Of a stretch of 64,000 bases of DNA, positions 1-64,000 are shown piece after piece (within the stretch, counting starts at the first letter, position 1; each line of letters starts with the position of its first letter). Source of the stretch: an uncultured Legionella sp. (GTDB lineage: Bacteria > Pseudomonadota > Gammaproteobacteria > Legionellales > Legionellaceae); the NCBI GenBank assembly GCA_902168255.1, contig CABHON010000004.1:34361-98360 (forward strand), given 5' to 3'. The translations under genes were made by a program, and so were the position numbers. The notes beneath the pieces were generated by a model that saw nothing but the letters and a program-made list of their open reading frames with translations, had not been told where the DNA came from and did no database searches.

Positions 1-876
1 AGTTGGACTAGTAACATTGATTTCAGTGATAAAGTCACCAATAACGTCAATCCCGACAAATAAAAGATTTTTTTCTTTTAATGTAGGTCCTACTTGCTCG
101 CACAACCATTGATCTTGTTCAGTAAGGGGAACAACCGTGCCTTTTCCTCCTACGGCTAAATTAGCGCGAGTCTCACCTTGCGCTGGGAAACGTGCCACAG
201 CAAATGGTGCAGGTTTTCCAGCGACGATTAAAATTCGTTTGTCACCGTGAGTATGAATTTCAGGTAAATAACGTTGCACTAAAATGGGTGTGTTGCCATT
301 TTCTGTGAGGGTTTCAATAATCACATGCACATTAGGATCATTTTCATGAGCAACAAAAATAGATTGTCCCGCCATTTTATCCAATGGTTTAAATACAGCC
401 TTTTTTTCCTGTTTCCAAAAATCCAACAATAAAGAAGCATGGGAACTAATGAGTGTTGGAGGGCAACAATGCGGGAAATGCGTCGCAAATAATTTTTCAT
501 TGGCATCGCGCAAGCTTTGCGGCTTATTCACTACCAATACCCCTTTTTTTTCCACTAACTCAAGCATGTAAGTGGTGTAAATATAATTTAGGGTAAAGGG
601 AGGATCTTTTCTCATGAGAATAACATCAAATTCACTGAGAGGAATATTTTCTTGCACATTGGTCTCGTTGAACCAAGCAGTTTTATTGGTGCGCTGTATG
701 GTGATTTTTCTAGCCAAACCAAATACTTCGCCATTTAAAATATGAAGGCTTTGTTGGGGAAGATAGGTGATGGAAAAGCCATAGCGTTGAGCTGCATCCA
801 ACAAATGAACCGTTGTATCATTTTCAGGCTTAATGTATTCAATGGGATCCATAATGACCCCTAATTTTTTCGTCAT
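1..876 (-). CDS. gshB: glutathione synthetase (partial; C-terminus lies beyond window start)
   Basis: Absent from the ORF track because it runs off the window. My translation of the minus strand from ATG 876-874 gives MTKKLGVIMDPIEYIKPENDTTVHLLDAAQRYG...FDVILMRKDPPF...VLVVNKPQSLRDANEKLF...FVGIDVIGDFITEINVTSPT, with no stop down to nt 1. These are canonical prokaryotic GshB motifs. The ATG overlaps the gshA stop (ATGA, 873-876). Confidence 0.9.
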   Translation of the reverse strand, partial: MTKKLGVIMDPIEYIKPENDTTVHLLDAAQRYGFSITYLPQQSLHILNGEVFGLARKITIQRTNKTAWFNETNVQENIPLSEFDVILMRKDPPFTLNYIYTTYMLELVEKKGVLVVNKPQSLRDANEKLFATHFPHCCPPTLISSHASLLLDFWKQEKKAVFKPLDKMAGQSIFVAHENDPNVHVIIETLTENGNTPILVQRYLPEIHTHGDKRILIVAGKPAPFAVARFPAQGETRANLAVGGKGTVVPLTEQDQWLCEQVGPTLKEKNLLFVGIDVIGDFITEINVTSPT

Positions 877-2174
877 GATGCATTTCTCACTTCTGCGGCT
901 TCACGCGCTGCTGCTAAGGCAGCAAGTCGAGCCACAACGCCATAAGCATAAAAGCGGCGCGATTTTGAGTCAGCTTCGGGATTATTACATGCAGCATTAA
1001 AAGCTAATGGCTCAAAATGCATGCCGGGAGTATTTAAGTTTTCATCGATTCTTTTATCTTTATGAATACGATAAAAACCACCCATCACATATTGGCCTAA
1101 CATGTAAATGACGGGTTCGGCAACGCCTTCATCGGGTGGCGTGCCGGCTGTTTCAAATGTATAAACCCCTTCTTGGATAATTACTTTTTGAATTTTTTGG
1201 TTTCCTTTGCTGGTAGACATTTTGGTTCGTTGTTTTCGATTGAGCCCTAAAATCTCTTGAGCACTTTTTACCATCATAATTCCCATTCCATAGGTACCTG
1301 CATCAGCTTTGACAACGACAAAAGGCTCCTGTTTTATACCATATTCGGCATATTTGTGACGAATTTGTGTAAAAATAGTTTCAATAGAATCAGCTAGCGT
1401 TTCTATACCGGTACTTTCCATAAAATCTAGATCCGTACAGGCTTTAAAAAATGGTGTGATAAGCCACGGATCAATATTAATTAACTGGGCAAATTCCTGC
1501 GTAATATCATGATAATGCGTAAAATGATGAGACTTTAACCGAGAAGCCCATCCCAGCTGAGGATTAGGATAAATAGGTTGTTGAATATTCTCAAAAAGAG
1601 CAGGAACACCGTCGGACAAATCATTATTTAATATAATCATGCAGGGATTAAAATCATGCAATTGAAGTCGATTATCTTTCCGAATAACAGGCTCAAGGTA
1701 AAGGGAGGTATTTGGAATGGATTGAGGTTCAGTTAAATCATCTATGAGTGAGCCAATACGAACTTCAAAACCAGCTTTTGAAAAAATAGTATGTAAGTTA
1801 ACTAAACTTTTGAAATAAAAAGGATTACGCGTGTGATTTTCAGGAATAATTAAAATGCGGGTACAACCAGGCATCTTTTCGGCAATAACACTTTGGGCTG
1901 CTTGAATATATAAAGGGAAGAAATCGGGATTAAGATTATTAAAGCCTGCAGGAAATAAATTCGTATCAACAGGTGCCAGACGAAAACCTTCATGACGCAA
2001 ATCAACCGAAGAGGTTACCACTGCAGGAGTTTTGCGCCATTGTTGACGAAACCATGTTTCAATTTGAGTTTGCTTATCAACAAAAACTTTTTCTAATGAG
2101 CACGCTGATAAAATGGAACATTCAGCAATACTTGAAGGAAGGTGTAAACAAACAGAATCACACGAAGGTTTCAT
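873..2174 (-). CDS. gshA: glutamate-cysteine ligase, ATP-grasp-related minor family (Acidithiobacillus ferrooxidans type)
   Basis: 433-aa ORF overlapping gshB by 4 nt, with an AAGGA RBS 8 nt upstream. The sequence (RNPFYFK, FVVVKADAGTYGMGIMMV) matches my recollection of the rare non-E. coli GshA family. The call rests on that recollection plus the coupling to gshB. Confidence 0.65.
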   Translation of the reverse strand: MKPSCDSVCLHLPSSIAECSILSACSLEKVFVDKQTQIETWFRQQWRKTPAVVTSSVDLRHEGFRLAPVDTNLFPAGFNNLNPDFFPLYIQAAQSVIAEKMPGCTRILIIPENHTRNPFYFKSLVNLHTIFSKAGFEVRIGSLIDDLTEPQSIPNTSLYLEPVIRKDNRLQLHDFNPCMIILNNDLSDGVPALFENIQQPIYPNPQLGWASRLKSHHFTHYHDITQEFAQLINIDPWLITPFFKACTDLDFMESTGIETLADSIETIFTQIRHKYAEYGIKQEPFVVVKADAGTYGMGIMMVKSAQEILGLNRKQRTKMSTSKGNQKIQKVIIQEGVYTFETAGTPPDEGVAEPVIYMLGQYVMGGFYRIHKDKRIDENLNTPGMHFEPLAFNAACNNPEADSKSRRFYAYGVVARLAALAAAREAAEVRNAS

Positions 2175-2183
2175 TTTACGTCC

Positions 2184-3065
2184 TTATAAAGCTTGAATTT
2201 TTTTTGCCACCGCTACTAATAATGAGGAAACTTTTGGGGCTGCTTTTTTACCCATGTCAACCACCGTATCATGTGAGTGAATATTAGGACCCACACCAGT
2301 AGCATAATTAGTAATAGTAGCAATAACGGCTGTTTTTAAACCACAATGATTCGCCACGATAATTTCTGGTACGGTGGACATACCAATGACATCAGCCCCC
2401 CAATGTTGGAACATTCGAATCTCTGCAGCAGTTTCATAACTTGGGCCTAAAACTGAAATATATACGCCTTCATGCAAGGTAATATGTAAATCCCGGGCTG
2501 TTTGACGAATTGCTTGATTAAGTTTATGGTTGTAAGCTTCATCAAGCGCAGGAAATCGTGGGCCAAAATCATCGTCGTTAGGGCCTGCAAGCGGATTACC
2601 TGGTTGAAAATTGATATGGTCTTGAATAAGAACCAATTGGCCCGGGTGAATTTTTTCGCGCAAAGAACCCGATACGTTAGTAGCAATATAATATTCACAC
2701 CCTAAGAGTTTTAAGGTGCGAATCATTGTTTTAATAGGAACGTAGGATTGAGTCTCATAAGTATGAGAACGGCCTTTTAGACAAGCAACAGGTGTTTCAT
2801 TTAAATAGCCTAAACAAAGTGAGCCGGAATGACCTTTCACACTAAGAGAAGGAAATCCAGGCAAGTCAGTATAAGCAATTTCAGTTACATCGGTGAGTTG
2901 TTCAGTAAGGCTATCTAAACCAGAACTTAATAAAATTCCTAAACGTGGAACAAAATTTGGTCGCGCTTTTTGAATAAATTCGGCGGCTTGATGGGCATGT
3001 TGTGTCAAGATATAATTCTCCGTTACTCTTCGCAGTGAAGCTTTCAGTTTCGTTGCAAGCTGCAT
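2184..3065 (-). CDS. purine nucleoside phosphorylase (trimeric PNP/MTAP family)
   Basis: 293 aa with GHSGSLCLGYL...GRSHTYE and GMSTVPE motifs. It ends 9 nt before the gshA start, so it is probably the first gene of a PNP-gshA-gshB operon. The ATG at 3065 lies inside a repeat unit. An alternative TTG at 3008 is preceded by GGAG. Confidence 0.85.
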   Translation of the reverse strand: MQLATKLKASLRRVTENYILTQHAHQAAEFIQKARPNFVPRLGILLSSGLDSLTEQLTDVTEIAYTDLPGFPSLSVKGHSGSLCLGYLNETPVACLKGRSHTYETQSYVPIKTMIRTLKLLGCEYYIATNVSGSLREKIHPGQLVLIQDHINFQPGNPLAGPNDDDFGPRFPALDEAYNHKLNQAIRQTARDLHITLHEGVYISVLGPSYETAAEIRMFQHWGADVIGMSTVPEIIVANHCGLKTAVIATITNYATGVGPNIHSHDTVVDMGKKAAPKVSSLLVAVAKKIQAL

Positions 3066-3400
3066 CGCCTTCGGTCATGTACTAGATGTACATTCCCTCG
3101 GCTGCTTCGCTTGCGCCTCACTGAAAACTCCATTGCTGTGAGTAATACAATATAAAAATATTGCACTGAAGCTTTCAGTTTCGTTGCAAGCTGCATCGCC
3201 TTCGGTCATGTACTTAGATGTACATTCCCTCGGCTGCTTCGCTTGCGCCTCACTGAAAACTCCATTGCTGTGAGTAATACAATATAAAAATATTGCACTG
3301 AAGCTTTCAGTTTCGTTGTTGGCAGTCGTTTTCGGGGAGGTACAAACCTACCCTACGTATGCTTCCTCGAAAATTCTATTGCAGTGCGTAATCAAATATA
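3032..3400. repeat. tandem array (2 near-identical units plus 1 degenerate unit) of a ~131-132 bp palindromic element, family B
   Basis: Units start at 3032, 3163 and 3295 (GCA(G/C)TGAAGCTTTCAGTTTCGTTGCAAGCTGCATCGCCTTCGGTCATGTAC...). Each unit is an imperfect hairpin whose left arm pairs with ...GCTTGCGCCTCACTGAAAACTCCATTGCTGTGAGTA. The third unit has diverged after about 25 nt. Confidence 0.85.
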
Positions 3401-3404
3401 ACAA

Positions 3405-3821
3405 TTATTTAAGGTGTTCAGGGCTAAACGCTTCAGGAAGTAGCTCAGCAACGGTAAATGTTTTTTGAACGCCAGTTTCATCTGCTAAATGAATTCGTGT
3501 CGTGGGGGTGGAGAATTCTACAATACGTTGACGACAAGCGCCACAAGGAACACACAAACTGACGTCATGATCGTGATGTTGACTTGTAATAATAATGTTT
3601 TTTATTCGCTTGTCCCCGGCGCTTATCATAGCTGAAATAGCGGCGGTTTCTGCACATACTGATAGTCCATATGATGCATTTTCGACATTCGTACCAGAAA
3701 AAATTTGACCATTTTCTGTTTCGATGCATGCACCTACTCTATAACGAGAATAGGGAGAATAGGAGTTTTGCATCGTCTCACGAGCGATTTTTAGCATACT
3801 ATTTAAATTGTTGTCTGGCAT
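3405..3821 (-). CDS. cdd: cytidine deaminase
   Basis: Zinc-binding motifs CAETAAI and CVPCGACRQ are present, and the size is typical of the tetrameric type. I trimmed the start to the ATG at 3821 (AAGG RBS) because the track start at 3851 is a TTG. Confidence 0.9.
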   Translation of the reverse strand: MPDNNLNSMLKIARETMQNSYSPYSRYRVGACIETENGQIFSGTNVENASYGLSVCAETAAISAMISAGDKRIKNIIITSQHHDHDVSLCVPCGACRQRIVEFSTPTTRIHLADETGVQKTFTVAELLPEAFSPEHLK

Positions 3822-3965
3822 ACCAAAACCTTTGATAAAAATTCTAGACAACGACTATACCACAGATTTTAAAAACGGTATAATCCTGTGGCTAATTTTG
3901 GGCAGTCATCGAATCGCCTCTCTAAAAAAATTAGTTTATACGATTTTAACTGTTAGGAAAAAGTA

Positions 3966-4391
3966 ATGAAGATAGTAGTGAACTCAATGAATGTTCGACG
4001 CTTTTGTGGAATGGTTTTTGCTGTGTTATTAATGGTAGGATGTAGCAGTAATAAACATGAAACTGTTTATATGTATTCGCCTCCAACCAGTGTAGACGGG
4101 CGCGCTTGTGTAGATGAGTGCCGTCAATCAAAGGCAACTTGTGATAACCAATGTACAGTTGCTTCGCCACAATGTCTAGCCAGAGAACAACAAGACGCAC
4201 AACATCACTATAATGCTTATGTGGAACGACAAAAAATGTTGGGACAACCACTTTCTCGAAATTTACACTCTTTCTATCATCCGGAAAGATGTGATCATTC
4301 TGGTTGTGGATGTGAAACAAACTTTGAAGTTTGTCATCAGTTGTGTGGAACACGAACTGAAATTCATGATGCAATTGTAACAACCGAATAA
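3966..4391 (+). CDS. small Cys-rich lipoprotein, function unknown
   Basis: Signal peptide plus lipobox (LLMVGC|SS), AGGA RBS, and about 13 Cys in the mature part. I recognise no family. Confidence 0.6.
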   Translation: MKIVVNSMNVRRFCGMVFAVLLMVGCSSNKHETVYMYSPPTSVDGRACVDECRQSKATCDNQCTVASPQCLAREQQDAQHHYNAYVERQKMLGQPLSRNLHSFYHPERCDHSGCGCETNFEVCHQLCGTRTEIHDAIVTTE

Positions 4392-4429
4392 ATTTATACG
4401 CTACTCAGAAATGAGAGGAGGATAATTAA

Positions 4430-7114
4430 ATGACATCAAACATAATGAATTCGGCGGATATCGATCGCCAAGAAACACAAGAATGGTTAGAAGCGCTTGA
4501 CTCTGTATTGACTCGAGATGGAAAAGACCGGGTTGCTTTTTTGTTGAAGCAATTATTTAATGAAGCGTTATGCCGCGGTGTTCAACGAGTAATACCCTAC
4601 AACACTCCCTATAGAAATACTATTGCAACAGAGGATGAAGCTCAACTTCCTGATGATCCTGCCTTGATAGAAAGACTGAGTGCATTTATGCGATGGAATG
4701 CTGTGATGATGGTATTACGAGCAGGGCATAAAGCACCAGAATTGGGTGGGCATATTGCTACTTATGCTTCTGCGTCAACATTATATGAAATAGGGTTTAA
4801 TTATTTCTTTCGTGCTAAAACAACACTCGAAGATGGCACAACCCAAGAGGGGGATTTGATTTATATTCAAGGTCACTCAGCACCAGGTATATATGCCCGG
4901 GCTTTCTTGGAAGGACGTTTGACAGAAGAGCAATTAGATCATTTCCGACAAGAAATCGAAGTGAATGGTTTATCTTCCTATCCTCATCCATGGTTAATGG
5001 GCGATTTTTGGCAGTTTCCTACCGTTTCAATGGGATTAGGGCCTATACAAGCTATTTATCAAGCGCGCTTCTTAAAATATTTAGAAAACCGAAATCTTTT
5101 GAAAACCAAGGGTCGTCGTGTGTGGGCTTTTCTTGGTGATGGAGAAACTGATGAACCTGAATCATTGGGAGCATTACAAATTGCGACTAAAGAAGGTTTA
5201 GATAATTTAATTTTTGTGGTTAACTGTAACTTACAACGCTTAGATGGTCCTGTTCGTGGCGATGGAAAAATTATTCAAGAATTGGAAGCACATTTTGCTG
5301 GGTGTGGTTGGAAAGTCATTAAAACTATCTGGGGTGCTGGCTGGGATAAATTACTTGCGCAAGATACGGATGGCCTATTGCTTCAACGGATGGAAGAGTG
5401 TGTGGATGGTGATTATCAAGCTTACCGAGCAAAAGATGGTGCCTATGTTCGTGAACATTTCTTTGGAAAGTACCCACAATTAAAAGAACGGGTGGCCCAT
5501 ATGTCTGATGATGAAATTTGGTCCATGGTTCGTGGCGGACATGATCCTCAAAAAGTTTATGCGGCGTACTATGAAGCAGTGAATTCACATGGTCAGCCAA
5601 TTGTGATTTTAGCTAAGACTGTAAAAGGTTATGGAATGGGTGAAGCAGGTGAAGGCCAAAATTATACTCATCAGCAGAAAAAAATGACATTAGAGCAGTT
5701 GCATGCATTCAAAAAACGTTTTGATATTCCTGTTAAAGAAGAAGATATTGAGTCATTAACTTTTTGTCATCCTGAAAATGATAGTCCTGAAATACAATTT
5801 TTATTGGAGCAACGGGAAAAATTGGGTGGCTTTTTGCCGGCTCGACGCAAGACATCGGCTTCTTTACAAGTGCCAGAGTTAAGTTATTTTGACTCTGTAT
5901 TAAGAGGATTAGGTGAGCGTGAAATTTCAACTACGATGGCCTTTGTACGATTATTGAATTTATTGTTGAAAGACTCACATTTAAGTCAACGACTTGTGCC
6001 TATTGTTCCTGATGAGTGCCGCACCTTTGGTATGGAAGGGTTGTTCCGACAAATCGGTATTTATTCACCGGTTGGACAATTGTATACGCCTGTGGATCGT
6101 GATCAAGTTATGTACTACAAGGAAGCAACTGATGGTCAAATTTTTGAAGAAGGGCTTACTGAAGCGGGTGCTTTTGCTTCTTGGATGGCAGCGGCGACTT
6201 CTTACAGTTCCAATGATTTTCCCATGATCCCATTCTATATTTACTACTCGATGTTTGGATTTCAACGTATTGGTGATTTAGCATGGGCTGCAGGCGATAT
6301 GAAAGCGCGAGGTTTCTTGTTAGGTGCTACAGCGGGTCGCACAACGTTGGCTGGTGAAGGTTTACAGCACCAAGACGGACAAAGTTTGGTAATGTCCTCT
6401 ATTATTCCTAATTGTGTATCTTATGATCCTACGTATGCTTATGAGTTAGCGGTCATTATTCAAGAAGGCTTACGTCGAATGGTTCAAGAGCAAGAAAATG
6501 TGTTCTATTATATTTCGCTCATGAATGAAAACTATGTACAGCCAGACATGCCAGAAGGAGTCGAGGAAGGTATTCTTAAAGGAATGTATTGCTTACAAAC
6601 TGCAAATAAACCCAAAAAGCTGCATGTGCAATTATTGGGCTCTGGTACTATTCTACGTGAAGTTATTAAAGCGGCTGAAATGTTGGAAGCTGATTTTAAT
6701 GTAACTGCTGATATTTGGAGTGTCACTAGCTTTACAGAGCTGAAACGCGAAGCAGATGAATTAGCCCGTTATCAGCAATTTCATCCAGAAGATAAACCTA
6801 CTTTATCTTATGTAGAAAAGTGCTTTACAGAGAAAAAAGGTCCTATAATTGCAGCAACGGATTATGTTCGCATGTATGCGGATCAAATTCGTCCGTATAT
6901 TTCTGTTCCTTATGTAACATTAGGGACAGATGGTTATGGTCGAAGCGATACGCGTGAAAAATTGCGTCATTTCTTTGAGGTGGACGCAAAGGCTATTGTG
7001 CTAGCCACGATGAAAGCATTGGCGGATGCAGGTGAAGTGAAGGCTTCGGAAGTGACTAAAGTCATCGAGAAGTATGAAATTAACCCTGAAAAGAAAAATC
7101 CTTTTAAAAGCTAA
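4430..7114 (+). CDS. aceE: pyruvate dehydrogenase E1 component (homodimeric type)
   Basis: 894 aa with a strong GAGGAGG RBS. It has ThDP-binding GDGE...N and full-length collinearity with AceE-type E1, and is followed by E2 and E3. Confidence 0.97.
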   Translation: MTSNIMNSADIDRQETQEWLEALDSVLTRDGKDRVAFLLKQLFNEALCRGVQRVIPYNTPYRNTIATEDEAQLPDDPALIERLSAFMRWNAVMMVLRAGHKAPELGGHIATYASASTLYEIGFNYFFRAKTTLEDGTTQEGDLIYIQGHSAPGIYARAFLEGRLTEEQLDHFRQEIEVNGLSSYPHPWLMGDFWQFPTVSMGLGPIQAIYQARFLKYLENRNLLKTKGRRVWAFLGDGETDEPESLGALQIATKEGLDNLIFVVNCNLQRLDGPVRGDGKIIQELEAHFAGCGWKVIKTIWGAGWDKLLAQDTDGLLLQRMEECVDGDYQAYRAKDGAYVREHFFGKYPQLKERVAHMSDDEIWSMVRGGHDPQKVYAAYYEAVNSHGQPIVILAKTVKGYGMGEAGEGQNYTHQQKKMTLEQLHAFKKRFDIPVKEEDIESLTFCHPENDSPEIQFLLEQREKLGGFLPARRKTSASLQVPELSYFDSVLRGLGEREISTTMAFVRLLNLLLKDSHLSQRLVPIVPDECRTFGMEGLFRQIGIYSPVGQLYTPVDRDQVMYYKEATDGQIFEEGLTEAGAFASWMAAATSYSSNDFPMIPFYIYYSMFGFQRIGDLAWAAGDMKARGFLLGATAGRTTLAGEGLQHQDGQSLVMSSIIPNCVSYDPTYAYELAVIIQEGLRRMVQEQENVFYYISLMNENYVQPDMPEGVEEGILKGMYCLQTANKPKKLHVQLLGSGTILREVIKAAEMLEADFNVTADIWSVTSFTELKREADELARYQQFHPEDKPTLSYVEKCFTEKKGPIIAATDYVRMYADQIRPYISVPYVTLGTDGYGRSDTREKLRHFFEVDAKAIVLATMKALADAGEVKASEVTKVIEKYEINPEKKNPFKS

Positions 7115-7126
7115 GAGTAGAAAATT

Positions 7127-8674
7127 ATGTCGAAATTAATTGAAGTGAAAGTGCCTGATTTAGGGGGCGCATCTAAAGCAGATGTTATTGCAATTAATGT
7201 TAAAGTAGGTGATACCGTTGCAGTTGATGATGCTTTAGTAACCTTAGAAGGGGATAAAGCAAGTATGGATATTCCTTCACCTGAAGCAGGTATTGTGAAA
7301 GAAATTAAATTGTCAAAAGGGGATAAAGTGTCCCAAGGCAGCTTAATTTTGACCTTAGAGCAAGAAGGAAGCAGTAGCAGTGAGACATCAACTGCTCAAA
7401 AAGAACCAACAGAAAAAAATGAGGAATCAGAATCGGCTCAATCAACATTAGTCGAAGTAAAGGTTCCTGATCTTGGCGGCGCGTCTAAGGCAGACGTGAT
7501 TGCTATCAATGTGAAAGTGGGTGATGCGGTTGAGATAGATGATGCTTTAGTAACCTTGGAAGGAGATAAAGCGAGTATGGATATTCCTTCACCTGAAGCA
7601 GGTATTGTGAAAGAAATTAAATTGTCGAAAGGTGATAAAGTTTCTCAAGGTACTGTTATTTTAGTGTTAGAGCAAAAGGGACAAGCACCTACAAAGTCCT
7701 CTGCTAAAGCGGAAGAACAGCAACCAAAAACAGAAGGTTCTGAGATAAGTAACATCACGAAGCAACCAAAAACAGAAGTCACTTCTGAACATCATGTTCA
7801 TGCAGGTCCGCTGGTTCGTCGATTAGCCCGTGAAAGAAATATTGATCTTAATCAGGTCAAGGGTTCCGCACGAAATGGCCGTATCACTCGGGAAGATCTT
7901 GATAAATATACATCTGCAACCAAATCTTCCTCTGAACAAGTTACAGACAGACAAGCAGTAGGGGATCAATGGGGTGAAACGGAAGTAATGGCACTCAATA
8001 AGATCAAACGGGTAACAGCGGAAAACATGCTTCGCAATTGGGTGACAGTACCTCATGTAACACAGTTTGATAAAGCGGATATTACTGAGTTAGAAGCTTT
8101 CCGTGATAAACATAAAAATAGAGCGGAAAAGGATGGCTATAAATTAACGCCATTAGCATTTATTGTTAAAGCGATTGCCCATTCACTTAAAGCTTTCCCA
8201 ACCTTTAATGCTTCATTAGATGCTTCTGGTGAAAATCTTGTTCTCAAAAAGTACTATCATGTAGGTGTTGCTGTTGATACACCAAATGGTTTGGTTGTCC
8301 CAGTATTACGTGATGTGGATAGAAAATCCATCCGTGAGATTGCTAAAGAAATGGGTGAAATCAGTATCAAAGCACGTGATAAAGCATTGTTGCCCAAAGA
8401 TATGATGGGTAGTACTTTTACTGTTTCGAGCTTAGGTGGAATCGGTGGTACTGCCTTCACTCCGATTGTAAACGTACCAAACGTGGCTATTTTAGGTATT
8501 TCTAAATCTAAAATGGAGCCAGTGTATGATAACGAAAGCGCTCAGTTTATTCCTAAACTCATGCTGCCATTATCTTTATCCTATGATCATCGTGTTATTG
8601 ATGGCGCGGAAGCTGCGCGATTTATTGTGCATTTAAGTGCCTGTTTAGAAGATTTAAAATTATTATTATTGTAG
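7127..8674 (+). CDS. aceF: dihydrolipoamide acetyltransferase E2 with two lipoyl domains
   Basis: Two lipoyl domains (LEGDKASMDIPSP twice), a peripheral subunit-binding domain (GPLVRRLARERNIDL) and a catalytic domain with DHRVIDGA. Confidence 0.95.
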   Translation: MSKLIEVKVPDLGGASKADVIAINVKVGDTVAVDDALVTLEGDKASMDIPSPEAGIVKEIKLSKGDKVSQGSLILTLEQEGSSSSETSTAQKEPTEKNEESESAQSTLVEVKVPDLGGASKADVIAINVKVGDAVEIDDALVTLEGDKASMDIPSPEAGIVKEIKLSKGDKVSQGTVILVLEQKGQAPTKSSAKAEEQQPKTEGSEISNITKQPKTEVTSEHHVHAGPLVRRLARERNIDLNQVKGSARNGRITREDLDKYTSATKSSSEQVTDRQAVGDQWGETEVMALNKIKRVTAENMLRNWVTVPHVTQFDKADITELEAFRDKHKNRAEKDGYKLTPLAFIVKAIAHSLKAFPTFNASLDASGENLVLKKYYHVGVAVDTPNGLVVPVLRDVDRKSIREIAKEMGEISIKARDKALLPKDMMGSTFTVSSLGGIGGTAFTPIVNVPNVAILGISKSKMEPVYDNESAQFIPKLMLPLSLSYDHRVIDGAEAARFIVHLSACLEDLKLLLL

Positions 8675-8686
8675 AGGTTATAAAAA

Positions 8687-10117
8687 ATGTCTGATGTATT
8701 AAAAACTCAAGTTGTTGTGTTAGGTAGTGGCCCTGGAGGTTATTCAGCAGCATTTCGTGCTGCCGACTTGGGAAAAAGCGTTGTTTTAGTAGAACGTTTT
8801 TCATCATTGGGGGGCGTGTGTTTAAATGTAGGATGTATCCCATCTAAAGCGTTATTGCATGTAGCAGATGTTATCAATGAAGCAAAACACAGCGATGTTT
8901 CAGGTTTAACCTTTGCGAAACCTACCATTGATCGTGATAAATTAGTAAATTGGAAAAATGGTATTGTTAAAAAGTTGACAGGTGGTTTAACCATGTTGGC
9001 TAAAACCCGCAAAGTACAAGTTATTACTGGGGTAGGTAAGTTAAAAGATACGAATCATTTAGTGGTTGAAACAGATAAAGGTCCTGTTACTGTTGAATTT
9101 GAGCAAGCAATTTTAGCTGCAGGTTCTGAATCAGTAAAACTACCTTTCTTACCAGAAGATCCTCGTATTTTCAGTTCTACTGGCGCATTAGAATTAAAAG
9201 ATATCAAAGGCGATTTATTAGTTATCGGCGGTGGTATTATTGGCCTAGAAATGGCGACTGTTTATTCTGCATTGGGTGTGAAAGTGACTGTTGTTGAATT
9301 TATGGATCAATTAATGCCTGGTGCGGATGCTGATTTAGTTAAAGTGTTGCAAAAACGCCTTACTACGAGCGCTGGCGTAGAATGCATTTTGAAAACCAAA
9401 GTTACTGCAGTTAAAGCTGAAAAAGATGGTATATTGGTTTCTTTTGAAGGTGAACAATCAATGGAACCCCGTCGTTTCCAACAAATTTTGGTTGCTGTGG
9501 GTCGACGTCCTAATGGTAAAAATATTGGTGCAGAAACCGCTGGTGTTCATGTGGATGAACGTGGGTTTATTCCTGTAGATTCTCAAATGCGTACGAATGT
9601 TGCTAACATTTATGCAATTGGTGATATCGTTGGTCAACCCATGTTGGCACACAAATCTATTCCACAAGGCCGTGTGGCTGCAGAAGTAATTGCTGGTATG
9701 AAACACGCATTTGAACCAAGATGTATCCCATCTGTTGCTTATACCGATCCAGAAATTGCATGGGTTGGTTTAACTGAAACGGAAGCAAAGGCTAAAAATA
9801 TCCCTTATGAAAAATCCATCTTCCCTTGGATGGCAAGCGGACGTGCATTAAGCATGGGACGTGAAGAAGGTATGACCAAATTAATTTTTGATCCGACTTC
9901 TCATCGTTTACTTGGTGCCGGTATTGTTGGTGTTCATGCCGGTGATTTAATTGCTGAAGCTGGATTAGCGATCGAAATGGGTTGTGAAGCGGAAGATTTA
10001 TCGTTAACGATTCATCCACATCCAACGTTATCTGAAACAGTTGGTTTATCTGCAGAAATTTTTGAAGGCACAATTACTGATTTGTATATGCCTAAAAAGC
10101 CTGCTAAGAAGGACTAG
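8687..10117 (+). CDS. lpdA: dihydrolipoyl dehydrogenase E3
   Basis: GSGPGGY FAD-binding motif, redox-active CLNVGCIPSK, an NAD site, and a C-terminal HPHPTLSE interface motif. Confidence 0.95.
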   Translation: MSDVLKTQVVVLGSGPGGYSAAFRAADLGKSVVLVERFSSLGGVCLNVGCIPSKALLHVADVINEAKHSDVSGLTFAKPTIDRDKLVNWKNGIVKKLTGGLTMLAKTRKVQVITGVGKLKDTNHLVVETDKGPVTVEFEQAILAAGSESVKLPFLPEDPRIFSSTGALELKDIKGDLLVIGGGIIGLEMATVYSALGVKVTVVEFMDQLMPGADADLVKVLQKRLTTSAGVECILKTKVTAVKAEKDGILVSFEGEQSMEPRRFQQILVAVGRRPNGKNIGAETAGVHVDERGFIPVDSQMRTNVANIYAIGDIVGQPMLAHKSIPQGRVAAEVIAGMKHAFEPRCIPSVAYTDPEIAWVGLTETEAKAKNIPYEKSIFPWMASGRALSMGREEGMTKLIFDPTSHRLLGAGIVGVHAGDLIAEAGLAIEMGCEAEDLSLTIHPHPTLSETVGLSAEIFEGTITDLYMPKKPAKKD

Positions 10118-10285
10118 AAAATAGTATTTTCGTTATTAGCAATCCAACCTCTTTAAATATTAGATTCTAAGACATTTATTTTCGCTACCACCAGGTAAAG
10201 AGCCAAATATCGACAATACTATGACTTCTTGGTTTTTTAAGTTTAATAAAAAATTACTAAATTCCGGAAATTTCATGCTTTTTTA

Positions 10286-10294
10286 TGGTATACT
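10286..10294 (+). promoter_or_regulatory. candidate extended -10 promoter (TGGTATACT) for the giant-gene pair
   Basis: TGnTATACT lies 32 nt upstream of ATG 10326 in an AT-rich 208-bp intergenic region. A GAGGA RBS sits at 10311-10315. There is no good -35. Confidence 0.25.
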
Positions 10295-19078: not shown

Positions 19079-20707
19079 TATCTTATTCATTGAACGTGCC
19101 TGAGGTGGTGCAACATAAGGGGGAACCTGTGGTGCTGCAGGATCATCAATTTCTGTTTCTAAAATTTCCATTTGCTCTAATAGTTCATTTTTACTAGAAA
19201 TACATTTTTGGGAAAAGTAAAAGAAAAGAACACTAAGGATAAACATGATGCCAGTATCTGTTGGGAAGTCTAACATGTTGATACCACCAAAAGAGCTGAG
19301 GTAAGAACAAACGAGAATGGACGTTATGTAAGCAATAAACCATTGAAGGCTCCGTTGACCAATAATCTCCCAATCCTTTTTATACAAAAGATGGATTAAA
19401 AGACCAAAAGCTAAAGCAACATACAATTTCCATATAATAGTAAACCCACACCAAAGCAACATTAAATTACAGAAATAAAATGCGATACAGCATATGAAGT
19501 TCGCATAGGCCAATCGAAATGGCCTTTTTCTCTCTGGAAGCAGGTTACGTAAGGCCGGTAAGCAAAGTGGGCCTACCGTGTAAGATAAGATACCTGCAGA
19601 AGAAAGAAATGCCACCATTTTTTGCCACCCTGGGAAAGGAAGAAACGATAACATTCCCACAATAAAGTTAATAATCAATGTAACATAAGGAATCTGGTAT
19701 TTATTCAGTTTTAAAAGAAAAGAAGGTAAATGCCGATGCAACGCCATGCTGTATAAAATACGTGAAGTACCCGTGGTATAAACTAACGCTGTACCCAGAG
19801 GAGATAAAGAAGAATCAATTAATAATAGTGTTGCAACGATAGGTAGCCCAAGTAATAAGGTAAGACCTACAAGAGGGCTATTGCTGCCAGGAAAAGTGAA
19901 GTGTGTCCAACCGTTTTCTAAATATTTGGATGGCATTGCAGCAATAAAACTATATTGCAATAAAAAATAAAGTATAAAGGCGAGAACAATTGAACCTAAC
20001 ACAGCAAAGGGAACATCTCGTTGAGGCCTTTTGGCTTCACCGGCTAACATCGCACCTGTTTGAAATCCTAGGAAGGCAAAAGCAATCCCACCCGAAGATA
20101 ATGCAGAAAAAATATCTTCCCAGCTTTTGGATTGGTTAAGCGTTAATTCAATATTATTATGAAAAGAACCTGCATAATAAAAAAGGGTGAAAATAGTAAG
20201 CACCGGAATAAAAAATTTAACTATACCTGCATATTTGCTGCATTCAGCTAATAATTTTATTCCACAAGTATTAAGAAGCGTAATTAATGCAAGAATAATA
20301 AAAGCAGCTATATAACCTGTGCTAGAAAGTGCAAGCGATGCAGATTGACCAGGCTCGAGCAGAGTAGGAAAAAAATGACTCGCATATTGCAAAACAGCCT
20401 GTAACTCAATTGGACTAACCACTACATAGGATAACCAGGATGTCCAAGCAAATAAAAAACCGACGCCTTTGCCATGAGTAAGCGTTGGGTAATTTGCCAT
20501 GCCACCTGAAACCGGCAACATACTGCCAAGTTCAGAAAGCGGTAATGCAACAAACATCATAAATACAGCCGCTATCGCCCAGCTAATTAAAGCATTTGGA
20601 CCTGCCATTTGAGCACTGATATAAGGGCTAAAAAGCCAACCCGAGCCAACCATGCTGCTTAAAGAAATTATGAGGAGGTTGGTTGTTGAGATCTCGCGTT
20701 TTAACAT
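19064..20707 (-). CDS. APC-family amino acid permease
   Basis: About 12 TM segments, and the N-terminus LSSMVGSGWLF is typical of APC transporters. I trimmed the start to the ATG at 20707. There is a roughly 50-aa hydrophilic C-terminal tail. Confidence 0.85.
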   Translation of the reverse strand: MLKREISTTNLLIISLSSMVGSGWLFSPYISAQMAGPNALISWAIAAVFMMFVALPLSELGSMLPVSGGMANYPTLTHGKGVGFLFAWTSWLSYVVVSPIELQAVLQYASHFFPTLLEPGQSASLALSSTGYIAAFIILALITLLNTCGIKLLAECSKYAGIVKFFIPVLTIFTLFYYAGSFHNNIELTLNQSKSWEDIFSALSSGGIAFAFLGFQTGAMLAGEAKRPQRDVPFAVLGSIVLAFILYFLLQYSFIAAMPSKYLENGWTHFTFPGSNSPLVGLTLLLGLPIVATLLLIDSSLSPLGTALVYTTGTSRILYSMALHRHLPSFLLKLNKYQIPYVTLIINFIVGMLSFLPFPGWQKMVAFLSSAGILSYTVGPLCLPALRNLLPERKRPFRLAYANFICCIAFYFCNLMLLWCGFTIIWKLYVALAFGLLIHLLYKKDWEIIGQRSLQWFIAYITSILVCSYLSSFGGINMLDFPTDTGIMFILSVLFFYFSQKCISSKNELLEQMEILETEIDDPAAPQVPPYVAPPQARSMNKISTTQ

Positions 20708-20828
20708 AATGATGCACCTGATATATTTTTTAATATAAGCACTCAGTATAAAACGGAATTTTTGGGGCGGCAAGATTGAATAAAAAACTATCAGAAGGCG
20801 GGAAGTGTGCTATATTAAAAGCATGGAC

Positions 20829-20857
20829 TTGATTTTTATTTCTGGATCGGGTAAATT
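20829..20857 (+). promoter_or_regulatory. candidate sigma70 promoter for rpmB-rpmG (TTGATT-17-TAAATT)
   Basis: Hexamers at 20829-20834 and 20852-20857 with a 17-nt spacer, about 60 nt upstream of the rpmB ATG. Confidence 0.35.
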
Positions 20858-20915
20858 GCGCGGTTCATAGAGTCTTAATATGAAGTTAAAGGCTAAGTTT
20901 TTCGGAGATAAAAGA

Positions 20916-21155
20916 ATGTCTAGAGTATGTGAAGTAACAGGTAAGGGACCTATTGTAGGTAACTGCGTTTCTCATGCCAACAATAAAACTAAACGAAGAT
21001 TCCTACCAAACATTCAGGAACATCGTTTTTGGGATGAAGAAAAAAACGTTTGGGTAAAGCTTAAAGTTAGCATCCATGGTATGCGAATTATTGATAAATT
21101 AGGTGTTGCTAAAGTGCTTAAAATGATTCGTGAACGTAATAAATCAACAAAATAA
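20916..21155 (+). CDS. rpmB: 50S ribosomal protein L28
   Basis: [32 protein letters not shown] is the canonical L28 N-terminus. I trimmed the start from the track start at 20880. Confidence 0.95.
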
Positions 21156-21174
21156 TTTATAAAGGAGTTATTCC

Positions 21175-21342
21175 ATGGCTGCACCAGCACGCGAAAAAGT
21201 TAAACTTGTATCCTCTGCAGGAACAGGTCACTACTATACAACTGATAAAAACAAACGTAATACGCCTCATAAGTTATCTTTTAAAAAATATGATCCTGTT
21301 ATTCGTAAGCATGTAATTTATAATGAAGGTAAGATCAAGTAA
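21175..21342 (+). CDS. rpmG: 50S ribosomal protein L33
   Basis: Not in the track because it is under 60 aa. My translation is [55 protein letters not shown] (55 aa). An AAAGGAG RBS is present and the gene sits immediately after rpmB. Confidence 0.93.
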
Positions 21343-21370
21343 CGATCTTTTTTAAAGAAGGATATATATC

Positions 21371-21664
21371 ATGCAAATAAATTTTACTGGTCATCATATC
21401 GAAGTAACTCCAGCATTACGCGAGTTTGCTGAAGGAAAATTCGAAAAAATATTGCGCCATTTTGATAAAATTGGCTCTATCAATGTTGTATTTCAAGTAG
21501 ATAAGCTCAGACATATTGCTGAGGCAACTATTCATGTTGCGAAAAATGAATTTCATGCGCATTCAGAATCAGAGGATCTCTATAGTGCAATTGATTTATT
21601 AATTGACAAGTTAGATCGCCAACTAAAAAAACATAAAGAAAAAATCACTGAACATCGTGAATAA
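21371..21664 (+). CDS. hpf: ribosome hibernation promoting factor (short HPF/YfiA family)
   Basis: MQINFTGHHIEVTPALREFAEGKF is the canonical sigma54-modulation/HPF N-terminus; 97 aa. Confidence 0.9.
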   Translation: MQINFTGHHIEVTPALREFAEGKFEKILRHFDKIGSINVVFQVDKLRHIAEATIHVAKNEFHAHSESEDLYSAIDLLIDKLDRQLKKHKEKITEHRE

Positions 21665-22160
21665 ATCTATTATGGTAAATAAGAAGGGGCCTTTAAATGG
21701 CCCCTCTTATTTTCATGGTGTGTTTGTCGAAGTTTTTGAAAAAGGAATTTTGTTGATAGGTCCTAGTGGAGTTGGCAAAAGCGATATAGCATTAGGTTTG
21801 CTAGATCGTGGACACTATCTTATTTCAGATGATATCGTCAGTTTTCAATTTTCTTCTTGTGGAAAAAAAATAGTCGGAACCTGTCCTTCAAAAGAGCTGC
21901 ATGGTTTTTTAGAAGTGAAAGAGTTAGGTATTTTGGATATAAGCCGTCTTTTTGGCTGTTCTGCAATAAAAACAGAAGCATCATTAGATCACATTTGCGA
22001 ACTTGTGCCAAATCCTACAGTTGCTACAATGAATCATATAGAAAAAGAGGAAATGCTAGAAAATATTCTAGGAAAAGCTATCCCTAAAACAAAATTGACT
22101 GCTTTTTCTGGAAGAAATATATCTCTTCTTATTGAAGCGATGGTGAGAACCTCCTTATGA
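21657..22160 (+). CDS. hprK: short HPr kinase/phosphorylase-like protein (C-terminal catalytic domain only)
   Basis: P-loop GPSGVGKSDIALGLLDRGHYLISDDIV matches the HprK/P catalytic domain. At 167 aa the N-terminal domain is absent. The GTG start overlaps the hpf stop, and an alternative ATG lies at 21672. Confidence 0.75.
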   Translation: MNKSIMVNKKGPLNGPSYFHGVFVEVFEKGILLIGPSGVGKSDIALGLLDRGHYLISDDIVSFQFSSCGKKIVGTCPSKELHGFLEVKELGILDISRLFGCSAIKTEASLDHICELVPNPTVATMNHIEKEEMLENILGKAIPKTKLTAFSGRNISLLIEAMVRTSL

Positions 22161-22564
22161 CAGCCAAAGTAAATATCATTTTAATTACACATGAAACTGT
22201 TGGTACGGCTTTGTTAGATGCTGTAAAAATGGCATTGGGTGTGTTACCTTTACCTACAACTGTTATTGCTATTACTCATCAAGATGATCCAGATAAGATC
22301 GTTGCAAAACTAAAAAGACATGTAGACGCTCTCATTAAAAAAGATCCAGAGCAAGATTTTTTACTCTTAACAGATTTATTTGGCGCAACGCCAAGTAATA
22401 TTGCTTCTCGTCTGCAAAAATGCGAAAGTAGGGATAAAATTGAGGTGGTTGCAGGGTTGAATTTGCCCATGCTCATTCGCGTGATGAATTACGCTTCTCT
22501 TCCTTTGCATGAACTGACTCAAAAGGCCGTAAGTGGCGGAAAAGACGGCATTATTAATTATTAA
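22157..22564 (+). CDS. PTS EIIA component, mannose family
   Basis: 135 aa. The N-terminus IILITHETVGTALLDAV carries the phospho-His context, and LLLTDLFGATPSN is also typical of EIIA(Man). It overlaps the hprK-like stop by 4 nt. Confidence 0.8.
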   Translation: MTAKVNIILITHETVGTALLDAVKMALGVLPLPTTVIAITHQDDPDKIVAKLKRHVDALIKKDPEQDFLLLTDLFGATPSNIASRLQKCESRDKIEVVAGLNLPMLIRVMNYASLPLHELTQKAVSGGKDGIINY

Positions 22565-22571
22565 CAACATT

Positions 22572-22841
22572 ATGATTCAGCAAAAAATTCAAATTATTAA
22601 TAAATTAGGCCTGCATGCAAGAGCAGCAGCTAAATTAGTCTCCTGTGCTTCGCGTTTTGAAAGTGATATTTTACTAAAAAAGGATGATCAACCTGCGAAT
22701 GGTAAAAGTATTATGGGCGTGATGATGTTAGCCGCTTCCCAACATACTGAAATAGAATTATGTATTGAAGGTAAAGATGAACAAGAAGCATTTGACGCAA
22801 TTGTTGAATTAATAAACGCTAAATTTGGCGAGCCTTCGTAA
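22572..22841 (+). CDS. HPr/NPr phosphocarrier protein
   Basis: GLHARAA (His15 context) and [10 protein letters not shown] (Ser46 context). I trimmed the start to the ATG at 22572 (89 aa). Confidence 0.85.
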
Positions 22842-22892
22842 TCCAGGAATTATTTTCTACAGGGTGAAAATTCCCATAAACTGGACAGGTTC

Positions 22893-22921
22893 TAGACAAA
22901 ACTGGACAAATAGCGTACAAT
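22893..22921 (+). promoter_or_regulatory. candidate sigma70 promoter for lpxC (TAGACA-17-TACAAT)
   Basis: Hexamers at 22893-22898 and 22916-22921, about 40 nt upstream of the lpxC ATG. They are flanked by the direct repeat AAACTGGACA x2. Confidence 0.3.
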
Positions 22922-22959
22922 CTGCCACATTTTATTTATTCAAAATAGGCTTAAAAAGC

Positions 22960-23883
22960 ATGATCAGACAACGGACATTGAAAAATGTCATACAAGCAAC
23001 TGGAGTTGGGATACATTCTGGTGAAAAAGTTTATATAACATTGAGGCCTGCGCCAGTAAATGCTGGTATTGTTTTTAGACGTACAGATTTTTCTGAGGCA
23101 ATTGAAATTCCTGCAAAAGTTGATTTTGTCGAGGGAACCACCTTATGTACATCCTTGGTAAAGAACCAGATAAAAGTGGCAACAGTTGAGCATTTAATGT
23201 CGGCTTTTGCTGGCTTAGGTATTGATAATGCTTATGTTGATGTGACGGCAAGTGAGTTACCAATCATGGATGGTAGTTCTGCCCCCTTTGTTTTTTTAAT
23301 ACAATCAGCCGGTATTTTAGAACAAAACGCACCTAAAAAGTTTATTAGAATAAAACAAGCTATTGAAGTAACTGATGGTGAAAAATATGCTCGTCTTGAA
23401 CCTTATGAAGGGTTTAAAGTTTCTTTTACAATCAATTTTAGCCATCCAGTTTTTCGCGGACGCCCTCAAACTGCCACCTTCGATTTTTCAATGACTTCTT
23501 ATGTGCGTGAAATTAGCCGGGCCAGGACATTTGGTTTCATGTCAGATTATGAAAAACTTCGTGAATTAGGGTTAGCAAAAGGCGGAAGCCTTGATAATAC
23601 ACTTGTAGTTGATGATTATCGTATTTTGAACGCCGATGGCCTTCGTTATGAAGATGAATTTGTGAAACATAAAATGTTAGATGCTGTTGGTGATTTGTAT
23701 CTGCTTGGTTATAATTTAATTGGCTCTTTTGAAGGATACAAATCTGGACATGCTTTGAACAACAGTTTATCCCTTGAACTTTTAAAACAGAAGGAATCTT
23801 GGGAATATGTAACCTTTGAAGATGAATCTGCTACTTCACCAGTCAATTATTTCGCTTCTTGGGTTCCTGCGATATCTTCATAA
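22960..23883 (+). CDS. lpxC: UDP-3-O-acyl-N-acetylglucosamine deacetylase
   Basis: [32 protein letters not shown]..., TVEHLMSA and [10 protein letters not shown] are canonical LpxC motifs. The track's 45-aa N-terminal extension was removed. Confidence 0.95.
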
Positions 23884-23900
23884 ATTTATAATTATTGCTG

Positions 23901-25175
23901 ATGGCGCATCATAACGATTATTCAATAACATTTTTACTTGTTATTTTATTCTTATTGGTTTTGGTTTCAGCCTTTTTCTCCAGTTCAGAAATAGGCATGA
24001 TGTCCCTTAATCAATATCGTTTACGACATTTAGTACGAAAGAAAAATCGACGCGCCGCACGTGTGGCGAAATTACTGGAAAAACCAGAACAATTTCTTGC
24101 TGTAGTTTTAGTTGGTAATACCTGTGCAAATATTATTGCTTCTACCATTGCAACACTTATTGGAGAGCGACTTAGTGGTGATGCAGGTGTTGCAATTGCC
24201 ACCGGTATTCTCACTTTAGTGGTGTTAGTATTTGCCGAAATGGCACCAAAAACACTGGCTGCCTTATATCCGCAACCCATCGCATTATCTTGCTCATTTC
24301 TGCTTTATTGGCTTTTAAAACTGTTCTCTCCGATTGTTTGGGCTTTGAACAAAATCGTCATGGTTTTTTTCAAATTGTTTGGTATTGATACGAGCAATCA
24401 AAATAAAGAGGTTCTTTCTACAGAAGAGCTACGCACGATTGTATACGAAACGGGAAGCATGATTCCAAAGCAGCATAAAAAAATGTTGCTGAGTATCTTA
24501 GATTTAGAAAAAGTGACTGTTGATGATATTATGGTAGAACGCAATGATATCGTTGGTATTAATATTAGCTTACCATGGACTGAAATTCGTGATCAATTGG
24601 AAATAACGCAACATACGCGTTTACCGGTTTATGAAGAAACCATGGATAACGTGATAGGAATAATTCATATTCGATATGTATTGAATCTTTTTTTAGAAGA
24701 ACAGTTGGATAAAGAACACCTCAAATCGCTTGCAGAGCCCTGTTATTTTGTACCGGAAGGCACAGGTTTGCATCAACAACTTATTAATTTTCAACATGTT
24801 AAAAAAAGAACGGCATTAGTAGTAGATGAGTATGGTGATATTCAAGGACTAGTAACCCTTGAGGATATTCTAGAAGAAATTGTAGGTGATTTTACGACTG
24901 ATATTGCTTCGATGGTGAAAGAGATTTACCCACAAGAAGATGGTTCGTTTTTGATTGACGGTAGTGCCTATGTTCGCGATATTAATAGTTCCTTATCCTG
25001 GAAATTACCCCTTCTAGGCCCGCGCACACTTAGTGGCCTTATTATTGAGTATCTAGGTTTTATACCGCCTGTCCAAAGTTGCCTTAAAATCAAAGGATAT
25101 GCAATGGAAATAATGCATGTTAAAGACAATATCATCAAAATGGTAAGAATTTATCCTCCTGGAAAGTTATCCTAG
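23901..25175 (+). CDS. CNNM/CorB-type transporter (DUF21 TM domain, CBS pair, CorC_HlyC)
   Basis: The N-terminal TM domain has the SSSEIGMMSLN motif. A CBS pair and a C-terminal CorC/HlyC domain (GSFLIDGSAYVRDIN) follow. I chose the ATG at 23901 over the TTG at 23895. Confidence 0.85.
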   Translation: MAHHNDYSITFLLVILFLLVLVSAFFSSSEIGMMSLNQYRLRHLVRKKNRRAARVAKLLEKPEQFLAVVLVGNTCANIIASTIATLIGERLSGDAGVAIATGILTLVVLVFAEMAPKTLAALYPQPIALSCSFLLYWLLKLFSPIVWALNKIVMVFFKLFGIDTSNQNKEVLSTEELRTIVYETGSMIPKQHKKMLLSILDLEKVTVDDIMVERNDIVGINISLPWTEIRDQLEITQHTRLPVYEETMDNVIGIIHIRYVLNLFLEEQLDKEHLKSLAEPCYFVPEGTGLHQQLINFQHVKKRTALVVDEYGDIQGLVTLEDILEEIVGDFTTDIASMVKEIYPQEDGSFLIDGSAYVRDINSSLSWKLPLLGPRTLSGLIIEYLGFIPPVQSCLKIKGYAMEIMHVKDNIIKMVRIYPPGKLS

Positions 25176-25197
25176 TTGTGCTATAGTAAAGAAACTG

Positions 25198-25221
25198 TTT
25201 ATACTGTGAACACAGTATAAA
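25198..25221 (+). terminator. candidate hairpin terminator after the CorB-like gene
   Basis: TTTATACTGTG-AA-CACAGTATAAA is a perfect 11-bp stem 23 nt after the stop, followed by ACTCTTTTC. Confidence 0.4.
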
Positions 25222-25224
25222 ACT

Positions 25225-25356
25225 CTTTTCACTTGAGTTTTGGTTTTGTTGCCTGTTGCATCGACTTCGGTCATGTTGAAGCGACTGCCAGTCGCTCCCG
25301 ATTCACGACTTGTCCGCTTGCTTGAAACATAACTGAAATCAATTGCCTTGAGTAAA
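25225..25356. repeat. palindromic element, family B (solo intergenic copy)
   Basis: CACTTGAGTTTTGGTTTTGTTGCCTGTTGCATCGACTTCGGTCATGTT...CCGCTTGCTTGAAACATAACTGAAATCAATTGCCTTGAGTA aligns with the 3032-3400 units and with the 55775-55905 copy. Confidence 0.7.
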
Positions 25357-25408
25357 AACAATAGATCTTTTGAGATCAAATCTATCGAGCTAAATTAAGG
25401 AGACAATC

Positions 25409-27514
25409 ATGTCAAATAGTCCTGTAGTCACAGCGTTTCGCGATGCTTTACGCAAAAACCAAATTGGTGGAGTAAATAAAGAGACGTATATTAGTCAAAT
25501 TAATCAATCATCATTAACCAAAACGCAACAAGAATTAGATATTATAGAATTAGAACTTGTGAGCTGTGAATTTAGCGAAGAGCTATATTCAGAGGAAGAT
25601 CTCACACTTATACAAAAAAAATTACAAGCCTTAAAAAAAGATACCACCCGTGATAATAAGTCCCCTGTTAAAAATACCAAGTGGGGCACTATGAATATTG
25701 CACATCAGAAGAGCAACCAGCTATTTGCTTCATTACCGTTACAACAAAATTCAAATGAAATCAAACGAGAAAACTTACTACAAAAAGTAGAAAACATATT
25801 AAAAAAAATGCGGGATGAACAAATAAAAAAGAATAACACTTTGTTCATGCAAATTCTTAATACCGTAAGCAATAAATCTTTTATTAATTTAACTGAATTT
25901 ATGAGAAATTTAATAACGCTTCGCCAGCTGTGTACCAATAAATCTGGCGGTGAGGGTGGTTCAGAAGATTGGGTGAAGTTATTAAAAAAAAATTTTCAAT
26001 CGCTTTCTGATAATGATTTAAAAAAAACATACGCCAGAATGCATTCGGATGAAATGATAGCTTTGATTAATGTTTTTTTTACCCAACGCTATATTCAAAT
26101 GAATGAAGATGGTTTAAGTGATGTAGCATTTCAAGATGCATTATCAATCTGGCCAATGAATATGGGATGGATGAAAGCAAACATCATTCATTCAGCAGAG
26201 GGAATAAAAAAAGCTCTCAGCATGCAACCTGATGCATATGCAAAAAGAGCTTTCACCTCTGCTGCGGCACAATTTTATACAATGGTGGTAAACGTATATG
26301 ATTCGCTGTGTGAAGTAATGGAAAGTAAACGATTGCGAGGATATGTGCCTGTTTTAATGTCAGAAATAAACGAAAATAAGCCACTTAATGAGCATACAAT
26401 CTATTTAAGGGCAGAATCTGGACAATTATCTTATAGAACTAAATTATCTGAAAAAATATTTACTATCACAAAAAAGGATTATGAAGATTTTGGATTCAGG
26501 GCTGATACTAGTAGAGAGTTTTTTTTAGCTATAGATCGTATTTCTAAAGAACCTTCTTCTTTAGGGCATAATATCCATCATTATTTAGAAAATGTAATTT
26601 TAAAAATAACAGCTCAGAGAGGGCATACAATTCCATTAGAAAATCCACCCTATCTATCAGAATGGCCCATAGATAAAGAAAAAAAACCTCTACCTATTAT
26701 TATTTCAGATGTTGAGAAGCATTTGATTGGTGAATGTGTTAAGGCGCATGATCCTATTAATTTGGCTAATAGAAAGCCACTTCAAAAAATGAAGTCAAAG
26801 CCTTATTTCTCTCAAGAAAAATTTGAGGCCTATTATTTTGGTAAAATGATTCATTCATTAGGTTGCTTTTTCAATCCCAAGCAGTTTTGTGATTTATTAT
26901 TAATAACTGATTCTACAGAAATTCATAACGCGATAAAAACAGCAAGTAAAGCAGAGTTAAAATTTTTATATAGGCAATTACGAGGCGGTGAGTTGAATAA
27001 TCTTGTCGCATTATTAAAATGCATCAAAGAAGGGGATGCTGAAAAACGTAAAGAAGTATATCAATGGCTTTCCATCAAAAATCCAGGTATGTTAGATGAA
27101 CGCTTTCAAACAGTTGCTGGAGAATTGTATGATAATGCAGACAAACTTATGCAATTAGTGCGTGAGCAATTAGAGATTAAAAAGGATTATGCTTATAATA
27201 ATTTGCAGCTAAAACCATCCCGAGTGTATTCAAGAAAAAATTCCGCTTGCTTAAAGCGGCTGTTAGAAGTCTATGTAGGTGCTTCACCAAAAAAAGATTT
27301 TTCTTATGGGATATGGGATTATCTTTATAGTTTTATACATCAAGGGGCAACACTTGAAGAAAACTTAGATAAAGAAGATGATGAACCTTTATTGCTTAAA
27401 CTAGTGAAGGGGGCTAGGACGGAACCTTGCACACCGACAAGTACACCGTCAAATACCCCTAAACATGATTCTTCAAGAAGAATAGATAATTATGGGGAAT
27501 ATTCTCCAGTGTGA
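25409..27514 (+). CDS. orphan 701-aa hydrophilic protein (possible secreted effector)
   Basis: Long ORF with an AAGGAG RBS. It is Lys/Glu/Asn-rich and helical, with no TM segment or signal peptide and no motif I recognise. The tail is S/T/P-rich. Confidence 0.75.
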   Translation: MSNSPVVTAFRDALRKNQIGGVNKETYISQINQSSLTKTQQELDIIELELVSCEFSEELYSEEDLTLIQKKLQALKKDTTRDNKSPVKNTKWGTMNIAHQKSNQLFASLPLQQNSNEIKRENLLQKVENILKKMRDEQIKKNNTLFMQILNTVSNKSFINLTEFMRNLITLRQLCTNKSGGEGGSEDWVKLLKKNFQSLSDNDLKKTYARMHSDEMIALINVFFTQRYIQMNEDGLSDVAFQDALSIWPMNMGWMKANIIHSAEGIKKALSMQPDAYAKRAFTSAAAQFYTMVVNVYDSLCEVMESKRLRGYVPVLMSEINENKPLNEHTIYLRAESGQLSYRTKLSEKIFTITKKDYEDFGFRADTSREFFLAIDRISKEPSSLGHNIHHYLENVILKITAQRGHTIPLENPPYLSEWPIDKEKKPLPIIISDVEKHLIGECVKAHDPINLANRKPLQKMKSKPYFSQEKFEAYYFGKMIHSLGCFFNPKQFCDLLLITDSTEIHNAIKTASKAELKFLYRQLRGGELNNLVALLKCIKEGDAEKRKEVYQWLSIKNPGMLDERFQTVAGELYDNADKLMQLVREQLEIKKDYAYNNLQLKPSRVYSRKNSACLKRLLEVYVGASPKKDFSYGIWDYLYSFIHQGATLEENLDKEDDEPLLLKLVKGARTEPCTPTSTPSNTPKHDSSRRIDNYGEYSPV

Positions 27515-27540
27515 ATGTAATTACCTCGATGATGTTGTAA

Positions 27541-27562
27541 GGGCGGGATCTTGTACCCGCCC
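27541..27562. terminator. GC-rich hairpin between convergent genes (candidate bidirectional terminator)
   Basis: GGGCGGG-ATCTTGTA-CCCGCCC lies between the stop at 27514 (+) and the stop at 27574 (-). Confidence 0.45.
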
Positions 27563-27573
27563 GGTAACAACGG

Positions 27574-28245
27574 CTACGCAAAATGCGTGTATTGAGAATG
27601 AGACAGCCAGTTTTTATCTGGATAGTAAGCAAAAAGAACAGAACCATCTTTAATAGTATTAATGATAGGTTTTGCTAATGCAGGATTAACCGCGGGACAT
27701 CCCCAGCTTCGACCTGCTTGCCCGTGCTGTTTAATAAAATCTTCCGTAACGTACCATGCTCCATGCATAACGACACGACGAGAAAGGGCTTGATCATTAT
27801 AACCGTGTTCTAATCCTTTTAAATTTAACGAATAGCCATTGGAGCCATTATAAGTATTAGAGGTTACATAGGTACCTAAGCTGCTTTCTAAGCTACGGTT
27901 TTGGTTTGAAAAGCGGGTAGAATATAAATCACCTGAATTACGTCCGTGGGCAACATAGGTTTCATACAGTAATTTTTCTTTTGCCAAATCAAATACCCAT
28001 AAACGCTCTTGAGAAGATGCTTTTGAATAATCAATTACTGTTAAGATGGGTTTATGGACAAGTCCAAGATGGCTGGCTTTGTCGTAAGCAGAAAGCGCTA
28101 AACGTAGGACTTCTTCTTTAACTTTTGGTGCAGCCTGTTTTAAAACTTCTAGTTCAGCTGCAATACTTTGGTTGTTGGAAACACTCGCGTGTGCAGACAA
28201 ACCCAACATACCGAGCGATGCACAAATTATCAACCGTTTTATCAT
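27574..28245 (-). CDS. L,D-transpeptidase-fold protein, EnhA-like
   Basis: Signal peptide (MIKRLIICASLGMLGLSAHA). The C-terminal catalytic context HGAWY...GRSWGCPAV matches the YkuD-like His/Cys site seen in Legionella/Coxiella EnhA paralogues. Confidence 0.75.
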   Translation of the reverse strand: MIKRLIICASLGMLGLSAHASVSNNQSIAAELEVLKQAAPKVKEEVLRLALSAYDKASHLGLVHKPILTVIDYSKASSQERLWVFDLAKEKLLYETYVAHGRNSGDLYSTRFSNQNRSLESSLGTYVTSNTYNGSNGYSLNLKGLEHGYNDQALSRRVVMHGAWYVTEDFIKQHGQAGRSWGCPAVNPALAKPIINTIKDGSVLFAYYPDKNWLSHSQYTHFA

Positions 28246-28380
28246 TCATTTCCCTCCAGTCGTTTGATAAGAGTGGGCATTATATCGTCAAAGTGGTTAA
28301 AAGTAAACCTTTTCCATGGTTTTCAAGATAGGAATTCGGTATAATTTATTTTATATAATTTTATTAAGGGGAATTAAACG

Positions 28381-29436
28381 ATGAATCATAGCCCAACATC
28401 TTTTGAATGGACGGTAGTGGGAGCTGGTCCTGCGGGTATTGCTGCCATAGGAAAATTACTCGATCAGGATATTGATCCCAAAAAAATTGCTTGGATTGAT
28501 CCAAGCTTTACCGTGGGAGATTTCGGCACTATATGGAAAAATGTCTCTAGTAATACGCGGGTTAAACTATTTTTACAATTTTATACCGCGTGCCGATCGT
28601 TTCGTTATGATCTTTTTTCCAAAGATTTTGAGATCAACAGTCATAATCCCGATAAAACCTGTCAGTTAGCTTTAGCCGCAACACCATTGAACTGGATAAC
28701 CCAACACCTTCAAAAGGAAGTTATTACGTTTGTTGATAAAGCCATGCACCTTAAACTGCATCATCGCCAATGGGAAGTGACGTTGGCCAAAAATTCAATG
28801 ATTTACTCTAAGAATGTGGTGCTTGCGATGGGTTCTGAGCCAAAATCATTGTCTTTTCCACAAATTGAAGAAATATCGCTAAAAACAGCGCTTGATCCCG
28901 AAAAACTGCCACTCGCCGTAAAGGAAGAGGACACAGTAGCCGTATTTGGTTCGTCTCATTCGGCTATTATTATTATTAAAACACTGCTCGAACAATGCCA
29001 CGTGAAAAAAGTTATTAATTTTTATCGGGAACCACTGCGCTATGCAGTTTTATTCCCCGATTGGATTCTATTTGATGACACGGGACTAAAAGGAACAACC
29101 GCTGAGTGGGCTCGCGAAAATATTGATGGCCAATGGCCTTCTAAGTTAGAACGGGTGATTTCTAATCAAGATAGCCTCAGCGAAGTGCTTCCTTTGTGCC
29201 AAAAAGCCATTTATGCTGTTGGATTTGAGCAGAGAAAAATTTCTGTAGAAGGTTTACAGTCCCTTGCTTATAATGATAAAAGCGGGATTATTGCCCCTGG
29301 TTTATTTGGTTTTGGTATTGGCTTTCCCGAATCAAAAGAAGATAGGTTTGGTACAGTTGAATACCGTGTAGGCTTATGGAAATTTATGGAGTATATTACG
29401 CGAGTGATGCCTGTTTGGCTACGCTATGGCACATGA
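28381..29436 (+). CDS. FAD/NAD(P)-binding oxidoreductase
   Basis: N-terminal Rossmann motif VVGAGPAGIAA and a second dinucleotide-binding region VAVFGSSHSA. The specific family is not resolved. Confidence 0.65.
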   Translation: MNHSPTSFEWTVVGAGPAGIAAIGKLLDQDIDPKKIAWIDPSFTVGDFGTIWKNVSSNTRVKLFLQFYTACRSFRYDLFSKDFEINSHNPDKTCQLALAATPLNWITQHLQKEVITFVDKAMHLKLHHRQWEVTLAKNSMIYSKNVVLAMGSEPKSLSFPQIEEISLKTALDPEKLPLAVKEEDTVAVFGSSHSAIIIIKTLLEQCHVKKVINFYREPLRYAVLFPDWILFDDTGLKGTTAEWARENIDGQWPSKLERVISNQDSLSEVLPLCQKAIYAVGFEQRKISVEGLQSLAYNDKSGIIAPGLFGFGIGFPESKEDRFGTVEYRVGLWKFMEYITRVMPVWLRYGT

Positions 29437-29519
29437 GCTCTCTTGAATAGCCTTGTAATGCCATTGCTGTTACATTAAACTACTATTTAAATTATAAATT
29501 AGTCCAAATAACCTCGCTG

Positions 29520-30878
29520 ATGAATAAATTTCAACTTTTCGAATTTTCTACTTTTGAACAAGAAAAAATACCCTCTGAGTTTTTAGAAGCACCTTGGATG
29601 ATGGCGTATCGTGTCTTACCCATAAAAAAACAAGAAAAGACACTAATTTTAGGGGCAGATGATTCAATACAAGAAGACATCATCCGGATGATTCAGTTTC
29701 ATACCGGACTAAATGTATCGTTAGTGATGATGGAAAGCGATAAACTAGATGAATTACGGCAAAGACTATTAGAAAAATTCATACAACAAAGGGATGCACT
29801 TCCTAATGAAATTGTTGAATACTGGTTAGAAGAGGCTATTAAGAGAAAGGCGTCTGATATTCATTTTGAGCCCTATGAAAAAATATATCGAATTCGTTTT
29901 CGAGTGGACGGTTTATTGGCTGTAATGACTTCAATCCCTGTAGAAATGAAAGAGCAGATAATAGCCTATTTGAAAGTGAAAGCTCATCTTGATACGTCCG
30001 AACGTCGTCATCCACAGGAAGGACGCTTTCAATATATGTTATCTAATAACAGATCTATTGATTGTCGAATAAGTACCTGTCCCACGGTTGATGGAGAAAA
30101 AATTGTTGTCCGATTATTACCTCATGCTTCTATGCCCCTCGAAATTAATCAATTAGGATTTAATCAGCAGCAAAAAGAGCTATTTCTTGAAATATTGAGA
30201 CAGCCCCAAGGGATGATTCTGGTAACTGGGCCTACGGGAAGTGGAAAAACCATTACCTTGTATACGGCATTATCTTTACTGAACAAGCCTGAAAAAAATA
30301 TTTGTACCATCGAAGATCCTGTAGAAATCAAAATACCTGGCATTAATCAAGTCAGTATTAATCCAAAAACAGGATTAACTTTTTCTAAAGTTACTCGGGC
30401 TTTCTTGCGTCAAGATCCCGATATTATGATGATTGGTGAAATTCGTGATTTCGACACAGCACATATTGCATTAAATGCAGCACAAACCGGTCATTTAGTA
30501 TTATCCACACTTCATTCGAATGGCGCAGTAGAAACTGTTACCCGACTTTTACATATGGGTATTAAAGCATTTCAACTAGCTGATTCGGTTAAATTAATTA
30601 TTGCCCAACGTCTCGTTCGGAAATTATGTGAATATTGTAGAAATCCTGGTAAAGGATGCGAACATTGTTATCAAGGATATAGTGGGCGGATCGGGTTGTT
30701 TGAAGTTTTACCATTAACGTTAGATTTTGCGAGCCAAATAGAAAAGGGAATAATAGATATTGGGCATTTAAACAAATTGGCTCAAAAGCAAGGAATGATC
30801 ACTTTAATAGAGTCTGGAGCGGAGAAAATAGTATTGAATTTGACGACAGAAGAAGAGATAAGGAGAGTGTTGGGATAG
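29520..30878 (+). CDS. GspE/PilB-family secretion ATPase (orphan)
   Basis: T2SSE N-terminal domain, Walker A GPTGSGKT, Asp box, Walker B MMIGEIRD, His box LVLSTLH, and a tetracysteine motif CEYC...CEHC. No pilC/pilD/gspF is adjacent. Confidence 0.85.
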   Translation: MNKFQLFEFSTFEQEKIPSEFLEAPWMMAYRVLPIKKQEKTLILGADDSIQEDIIRMIQFHTGLNVSLVMMESDKLDELRQRLLEKFIQQRDALPNEIVEYWLEEAIKRKASDIHFEPYEKIYRIRFRVDGLLAVMTSIPVEMKEQIIAYLKVKAHLDTSERRHPQEGRFQYMLSNNRSIDCRISTCPTVDGEKIVVRLLPHASMPLEINQLGFNQQQKELFLEILRQPQGMILVTGPTGSGKTITLYTALSLLNKPEKNICTIEDPVEIKIPGINQVSINPKTGLTFSKVTRAFLRQDPDIMMIGEIRDFDTAHIALNAAQTGHLVLSTLHSNGAVETVTRLLHMGIKAFQLADSVKLIIAQRLVRKLCEYCRNPGKGCEHCYQGYSGRIGLFEVLPLTLDFASQIEKGIIDIGHLNKLAQKQGMITLIESGAEKIVLNLTTEEEIRRVLG

Positions 30879-30882
30879 AAGG

Positions 30883-30928
30883 AAAGGCCATTTGCCTTTT
30901 TGCTGTTCAGGGCGAGTGCCGCTCGCCC
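30883..30928. terminator. two hairpins between convergent ATPase and efp genes
   Basis: AAAGGC-CATTT-GCCTTT followed by TTT (30883-30902), and GGGCGAG-TGCCG-CTCGCCC (30910-30928). Confidence 0.35.
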
Positions 30929-30960
30929 CTATAGCAGTATCGATTATAATAAATAAAAAA

Positions 30961-31530
30961 TTATTCCTTCACACGAGAAACATATTCGGCGTTACGCGTG
31001 TCAACTTTAATGACTTCACCTGTTTGAATAAATAAAGGAATACGGACAACCGCACCTGTTTCTAAAATAGCTGGTTTGCCGCCGCCACCTGAGGTGTCGC
31101 CTTTTAATCCGGGATCTGTTTCTACAATTTTTAATGTCACAAAATTAGGTGGTGTTACAACAAGAGGAGCATTATTCCATAAAGTAATAATGCAAATATC
31201 TTGCTCTTTTAACCATTGTTTAGCATCAGAAACAATATGTTCTTCCGCAGAGTATTGTTCAAATGTATCAGCAACCATGAAATGCCATAAGGAACCATCA
31301 TTGTATAAATATTGCATTTCTATATCTGTGACATCAGCACTTTCAAAAGTATCATTCGCTTTGTAAGTACGTTCAATAACACGGCCAGTTTTCAAATTAC
31401 GTACTTTTAAACGTGTAAATGCTTGTCCTTTTCCTGGCTTAACAAATTCACACTCCAAGACGGTGCAAGGCGCATCATCAATTGTTAGTTTTAAGCCATT
31501 TTTTAATTCATTTGTATTATAAGTTCCCAT
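30961..31530 (-). CDS. efp: elongation factor P
   Basis: 189 aa. [16 protein letters not shown] contains the modifiable Lys, and there is full-length EF-P collinearity. Confidence 0.97.
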
Positions 31531-31627
31531 GGTTTCTCCAGCTGGTCATATGATATACTCTAGCGAGCGTGATTAACGTAGAGCGCATTTTATCAACTTT
31601 ATTTTCATAATACTATATACATACTCA

Positions 31628-32611
31628 ATGTCGTGGCAAAAAGAATTAGCACAAGGATTTAATAATCCCCAAGAACTGCTGGATTATGTAGGACTTTCTC
31701 CCTCAGCAGTAAATATAAGCGAAGCAGCTCATAAAGCGTTCAAAACACATGTACCGAGAGCTTTCGCAGAAAAAATAGTGAAGGGGGATCCAAATGATCC
31801 ATTACTTAGACAAGTCTTGCCCATTAGCGATGAAATGGAGAAGTTTCTAGATTATGTTCCAGATCCTTTACAAGAAGGTACTGAAAAACAACATCGACCA
31901 TTGCCTGGATTATTACATAAATATTCCAGTCGCGTGTTGTTAACGGTTACCGGTGGGTGCGCCGTGAATTGCCGTTATTGTTTTAGGCGACACTTTGATT
32001 ATTCGGCGAATCGTATTCGTAAAGAAGAACTCTCCAATATTGTAGAGTATATTCAATCACGTCCAGAAATTCGCGAAGTAATTTTAAGTGGGGGAGATCC
32101 CTTACTATTAAATGATGATTTATTAACAGATATTGTAACCGCTATAGAAAAAATCCCTTCTGTTGAGATTTTGCGCTTTCATACGCGTATGCCTATTGTT
32201 TTACCTTCACGAATTACCGCTGAATTCGTAACATTATTGAAAGACACACGCTTACATACCATTTGTGTTGTACATTCCAACCATCCTAATGAACTGGATA
32301 ATGTTTTACGCGATAATTTATCTTCTCTTCGCGCAGCAGGCACACACTTGCTCAATCAATCAGTATTGCTTAAAGATGTTAATGACAAGGTGGATACCTT
32401 GTGCGATCTTAGTTATCGTTTACTGGATATGGGTATTTTACCGTACTACCTTCATCTCTTAGATAAAGTGCAAGGCGCCGCACATTTTGATATTGAAGAA
32501 AAAACAGCGGTTGCTTTGCATCAATCCATGCGAGAACGTTTACCAGGATATTTATTACCGAAATTAGTGCGTGAGATTCCTGGGGAACTGAGTAAAATGC
32601 CAGTATTTTAA
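31628..32611 (+). CDS. epmB: EF-P beta-lysylation protein (lysine 2,3-aminomutase-like radical SAM)
   Basis: CAVNCRYCFRR radical-SAM cluster motif, KamA-family collinearity, and divergent arrangement with efp. Confidence 0.9.
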   Translation: MSWQKELAQGFNNPQELLDYVGLSPSAVNISEAAHKAFKTHVPRAFAEKIVKGDPNDPLLRQVLPISDEMEKFLDYVPDPLQEGTEKQHRPLPGLLHKYSSRVLLTVTGGCAVNCRYCFRRHFDYSANRIRKEELSNIVEYIQSRPEIREVILSGGDPLLLNDDLLTDIVTAIEKIPSVEILRFHTRMPIVLPSRITAEFVTLLKDTRLHTICVVHSNHPNELDNVLRDNLSSLRAAGTHLLNQSVLLKDVNDKVDTLCDLSYRLLDMGILPYYLHLLDKVQGAAHFDIEEKTAVALHQSMRERLPGYLLPKLVREIPGELSKMPVF

Positions 32612-32771
32612 TGTTTACTAATTCAACCCCCTCGATTTGTTATTCTATAACTTTGTAAGCTAAGTCATCATTGCTTTAATCTTTGACTTAACCGCAACAG
32701 AAAGAAAACAATCAATGACTCTGCCACGGCGTTATTCCCACGAGGCATTTTTACGTAGAGAAATAAGAAGC

Positions 32772-32830
32772 TAAAACTAAAGAGCACGATTAAGCTTGGC
32801 ATTATCACGAAGCAACAACGAAGCGTGCTT
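32772..32830. repeat. half copy of palindromic element, family C
   Basis: AAAACTAAAGAGCACGATTAAGCTTGGCATTATCACGAAGCAACAACGAAGCGTGCTTC matches one arm plus flank of the 45779-45870 element (reverse complement), with a few substitutions. Confidence 0.6.
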
Positions 32831-32836
32831 CTCCTT

Positions 32837-32867
32837 TGGGAGAAGATGCCCGACAGGGCAGATGAGG
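32837..32867. repeat. short hairpin motif, family D (copy 2)
   Basis: GGGAGAAGATGCCCGACAGGGCAGATGAGGG; compare 18573-18604. Confidence 0.4.
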
Positions 32868-32948
32868 GAAAATTACCGTTGTAATTCTTGCACTTTAGTT
32901 TAACCTAATTCTCTCTAAAAAAGTGTCCGTTTTAATTAGACTACAACA

Positions 32949-33136
32949 GTTCTTACGGAGAACGTCATTGCGAGGAGTTACAGATATTGTGTAGCGGAGC
33001 AATATCTGTAACGACGTGGCAATCCAGATATGGATGCTTTTTTAAATATCGAAACTGGATTGCTTCGTCATGTTTTATCTGTTTCGCTACGCTGCACTGA
33101 TAAAACATTTCTCGCAATGACGTTCTCCGTAAGAAC
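32949..33136. repeat. MITE-like nested-palindrome element, family A (copy 2, longer terminal inverted repeats)
   Basis: GTTCTTACGGAGAACGTCATTGCGAGGAG ... CTCGCAATGACGTTCTCCGTAAGAAC forms 26-nt perfect terminal inverted repeats (the GAG continuing the left arm has no partner). Internal hairpins are CAGATATTG/CAATATCTG, GGCAATCCAG/CTGGATTGC and GTTTTATC/GATAAAAC. Confidence 0.8.
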
Positions 33137-33293
33137 ATTTTTTTATGCGCAGCTCACGTTAAATTAATCATTCCATGATGGATTAATTTTGTACTATCTG
33201 CATCTCTTAGATAAAGTACAAGGAGCCTGGATTTATTAACTTCACTAATAAATTTCTCTTTATGACTATTCTAAAGTCTGTTTTATTTTGGTC

Positions 33294-33321
33294 TTGACTA
33301 TTCTAAAGCAGAGTTTATAAT
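33294..33321 (+). promoter_or_regulatory. near-consensus sigma70 promoter (TTGACT-16-TATAAT) positioned for a leaderless transcript
   Basis: The -35 is at 33294-33299 and the -10 at 33316-33321, and the ATG at 33329 is only 7 nt past the -10. There is no Shine-Dalgarno sequence. The direct repeat TGACTATTCTAAAG occurs at 33263-33276 and 33295-33308, and the second copy overlaps the -35. Confidence 0.5.
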
Positions 33322-33328
33322 AGTCACT

Positions 33329-34540
33329 ATGTATCGAATTTATTCATCCGTCATTCAACAACATTTATCTCAATTTCGCCAGATGGTTTTTTTATCGGGT
33401 GCTCGTCAGGCAGGAAAAACCACGTTGAGTAAGATGTGTGTGAAAGATCACCCTTTTCAGTACCTTAATTGGGATTATGTAGAGCATCGAGAACTAATTT
33501 TGTCTGGAATCGATAAAATTTATAAAAATTTTCATACAGATATTTTAACAACGTCTTCACAGATACCCATTATTATTTTAGATGAAATCCATAAATACTC
33601 TGATTGGAAGTCTTTTTTGAAAGGTCATTTTGATCTCTTAGAAAATGCTTGTCGCCTTATTGTTACAGGAAGTGCAAAACTGAATGTTTTTAGGCGAGGC
33701 GGCGATAGCATGATGGGGCGCTATTTTTTATATCGTATTCATCCATTGTCAGTAGCAGAAATTTTAGAGCGTTCAAATTTCGATCAAGAAATAACAGCAC
33801 CTAAAATGCTTTCAGAAGAAGCATGGAATAATCTTTTGAATTTTGGTGGCTTTCCTGAACCTTATCTCAATGCCAATCAACAGTTTTATCGACGGTGGAA
33901 TATTTTAAGGCAAGAGCAACTTTTTGAGGAAGATTTAAGAGAAATTACTAAGATACACCATATGGATCAGCTAACCCTTCTGGCGAATCTATTGATACGT
34001 CAAGCAGGAAGTTTAACTCAATATAGTGCACTGGCTAAAAAAGTCCGGGTTTCAGAACCAACCATTCGAAATTGGATGTCTATTTTGCAAAATGTTTATT
34101 ACAGTTTCTCAATTGCCCCTTGGTCTACTAATATAAGCCGTTCTCTGTTAAAAGAGCCTAAAATTTATTTAAATGATTGGTCTCTTATTAGTGACATAGG
34201 TGCAAAGATAGAAAATCTTGTCGCATGTCATCTTCTAAAGGCAGTCCATTTTTGGACAGATATTGGATTAGGTGAGTATTCACTTTATTACTTGCGGGAC
34301 AAAGAAAAAAGAGAAGTAGATTTTGTTGTGACTAAAAATAAACAACCTTGGCTTTTATTGGAAGTTAAGAACAAAAATTCAGGTCATATTAGCCCACATC
34401 TTTTATATTTCAATCAGCAATTAAAAGCCCCTCACGTGCTACAAGTGGCTGCAGATCTTCCGTATATTGATTATGATTGTTTTTCATTGAAAGAGCCCAA
34501 AATTGTGCCGTTGTTAACATTCTTGTCTCAATTGGTTTGA
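33329..34540 (+). CDS. AAA-family ATPase with C-terminal DUF4143-like region
   Basis: 403 aa with Walker A GARQAGKTT and Walker B IIILDEIHK. The overall layout matches the widespread AAA_14 plus DUF4143 ATPases, from my recollection of that family. Confidence 0.8.
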   Translation: MYRIYSSVIQQHLSQFRQMVFLSGARQAGKTTLSKMCVKDHPFQYLNWDYVEHRELILSGIDKIYKNFHTDILTTSSQIPIIILDEIHKYSDWKSFLKGHFDLLENACRLIVTGSAKLNVFRRGGDSMMGRYFLYRIHPLSVAEILERSNFDQEITAPKMLSEEAWNNLLNFGGFPEPYLNANQQFYRRWNILRQEQLFEEDLREITKIHHMDQLTLLANLLIRQAGSLTQYSALAKKVRVSEPTIRNWMSILQNVYYSFSIAPWSTNISRSLLKEPKIYLNDWSLISDIGAKIENLVACHLLKAVHFWTDIGLGEYSLYYLRDKEKREVDFVVTKNKQPWLLLEVKNKNSGHISPHLLYFNQQLKAPHVLQVAADLPYIDYDCFSLKEPKIVPLLTFLSQLV

Positions 34541-34660
34541 AAATATTTATATTAAAGTTAATTAGTTATTGAAAAAAGATGCATTAATAATTTTATCATA
34601 AGATTTTTGAGGTATAATTGCAGACTATTAATATTATAAAATTATAAAAAGGTTAAATTT

Positions 34661-35806
34661 ATGCCAAATAGTGATGAACGTCCCTTATTGCCACACGAAA
34701 CTGCACACGAAGCTGATGCGGAGAGTACTTTTGATCCTTATGTTGTAGATAATTACCTTAAGAACCAATCATTCTGGGATTATATTCAAACACCCTGGTC
34801 AAAAACAATTTGGGAAAAAGGAAAAAAATGGTTTAGTTTGAGTAACCTGAGTATCTTAGGCGGTTTTTTTATGACAGTTGAGTTATTGGCAGCTTCAATA
34901 GCAGCAACTGAAGCGGTTATGGGATCTATGTGGTTAACTGAGGCAGGAACCTGGTATTCAAAATATAAAATGCTGAAACACCTTGAAGGACATCAGTTAA
35001 GAGAGGCTCGAATTGAGTTTGTCAAAAGCACGTTATTTTTGATAGGGGTTACGTGTGTTGTTGGTTCACTATTTCTTATTACAAATATAACAAGAGCTGC
35101 GGGCTTTGGGGCTAAAATAATTGGCATAGCAGGGGCTACTTTTGTTGCGGCTCCAATTATTTTTACTGCTCTTACTGGCATAGCGATGTTGTATCATACT
35201 TATGGAATGGTGACTGCCCGCACAAAGCAAGATTTTAAGGAGCACGCCAAAGGTATGCTTTTAAATCTTGGTATTTTAGGAGCGGTGGTGGGCGGCTTGT
35301 TAACAGGTACAGCCCCTATTATGTTAACGATAGGAAGCGGTGTTTGCTATGCGTATGTTCTTCATAAGAGTGGTGCTTTAGACTCATTATGGACAAGGAT
35401 GAAAAAAATTGGTGATTTTTTTCACGGTAAAAAGGAAAATGAAGCGTTGTCAAGAGATCCTGCAGAAAACCCATTAATTTTAGATAAGGCTGAATCTCCT
35501 GAGACGAATGATAGCCCGGATGCTGGAGATAGACAACTTTTTTCATCAATACCTGGCAACGCCGACCCGACCCCGCTTGGAAATGTGCAGCAGTGTTTGT
35601 CGAATTCTAGGAGGGCTGGTGCTTCAATGCGTGATACAGAATCAAGTTCGCATTGTGTGGCAGCTCCAGGAGGCGAGCAAGAGGTGTCGGCAGCATCGCA
35701 ATTACCTGTAGGAGCGAATCCACATATACTTTTACCTAAGGATAAAGATCAACAGAAAGAACCTCAAAGTCCGGGCTTGCAACCGATACCAGGACGCCAT
35801 CAATGA
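34661..35806 (+). CDS. orphan polytopic membrane protein with a long disordered P/S/Q-rich C-terminal tail
   Basis: 381 aa. At least 4-5 hydrophobic segments lie between residues ~60 and 240, and the last ~130 aa are low-complexity. The gene is convergent with ccmB. Confidence 0.7.
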   Translation: MPNSDERPLLPHETAHEADAESTFDPYVVDNYLKNQSFWDYIQTPWSKTIWEKGKKWFSLSNLSILGGFFMTVELLAASIAATEAVMGSMWLTEAGTWYSKYKMLKHLEGHQLREARIEFVKSTLFLIGVTCVVGSLFLITNITRAAGFGAKIIGIAGATFVAAPIIFTALTGIAMLYHTYGMVTARTKQDFKEHAKGMLLNLGILGAVVGGLLTGTAPIMLTIGSGVCYAYVLHKSGALDSLWTRMKKIGDFFHGKKENEALSRDPAENPLILDKAESPETNDSPDAGDRQLFSSIPGNADPTPLGNVQQCLSNSRRAGASMRDTESSSHCVAAPGGEQEVSAASQLPVGANPHILLPKDKDQQKEPQSPGLQPIPGRHQ

Positions 35807-35850
35807 TAATTTGATATGCAAGCTCATCAAAACTTCTTAAAACTGCTTTT

Positions 35851-36513
35851 TTAGTTTCCTGATCTCAACACTACTGCCGTTGCGAAAGGGCTTCCCAGCA
35901 ACGCGGTTAATGTGATAGCTGATAAAAAAGATAAACTGGCGATGGGCGATAAACCCATCGCCAGTGCTAATACACTTCCTGAGCCAAAAATCAAAATAGG
36001 AATAGATAAAGGAATAAGAAGCATACCCAATAATAATCCACCTGATGCAACAGAAAGGGTAACAGCGCTTAATAACGTACCCAACGCACTTAAGGCGGGT
36101 GTACCTAGTAAAAGACTGAAAAACAGCATTGAACATTCAGAGAAAGAAAGTCCTACTAAATAGCCTAGACAAGGAGAGAGAAGTGTTAAAGGTAATCCTG
36201 TTATCAACCAATGCGCAATTGTTTTCGCTAGAACAGAAAGAGACAAAGGGAAAGGATAAATAAATAAACATTCTAGTGTGCCATTATCATGATCCATTTT
36301 AAAGAAATGTTCTACGCTGAGAAGATAAGATAATAAGGCAGCAATCCAAATCAGGCCAGGTAAAAGTGGCTTCAATTGGGAGGGTTCTTGATACAATATA
36401 AATGGAAATAACAGCACCACCATAATGAAAAACAGCCAGGGATGGATAAGACTTAATGGCTTTCTAATATGAATAAGACATTCACGATGAATGAGGCTAA
36501 AAAAAATCATCAT
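35851..36513 (-). CDS. ccmB: heme exporter permease CcmB
   Basis: 220 aa with six TM segments. It overlaps the ccmA stop by 4 nt and is collinear with the CcmB family. Confidence 0.9.
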   Translation of the reverse strand: MMIFFSLIHRECLIHIRKPLSLIHPWLFFIMVVLLFPFILYQEPSQLKPLLPGLIWIAALLSYLLSVEHFFKMDHDNGTLECLFIYPFPLSLSVLAKTIAHWLITGLPLTLLSPCLGYLVGLSFSECSMLFFSLLLGTPALSALGTLLSAVTLSVASGGLLLGMLLIPLSIPILIFGSGSVLALAMGLSPIASLSFLSAITLTALLGSPFATAVVLRSGN

Positions 36514-37112
36514 AACCGGATTTCCTGCGCAGAAGCGGCTTTGATACCATGAGCTTGATGTGACGTCATGATAACAATACCATTTTCAGCTAAATGTTCC
36601 TCAATATGTTGTTGCAACCAAGCGATACCTTTGCTATCTAAGGCTGTATAAGGTTCATCTAAAAGCCATATTGTTGTATCTAATAAAAATAATTTAGCAA
36701 GCGCTATTCGACGAATTTGCCCTGCTGAAAGAAAACTAGCGGGTGTTTTTTGTTTATGCAATAAATTGACAGCTGACAACGCATCAGAAATGCTTCTTTT
36801 TCTTTTGTAAGCCCTTGAAGAAAAATATAAGTTCTCTTCGGGAGTAAGAGGTAAGGCTACTGCACTTTTATGTCCGATATAATTAACCTGTGAATAAAAA
36901 ATGTCAGATTCTTGAGAAATGGGTTGATTGTTCCAGCATATTTCGCCTGTATAGGGTGATAGAATCCCGGCCAAAAGTTTTAATAAAGTGGTTTTTCCTT
37001 GGCCATTTTCTCCTGTAATGATTAGTAGCCCACCACACGAAACAGAAAAAGAGAGGTCGCGGATGAGGGGAACCTCATCCCGTTCATAGGTGATATTCTT
37101 TGCTTCAAGCAT
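36510..37112 (-). CDS. ccmA: heme ABC exporter ATP-binding protein CcmA
   Basis: Walker A GENGQGKTT, signature LSAGQIRR, Walker B WLLDEP; 200 aa. Confidence 0.9.
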   Translation of the reverse strand: MLEAKNITYERDEVPLIRDLSFSVSCGGLLIITGENGQGKTTLLKLLAGILSPYTGEICWNNQPISQESDIFYSQVNYIGHKSAVALPLTPEENLYFSSRAYKRKRSISDALSAVNLLHKQKTPASFLSAGQIRRIALAKLFLLDTTIWLLDEPYTALDSKGIAWLQQHIEEHLAENGIVIMTSHQAHGIKAASAQEIRL

Positions 37113-39291
37113 GAATGTCCAATTCTCGAATCAATCCTGTTTTTATATCATATACCCAACCATGCAGTTTTGGAAAACCAAAGGTATCGACGGCTTGTTG
37201 GACTGTCAGGGTTTTTTGAATTTTCTTCACTTGTTCAATCACATTGTATTCAATGAGACGACGTTCTCGTTCATGAGGATCAGTAATGGCGTCAAGGGTT
37301 GATTGGTACAAACGATGGACATCTTTAATTTGGCTAATCCAATTCCAAATTACACCTTCTACTTCGCCAGATAAAGCAGCTTTCACACCGCCACATTCAT
37401 AATGGCCGCATACTACAATATGTTTTACGCGTAAGACTTTAACCGCATAATCTAAAACAGAGAGAAAATTGGTGTCGGTTAATGAGACGGTATTAGCAAT
37501 ATTACGATGAACAAAGATATCACCAGGTTCTGCTTTAGTTAAAATTTCAATAGGAACACGGCTATCAGAACATCCCACGAAAAGAAACTGGGGTGATTGG
37601 CCTTTGGCTAAATCTTTAAAAAAGCGTGCACCTTCATGCAATTCTTTTTCAACCACCCATTCTTTATTATTATTAATGAGTTCTTGATAAGATTGCTCAA
37701 ATTCGTGAGATAAATGACTTTGTTTATGATTCATATGGGGTAACCCTCCTATCAATACTTCAATTTTTTTACGGTAAGCATTCTTAGTGAAATCTTGCAG
37801 GACTTCGACAATATCATGATCGATGTAGAGTGTTTTCGAACCATTAATCAATACTTTTGATTGATTCGGTAATTTCTCTAACGTGTCGATAATTTGCTGT
37901 TTGTTTAAAAACGTTAAATTTTCACTTAATACAATTTCTGTCATTTTTCCCCCACGATCATAAACACTGACAACTTTGGCAGTGTAATGATTGCGTAAAA
38001 TAAAGACGGCAGAAACGGCAATACCAATCAATACCCCAATCATTAAATCAGAAAACAAAATGGCAATAATGGTGGTAAGAAAAGGAATTAATTGATCCCA
38101 ACCATTTTTATATAAACGCATAAAAAGTTGTGGATGGGCTAATTTGTATCCAGTTAAAATTAATACGGCTGATAATGCGGTTAAAGGAATGGTGTTCATC
38201 AGTGGCGCTGCAAAGAGAATTGCCAATAAAAGCAGACAACCATGAAGAATAGTAGATAATTTACTTTGTGCCCCTGCATGTAAATTAACAGAACTCCGGA
38301 CAATAACGGAGGTAATGGGCAACCCTCCAATCAAACCACTTAAGAAATTCCCTGTTCCTTGAGCAAACAATTCACGGTTAACGGGTGTACGTCGATGCTG
38401 TGGATCAAGTTTATCAATGGCTTCAATGCATAATATTGTTTCAATAGAAGCAACAAAGGCAATACTAAATGCTGCTTGATATACCTTAGGGTTAAGTAAA
38501 GAAGGCCAGTGAGGAAATACTGTTTGTGAAACAAAATCCATCCATGAACGAATAAAAGGTAATTGAACAAGTTGGGAGGTTTTAAATAGCCAATTGGTAT
38601 TGAAAAAAGGATATGACAACGCGAGGGAGGTCCCTACGATAATAGCCATTAAAGAGCTGGGAATTAGTCGATAAAGAGCTGGAGAGCGTTTGCTTACTAG
38701 TTTGTCCCATATCAACATAACAAGTAATGATACAATCCCTACGATAATAATGGGTGTTTGGAAATGATGCAATGCGTCCCATAGTACACTTAACGTGTTG
38801 CCTTGTGGCTGAATATCAGACGGAAGCGTGGTATTAGTAAAATCAGTAGAGGTTAAATTAAATTGTTCCACTCCTTCTGCTTCAACGTCATGTCCCAGTA
38901 AATGGGGAATTTGCTTAAGAATAAGGGTAAGGCCGATGGCCGCAAGCATACCTTCAATAACCGCCACAGGAATATATCTTCCAAATGTTCCCATGCGTAA
39001 CACACCGAAAATCATTTGAAAAATACCGGCTAATACTATAGCCGTTAACAATGATTCGAAGTTACCTAAAGCAAGACCAGCACTAGCGACAATGGCGGTT
39101 AAGCCAGCCGCAGGACCACTTACACTGAGAGATGAACGGCTCAATGAGCCAATCACAATTCCCCCAATAATCCCAGCTATAAGCCCGGATAAAAGGGGAG
39201 CATTAGACGCGTGTGCAATGCCGAGACATAAAGGCACAGCAACAAGAAAAACCGCAATAGAAGCGGGAATATCAGTTTTCCAATGAAGCAT
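37105..39291 (-). CDS. SulP-family anion transporter fused to STAS and a C-terminal beta-carbonic anhydrase
   Basis: 728 aa. A SulP TM domain is followed by a STAS region (LTFLNKQQIIDTLEKL...) and then beta-CA motifs CSDSRVP and HYECGG. The gene overlaps the ccmA start by 8 nt. Confidence 0.9.
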   Translation of the reverse strand: MLHWKTDIPASIAVFLVAVPLCLGIAHASNAPLLSGLIAGIIGGIVIGSLSRSSLSVSGPAAGLTAIVASAGLALGNFESLLTAIVLAGIFQMIFGVLRMGTFGRYIPVAVIEGMLAAIGLTLILKQIPHLLGHDVEAEGVEQFNLTSTDFTNTTLPSDIQPQGNTLSVLWDALHHFQTPIIIVGIVSLLVMLIWDKLVSKRSPALYRLIPSSLMAIIVGTSLALSYPFFNTNWLFKTSQLVQLPFIRSWMDFVSQTVFPHWPSLLNPKVYQAAFSIAFVASIETILCIEAIDKLDPQHRRTPVNRELFAQGTGNFLSGLIGGLPITSVIVRSSVNLHAGAQSKLSTILHGCLLLLAILFAAPLMNTIPLTALSAVLILTGYKLAHPQLFMRLYKNGWDQLIPFLTTIIAILFSDLMIGVLIGIAVSAVFILRNHYTAKVVSVYDRGGKMTEIVLSENLTFLNKQQIIDTLEKLPNQSKVLINGSKTLYIDHDIVEVLQDFTKNAYRKKIEVLIGGLPHMNHKQSHLSHEFEQSYQELINNNKEWVVEKELHEGARFFKDLAKGQSPQFLFVGCSDSRVPIEILTKAEPGDIFVHRNIANTVSLTDTNFLSVLDYAVKVLRVKHIVVCGHYECGGVKAALSGEVEGVIWNWISQIKDVHRLYQSTLDAITDPHERERRLIEYNVIEQVKKIQKTLTVQQAVDTFGFPKLHGWVYDIKTGLIRELDIHA

Positions 39292-39305
39292 TTTTATTCC
39301 AAAAA

Positions 39306-40439
39306 TTAACGATTATTAATATCAACGAATGCACGTGGCTCAGGCCCAATGTATTCAGAGTCTGGGCGAATGAGCTTATTATTGGCGCGTTGTTCAATCA
39401 CATGCGCTGACCACCCTGTAATACGAGACATAACAAAGATAGGCGTAAACATATCAGTTGGAATGCCGCAGAAATGATAAGCTGATGCACTATAAAAATC
39501 TAAATTAGGGAATAACTTTTTCTCATCCCACATTACTTTTTCAATCGCTTCAGATACTGGATATAATACTTTATCACCCGCAGCATCCGATAAGCGTTTT
39601 GCCCACACTTTTATTATATTAGATCGAGGATCGCATACGGTGTATACACGATGGCCAAATCCCATAATTTTTTCTTTATTGGCTAACATGGTTTTTAAGC
39701 CTTGTGTTGCTTCTTCAGCGGAATGGAATTTCTCAATAAGCTCCATTGCTGCTTCATTGGCACCACCATGCAGAGGGCCTCGCAGAGTGCCAATAGCTGC
39801 TGTTATTGCTGAATAAAAATCTGAAAGTGTTGCGGCTGTTGTACGCGCCACAAAAGTAGAAGCATTAAACTCATGTTCCGCATATAACGTTAATGACACG
39901 TCAACGGCTTGTCGATGTAATTCATCCGGTTTTTTTCCATGGAGTAAGGAAAGAAAATATCCTGCAGTAGATGATTCAGAAGAACTAGTATCAATTCGTT
40001 TGTTATTTTGATGAAAATGATACCAGTAGCATAACATGGCAGGGAATAACGCCATTAAACGTTTGGCAACATGTTTTTGTTGGCTAAAGTTTGTTTCCGG
40101 TTCTAAATTTCCTAACATAGAGCAACCTGTGCGTAATACATCCATGGGATGGGCATTTTTAGGAATATTTTCTAATACAAGTTTAAGAACATCCGGTAAT
40201 TGACGTAGAGTAATGAGTTCATCAACAAAAGAATCCAATTCATTTTTTTTAGGCAGGACTCCTTCAATAAGCAAATAAGCGGTTTCTTCAAAAGAAGCCT
40301 TTGCTGCTAAGTCATCGATAGAATATCCTCTATAATTTAAGCCTAATCCTTTTCCGACTGTAGCTATCGCAGATTGACCTGCTACAACGCCAGCTAATCC
40401 ACCTGTTTTTTGCACGGTTTTTTGATTTTCTTGACTCAT
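39306..40439 (-). CDS. citrate synthase / 2-methylcitrate synthase (short, type I-like)
   Basis: 377 aa with GPLHGGANE, GFGHRVY and the catalytic Asp context. No prpB/prpD is adjacent, so substrate specificity is unresolved. Confidence 0.85.
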   Translation of the reverse strand: MSQENQKTVQKTGGLAGVVAGQSAIATVGKGLGLNYRGYSIDDLAAKASFEETAYLLIEGVLPKKNELDSFVDELITLRQLPDVLKLVLENIPKNAHPMDVLRTGCSMLGNLEPETNFSQQKHVAKRLMALFPAMLCYWYHFHQNNKRIDTSSSESSTAGYFLSLLHGKKPDELHRQAVDVSLTLYAEHEFNASTFVARTTAATLSDFYSAITAAIGTLRGPLHGGANEAAMELIEKFHSAEEATQGLKTMLANKEKIMGFGHRVYTVCDPRSNIIKVWAKRLSDAAGDKVLYPVSEAIEKVMWDEKKLFPNLDFYSASAYHFCGIPTDMFTPIFVMSRITGWSAHVIEQRANNKLIRPDSEYIGPEPRAFVDINNR

Positions 40440-40652
40440 AATGTTTATTCTCCGTCAATGTAAGATCTCAATTTTTAACATAGATTTGGCTGTATAAGCA
40501 AGGGTTTAAGGGATAAGCTTCATTTTGCAAGAAAAGGGTAGACTCCAAAAATAGTTTGCAGTAGAATTAACCTCTTTCACTTTTTTTAGTAACGGCTAAT
40601 ATTGATTTTTAGTTATTATTCGCTAGTTACAGCTATTATTTAGGGGATACCT

Positions 40653-42713
40653 ATGCAGCAAGATTCTCTCCAAAAAAGAGATACGAAGGGGACTGCCTCC
40701 GCTTACATCAATGCGTCTGTGAGCAATTTGCCAGAGTTAACAATACGTGGTTGTCTTTTAGCGATACTTATTACGGTTGTATTTACAGCAGGTAATGTGT
40801 ACATGGGATTAAAAATTAGTTTCACTTTTAATTCGGCTATCCCAGCTGCTGTTATATCAATGGCAATCCTCCGGTTTTTTGCTTCTTCTAATATATTAGA
40901 AAACACGATGGTGCAAACTTTTGCCTCAGCGGCGGGTACATTATCAGCTGTTATTTTCGTTTTACCAGCACTTCTTATGTTGGGTTATTGGACTTCTTTC
41001 CCTTTCTGGCAAACTGTTTTGCTTTGTGTCACTGGTGGACTACTGGGGGTTATGTTTACTATTCCTTTGCGTCGAGCGTTGGTAGTTAATAGTGATTTGC
41101 CTTATCCAGAAGGGGTGGCTGCCGCCGAAATTCTACGACTTGGTGATGCTCGAGGGGACAAAAAGGCCAAAACGGGAACATGGAACATCGTTTGGGGAAC
41201 ATTAATTTCTGGTGCATTTACTTTATTTAGCCGTGGGTTTCACTGGTTTTCGGAGTCTTTGACTGGTTTTGCCCAAATAGGAAATGGTTTAACTGGCTTT
41301 TCAATGGATTATTCTTTGGCATTAATTGGTGCGGGATACTTAACGCGGATTCGAGCCGGTATTGCCATGTTAGTTGGTTTTGTTATTGCTTGGGGAATTG
41401 CTGTTCCATATTTCTCTTGGAATGTGCCTATTGAGGGTTCTATTGCGGACACTGCGCTCAATGTTTGGGTGACAAAAGTTCGTGTAATGGGTGTGGGAAC
41501 CATTGCTGTAGCTGCTGTTTGGACAATGATATTATTATTAAAACCTATTTGGGTAGGTATCCAATCATCCGTAGAAGCCTTAAAACGTATTCGTTCTAAA
41601 GGGCAAGATGCCGTTATTCGTACAGAGAAAGATATTCCTATTAATAAGGTGTTAATGGCTGTGGGTTTTTTAATTCTTCCATTATTAGGCATTTTTGCTT
41701 ACTTTATTGTTGAAGAGCATTTGCCTATTACCATTGGTATGATGATAATACTCACTATTATTTGCGTAGTATTTGTTTTATTTTTAAGTTTTATTACTGC
41801 ATCGGTATGTGGTTATATGGCGGGTCTAGTCGGCTCCTCTAATTCACCTATTTCAAGTATTGGTGTGTTGGCGACAATCAGTGCTTCAGCATTACTACTT
41901 TTAGTGCTTCCTGCCCATATTCATAACCAATATTCTCACTTAACCATTGCATTAGTTATTTATATGGCAGCAGCGGTAGTCGCGGCTGCGGCCACTTCAA
42001 ATGATAATTTGCAAGATCTAAAAACTGGCCAATTATTAGGCGCAACTCCTTGGCGTCAACAGTTAGCTTTAGTATTTGGTGTTTGTACGGGTGCGTTAAT
42101 TATTCCCGTTATTTTGCAAGTGCTGTATATTGCCTATGGTTTCCCCGGAAGCTTCCCTCATGTTGGAATGAATCCTGCAGAGGCCTTATCTGCACCTCAA
42201 GCTGTGATGATGTCAACTATTGCTTCCGGTATTATCACCCATAATTTAGACTGGGAAATGATTGGTATGGGCGGTGCTATTGCCGTCTTCTTTATTATTT
42301 TAGATTCAACTTATTTAAAGCGCCGCAATTTACGTTTATCGGTTGTGGCAATGGGAACAGGAATGTATTTACCGGCCTCAGCCACTACCGCCATTATTGT
42401 TGGCTCATTCCTTTCTTTTATCATTGAATATGCCCTGAAGAAAAAAGAACAATTAAAAAGCGAAGATATTCATACATTAAATAGCCATCTTCTTCGTCGT
42501 GGAACTCTTTTAGCTTCTGGATTCATTGTGGGCGAATCTATTGTTGGTGTAATTATTGCATTACTGATTGCTATATCAGCTAACCAATACCCTATCCGGC
42601 TTGTAAGCCCTGAATTTGCACCTATTGCTGAATGGCTGGCTTTTCCGGCATTTGTTGGTGTGTTAATTTTTACTTATTATTACATAATGCGAAAAGAGCG
42701 TGACAATGCCTAA
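40653..42713 (+). CDS. OPT-family oligopeptide transporter
   Basis: 686 aa with about 15 TM segments. The N-terminal [27 protein letters not shown] and the NSPISSIG region are typical of bacterial OPT proteins. Confidence 0.85.
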
Positions 42714-44055
42714 AAAAACACATCTCTCAGCAAGCAGCTCTCATCGGGTAGGTTTTGTTAGTTTAGGTTGCCCTAAGGCATTAGTAGACTCTGAACGTAT
42801 TTTAACGCAGCTTCGCGCGCAAGGATACGAAACTGTCCCTGACTATGAAAGTGCAGGGGTTGTTATTGTGAACACCTGCGGTTTTATTGAATCAGCGATT
42901 AATGAATCACTTGGTGCAATTGATGAGGCAATGTTAAAAAACGGACGTGTATTAGTTACTGGTTGTTTAGGGGCAAAGGCAGATATTATTCGGGAAAAAT
43001 TTCCAGGGGTATTGCATATTTCCGGACCGCAAGCTTATGAGTCTGTAATGGAAGCGGTACATAAGCATTTACCACCACCAGAAGATCCACGTATTTCTTT
43101 AGTACCACCACAAGGTATTAAACTAACGCCACGCCATTATGCTTATTTAAAAATCTCAGAAGGGTGCAATCATAAATGCACTTTTTGCATTATTCCAAGC
43201 ATGCGGGGAAAACTGCAAAGTACACCACTTCGACGCGTGATGACCGAAGCTGAATCATTAGTAAAAGCAGGCGTTAAAGAGTTATTAATTATTTCCCAAG
43301 ATACCAGTGCTTATGGGTTAGATACTCACTATGCAATGGATAAATGGAAAAACAAAGAAGTAAAAACTCGATTTAAAGAGCTTTGCGAATGTTTGGGAGA
43401 TTTAGGTGTTTGGGTTCGGTTGCATTACGTTTACCCTTATCCGCATGTGGATGATATGATCAGTTTAATGGCTGAGAAAAAAATATTACCTTATCTCGAT
43501 ATTCCTTTTCAGCATGCTAATGCCCGTATCTTGAAATTAATGAAACGGCCTGCGAGCAGCGAAAATAATCTGGAACGTATTCGGGCATGGCGCAATATTT
43601 GCCCTGATATTACGTTGCGCAGCACTTTTATTGTAGGATTTCCGGGTGAAACCGAAGCTGAATTTAACGAATTATTGGATTTTCTAAAAGAAGCCCAATT
43701 AGATCGTGTGGGATGCTTTAAATATTCCCCCGTGGAAGGGGCTAAAGCCAATGATTTGCCGGATCATATTCCTGAGGAAATTCAAGAAGAGCGATACCAT
43801 CGATTTATGGAAGTACAGAGTGAAATAAGTGCTAAAAAATTACAGCAAAAAATAGGCAAAACGTTGGATGTGCTTATTGATGAAATTACTCCCGAACATA
43901 TTATTGCGCGTAGTTCTGCTGACGCCCCTGAAATTGATGGATGTGTTTACGTTTCCACCCAATTGCCAAAAGCAAGTTTTCGCGTGGGTGACTTCATTAA
44001 GGTACGTGTAACTACTGCAGATACGTATGATTTACATGCAGAGTTAGAGGCTTAG
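42706..44055 (+). CDS. rimO: ribosomal protein S12 methylthiotransferase
   Basis: UPF0004 N-terminal Cys triad (GCPKA.., NTCGF.., GCL), radical [11 protein letters not shown], and a TRAM domain. The ATG at 42706 overlaps the OPT stop. Confidence 0.92.
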
Positions 44056-44075
44056 TTTAACTCTGCTTTTCTCTA

Positions 44076-44303
44076 TTATCTTGGACGAGGTGTTGTACAT
44101 CTCCCTTCTTCTTCTTCAGCGGCAGATGTGGGGGTATTGGAATGTGTAGTAGCATTATTATCATCAAGCCATTTTCGATTTCGACTTGAGTAGGGTTGAG
44201 GATGACAAGTAGGTTCTTGACTACGATCCGCAGCAGGTTGTGTGGCCGGCTGTGACGAAGGTTTTTCTTGTGATTCTTTTTGACTTGGAGTTAATCCACT
44301 CAT
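44076..44303 (-). CDS. possible small disordered P/S/T/Q-rich protein (75 aa)
   Basis: A GAGG RBS lies 7 nt upstream of the ATG. The low-complexity composition means it could still be non-coding. Confidence 0.3.
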   Translation of the reverse strand: MSGLTPSQKESQEKPSSQPATQPAADRSQEPTCHPQPYSSRNRKWLDDNNATTHSNTPTSAAEEEEGRCTTPRPR

Positions 44304-44384
44304 GTTTACCTCTATATTTTAATGGTTAAAGAAGAGAACATACAATAAAAATTTAATTCCTGTCAATTTTTTATCAATATTCTC

Positions 44385-44413
44385 TTGATGAGTTGGAGAT
44401 TTTGGTGTATCTT
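44385..44413 (+). promoter_or_regulatory. candidate promoter for tRNA-Ser (TTGATG-17-TATCTT)
   Basis: The hexamers place the transcription start a few nt upstream of the tRNA 5' end at 44424. Confidence 0.3.
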
Positions 44414-44423
44414 TGCCTCTCTT

Positions 44424-44514
44424 GGAGAGGTGGCCGAGCGGTTGAAGGCGCACGCCTGGAAAGTGTGTATACGTTAATCACGTATCAAGGGTTCGAATCC
44501 CTTTCTCTCCGCCA
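44424..44514 (+). tRNA. tRNA-Ser (anticodon GGA)
   Basis: GGAGAGG acceptor stem pairs with TCTCTCC. It has a D arm, anticodon stem CACGC/GTGTG with loop CTGGAAA, a long variable arm, a GGTTCGAATCC T-loop, and an encoded CCA. Confidence 0.95.
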
Positions 44515-44566
44515 TATTTGAACAACACAGTCCATCCTTAAACCTGTTAAATCATAAGAGGTATCC

Positions 44567-45748
44567 ATGAAACCATTAATCAAAATAAGTTTATGTTTTG
44601 CAGCCCTATTAACAACCCAGCCAATTTTTTCCCATCAAAAATATGCTGAAGAAGATGTTTCTTCTATTGTTACTCATACGATTGAGCCATGGATGAAGAC
44701 TCACGAAATTCCAGGGGTGGCGGTTGGTGTTTATCAACATGGAAAACCTTCTGCGTATTATTTTGGTGTGGAAAGCCGCCAAACGCATCAGCCAGTTAAT
44801 GAAAAAACTATTTTCGAAGTGGGCTCATTAACTAAATTACTTACTTGTTTGTTAGCGGCTGAAACAGCTGATGAAGGATTATGGAATTTAAATGATCCTA
44901 TTGTTAAATATTTACCTTTACTAAAAGATAATAAATCTTTTCAATCAGTCACGCTTAAAAATTTAGCAACCTATACGGCTGGACTACCTTTTCGTTTACC
45001 AGAAGCTGTTCAAACGCCAAGAGAGTTATCAACTTATTTAGAACAGTGGCAACCTGAGAAAAAGCATGTATGGGAATACTCCAATATCAGCATTGGATTA
45101 TTAGGTGATGCTATTGCTGCAAGACATCAACAAGACATAGAAAGTTTGTATACACAAAAAATATTTAAACCCCTAGATATGGAGCCACTTGGATTTTCAG
45201 TGCCTGAATCATTAAAGACTCACTATGCACAAGGTTATGACGCAGATGGAAAACCTGTGCCGCATGAAGCAGTCAAATTTTTTGCTTCAGCAGGAGATGC
45301 AAAAATGAGTGCTGGGGATGCGATGAAGCTTTTAAATGCTTCTCTTGGAATGCCAAATGTGAATCCACAAATAGCAAAGGCAATGAAAATTACCCAAACT
45401 CCTTATATCCAAGTAGAGAATGATCATATGCAAGGACTAGGTTGGATTATCTATCCGTTAACGTATCCCCTAAGCAGAAACACCCGCGATAAATTATTGA
45501 GTCCTGATGAAGAAATGAATATGGGGCCTATACCTGCAACGCCAATTCCTACATTGCAACAAAAGTATAATGGTAGCGCACTCATGGATAAAACAGGTGC
45601 AACCTATGGATTTAGATCTTATATAGTTGTTATTCCTAATCTAAAAACAGGTGTGGTTATTCAAGTGAATCGCTATGTTTCTAATGGTGAAATTATCAAA
45701 ATAGGACGAGAAATTTTATTAAAAATTCTTGATGATGGAGTTTATTGA
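44567..45748 (+). CDS. class C beta-lactamase-like serine hydrolase (secreted)
   Basis: Signal peptide plus the three class C motifs in order: SLTK (S-x-x-K), YSN (Y-x-N) and KTG; 393 aa. Confidence 0.8.
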   Translation: MKPLIKISLCFAALLTTQPIFSHQKYAEEDVSSIVTHTIEPWMKTHEIPGVAVGVYQHGKPSAYYFGVESRQTHQPVNEKTIFEVGSLTKLLTCLLAAETADEGLWNLNDPIVKYLPLLKDNKSFQSVTLKNLATYTAGLPFRLPEAVQTPRELSTYLEQWQPEKKHVWEYSNISIGLLGDAIAARHQQDIESLYTQKIFKPLDMEPLGFSVPESLKTHYAQGYDADGKPVPHEAVKFFASAGDAKMSAGDAMKLLNASLGMPNVNPQIAKAMKITQTPYIQVENDHMQGLGWIIYPLTYPLSRNTRDKLLSPDEEMNMGPIPATPIPTLQQKYNGSALMDKTGATYGFRSYIVVIPNLKTGVVIQVNRYVSNGEIIKIGREILLKILDDGVY

Positions 45749-45778
45749 TATTGGCATAAGTTGGTCTTGTGTCCAGAG

Positions 45779-45846
45779 GAGTTTGGCATTATTACGAAGC
45801 AACAACGAAGCATGCTTCGTTGTTGCTTCGTAATAATGCCAAACTC
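45779..45846. repeat. perfect 68-bp palindrome, family C (possible bidirectional terminator)
   Basis: GAGTTTGGCATTATTACGAAGCAACAACGAAGCATG|CATGCTTCGTTGTTGCTTCGTAATAATGCCAAACTC, located between convergent genes. Confidence 0.85.
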
Positions 45847-45954
45847 AATCGTACTCTTTAGTTTTGGCTTGCTTATTTATCCTCGCAACAATGTATCCTC
45901 AATCACATCTCTGTGAAACATATGCTGTGAATATAATTAGATGCGCAGCATATG

Positions 45955-46602
45955 TTAATTTATACTACACGCTCCACCAGCGTTACCATTCTCAGAATCT
46001 GCCAATCCTTCTTCTTTTAACGCTTGTTGAAAAGCTTTACGTTCTTTTAGATGTGCCACATACTTTTCAATAGCAGGCCATTCCGACAAATCAAAACCTA
46101 GTTTGGGCATCCACGATAATATGACAAATAAATAACAATCAGCGATGGAGATTGTTTCGCCACTTAAATACTGTGAATCAAGATGATCTTCAAGAAATTT
46201 AAGTGATTTTTTTAGATTTGGTTTGAAAATCTTCTCTTTGGCATCTTCAGGCATATTAGGATTAAAAAAAGGTGAGCAACCTTTGTGTAAGTCCGTTGCA
46301 ATAAAATTTAACCATTCTAATACGCGATAACGTTTTAATTCACCTACTTTCGGTAATAATGGTTGCTCCGGGTGTAAATCAGCAAGATATTGTAAAATAA
46401 CAGCACCTTCTGTTAATACAGCATCATCATTAATTTTTAAAGCGGGAACCGAACCTTTTGAATTAATAGTTAAAAAATCTATACCTTTTTCTGTTTTTTT
46501 AGCCTTTAAATCAACCGATTCAAATTCGCATGATAAACCCAACTCATGAATGGCAATTCGAATTGCCAAAGAACATGCGCCTTTAGAATAATAGAGTTTC
46601 AT
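45955..46602 (-). CDS. glutathione S-transferase (beta class-like)
   Basis: The N-terminus MKLYYSKGACSLAIRIAIHELGL resembles the E. coli Gst N-terminus, and the GST N and C domains are collinear. Confidence 0.9.
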   Translation of the reverse strand: MKLYYSKGACSLAIRIAIHELGLSCEFESVDLKAKKTEKGIDFLTINSKGSVPALKINDDAVLTEGAVILQYLADLHPEQPLLPKVGELKRYRVLEWLNFIATDLHKGCSPFFNPNMPEDAKEKIFKPNLKKSLKFLEDHLDSQYLSGETISIADCYLFVILSWMPKLGFDLSEWPAIEKYVAHLKERKAFQQALKEEGLADSENGNAGGACSIN

Positions 46603-46619
46603 TGCACATACCTCTCAAA

Positions 46620-47339
46620 CTAATTGTTATTGAAAGCCTGTTTTTGTTTTTCAATCAATTCTTGAATGCCAGCATTCGCTAATTCTAATAATTGATCAAG
46701 TTCAGACCGACTGAAACAGGCACCTTCAGCCGTTCCTTGCACTTCAATAAATTGATTATTATCATTCATGACCACATTCATGTCGGTTTCCGCAACGACA
46801 TCTTCTGCATAATCTAAATCTAAAACAGGTTGCCCACGATAAATCCCAACAGAAACCGAAGCAACAAAATGTAAAAAAGGATCCATTTTAATTTTTTCCA
46901 TTCGACGCATGGAGTCAATCGCATCTTTTAATGCAATACATGCACCCGTAATAGAAGCTGTTCTTGTACCACCATCTGCTTGAATAACATCACAATCAAT
47001 GGTAATAGTATTTTCGCCTAAGGCTTTTAAATTAACGGCAGCACGCAAAGATCGTCCAATTAAACGTTGAATTTCCAATGTACGACCACCTTGTTTTCCT
47101 TGAGCTGCTTCCCGATCAATACGAGAATGGGTAGAACGGGGCAACATACCATATTCAGCCGTTAGCCAACCTTGACCTTTGCCTTTTAAAAAACGAGGAA
47201 CGCCTTCAATCACGCTAGCAGTACATAAAACTTTTGTATCGCCAAATTCAACTAATACAGAACCTTCAGCATGTTTGGTGTAATGTCGTGTTATTTTAAT
47301 ATTTCTAAGTTGATTGAGTTCTCGACCGCTCGGACGCAT
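46620..47339 (-). CDS. rph: ribonuclease PH
   Basis: [12 protein letters not shown]..., [25 protein letters not shown]; 239 aa. Confidence 0.95.
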
Positions 47340-47405
47340 TATATTTATCCTCTTGTAAAGCCTCAGTATAGTGTTTTTAAAATAAAAAATATATACTTAA
47401 CCGCC

Positions 47406-48038
47406 ATGAGTAAACAATCAATGTCAGGCATTTTATTTATTATTGCGGCACCTTCCGGTGGTGGTAAAACATCGCTGGTTGATAAACTATTAAAAGTAGA
47501 TCCGCAGCTAAAATTATCAATTTCTCATACTACGCGAGCTATGCGTGAGGGTGAAGTTCATGGGAAGCATTACTTTTTTGTAGAACCTCAAGTATTTAAC
47601 CAAATGATCGAGAAAGACGAATTTTTAGAGCATGCGACCGTGTTTGGTTCTTCTTATGGCACTTCATCTCAGCAAGTTTTGCAGTCATTACAAGAAGGTA
47701 TTGATGTCGTCTTAGAAATAGATTGGCAAGGAGCTCAACAAGTACGCAAGTTATTTGAAAATGTCGTTAGTATTTTTATTTTACCACCATCATATGAAGT
47801 TTTAGCCAAACGATTATCTCAACGAGGCCAAGATACGGAAGCCATTATTGCTGCACGTATGGAAAAAGCCCACAATGAAATCAGTCATTGCAATGAATTT
47901 GATTTTGTTGTTTTTAATGACGAATTTGAAGTATGTTTACATCAAATTCAAACTATCATTTCCTCTGAACGCTTGCGTTATAAACAACAATGTTGGCGAA
48001 ATGCTCCAAGACTTACAAAATTATTAGAGCCATCGTAG
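47406..48038 (+). CDS. gmk: guanylate kinase
   Basis: P-loop APSGGGKTSLV and SHTTRAMREGEVHGKHYFF. The start was trimmed to ATG 47406 because the track start overlaps rph. Confidence 0.95.
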   Translation: MSKQSMSGILFIIAAPSGGGKTSLVDKLLKVDPQLKLSISHTTRAMREGEVHGKHYFFVEPQVFNQMIEKDEFLEHATVFGSSYGTSSQQVLQSLQEGIDVVLEIDWQGAQQVRKLFENVVSIFILPPSYEVLAKRLSQRGQDTEAIIAARMEKAHNEISHCNEFDFVVFNDEFEVCLHQIQTIISSERLRYKQQCWRNAPRLTKLLEPS

Positions 48039-48110
48039 CTCCTTACGCTTGCTCAAGACCTCCTTTTTTTCTATACTTAAACATAGTACAAAAAACGAGG
48101 AGTTACTATT

Positions 48111-48479
48111 ATGGGATTACAAAAGTCAAAATATCCTGACTTTAATGAAGTGATAGGAATGGCTAGCAAGCTTTTCAAAGACATGCAAAAAAGCGTTTGC
48201 GAAATTACTGAAGATTACAAAGCAAAACGTAAAGCAGCAGCGTTTGAGGAAGCTGCCGAAAATGCAGCAAAAACAGCGGCAGCAGCAGCCAATCTTAAAC
48301 CCGAAGAAGTAGTTTCTGCAGAAGTTAAAGTGGATGTAAAAGCAGAAAAACCACAAACACCTGTAACACCTGAACCTACTACTGACGTAAAAGAAGAAAA
48401 ACCAGTCATTGTTGAACCGGTCATCGTTGAAGACGTAAAAGAAACAAAAATAGAAAAAACAGACGAAAAAAATCAATAA
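48111..48479 (+). CDS. hypothetical acidic A/E/K/P/V-rich protein (122 aa)
   Basis: A strong GAGGAG RBS is present. The second half is low-complexity and I recognise no family. Confidence 0.55.
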   Translation: MGLQKSKYPDFNEVIGMASKLFKDMQKSVCEITEDYKAKRKAAAFEEAAENAAKTAAAAANLKPEEVVSAEVKVDVKAEKPQTPVTPEPTTDVKEEKPVIVEPVIVEDVKETKIEKTDEKNQ

Positions 48480-48480
48480 T

Positions 48481-48867
48481 ATGAAGTTGATTTTTTTACG
48501 GGTTTTTATTTTATTTGGGTGCTTTTATGCCCTTAATGCATGGGCACTAGCTAATCCTGCGTCTACTAACTGTATTAAAGCAGGTGGCCAGCTTTCCCTT
48601 CATAAAAGAGGGGATGGTGGCGAGTATGGCATTTGCACGTTTGAAGATAATCGCCAATGTGAAGAATGGGCATTATTTCGAGGCGAGTGCCCAAAAGGTG
48701 GAGTAAAAGTGACAGGTTATACTTCACCGGCTCAAATTTATTGTGTCATTCAAGGTGGCAAAACTATCGCAGTTAATGCTATAGACGAAAAAAATACCCC
48801 TTGTATTTTCCCAAATGGGGCTCGATGTACACTTCAATCATTTTTTGATGGACAATGTCAAAAATAA
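48481..48867 (+). CDS. secreted DUF333-like (putative hemolysin-type) protein, two Cys-rich repeats
   Basis: Signal peptide. NPASTNCIKAGG...GICTFEDNRQCEEWALFRGEC matches the DUF333 pattern as I recall it (E. coli YoaF-like), and a second, looser copy follows. Confidence 0.7.
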   Translation: MKLIFLRVFILFGCFYALNAWALANPASTNCIKAGGQLSLHKRGDGGEYGICTFEDNRQCEEWALFRGECPKGGVKVTGYTSPAQIYCVIQGGKTIAVNAIDEKNTPCIFPNGARCTLQSFFDGQCQK

Positions 48868-48891
48868 TCGGTAGAATTAACTTTCTTAGTC

Positions 48892-48968
<77 letters not shown>

Positions 48969-49123
48969 GTATTATCAATGCCTTTTCTAGAAGTCCAACA
49001 GAAATAAAATCTTTTAAAAGGTATTTAATGGGACACTCAGAAACAATAAATTACAACAATGATATTCGTATTTTCTAAAATATTTTTGCTATATAATAAT
49101 AAAGGCACTGGAGAATTAAAAAT

Positions 49124-49300
49124 ATGAAAGCATTAATGAGCGAAACACTCCGCGAAATTATTAGTGATCCAAAGAAAAATGAGGAACTAAAAAAAGGAGT
49201 TTCAGAATTACAAAGCAAAACACCACACGTCAAAGCTATAGTGAATATTGGTAATCAAAAATATGAAGTGAGATTTGTTCACAGAAACGCAAAAAAATAA
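49124..49300 (+). CDS. possible 58-aa hypothetical protein
   Basis: Not in the track. GGAG lies 10 nt upstream. The translation is MKALMSETLREIISDPKKNEELKKGVSELQSKTPHVKAIVNIGNQKYEVRFVHRNAKK. I recognise no homology. Confidence 0.3.
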   Translation: MKALMSETLREIISDPKKNEELKKGVSELQSKTPHVKAIVNIGNQKYEVRFVHRNAKK

Positions 49301-49405
49301 TCTATGAATATTGCATTTCCAGCTTTGCTAATTTTTCTCTTAATCTTGCCCGGTTTTTTTTGCATTATCTTTTTATATCACTGTCGTTCTGAAATATAAT
49401 GATAA

Positions 49406-49867
49406 CTAGTTCTTAGCTTCATTCAAAATCACATTGGCATTATATGATTTTGCCACAGGATTGTGATACATTTTTATAGAAATTGATACGTAGGGTCGTT
49501 TAACAATATTAATATTCTCTTCCACCGTCCCATTCGCATATCCATAATCAGTATTTACGGTACCTGTATAAGATGAGTCAGTAGCACTTTGTACAGGTGT
49601 GACGTAAGTACTTGTGCGAATAGTTGTAGAAGAATTACTAATAATAAAGTATTTATACCCATTTTCCTTGGTTAGTTCAGCACATCTTCGTAGTCCATTT
49701 TGATAAGCATCATCAGCACTAGTATAAGCATTTCCTTCAAAAGTAACTGTATACATGTTATCTGCAATTTTGACATCATTATATCCACCACCAAATCCTT
49801 TGGATTGATAAGGTGTTGAACAACTGGCGGCTAACAGCAGTATGAAAATGAAGATAACTTTTCTCAT
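49406..49867 (-). CDS. lipoprotein, function unknown
   Basis: Signal peptide plus lipobox (LLLAAS|C); 153 aa. Confidence 0.7.
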   Translation of the reverse strand: MRKVIFIFILLLAASCSTPYQSKGFGGGYNDVKIADNMYTVTFEGNAYTSADDAYQNGLRRCAELTKENGYKYFIISNSSTTIRTSTYVTPVQSATDSSYTGTVNTDYGYANGTVEENINIVKRPYVSISIKMYHNPVAKSYNANVILNEAKN

Positions 49868-50095
49868 TTATGTTTCCTGAACTAATAAGTAATCAAAAAG
49901 AAGTATATATCTTATTTAATTAAATAAAAATGTTAAAACAAACAACAGCCTGCTATATATCCATCTCAATGTTAAATTTTATATTAATCGAGCGGGTAAA
50001 AAATTAGATCCTGAGAAGAAAAAATTCTTGAAGTTTCGCTTGCTTTTTGCACAAAAGAAAACTTGATGGTTCAGTTGGTTATCCTTTTATGCAAA

Positions 50096-50263
50096 TTAGT
50101 GGACGTGACAAACAATCGATAATTTTGTTTTTGGATGATCTGTAACAACATTTGTAAGTGCAACAGCACCCATTTCAAAGGATGATTTAACAGTAGAGCA
50201 AATACCTCTAATACCAATATCTGCTTCGTGAGAAAAATGTTCCCAGCGTTTTTCTATGTTCAT
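50096..50263 (-). pseudogene. archease gene relic (N-terminal ~55 codons, premature stop)
   Basis: My translation is [55 protein letters not shown]. It parallels the archease N-terminus (W-E-H-x-x-H-T-A-D-I-G-I-R-G...). Full-length archease is about 140 aa. Downstream frames to ~49990 show only weak, interrupted similarity. Confidence 0.65.
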
Positions 50264-50328
50264 GGTTTACAGTATAAGGCAATTTAAAAATTATGCTTAG
50301 GATAGGGTTGGAGGTGGTAATAAGAAAA

Positions 50329-50880
50329 TTATACGCTTTTCTTTATAAAAATAAGATAAGTCCATCGAATGACATAATCAAGAAAGCTATAAGTGGTGGT
50401 TAGGGTAGTTATAATAATGAGAGATGGGATGAGATTGGATGGGAAGAGAGGGTAGGATAATTGAAAAAGCAAAAGGGTAATCAATAATAATTGAAATACC
50501 GTGTTAACTTTACTGATGTAAGTAGGTGCAAATTCTATGTTTCGAAAAATAGCACACCATATTGATCCTAGAGATATAACCACATCCCGAGACACAATAA
50601 GAATAGTGAACCATAAAGGCAGTTGATGATTTATGGTTAATGCCACATAACTGGAAATAACTAAAAATTTATCAGCCAGAGGATCAGCAAATGCGCCCAA
50701 TTTTGATTGCCATTTAAAGCGGCGAGCTAAGTGCCCATCCAAGCCATCCGAAACACTAGCGACTAAAAAAATAAGAAAAGCAATGTCATAATGCTCTTCA
50801 AAAGCGTAATACAAAAATGGAAATACCAAGATAAGACGAAATGCCGTAATCACATTGGGTAAATAGCGCCATTTTGTCAT
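50329..50880 (-). CDS. CDP-alcohol phosphatidyltransferase (PgsA-like)
   Basis: DGLDGHLARRFKWQSKLGAFADPLADK is the D-G-x2-A-R-x8-G-x3-D-x3-D motif; 183 aa. The start overlaps the upstream stop (TAATG). Confidence 0.85.
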   Translation of the reverse strand: MTKWRYLPNVITAFRLILVFPFLYYAFEEHYDIAFLIFLVASVSDGLDGHLARRFKWQSKLGAFADPLADKFLVISSYVALTINHQLPLWFTILIVSRDVVISLGSIWCAIFRNIEFAPTYISKVNTVFQLLLITLLLFQLSYPLFPSNLIPSLIIITTLTTTYSFLDYVIRWTYLIFIKKSV

Positions 50881-52145
50881 TATTGTTGTTTTTCCCAGAT
50901 ATTAGCCGAGGATCTACCCATAAATTCATATTCAATACTATTATTTTGTTCATTTTTCCGAAGCATTTGTAACTCAGAATGTGTAGATAAAGTATTAATA
51001 ACGTCTGTTAGGTTACCTTTAACATGAAGTACATAAGAAACTTCTACGGGAGTGACTTTATCAATTTCAACTTCTACGATACTGGATTGGTTTTGGAGAT
51101 CATTGAGAATAAGTTGATAATCTTCAGCTGATTGAATATGAAAAATTGAAAGATGAACAATTTGAGTAGGTGTTACTGTTTGTAGGTTATTTTGAGGTTT
51201 TCCCTTTTTTGTTGGAGGTGAAAACAAGTTATGTAATGCTGTTTCAATACCAGAATTTAATGCTACTTGGCAGGTTTTTGCCTTTTCCGCCCAATGGATT
51301 GTTGATTTTCCTTCTGGACGAAGTGCCCAGACAGTTTCACAGGGTGATGTTTTTTCTGTTTGCATTTTTAACACCAAAATATTGGTTGCACCATATCGTT
51401 CAGACGCTTCAAGAAGTTTTTTAGGAGTAAGTTCCCATAGATTATTGGAGGAAATGGTTGAGAGATCATCAACATCATCAAAAGGAAATATAATTGGTAG
51501 GCCTATTGTATCAGCGGAGTCATGAAGTGTTTTTGCCCAATCTTGTCCTAATGTATCTTCTGAAAGGCTACCAACAAGGTGACTATTACCTTCAGTATCA
51601 CGGACAATGAGCCATATTAATATAGTGGGTCGCTTTTGATTAAATATAGGTTGCCCTGCTTTTTGTAATAAAGTGTCTATTTGTGCTGGATTAAAGTGGG
51701 CGTTTAACTGAAAAGAAGGGGAGCGCGTATAAGAAAATTGTTCTACTAAATTTTCTGAATTTTTATCTTTTAACGAGGGTTTTATTGAAGCGAGTTCATT
51801 AATATTCGGATTACCACTCAGTTTTACCAACACTTTTTGAAGAATTTTTGTAAAAGCGGGATAACGTTCTGCTTCCGATGCATCCTTTACGGCAACGCTC
51901 GCCTGATATAATTGAAGGTCTATCGTAGGTGCTTCGGGTTTTTCTTCTTTAATTACTTCGTCAGGAATTGGGTTATTATTATCAAAACTTTTTAAATTAG
52001 CTTCAGATAAACTATTGGGAGAGTCAGGTGAGAAGTCTTGAGTAGCAGCAAGAATTGATGGCGCAGAAAGAAGCCCCCATGTTATTCCAAAGGTCAAACT
52101 AAGCAATTTTACAAAGTGTTTTATTTTAAGTTTTCTCACGCGCAT
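50880..52145 (-). CDS. secreted hypothetical protein (possibly DUF2066-like)
   Basis: 421 aa with a signal peptide (LLSLTFGITWGLLSAPSILA), translationally coupled to the pgsA-like gene. The family name is a weak recollection. Confidence 0.6.
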   Translation of the reverse strand: MRVRKLKIKHFVKLLSLTFGITWGLLSAPSILAATQDFSPDSPNSLSEANLKSFDNNNPIPDEVIKEEKPEAPTIDLQLYQASVAVKDASEAERYPAFTKILQKVLVKLSGNPNINELASIKPSLKDKNSENLVEQFSYTRSPSFQLNAHFNPAQIDTLLQKAGQPIFNQKRPTILIWLIVRDTEGNSHLVGSLSEDTLGQDWAKTLHDSADTIGLPIIFPFDDVDDLSTISSNNLWELTPKKLLEASERYGATNILVLKMQTEKTSPCETVWALRPEGKSTIHWAEKAKTCQVALNSGIETALHNLFSPPTKKGKPQNNLQTVTPTQIVHLSIFHIQSAEDYQLILNDLQNQSSIVEVEIDKVTPVEVSYVLHVKGNLTDVINTLSTHSELQMLRKNEQNNSIEYEFMGRSSANIWEKQQ

Positions 52146-52293
52146 AATTCTACCAAATTTTAATAAACTTTAAAATCAAATATTATACTCCGCGTTTGGC
52201 TTTTTGTTTTGTTAAATTTTTTATTTATAGCTTGCTTATATTATTACAATTCGGTATAGTAACATAATCATTAATTAATTTTTAATTAAAAAA

Positions 52294-53709
52294 ATGTTCC
52301 AACAATCGCAAAACAATTATTTAACTCTCATTATAGGTCTTGTTGCTGTTGCCCAATGTGGCTTTGCTTTATACCTTCCTTCATTGCCCGCAATTACTCA
52401 TGCATTCCATGCTGATCCTTCAGCAGTGCAATCTACTGTTTTTTTGTATGTATTAGGTATTAGTATTTCCCAATGGTTCTATGGTCCTGCGTCGGATTAT
52501 TATGGCCGACGATGTATTGCTTTATTTGGGCTTTGTCTTTTTATTGGTGGGGCTATCCTTGCACTATTTTCCTATAAAATTATTTTTTTACTCATTGGGC
52601 GAGGTATTCAAGGCATCGGAATGGGTGCAGTTATGACGGTGAGTCGAGCTATTCTACGCGACGTATTTAAAGGAAAGACTTATGTAAAAAATGCCTCCAG
52701 ATTAGCATCTGTTATTGCGGTTTCGCCGGTAGTTTTTCCAGTTTTTGGTGGATATCTTCAATCATGGTGGGGGTGGAAAGCTAACTTCACCTTTATGTTA
52801 GTTTTTGCATCAATGATTAGTGTCTGTTGGTATTATTTTTTTCCAGAAAGCAAGACAGTTAATAATAGAGTTCTTTCCAAACCTGCTTATGCGCGAGAAA
52901 TTGGAGGAGACTTGGAGCGCACAAATCGGCAGGAAAGCCGATTTGCACAGGCACTGGCTGAAAGCCGAGGTCCAAGGACGGACCGAGTGAAAACCGGAGT
53001 GTACACGCGAGTACATGAGGATTCGAGCACCGAATCGACGAACAAGTTCTTCGCAAAAGTAGGGTCTGGAAAGAAATCTAATCAAAATTCTCTAAATATT
53101 CAATCTGTTTTAAAAAATTATGGAAGAATTATTCGTTCACCTATTTTTCTAAAAAATACACTATGTGGTGGCTTGATTTATGCTGGTGAAGTGGTTTTTT
53201 TAACAATTGCTCCTTTCTTAATACAACAGAATTTTAATTTAAGTGCTTTTTTATATGGATGGCTTATGTTCATTGCAATTATTGGATTTATTTTTGGTTC
53301 CCAAGCATCCTCCTATCTTGCTAATAGATTAAAACATACACAATTAATTCTGATTGGTTTAGGCTGTTGCTTTGTTGCCGTATGTTTTTTATTTGTAATA
53401 TATTTTTTAAACATTGAAACCATTCTTTCTATTCTTTCACCCGTTTCATTTTTTATGTTCGGTGCAGGATTTGTTTACCCTAATACCTCAGTAGGAGCAA
53501 TAGGCCATTTTCCTGAAAATGCAGGTACAGCAAGTGCATTATTAAGTAGCCTCCAAGGGGGAATAGCCATGGTAGCAACAGCGATTATTATTGCTGTTCA
53601 AAATAACTCCCTGGCAACCTTGGCGATAAGTTTTGCTGTGATTGTTTTACCTTCCTGCATGTTTGGCATTACTATTTTTTTTCAGGAAAAAGATTGTGTT
53701 TTAAATTAA
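52294..53709 (+). CDS. MFS drug-efflux transporter (Bcr/CflA-like) carrying an in-frame repeat insertion in the central loop
   Basis: 12 TM segments in a 6+6 arrangement and a GRGIQGIGMGAVMTVSRAILRDVF motif. The TM6-TM7 loop is expanded by about 73 hydrophilic residues encoded by the 52864-53082 element. Confidence 0.85.
   Translation: MFQQSQNNYLTLIIGLVAVAQCGFALYLPSLPAITHAFHADPSAVQSTVFLYVLGISISQWFYGPASDYYGRRCIALFGLCLFIGGAILALFSYKIIFLLIGRGIQGIGMGAVMTVSRAILRDVFKGKTYVKNASRLASVIAVSPVVFPVFGGYLQSWWGWKANFTFMLVFASMISVCWYYFFPESKTVNNRVLSKPAYAREIGGDLERTNRQESRFAQALAESRGPRTDRVKTGVYTRVHEDSSTESTNKFFAKVGSGKKSNQNSLNIQSVLKNYGRIIRSPIFLKNTLCGGLIYAGEVVFLTIAPFLIQQNFNLSAFLYGWLMFIAIIGFIFGSQASSYLANRLKHTQLILIGLGCCFVAVCFLFVIYFLNIETILSILSPVSFFMFGAGFVYPNTSVGAIGHFPENAGTASALLSSLQGGIAMVATAIIIAVQNNSLATLAISFAVIVLPSCMFGITIFFQEKDCVLN
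52864..53082. repeat. 219-bp palindromic element inserted in-frame in the MFS gene
   Basis: The ~36-nt imperfect terminal inverted repeats are AATAGAGTTCTTTCCAAACCTGCTTATGCGCGAGAA and the reverse complement of TTCTTCGCAAAAGTAGGGTCTGGAAAGAAATCTAAT. An internal perfect hairpin is CAAATCGGC-N6-GCCGATTTG. The length is a multiple of 3, and the element is also open on the opposite strand (two track ORFs). Confidence 0.65.
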
Positions 53710-53738
53710 TTTTTTCAAATCCAACTTAGGAGTATATT

Positions 53739-54611
53739 ATGTCCTCGCTTAAAATTGCTTTAACCCTTGATGATTTACCTATTCATGGAGATAAAATTGA
53801 GCGGTGCTCTCGATTAGACATCGCCAAGAATTTCACAAAAGCTTTTAAAAAATTTCATCTGCCACCCATAATTGGGTTTGCTAATATGAAAACTGCCTTA
53901 ACTCTTCAGGAAGGACATGAAGTTATTGAGCATTGGAGTGAATCAGGGAACATATTGGGTAACCACACGTTTAGCCATGTTGATTTAGAGTATGTTTCTG
54001 AGGGAGAGTTTATTACTGATATTGAAATGAATGAAAAACATTTAAATATGTTGTATTCGTTCGAGCATTATTTTCGATATCCCTTTCTTTCTGAAAGTAC
54101 CAGTTTTATGAAAAGAACTTTTTTGAATGAATATCTAGCTTCCAAGGGTTATATAGTTGCTCCCGTGACTATTGATTTCCATGATTTTATGTGGAATACA
54201 GCGTTGAGTAAATGTCTTACCCATAAAGAAGGAGCAGGCGTAGAATATTTAAAAAATACGTTTATTACTGCGGCGATAAAAGCAATCGAGCAAAGTGCCT
54301 CGCTATCAAAAAAATTATTCTCCTATGAGATCAAGCATATCATGTTGTTGCATATGGGAGTAGCCACCTCTTTTTTTATTGAGTCATTAATCCTCAAGCT
54401 AATGGAAATGGAGGTTCAGTTTATCTCACTGGAAGAGGCTTTATCTGATGATGCTTATATGCATGATTTTTATACTCCTGAAAGAAATGGGTTAAATTTT
54501 TTGCAACAAGCTGCGTCGGCTCATGAAATAACGGCAATTTCTTTTACAGAAACATTAAAAAAACAAGTACTGAGGTATGCTTATAACTTACCTTCAACCA
54601 TTTCATTATAA
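53739..54611 (+). CDS. polysaccharide deacetylase (NodB-homology domain)
   Basis: The motifs TLDDLP (TFDDG-like), GNHTFSH (H-x4-H) and FRYPFL (R-x-P-Y-like) occur in the canonical order. Confidence 0.85.
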   Translation: MSSLKIALTLDDLPIHGDKIERCSRLDIAKNFTKAFKKFHLPPIIGFANMKTALTLQEGHEVIEHWSESGNILGNHTFSHVDLEYVSEGEFITDIEMNEKHLNMLYSFEHYFRYPFLSESTSFMKRTFLNEYLASKGYIVAPVTIDFHDFMWNTALSKCLTHKEGAGVEYLKNTFITAAIKAIEQSASLSKKLFSYEIKHIMLLHMGVATSFFIESLILKLMEMEVQFISLEEALSDDAYMHDFYTPERNGLNFLQQAASAHEITAISFTETLKKQVLRYAYNLPSTISL

Positions 54612-54637
54612 CTAAATAACTAAGGAGCAAGTCCATC

Positions 54638-56485
54638 ATGAAACAACCTACTATTTTAGGCATTAATCGCACGCAAGATGCGAGCATTTCGCTATTTAAA
54701 GGGGGCAACCATGTTATTTCTATCCAAAAAGAGCGATTGACGCGAAAGCGGCATCATTGGGGAAAGTTAGGTGATAGCGCGCTTTATTTGTCCCGATTAG
54801 AAGAATTAAAACAACCTATTGATCTTATTGTTGAAGGTTATTCTTGTGACAAAGAGCTTAATAACATTGAGTTATATCATAAAGAGCTTGAAGAAAGTTT
54901 TACATGGGCTAATGAAACAAAAATTTTACCAATCTCGCATCATCTATCTCATGCATATAGCGCCTATTATCCCTCGGGCTTTTCAAATGCGGTTGTAATG
55001 ATCTGTGATTCAGTGGGTAGTCAAGGTAAACATTTTACTGAAAAGTATGATATACAAATAGAAAATTTAGAAAAATTTGAAGTAGCCTCTTTTTATTATA
55101 TAGAAGGAAAGGAAATTATCTGTTTACATAAACAATTATGGGATGGTAATAAAAAAGCCCCTCGAGGATTAGGGCAGTTCTATTTTCTTTTAACACAATG
55201 TATTTTTCCAGGAGAAGGTAAAGAAGGTAAGGTGATGGGGTTGGCTAAATGGGGCAATGCTGCGCGACTTAACTTGCCTCCGCTGGAAGTAAACCATGGT
55301 GACGTTTTCATCCCACTGGAATGGCAAGCATTGTTTAATGATCCAGAAAAATATAGTTTTTATAAAAATCGAAAAGGGTATTTTCATGATTGTGCTGATT
55401 TAGCTGCTGCCGGACAAAAAGCATTTGAAGAAGCATTACTAACATTAACTCAATGGTTAGTTTCCCAAACAAATTCATCCAATCTATGTTATGCAGGAGG
55501 AACGGCGTTAAATTGTTCGGCTAATGGCATATTATTAAAACAAGCACCTTTTAAGAAGATATTTATTCCCCCTGCACCGCATGACGGTGGTACTTCATTA
55601 GGATGTGCACTTTATGGGCTAATTAGTTATTACGGAATTATGCCTAATTTTAATTGGCAATCAGATTATTTGGGACCAAATAAACCGCTTTTTCTGTCAC
55701 GAGAAATACATTCACAGCAATTAAATTTGAGACAAGATAAAAAAAACGAATGTGGGCATGAAGAAAATGTAAAGAATATATACTCACAGCAATTGAGATT
55801 TCGGTGCGGCGCGAGCGAAGCAGGCGAAGAAGTGTATACTGAATACATGACTGAAGCCGATGCAGCTCGCAACAAAACCGAAATCTCAAGTGCGCAGAGT
55901 ATATTTATAGAAAAACCAGAGAATATTTATGAAGAGGTATCGAATAGTTTGCTAAGAGGTGAAATTATGGCACTATTTTTAGATAATAGTGAATTTGGCC
56001 CTCGTGCTCTAGGACATCGCAGTATTATAGCGGATCCTCGATATAGAGTAACAACTGATTGGATTAATCGGTATATAAAACATAGAGAATGGTTTAGGCC
56101 TATTGCTCCTTTTGTTTTAGAAGAAGATCTAGAGGAAATTTTTGAAACGAATCAAACATTGCCTTATATGCTTTATGCTGTTTCTGTCAAATTACATTAC
56201 AGACAAAAACTATCTGCGGCTGTTCATATTGATGGTACGGCACGTGTACAGAGTGTTTCACAAAAGATTAACCCTTTTTTGCATCGATTATTATCTATTT
56301 ACAAAGAAAAAATAGGAATGGGAGTCTTATTAAATACCTCATTTAATCGTCAAGGTGAACCCATTATTGAAACATTTGATGAGGCTATAGAGTGCTTTTT
56401 AAGTACGCCTTTGCATGCGCTGCTTGTACCTCCTTATATTATAAGAAAAAAAAATCCTCCGATTAATCCTCTTTTATTATGTTAA
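54638..56485 (+). CDS. NodU/CmcH-family carbamoyltransferase carrying an in-frame repeat insertion
   Basis: ILGINRTQDASISLF...QKERLTRKRHHWG, SHHLSHAYSAY, EFGPRALGHRSI and NTSFNRQGEPI are present. About 44 extra residues (NIYSQQLRFRCGASEAGEEVYTEYMTEADAARNKTEISSAQSIF) are encoded by the family B element. Confidence 0.9.
   Translation: MKQPTILGINRTQDASISLFKGGNHVISIQKERLTRKRHHWGKLGDSALYLSRLEELKQPIDLIVEGYSCDKELNNIELYHKELEESFTWANETKILPISHHLSHAYSAYYPSGFSNAVVMICDSVGSQGKHFTEKYDIQIENLEKFEVASFYYIEGKEIICLHKQLWDGNKKAPRGLGQFYFLLTQCIFPGEGKEGKVMGLAKWGNAARLNLPPLEVNHGDVFIPLEWQALFNDPEKYSFYKNRKGYFHDCADLAAAGQKAFEEALLTLTQWLVSQTNSSNLCYAGGTALNCSANGILLKQAPFKKIFIPPAPHDGGTSLGCALYGLISYYGIMPNFNWQSDYLGPNKPLFLSREIHSQQLNLRQDKKNECGHEENVKNIYSQQLRFRCGASEAGEEVYTEYMTEADAARNKTEISSAQSIFIEKPENIYEEVSNSLLRGEIMALFLDNSEFGPRALGHRSIIADPRYRVTTDWINRYIKHREWFRPIAPFVLEEDLEEIFETNQTLPYMLYAVSVKLHYRQKLSAAVHIDGTARVQSVSQKINPFLHRLLSIYKEKIGMGVLLNTSFNRQGEPIIETFDEAIECFLSTPLHALLVPPYIIRKKNPPINPLLLC
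55775..55905. repeat. family B palindromic element (~131 bp) inserted in-frame in the carbamoyltransferase gene
   Basis: The terminal inverted repeats are TACTCACAGCAATTGAGATTTCGG and CCGAAATCTCAAGTGCGCAGAGTA. The reverse complement aligns along its whole length with the 3163-3294 unit (GTTGC(G/A)AGCTGCATCG(G/C)CTTC(A/G)GTCATGTA ... CTGCTTCGCT(C/T)GCGCC ... ATTGCTGTGAGTA). Confidence 0.8.
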
Positions 56486-56697
56486 AGAAAATATCGTTTT
56501 CTTTTTAAAGAGATTATTTTATAGGATGGCCGGTATTCTTTACTCTATAGGATGATTGCCGGCCTTTTCCATTGAGAATGTGATGGCGTTATGAATTTAT
56601 CTTGCCCTCACATAAGAGATAACTTTTATTCCTGCCTCAGGTTATGTATAATTGAATTAGTCCAAGTCAACATCGGGACTCATAAGGAATAACTATT

Positions 56698-64000: not shown

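What the first reader, a model, noticed from the sequence alone, without database searches (positions are those of the whole stretch)
55775..55905. Palindromic repeat (family B) inserted in-frame inside an otherwise intact carbamoyltransferase gene
Seen in sequence: a ~131-nt segment with terminal inverted repeats (TACTCACAGCAATTGAGATTTCGG / CCGAAATCTCAAGTGCGCAGAGTA) lies inside the 615-aa NodU/CmcH-type ORF. It aligns over its whole length, in reverse orientation, with the intergenic repeat units at 3032-3294 and 25225-25356. It adds about 44 residues (NIYSQQLRFRCGASEAGEEVYTEYMTEADAARNKTEISSAQSIF) between two conserved blocks without breaking the frame. The opposite strand is also open (track ORFs 55650-55889 and 55666-55875). 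Established knowledge: Rickettsia palindromic elements behave this way. I am not aware of the equivalent being described for this element family.
Basis: partly seen in the sequence, partly recalled or inferred. Interest (0 to 1): 0.7.

Follow-up and report, generated by a model that had tools for sequence, protein, structure and literature searches.

The report
Mobile hairpin repeat inside enzyme gene
A 121-base palindromic mobile repeat (a MITE) has landed in frame in the flexible linker of a carbamoyltransferase gene of an uncultured gammaproteobacterium, which is the Rickettsia-style "selfish DNA inside genes" behaviour, seen here in a repeat family I could not find described.

Summary
Window 55781-55901 is a 121-nt whole-length hairpin (RNA fold z = -9.2). 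It lies inside an intact 615-aa carbamoyltransferase ORF and matches, as a reverse complement, the intergenic units at 3023-3280 and 25220-25346 (blastn E about 1e-27).

Two syntenic orthologues and about 70 more distant homologues lack the segment, so it is lineage-specific.

I found 20 copies in five related genomes. The core TACTC...GAGTA is 121 nt in 14 of 19 aligned copies and is usually flanked by TA on both sides. A core plus one TA is 123 nt, or 41 codons.

Three more copies sit in frame inside genes of MAG SKS3.bin72: RibBA, an S1/P1 nuclease, and a conserved membrane protein whose homologues lack exactly 41 residues. Two other copies sit on the TA of a TAG stop codon.

The window insert is 59 codons, not about 44. 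The 18 extra codons carry the left-end remnant of a second, decayed copy.

AlphaFold2 keeps both enzyme domains above pLDDT 90, with the insert as a low-confidence linker excursion.

Verdict: this is an apparently undescribed family of a well-known kind, a bacterial MITE with a TA target-site duplication and RPE-, Correia- or ERIC-like in-frame fusions. It is not a new mechanism. No mobilising transposase was found.

The parts
54638..56485 (+). Host gene: NodU/CmcH/TobZ-type carbamoyltransferase, 615 aa, intact ORF.
   Evidence: ORF list. Pfam PF02543 covers residues 94-325 and PF16861 covers 437-604. PDB relatives are GdmN and TobZ. All columns invariant across the 74-sequence alignment are retained. 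The AF2 model has mean pLDDT 89.1.
55781..55901 (+). Full-length MITE core, 121 nt (TACTCACAG...GCGCAGAGTA), read in element frame +0 as YSQQLRFRCGASEAGEEVYTEYMTEADAARNKTEISSAQS.
   Evidence: nhmmer E 3e-36. Copy alignment. Hairpin z = -9.2. 92.9% identical to the L031 copy.
55779..55780 (.). TA on the left flank of the core; putative target-site duplication, left copy.
   Evidence: TA flanks the core on both sides in most copies. Removing core plus one TA (123 nt) keeps the ORF open.
55902..55903 (.). TA on the right flank of the core; putative target-site duplication, right copy.
   Evidence: Empty-site reconstructions in L031, L009, L016 and L012.
55781..55804 (+).
   Evidence: Pairs with 55878-55901 in the minimum-free-energy structure. 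Covariation supports these helices.
55878..55901 (+). Right terminal inverted repeat.
55705..55724 (+). Left-end remnant of a second, internally deleted family member (AATACATTCACAGCAATTAA, the 'CATTC' end variant). Same orientation and reading frame as the full copy (IHSQQL versus IYSQQL).
   Evidence: 19 of 20 identical to the end of the L029 variant copy, with 0 of 1000 shuffles reaching that score. An earlier, weaker test gave 1 of 300.
55698..55778 (+). Additional lineage-specific linker sequence (residues about 355-380, REIHSQQLNLRQDKKNECGHEENVKN). It is 18 codons longer than the orthologous linker. Probably old linker plus the decayed copy; boundaries are approximate.
   Evidence: Protein alignments A1 and A4. 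Long-gap alignment to the L029 copy. pLDDT 53-61.
3023..3149 (-). Intergenic family copy u1, the first unit of a tandem array.
   Evidence: nhmmer E 2.5e-39; blastn.
3152..3280 (-). Intergenic family copy u2. Period to u1 is 131 nt. Its right end is replaced by a spacer.
   Evidence: nhmmer E 2.4e-38; the repeat finder D2/D3.
3284..3393 (-). Divergent third unit of the array. It shares the ends but has a different centre.
   Evidence: nhmmer E 3.4e-8; alignment A2.
25220..25353 (-). Intergenic family copy (134 nt, with an enlarged centre), lying between two + strand ORFs.
   Evidence: nhmmer E 1.8e-27.

Best explanation
The segment is a non-autonomous transposable element (a MITE). It has a 121-nt core that is a near-perfect hairpin with ends TACTC...GAGTA, and it inserts at a TA dinucleotide that it duplicates. 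Core plus one TA is 123 nt, or 41 codons, and several reading frames of the element are free of stop codons. An insertion in a tolerant part of a gene therefore leaves the frame intact.

In the window, one full copy lies in the surface linker between the Kae1-like N-domain and the YrdC-like C-domain of a carbamoyltransferase. Just upstream is the in-frame remnant of an older copy. Together they add 59 residues that are predicted to be a flexible excursion. The enzyme probably still works, and the insert is most likely a tolerated passenger rather than an adaptation.

Shown here:
- membership of a repeat family;
- absence of the segment from orthologues;
- the 121-nt core with TA flanks;
- the exact 41-codon gain in another gene;
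- restoration of a TAG stop codon at two other sites when the element is removed;
- conservation of the hairpin by compensatory changes;
- confident folding of both enzyme domains.

Inferred, not shown:
- mobilisation in trans by a DDE transposase that targets TA (IS630/Tc1-like);
- expression and activity of the protein carrying the insert.
For: Family membership and significance.

Spread: 20 copies in five genomes. These are the window genome, the L030 genome, the L031-33 genome, MAG SKS3.bin72 and the MAG 'Legionella sp. clean6628'.

Uniform size and flanks: the core is 121 nt in 14 of 19 aligned copies, with TA on both sides in most.

Lineage-specific: the syntenic orthologues P0002 and P0003, and the homologues P0004-P0009 and others, all have linkers of 19-23 aa at this point.

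Support for a 123-nt gain at a TA:
- Homologues of the L012 membrane protein lack exactly 41 residues.
- In L016, removing the element rebuilds ATG-ATA-AAA..., which encodes MIKIAGRSVFLALLLVLFSYPAFS, a normal signal peptide. It also restores an ATGA stop/start overlap with the upstream gene.
- In L031 and L009, removal restores a TAG stop exactly where orthologues end.
- In L013 RibBA, the insert sits in a loop that is 13 aa long in M. tuberculosis RibBA, PDB 4I14.

Hairpin: 95.2% of cells are paired. 16 of 40 pairs show compensatory double changes, against 8.5 +/- 1.6 in shuffles (0 of 500 as high) and 2-6 in slid controls.

Tolerance in the protein: AF2 gives pLDDT above 90 for both domains and below 50 for residues 370-418. 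All columns invariant in the 74-sequence alignment are kept. The older remnant is also in frame, so the gene stayed open after an earlier insertion.

Recency: the gene copy is 92.9% identical to the L031 copy, while third codon positions of the host genes are only 51% identical.
Against: - No autonomous IS with matching ends was found in any sequence held, so the transposase family is a guess.
- TA is also part of the terminal palindrome (TATACTC...GAGTATA). A duplication therefore cannot be read directly from any single copy. It rests on the empty-site reconstructions and on frame arithmetic.
- No truly empty allele of the window site, from the same species, was available.
- There are no expression or activity data. 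A stem of about -58 kcal/mol inside the mRNA and a 59-residue linker insert could impair the enzyme.
- The compensatory changes and the strand asymmetry of folding are not required by a simple model in which a transposase only binds the terminal repeats.
Confidence: 0.85

Rival explanations
1. The element is a REP/BIME-like or IS200/IS605-type palindrome-associated element. It would be mobilised as a single-stranded DNA hairpin by a Y1/HUH transposase (RAYT/TnpA), not by a DDE transposase at TA.
For: The whole element is a hairpin kept by compensatory changes. One strand folds better in 16 of 17 copies, by about 6 kcal/mol on average, as expected if one single strand is the active form. A tandem array exists at 3023-3393.
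Against: The TA/TA flanks and the exact 123-nt (41-codon) gain fit a 2-bp duplication, whereas HUH transposition makes none. The element is 121 nt, not the 20-40 nt of REPs. It carries true terminal inverted repeats rather than subterminal hairpins. No RAYT was seen, although little sequence was searched.
Confidence: 0.08
2. The insertion has inactivated the carbamoyltransferase. The ORF is open only because the event is recent and 123 nt happens to be a multiple of three, so the gene is a young pseudogene.
For: The copy looks young: 92.9% identical to a copy in another genome, with a near-perfect stem. There are no expression data. The linker has grown from about 20 to about 79 residues.
Against: The 615-aa ORF is intact and keeps every column that is invariant in the 74-sequence alignment. 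Both domains are modelled confidently. A second, much older and internally deleted copy is also in frame, which implies selection for an open frame over a long time after a first insertion. RPE-bearing Rickettsia guanylate kinase is active (cited in PMC2229807).
Confidence: 0.12
3. The repeat is a structured RNA gene or regulatory RNA motif (an sRNA, an RNA stability element or an RNase target). Its copies are kept for an RNA function, and the intragenic copy regulates the carbamoyltransferase mRNA.
For: A strongly conserved stem with covariation and G-U pairs that favour one strand. In Coxiella burnetii, MITEs give rise to sRNAs (PMC5896051).
Against: There is no Rfam match, even at E <= 1. 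Orientation relative to neighbouring genes is unbiased, about 8 sense to 10 antisense. No promoter-like or terminator-like signal exceeds chance. The uniform length, the TA flanks and the dispersed sites are the signature of transposition.
Confidence: 0.05
4. The segment is an ancestral linker or domain lost in other lineages, or it is a metagenome assembly artefact.
For: None beyond the fact that the contig comes from a metagenome assembly.
Against: About 70 homologues and two syntenic orthologues lack it. It matches intergenic DNA repeats at the nucleotide level. The flanking gene halves are collinear and in frame. The same 615-aa protein is recorded on two contigs.
Confidence: 0.02

Closest known systems
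Rickettsia palindromic elements (RPE; Ogata et al. 2000 and 2002, as summarised in PMC2229807 and PMC10969869)
   Same: A palindromic repeat of about 105-150 bp that folds as one long stem-loop. It occurs both between genes and fused in frame inside conserved housekeeping genes, at places compatible with the protein fold. Here that applies to 4 of 20 copies.
   Different: The host is an uncultured gammaproteobacterial lineage, not Rickettsia. No sequence relationship was tested or is expected. This family is read in at least three frame and orientation combinations (+0, +2, -0) and does not encode one conserved peptide. A TA duplication is supported here, whereas target-site duplication is listed as uncertain for RPE (Table 1 of PMC2229807). 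Only 20 copies were examined, far fewer than in the RPE studies.
Correia/NEMIS elements of Neisseria (107-bp form) and RUP of Streptococcus pneumoniae
   Same: MITEs of about 100-150 bp with terminal inverted repeats, 5'-TA-3' at the termini and a TA target-site duplication. In Correia the filled site minus the empty site is the element length minus 2. Transcripts form a long stem-loop. The 107-bp Correia form has open frames and is found fused to ORFs. RUP is attributed to an IS630-family transposase (PMC2229807).
   Different: The terminal sequences appear unrelated, though this was judged from memory and not tested. No IHF site or promoter was detected here. No partner IS was identified. 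Here the stem extends over the whole element and shows compensatory changes.
QMITE1 and QMITE2 of Coxiella burnetii (PMC5896051)
   Same: MITEs in a bacterium that may be related to the window's host; the best named MutS match, at about 61% identity, is a Coxiella sp.. They overlap ORFs, and one QMITE2 supplies the C-terminal 33 residues of EnhC, much as the L031 and L009 copies here supply C-terminal residues and the stop codon.
   Different: QMITE1 is 300-400 bp with direct repeats of 2-4 bp. QMITE2 is 150-190 bp with direct repeats of 7-11 bp and a GTAG REP core that IS1111 targets. This element is 121 nt with TA flanks and no such core. The sequences were not compared because the QMITE sequences were not at hand.
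ERIC/IRU and other enterobacterial small mobile sequences found intragenically (Delihas 2007, cited in PMC2229807)
   Same: Small elements with terminal inverted repeats and TA termini that carry open frames and occur fused in frame with host ORFs.
   Different: Different hosts and sequences. ERIC has only a 7-bp contiguous terminal repeat (Table 1 of PMC2229807).

Membership tests
Bacterial MITE (non-autonomous element with terminal inverted repeats) | Small size (about 50-400 bp) with no capacity to encode a transposase. | tested here: met
   The core is 121 nt in 14 of 19 copies, with a range of 112-134 nt.
Bacterial MITE (non-autonomous element with terminal inverted repeats) | Terminal inverted repeats. 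| tested here: met
   The ends TACTCACAGCAATT... and ...AAGTGCGAAGAGTA are conserved in all full copies and pair in the fold.
Bacterial MITE (non-autonomous element with terminal inverted repeats) | Target-site duplication (here TA). | tested here: met
   TA lies on both sides in most copies. Homologues of the L012 protein lack exactly 41 codons, which equals 121 + 2 nt. Removing core plus one TA restores TAG stops in L031 and L009 and a normal start and signal peptide in L016. Caveat: TA also extends the palindrome, and no same-species empty allele was available.
Bacterial MITE (non-autonomous element with terminal inverted repeats) | Multiple dispersed copies at non-homologous sites. | tested here: met
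   20 copies at 18 distinct sites in five genomes.
Bacterial MITE (non-autonomous element with terminal inverted repeats) | A cognate autonomous IS with the same terminal repeats that supplies the transposase. | tested here: inconclusive
   A search for the terminal repeat (up to 2 mismatches) over the window and the 16 loci that carry family copies found no pair of ends enclosing a transposase gene. Only about 0.25 Mb of these genomes was available.
Rickettsia palindromic elements (RPE) | Sequence membership in one of the RPE families, and occurrence in Rickettsia. | not tested
   No RPE sequences were at hand. The host is gammaproteobacterial (MutS). I therefore file this as RPE-like in behaviour, not as an RPE.
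Rickettsia palindromic elements (RPE) | A palindromic element of about 100-150 bp inserted in frame in conserved protein genes, at positions compatible with the fold. | tested here: met
   Carbamoyltransferase interdomain linker. RibBA loop. N-terminus of an S1/P1 nuclease. Loop of a membrane protein.
REP/BIME elements mobilised by RAYT | A short (about 20-40 nt) imperfect palindrome with a conserved GTAG-type head, an associated RAYT gene and no target-site duplication. | tested here: not met
   The element is 121 nt, has terminal repeats running to its ends, and gains 123 nt on insertion. No conserved GTAG head appears in alignment A5. Presence of a RAYT gene could not be assessed.
QMITE1/QMITE2 (Coxiella burnetii) | A size of 300-400 bp with direct repeats of 2-4 bp, or 150-190 bp with direct repeats of 7-11 bp and a GTAG REP core. 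| tested here: not met
   The sizes and flanks differ (against PMC5896051). Direct sequence comparison was not possible.
NodU/CmcH/TobZ carbamoyltransferase (host gene) | A Carbam_trans_N (Kae1-like) domain plus a Carbam_trans_C (YrdC-like) domain. | tested here: met
   PF02543 E 9.7e-27 and PF16861 E 6.1e-60. GdmN E 9e-64 and TobZ E 5e-53.

The most novel reading that the evidence does not exclude
This uncultured gammaproteobacterial clade has its own RPE-like system. It is a MITE whose insertion length (121 + 2 = 123 nt) is a multiple of three and which has several stop-free frames, and it repeatedly becomes part of proteins. Of the 20 copies, 4 are internal in-frame inserts and at least 3 (L031, L009, L017) end a host ORF by supplying its C-terminal residues and stop codon; two of those three sit on the TA of the original TAG stop. 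The stem is actively maintained by compensatory change on one preferred strand, which would point to a single-stranded (hairpin) transposition or repair intermediate rather than plain recognition of the terminal repeats. The near-identity of the window copy to the copy on the stop codon of the orthologous gene in a sister genome would then reflect a local hop or recent horizontal spread.
Probability: 0.3. Interest if true: 0.5.

Novelty: new member of a known kind. Interest (0 to 1): 0.38.

Why it matters
The finding adds a second clear, independent case of palindromic selfish DNA being written into conserved enzymes, outside the Rickettsia alphaproteobacteria. The arithmetic is unusually clean: 121 + TA = 41 codons. 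Four different proteins carry the insert at linkers, loops or termini.

It gives a tractable natural experiment on how much extra disordered sequence an interdomain linker or a loop can absorb. It also gives a concrete repeat model for annotating these MAGs. Gene callers and homology tools will otherwise report odd domain spacing, C-terminal extensions or split hits.

It does not reveal a new mechanism or a new function.

Tried and rejected
- Metagenome scan: I searched metagenome contigs with ACATGACYGAARNCGATGCA. All 44 loci were chance matches, and none had an nhmmer hit better than E 1e-4 or extending beyond the seed region.
- Known RNA families: Rfam at gathering thresholds over the window, and at E <= 1 over the element, found nothing.
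- Plasmids: blastn 'distant' against the plasmid collection found no match.
- Literature: searches for a description of the family, including the string ACTCACAGCAAT, returned only unrelated hits. The Ogata 2002 paper (PMC186582) is not held.
- Autonomous partner: the search for an element with the same ends in the held sequence was negative.
- Decayed copy downstream of the window gene: I asked whether the window keeps a decayed copy downstream of the carbamoyltransferase stop codon, as L031 does and L030 partly does. The alignment gave no detectable similarity in the window; only L030 keeps a right-end remnant.
- RNA role: I looked for an orientation bias relative to transcription. There is none, about 8 sense to 10 antisense.
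- Promoter and terminator scans were at chance level.
- Possible overlap with the purine nucleoside phosphorylase ORF: the ATG at 3065 lies inside copy u1. A TTG start with a GGAG Shine-Dalgarno sequence just outside the element is more plausible, so I do not count u1 as coding.
- Two of my coordinates in the empty-site script were off by 2 nt (L005, L012). The L005 reconstruction failed and is not used.
Full report
**1. The observation**

The sequence at 55775-55905 is as described. It lies inside ORF 54638-56485 (+, 615 aa), which carries Pfam Carbam_trans_N and Carbam_trans_C. Its nearest solved relatives are GdmN, the novobiocin carbamoyltransferase and TobZ.

blastn of 55740-55940 against the window finds the two units at 3024-3144 and 3151-3276 on the opposite strand. 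Identity is 80% and 79% over 121 and 130 nt (E 3.7e-27 and 1.3e-26). The copy at 25216-25276 gives E 9e-10. The repeat finder and an nhmmer profile agree, and they add a divergent third unit at 3284-3393.

The element folds as one hairpin from end to end. As RNA it gives -58.3 kcal/mol against -29.1 +/- 3.2 for shuffles (z = -9.2). As DNA, z = -6.4.

**2. The segment is lineage-specific**

The 615-aa protein has close relatives of 555-561 aa. Two of them, P0003 on L030 and P0002 on L031-L033, sit in the same gene order: polysaccharide deacetylase, carbamoyltransferase, (extra gene), histidine kinase, MutS, and so on. They are therefore orthologues.

In alignments of 9, 11 and 74 sequences, every homologue has a linker of about 19-23 aa between DYLGP and the conserved (E/Q)KP motif. 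The window protein has about 79 aa there.

**3. Anatomy of the family**

A genome-contig scan with the internal 20-mer found full-length copies in MAG SKS3.bin72 (JAJZTL01, 13 copies) and in a MAG labelled Legionella sp. clean6628 (one copy). The other hits were chance matches. The orthologous loci carry one copy each.

Aligned, the copies share the ends TACTCACAGCAATT... and ...AAGTGCGAAGAGTA. The core is 121 nt in 14 of 19 copies, and most have TA immediately on both sides.

The stem is conserved by covariation. 95.2% of cells are paired. 16 of 40 pairs carry compensatory double changes, against 8.5 +/- 1.6 after shuffling (0 of 500 as high) and 2-6 when the partners are slid.

The strand that is sense in the carbamoyltransferase folds better in 16 of 17 copies. 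Even so, copies show no orientation bias relative to neighbouring genes. There is no Rfam match, and no promoter or terminator signal above chance.

**4. Evidence for a TA duplication and a 41-codon gain**

- L012: homologues of this conserved membrane protein (38-48% identity) lack exactly 41 residues where the element lies.
- L016: the element lies in reverse orientation directly after ATG-ATA of an S1/P1 nuclease gene. Removing core plus one TA rebuilds MIKIAGRSVFLALLLVLFSYPAFS, a normal signal peptide. The ATG overlaps the upstream gene's TGA as ATGA.
- L031: the copy sits on the end of the orthologous carbamoyltransferase gene and supplies its last five residues (YTHSN) and the stop. Removal restores ...PLLTS-TAG, the length at which the orthologues end.
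- L009: removal likewise restores a TAG stop.
- L013: the element lies in a RibBA loop between EHxxLxK and LVRxHS, which is 13 aa long in M. tuberculosis RibBA (4I14). Removing 123 nt keeps the frame.

Three frame and orientation combinations are used: +0 in the window, +2 in L012 and L013, and -0 in L016. The subfamily present in the window and its sisters is natively stop-free in frame +0.

Among the 20 copies, 4 are internal in-frame inserts. Three more (L031, L009, L017) end an ORF within the element.

**5. The window insert is composite**

The 18 codons beyond the 41 lie upstream, at about 55698-55778. They contain AATACATTCACAGCAATTAA (55705-55724). This is 19 of 20 identical to the left end of a variant copy in L029 that has CATTC...GAATG termini (0 of 1000 shuffles). 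It has the same orientation and frame as the full copy.

I read this as the internally deleted remnant of an earlier insertion or of a dimer. Tandem units do occur, at 3023-3393. Remnants of neighbouring copies are also seen next to the L017 copy and downstream of the gene in L030. That the remnant is still in frame argues that the gene stayed under selection after the first hit.

**6. Consequence for the protein**

An AlphaFold2 model built from a 74-sequence alignment has mean pLDDT 89.1 and pTM 0.87. Both domains score above 90. Residues 370-418 score below 50, and residues 350-369 score about 53-61. The insert falls between the last N-domain and the first C-domain segments that align to GdmN and TobZ.

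Every column that is invariant across the 74 sequences is retained. I infer a tolerated, flexible linker excursion. Expression and activity remain untested.

**7. Age and origin**

The window copy is 92.9% identical to the L031 copy. The host genes, by contrast, are 75% identical in nucleotides and only 51% identical at third codon positions. The insertion is absent from both sister genomes.

The subfamily has therefore been active, or has been exchanged, more recently than these genomes diverged. [quoted passage not shown]

The host belongs to an uncultured gammaproteobacterial clade. MutS relatives at 73-89% identity are all unnamed. Named matches reach only about 60-62% identity and are almost all generic (MAG: Gammaproteobacteria bacterium); the only genus-level one in that band is Coxiella sp. 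DG_40, at 61%.

**8. Comparison with known systems**

The features match the bacterial MITE class reviewed by Delihas (PMC2229807) and Minnick (PMC10969869): under 200 bp, terminal inverted repeats, TA termini with a duplication, a long stem-loop, and open frames found fused to host ORFs.

The behaviour is that of Rickettsia RPEs and of the 107-bp Correia form. TA targeting recalls RUP and IS630. Coxiella QMITEs differ in size and in their direct repeats (PMC5896051).

I found no description of this particular family. I could not compare sequences with RPE, QMITE or ISfinder entries, and no autonomous partner was found. A large census reports that roughly 10% of bacterial MITEs are intragenic (PMC11602168). 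The 4 of 20 seen here is higher, but the sample is small.

**9. Verdict**

This is an apparently undescribed MITE family of a well-known kind. It is a clean RPE-like example in a gammaproteobacterial lineage, but not a new mechanism.

Interest is 0.38. Confidence that it is a transposon-type in-frame insertion is 0.85. Confidence in the specific IS630-like transposase is no better than about 0.5.

Noticed in passing
window 45779-45846; related 32768-32831 and 45807-45870: A perfect 68-nt palindrome (GAGTTTGGCATTATTACGAAGCAACAACGAAGCA | its reverse complement) has a 64-nt relative, 91% complementary, about 13 kb away. This is a second palindromic repeat family, unrelated to the first. Both copies are intergenic: no spanning ORF of 100 aa or more.
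   Followed up: partly
window 18390-18453 and 33012-33075: A third repeat family: a 64-nt unit with the inverted ends CGACGTGGCAATCCAG...CTGGATTGCTTCGTCAT and a variable centre (75% identity). Both copies are intergenic and flanked by GCGGAGCAAT-like sequence.
   Followed up: no
window 3023-3393: Family copies form a head-to-tail array with a 131-nt period. Units 2 and 3 have lost the right terminus, which is replaced by the spacer TATTTTTATATTGTAT. Unit 3 has a different centre. The array therefore grew by tandem duplication, not by three separate insertions.
   Followed up: partly
window 2184-3065 (-): The longest ORF of a purine nucleoside phosphorylase-like gene starts at an ATG inside repeat unit u1. 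A TTG about 45 nt downstream, preceded by GGAG, is a more plausible start, so an automatic annotation may add about 15 element-derived residues.
   Followed up: partly
L031 11671-11792 (also L032, L033): In a sister genome, a copy 92.9% identical to the window's gene copy sits on the TA of the TAG stop codon of the orthologous carbamoyltransferase. It gives the protein a 5-residue tail (YTHSN) and a new TGA stop inside the element.
   Followed up: yes
L030 2255-2277: Downstream of the orthologous gene in the other sister genome, only a right-end remnant (CCACTGTGCGAAGAGTATA) is left. It lies just before a conserved promoter-like block (AACTTTTATTCC...GGTTAAGGTTAGGTATAAT) that all three genomes share. 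This suggests an old insertion at this site that has decayed.
   Followed up: partly
L029 4616-4650: One SKS3.bin72 copy has variant termini (CATTC...GAATG) and a triplicated AACAGCAATT inside its left terminal repeat. This is the same end variant as the remnant inside the window gene.
   Followed up: partly
L017 about 765-786: The left flank of this copy (AAGTACGAAGAGTATGTA) looks like the right end of another family member. It is another case of adjacent or nested insertion with decay.
   Followed up: no
window 56486-56697, compared with L030 2338-3555 and L031 11841-13085: Both sister genomes have an extra gene of about 405-414 aa with no Pfam hit between the carbamoyltransferase and the histidine kinase. 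The window has only a 212-nt spacer there.
   Followed up: no
L001 13791-16190 (MutS; about window 58428-60827): MutS in this clade is about 800 aa and lacks the C-terminal PF27441 domain found in most of the gammaproteobacterial homologues of about 850 aa that were listed.
   Followed up: no
window 61540-61664: An inverted repeat with 33-nt arms (91% complementary) around a 59-nt G+C-rich spacer, in an AT-rich intergenic stretch. It is unrelated to the family studied.
   Followed up: no
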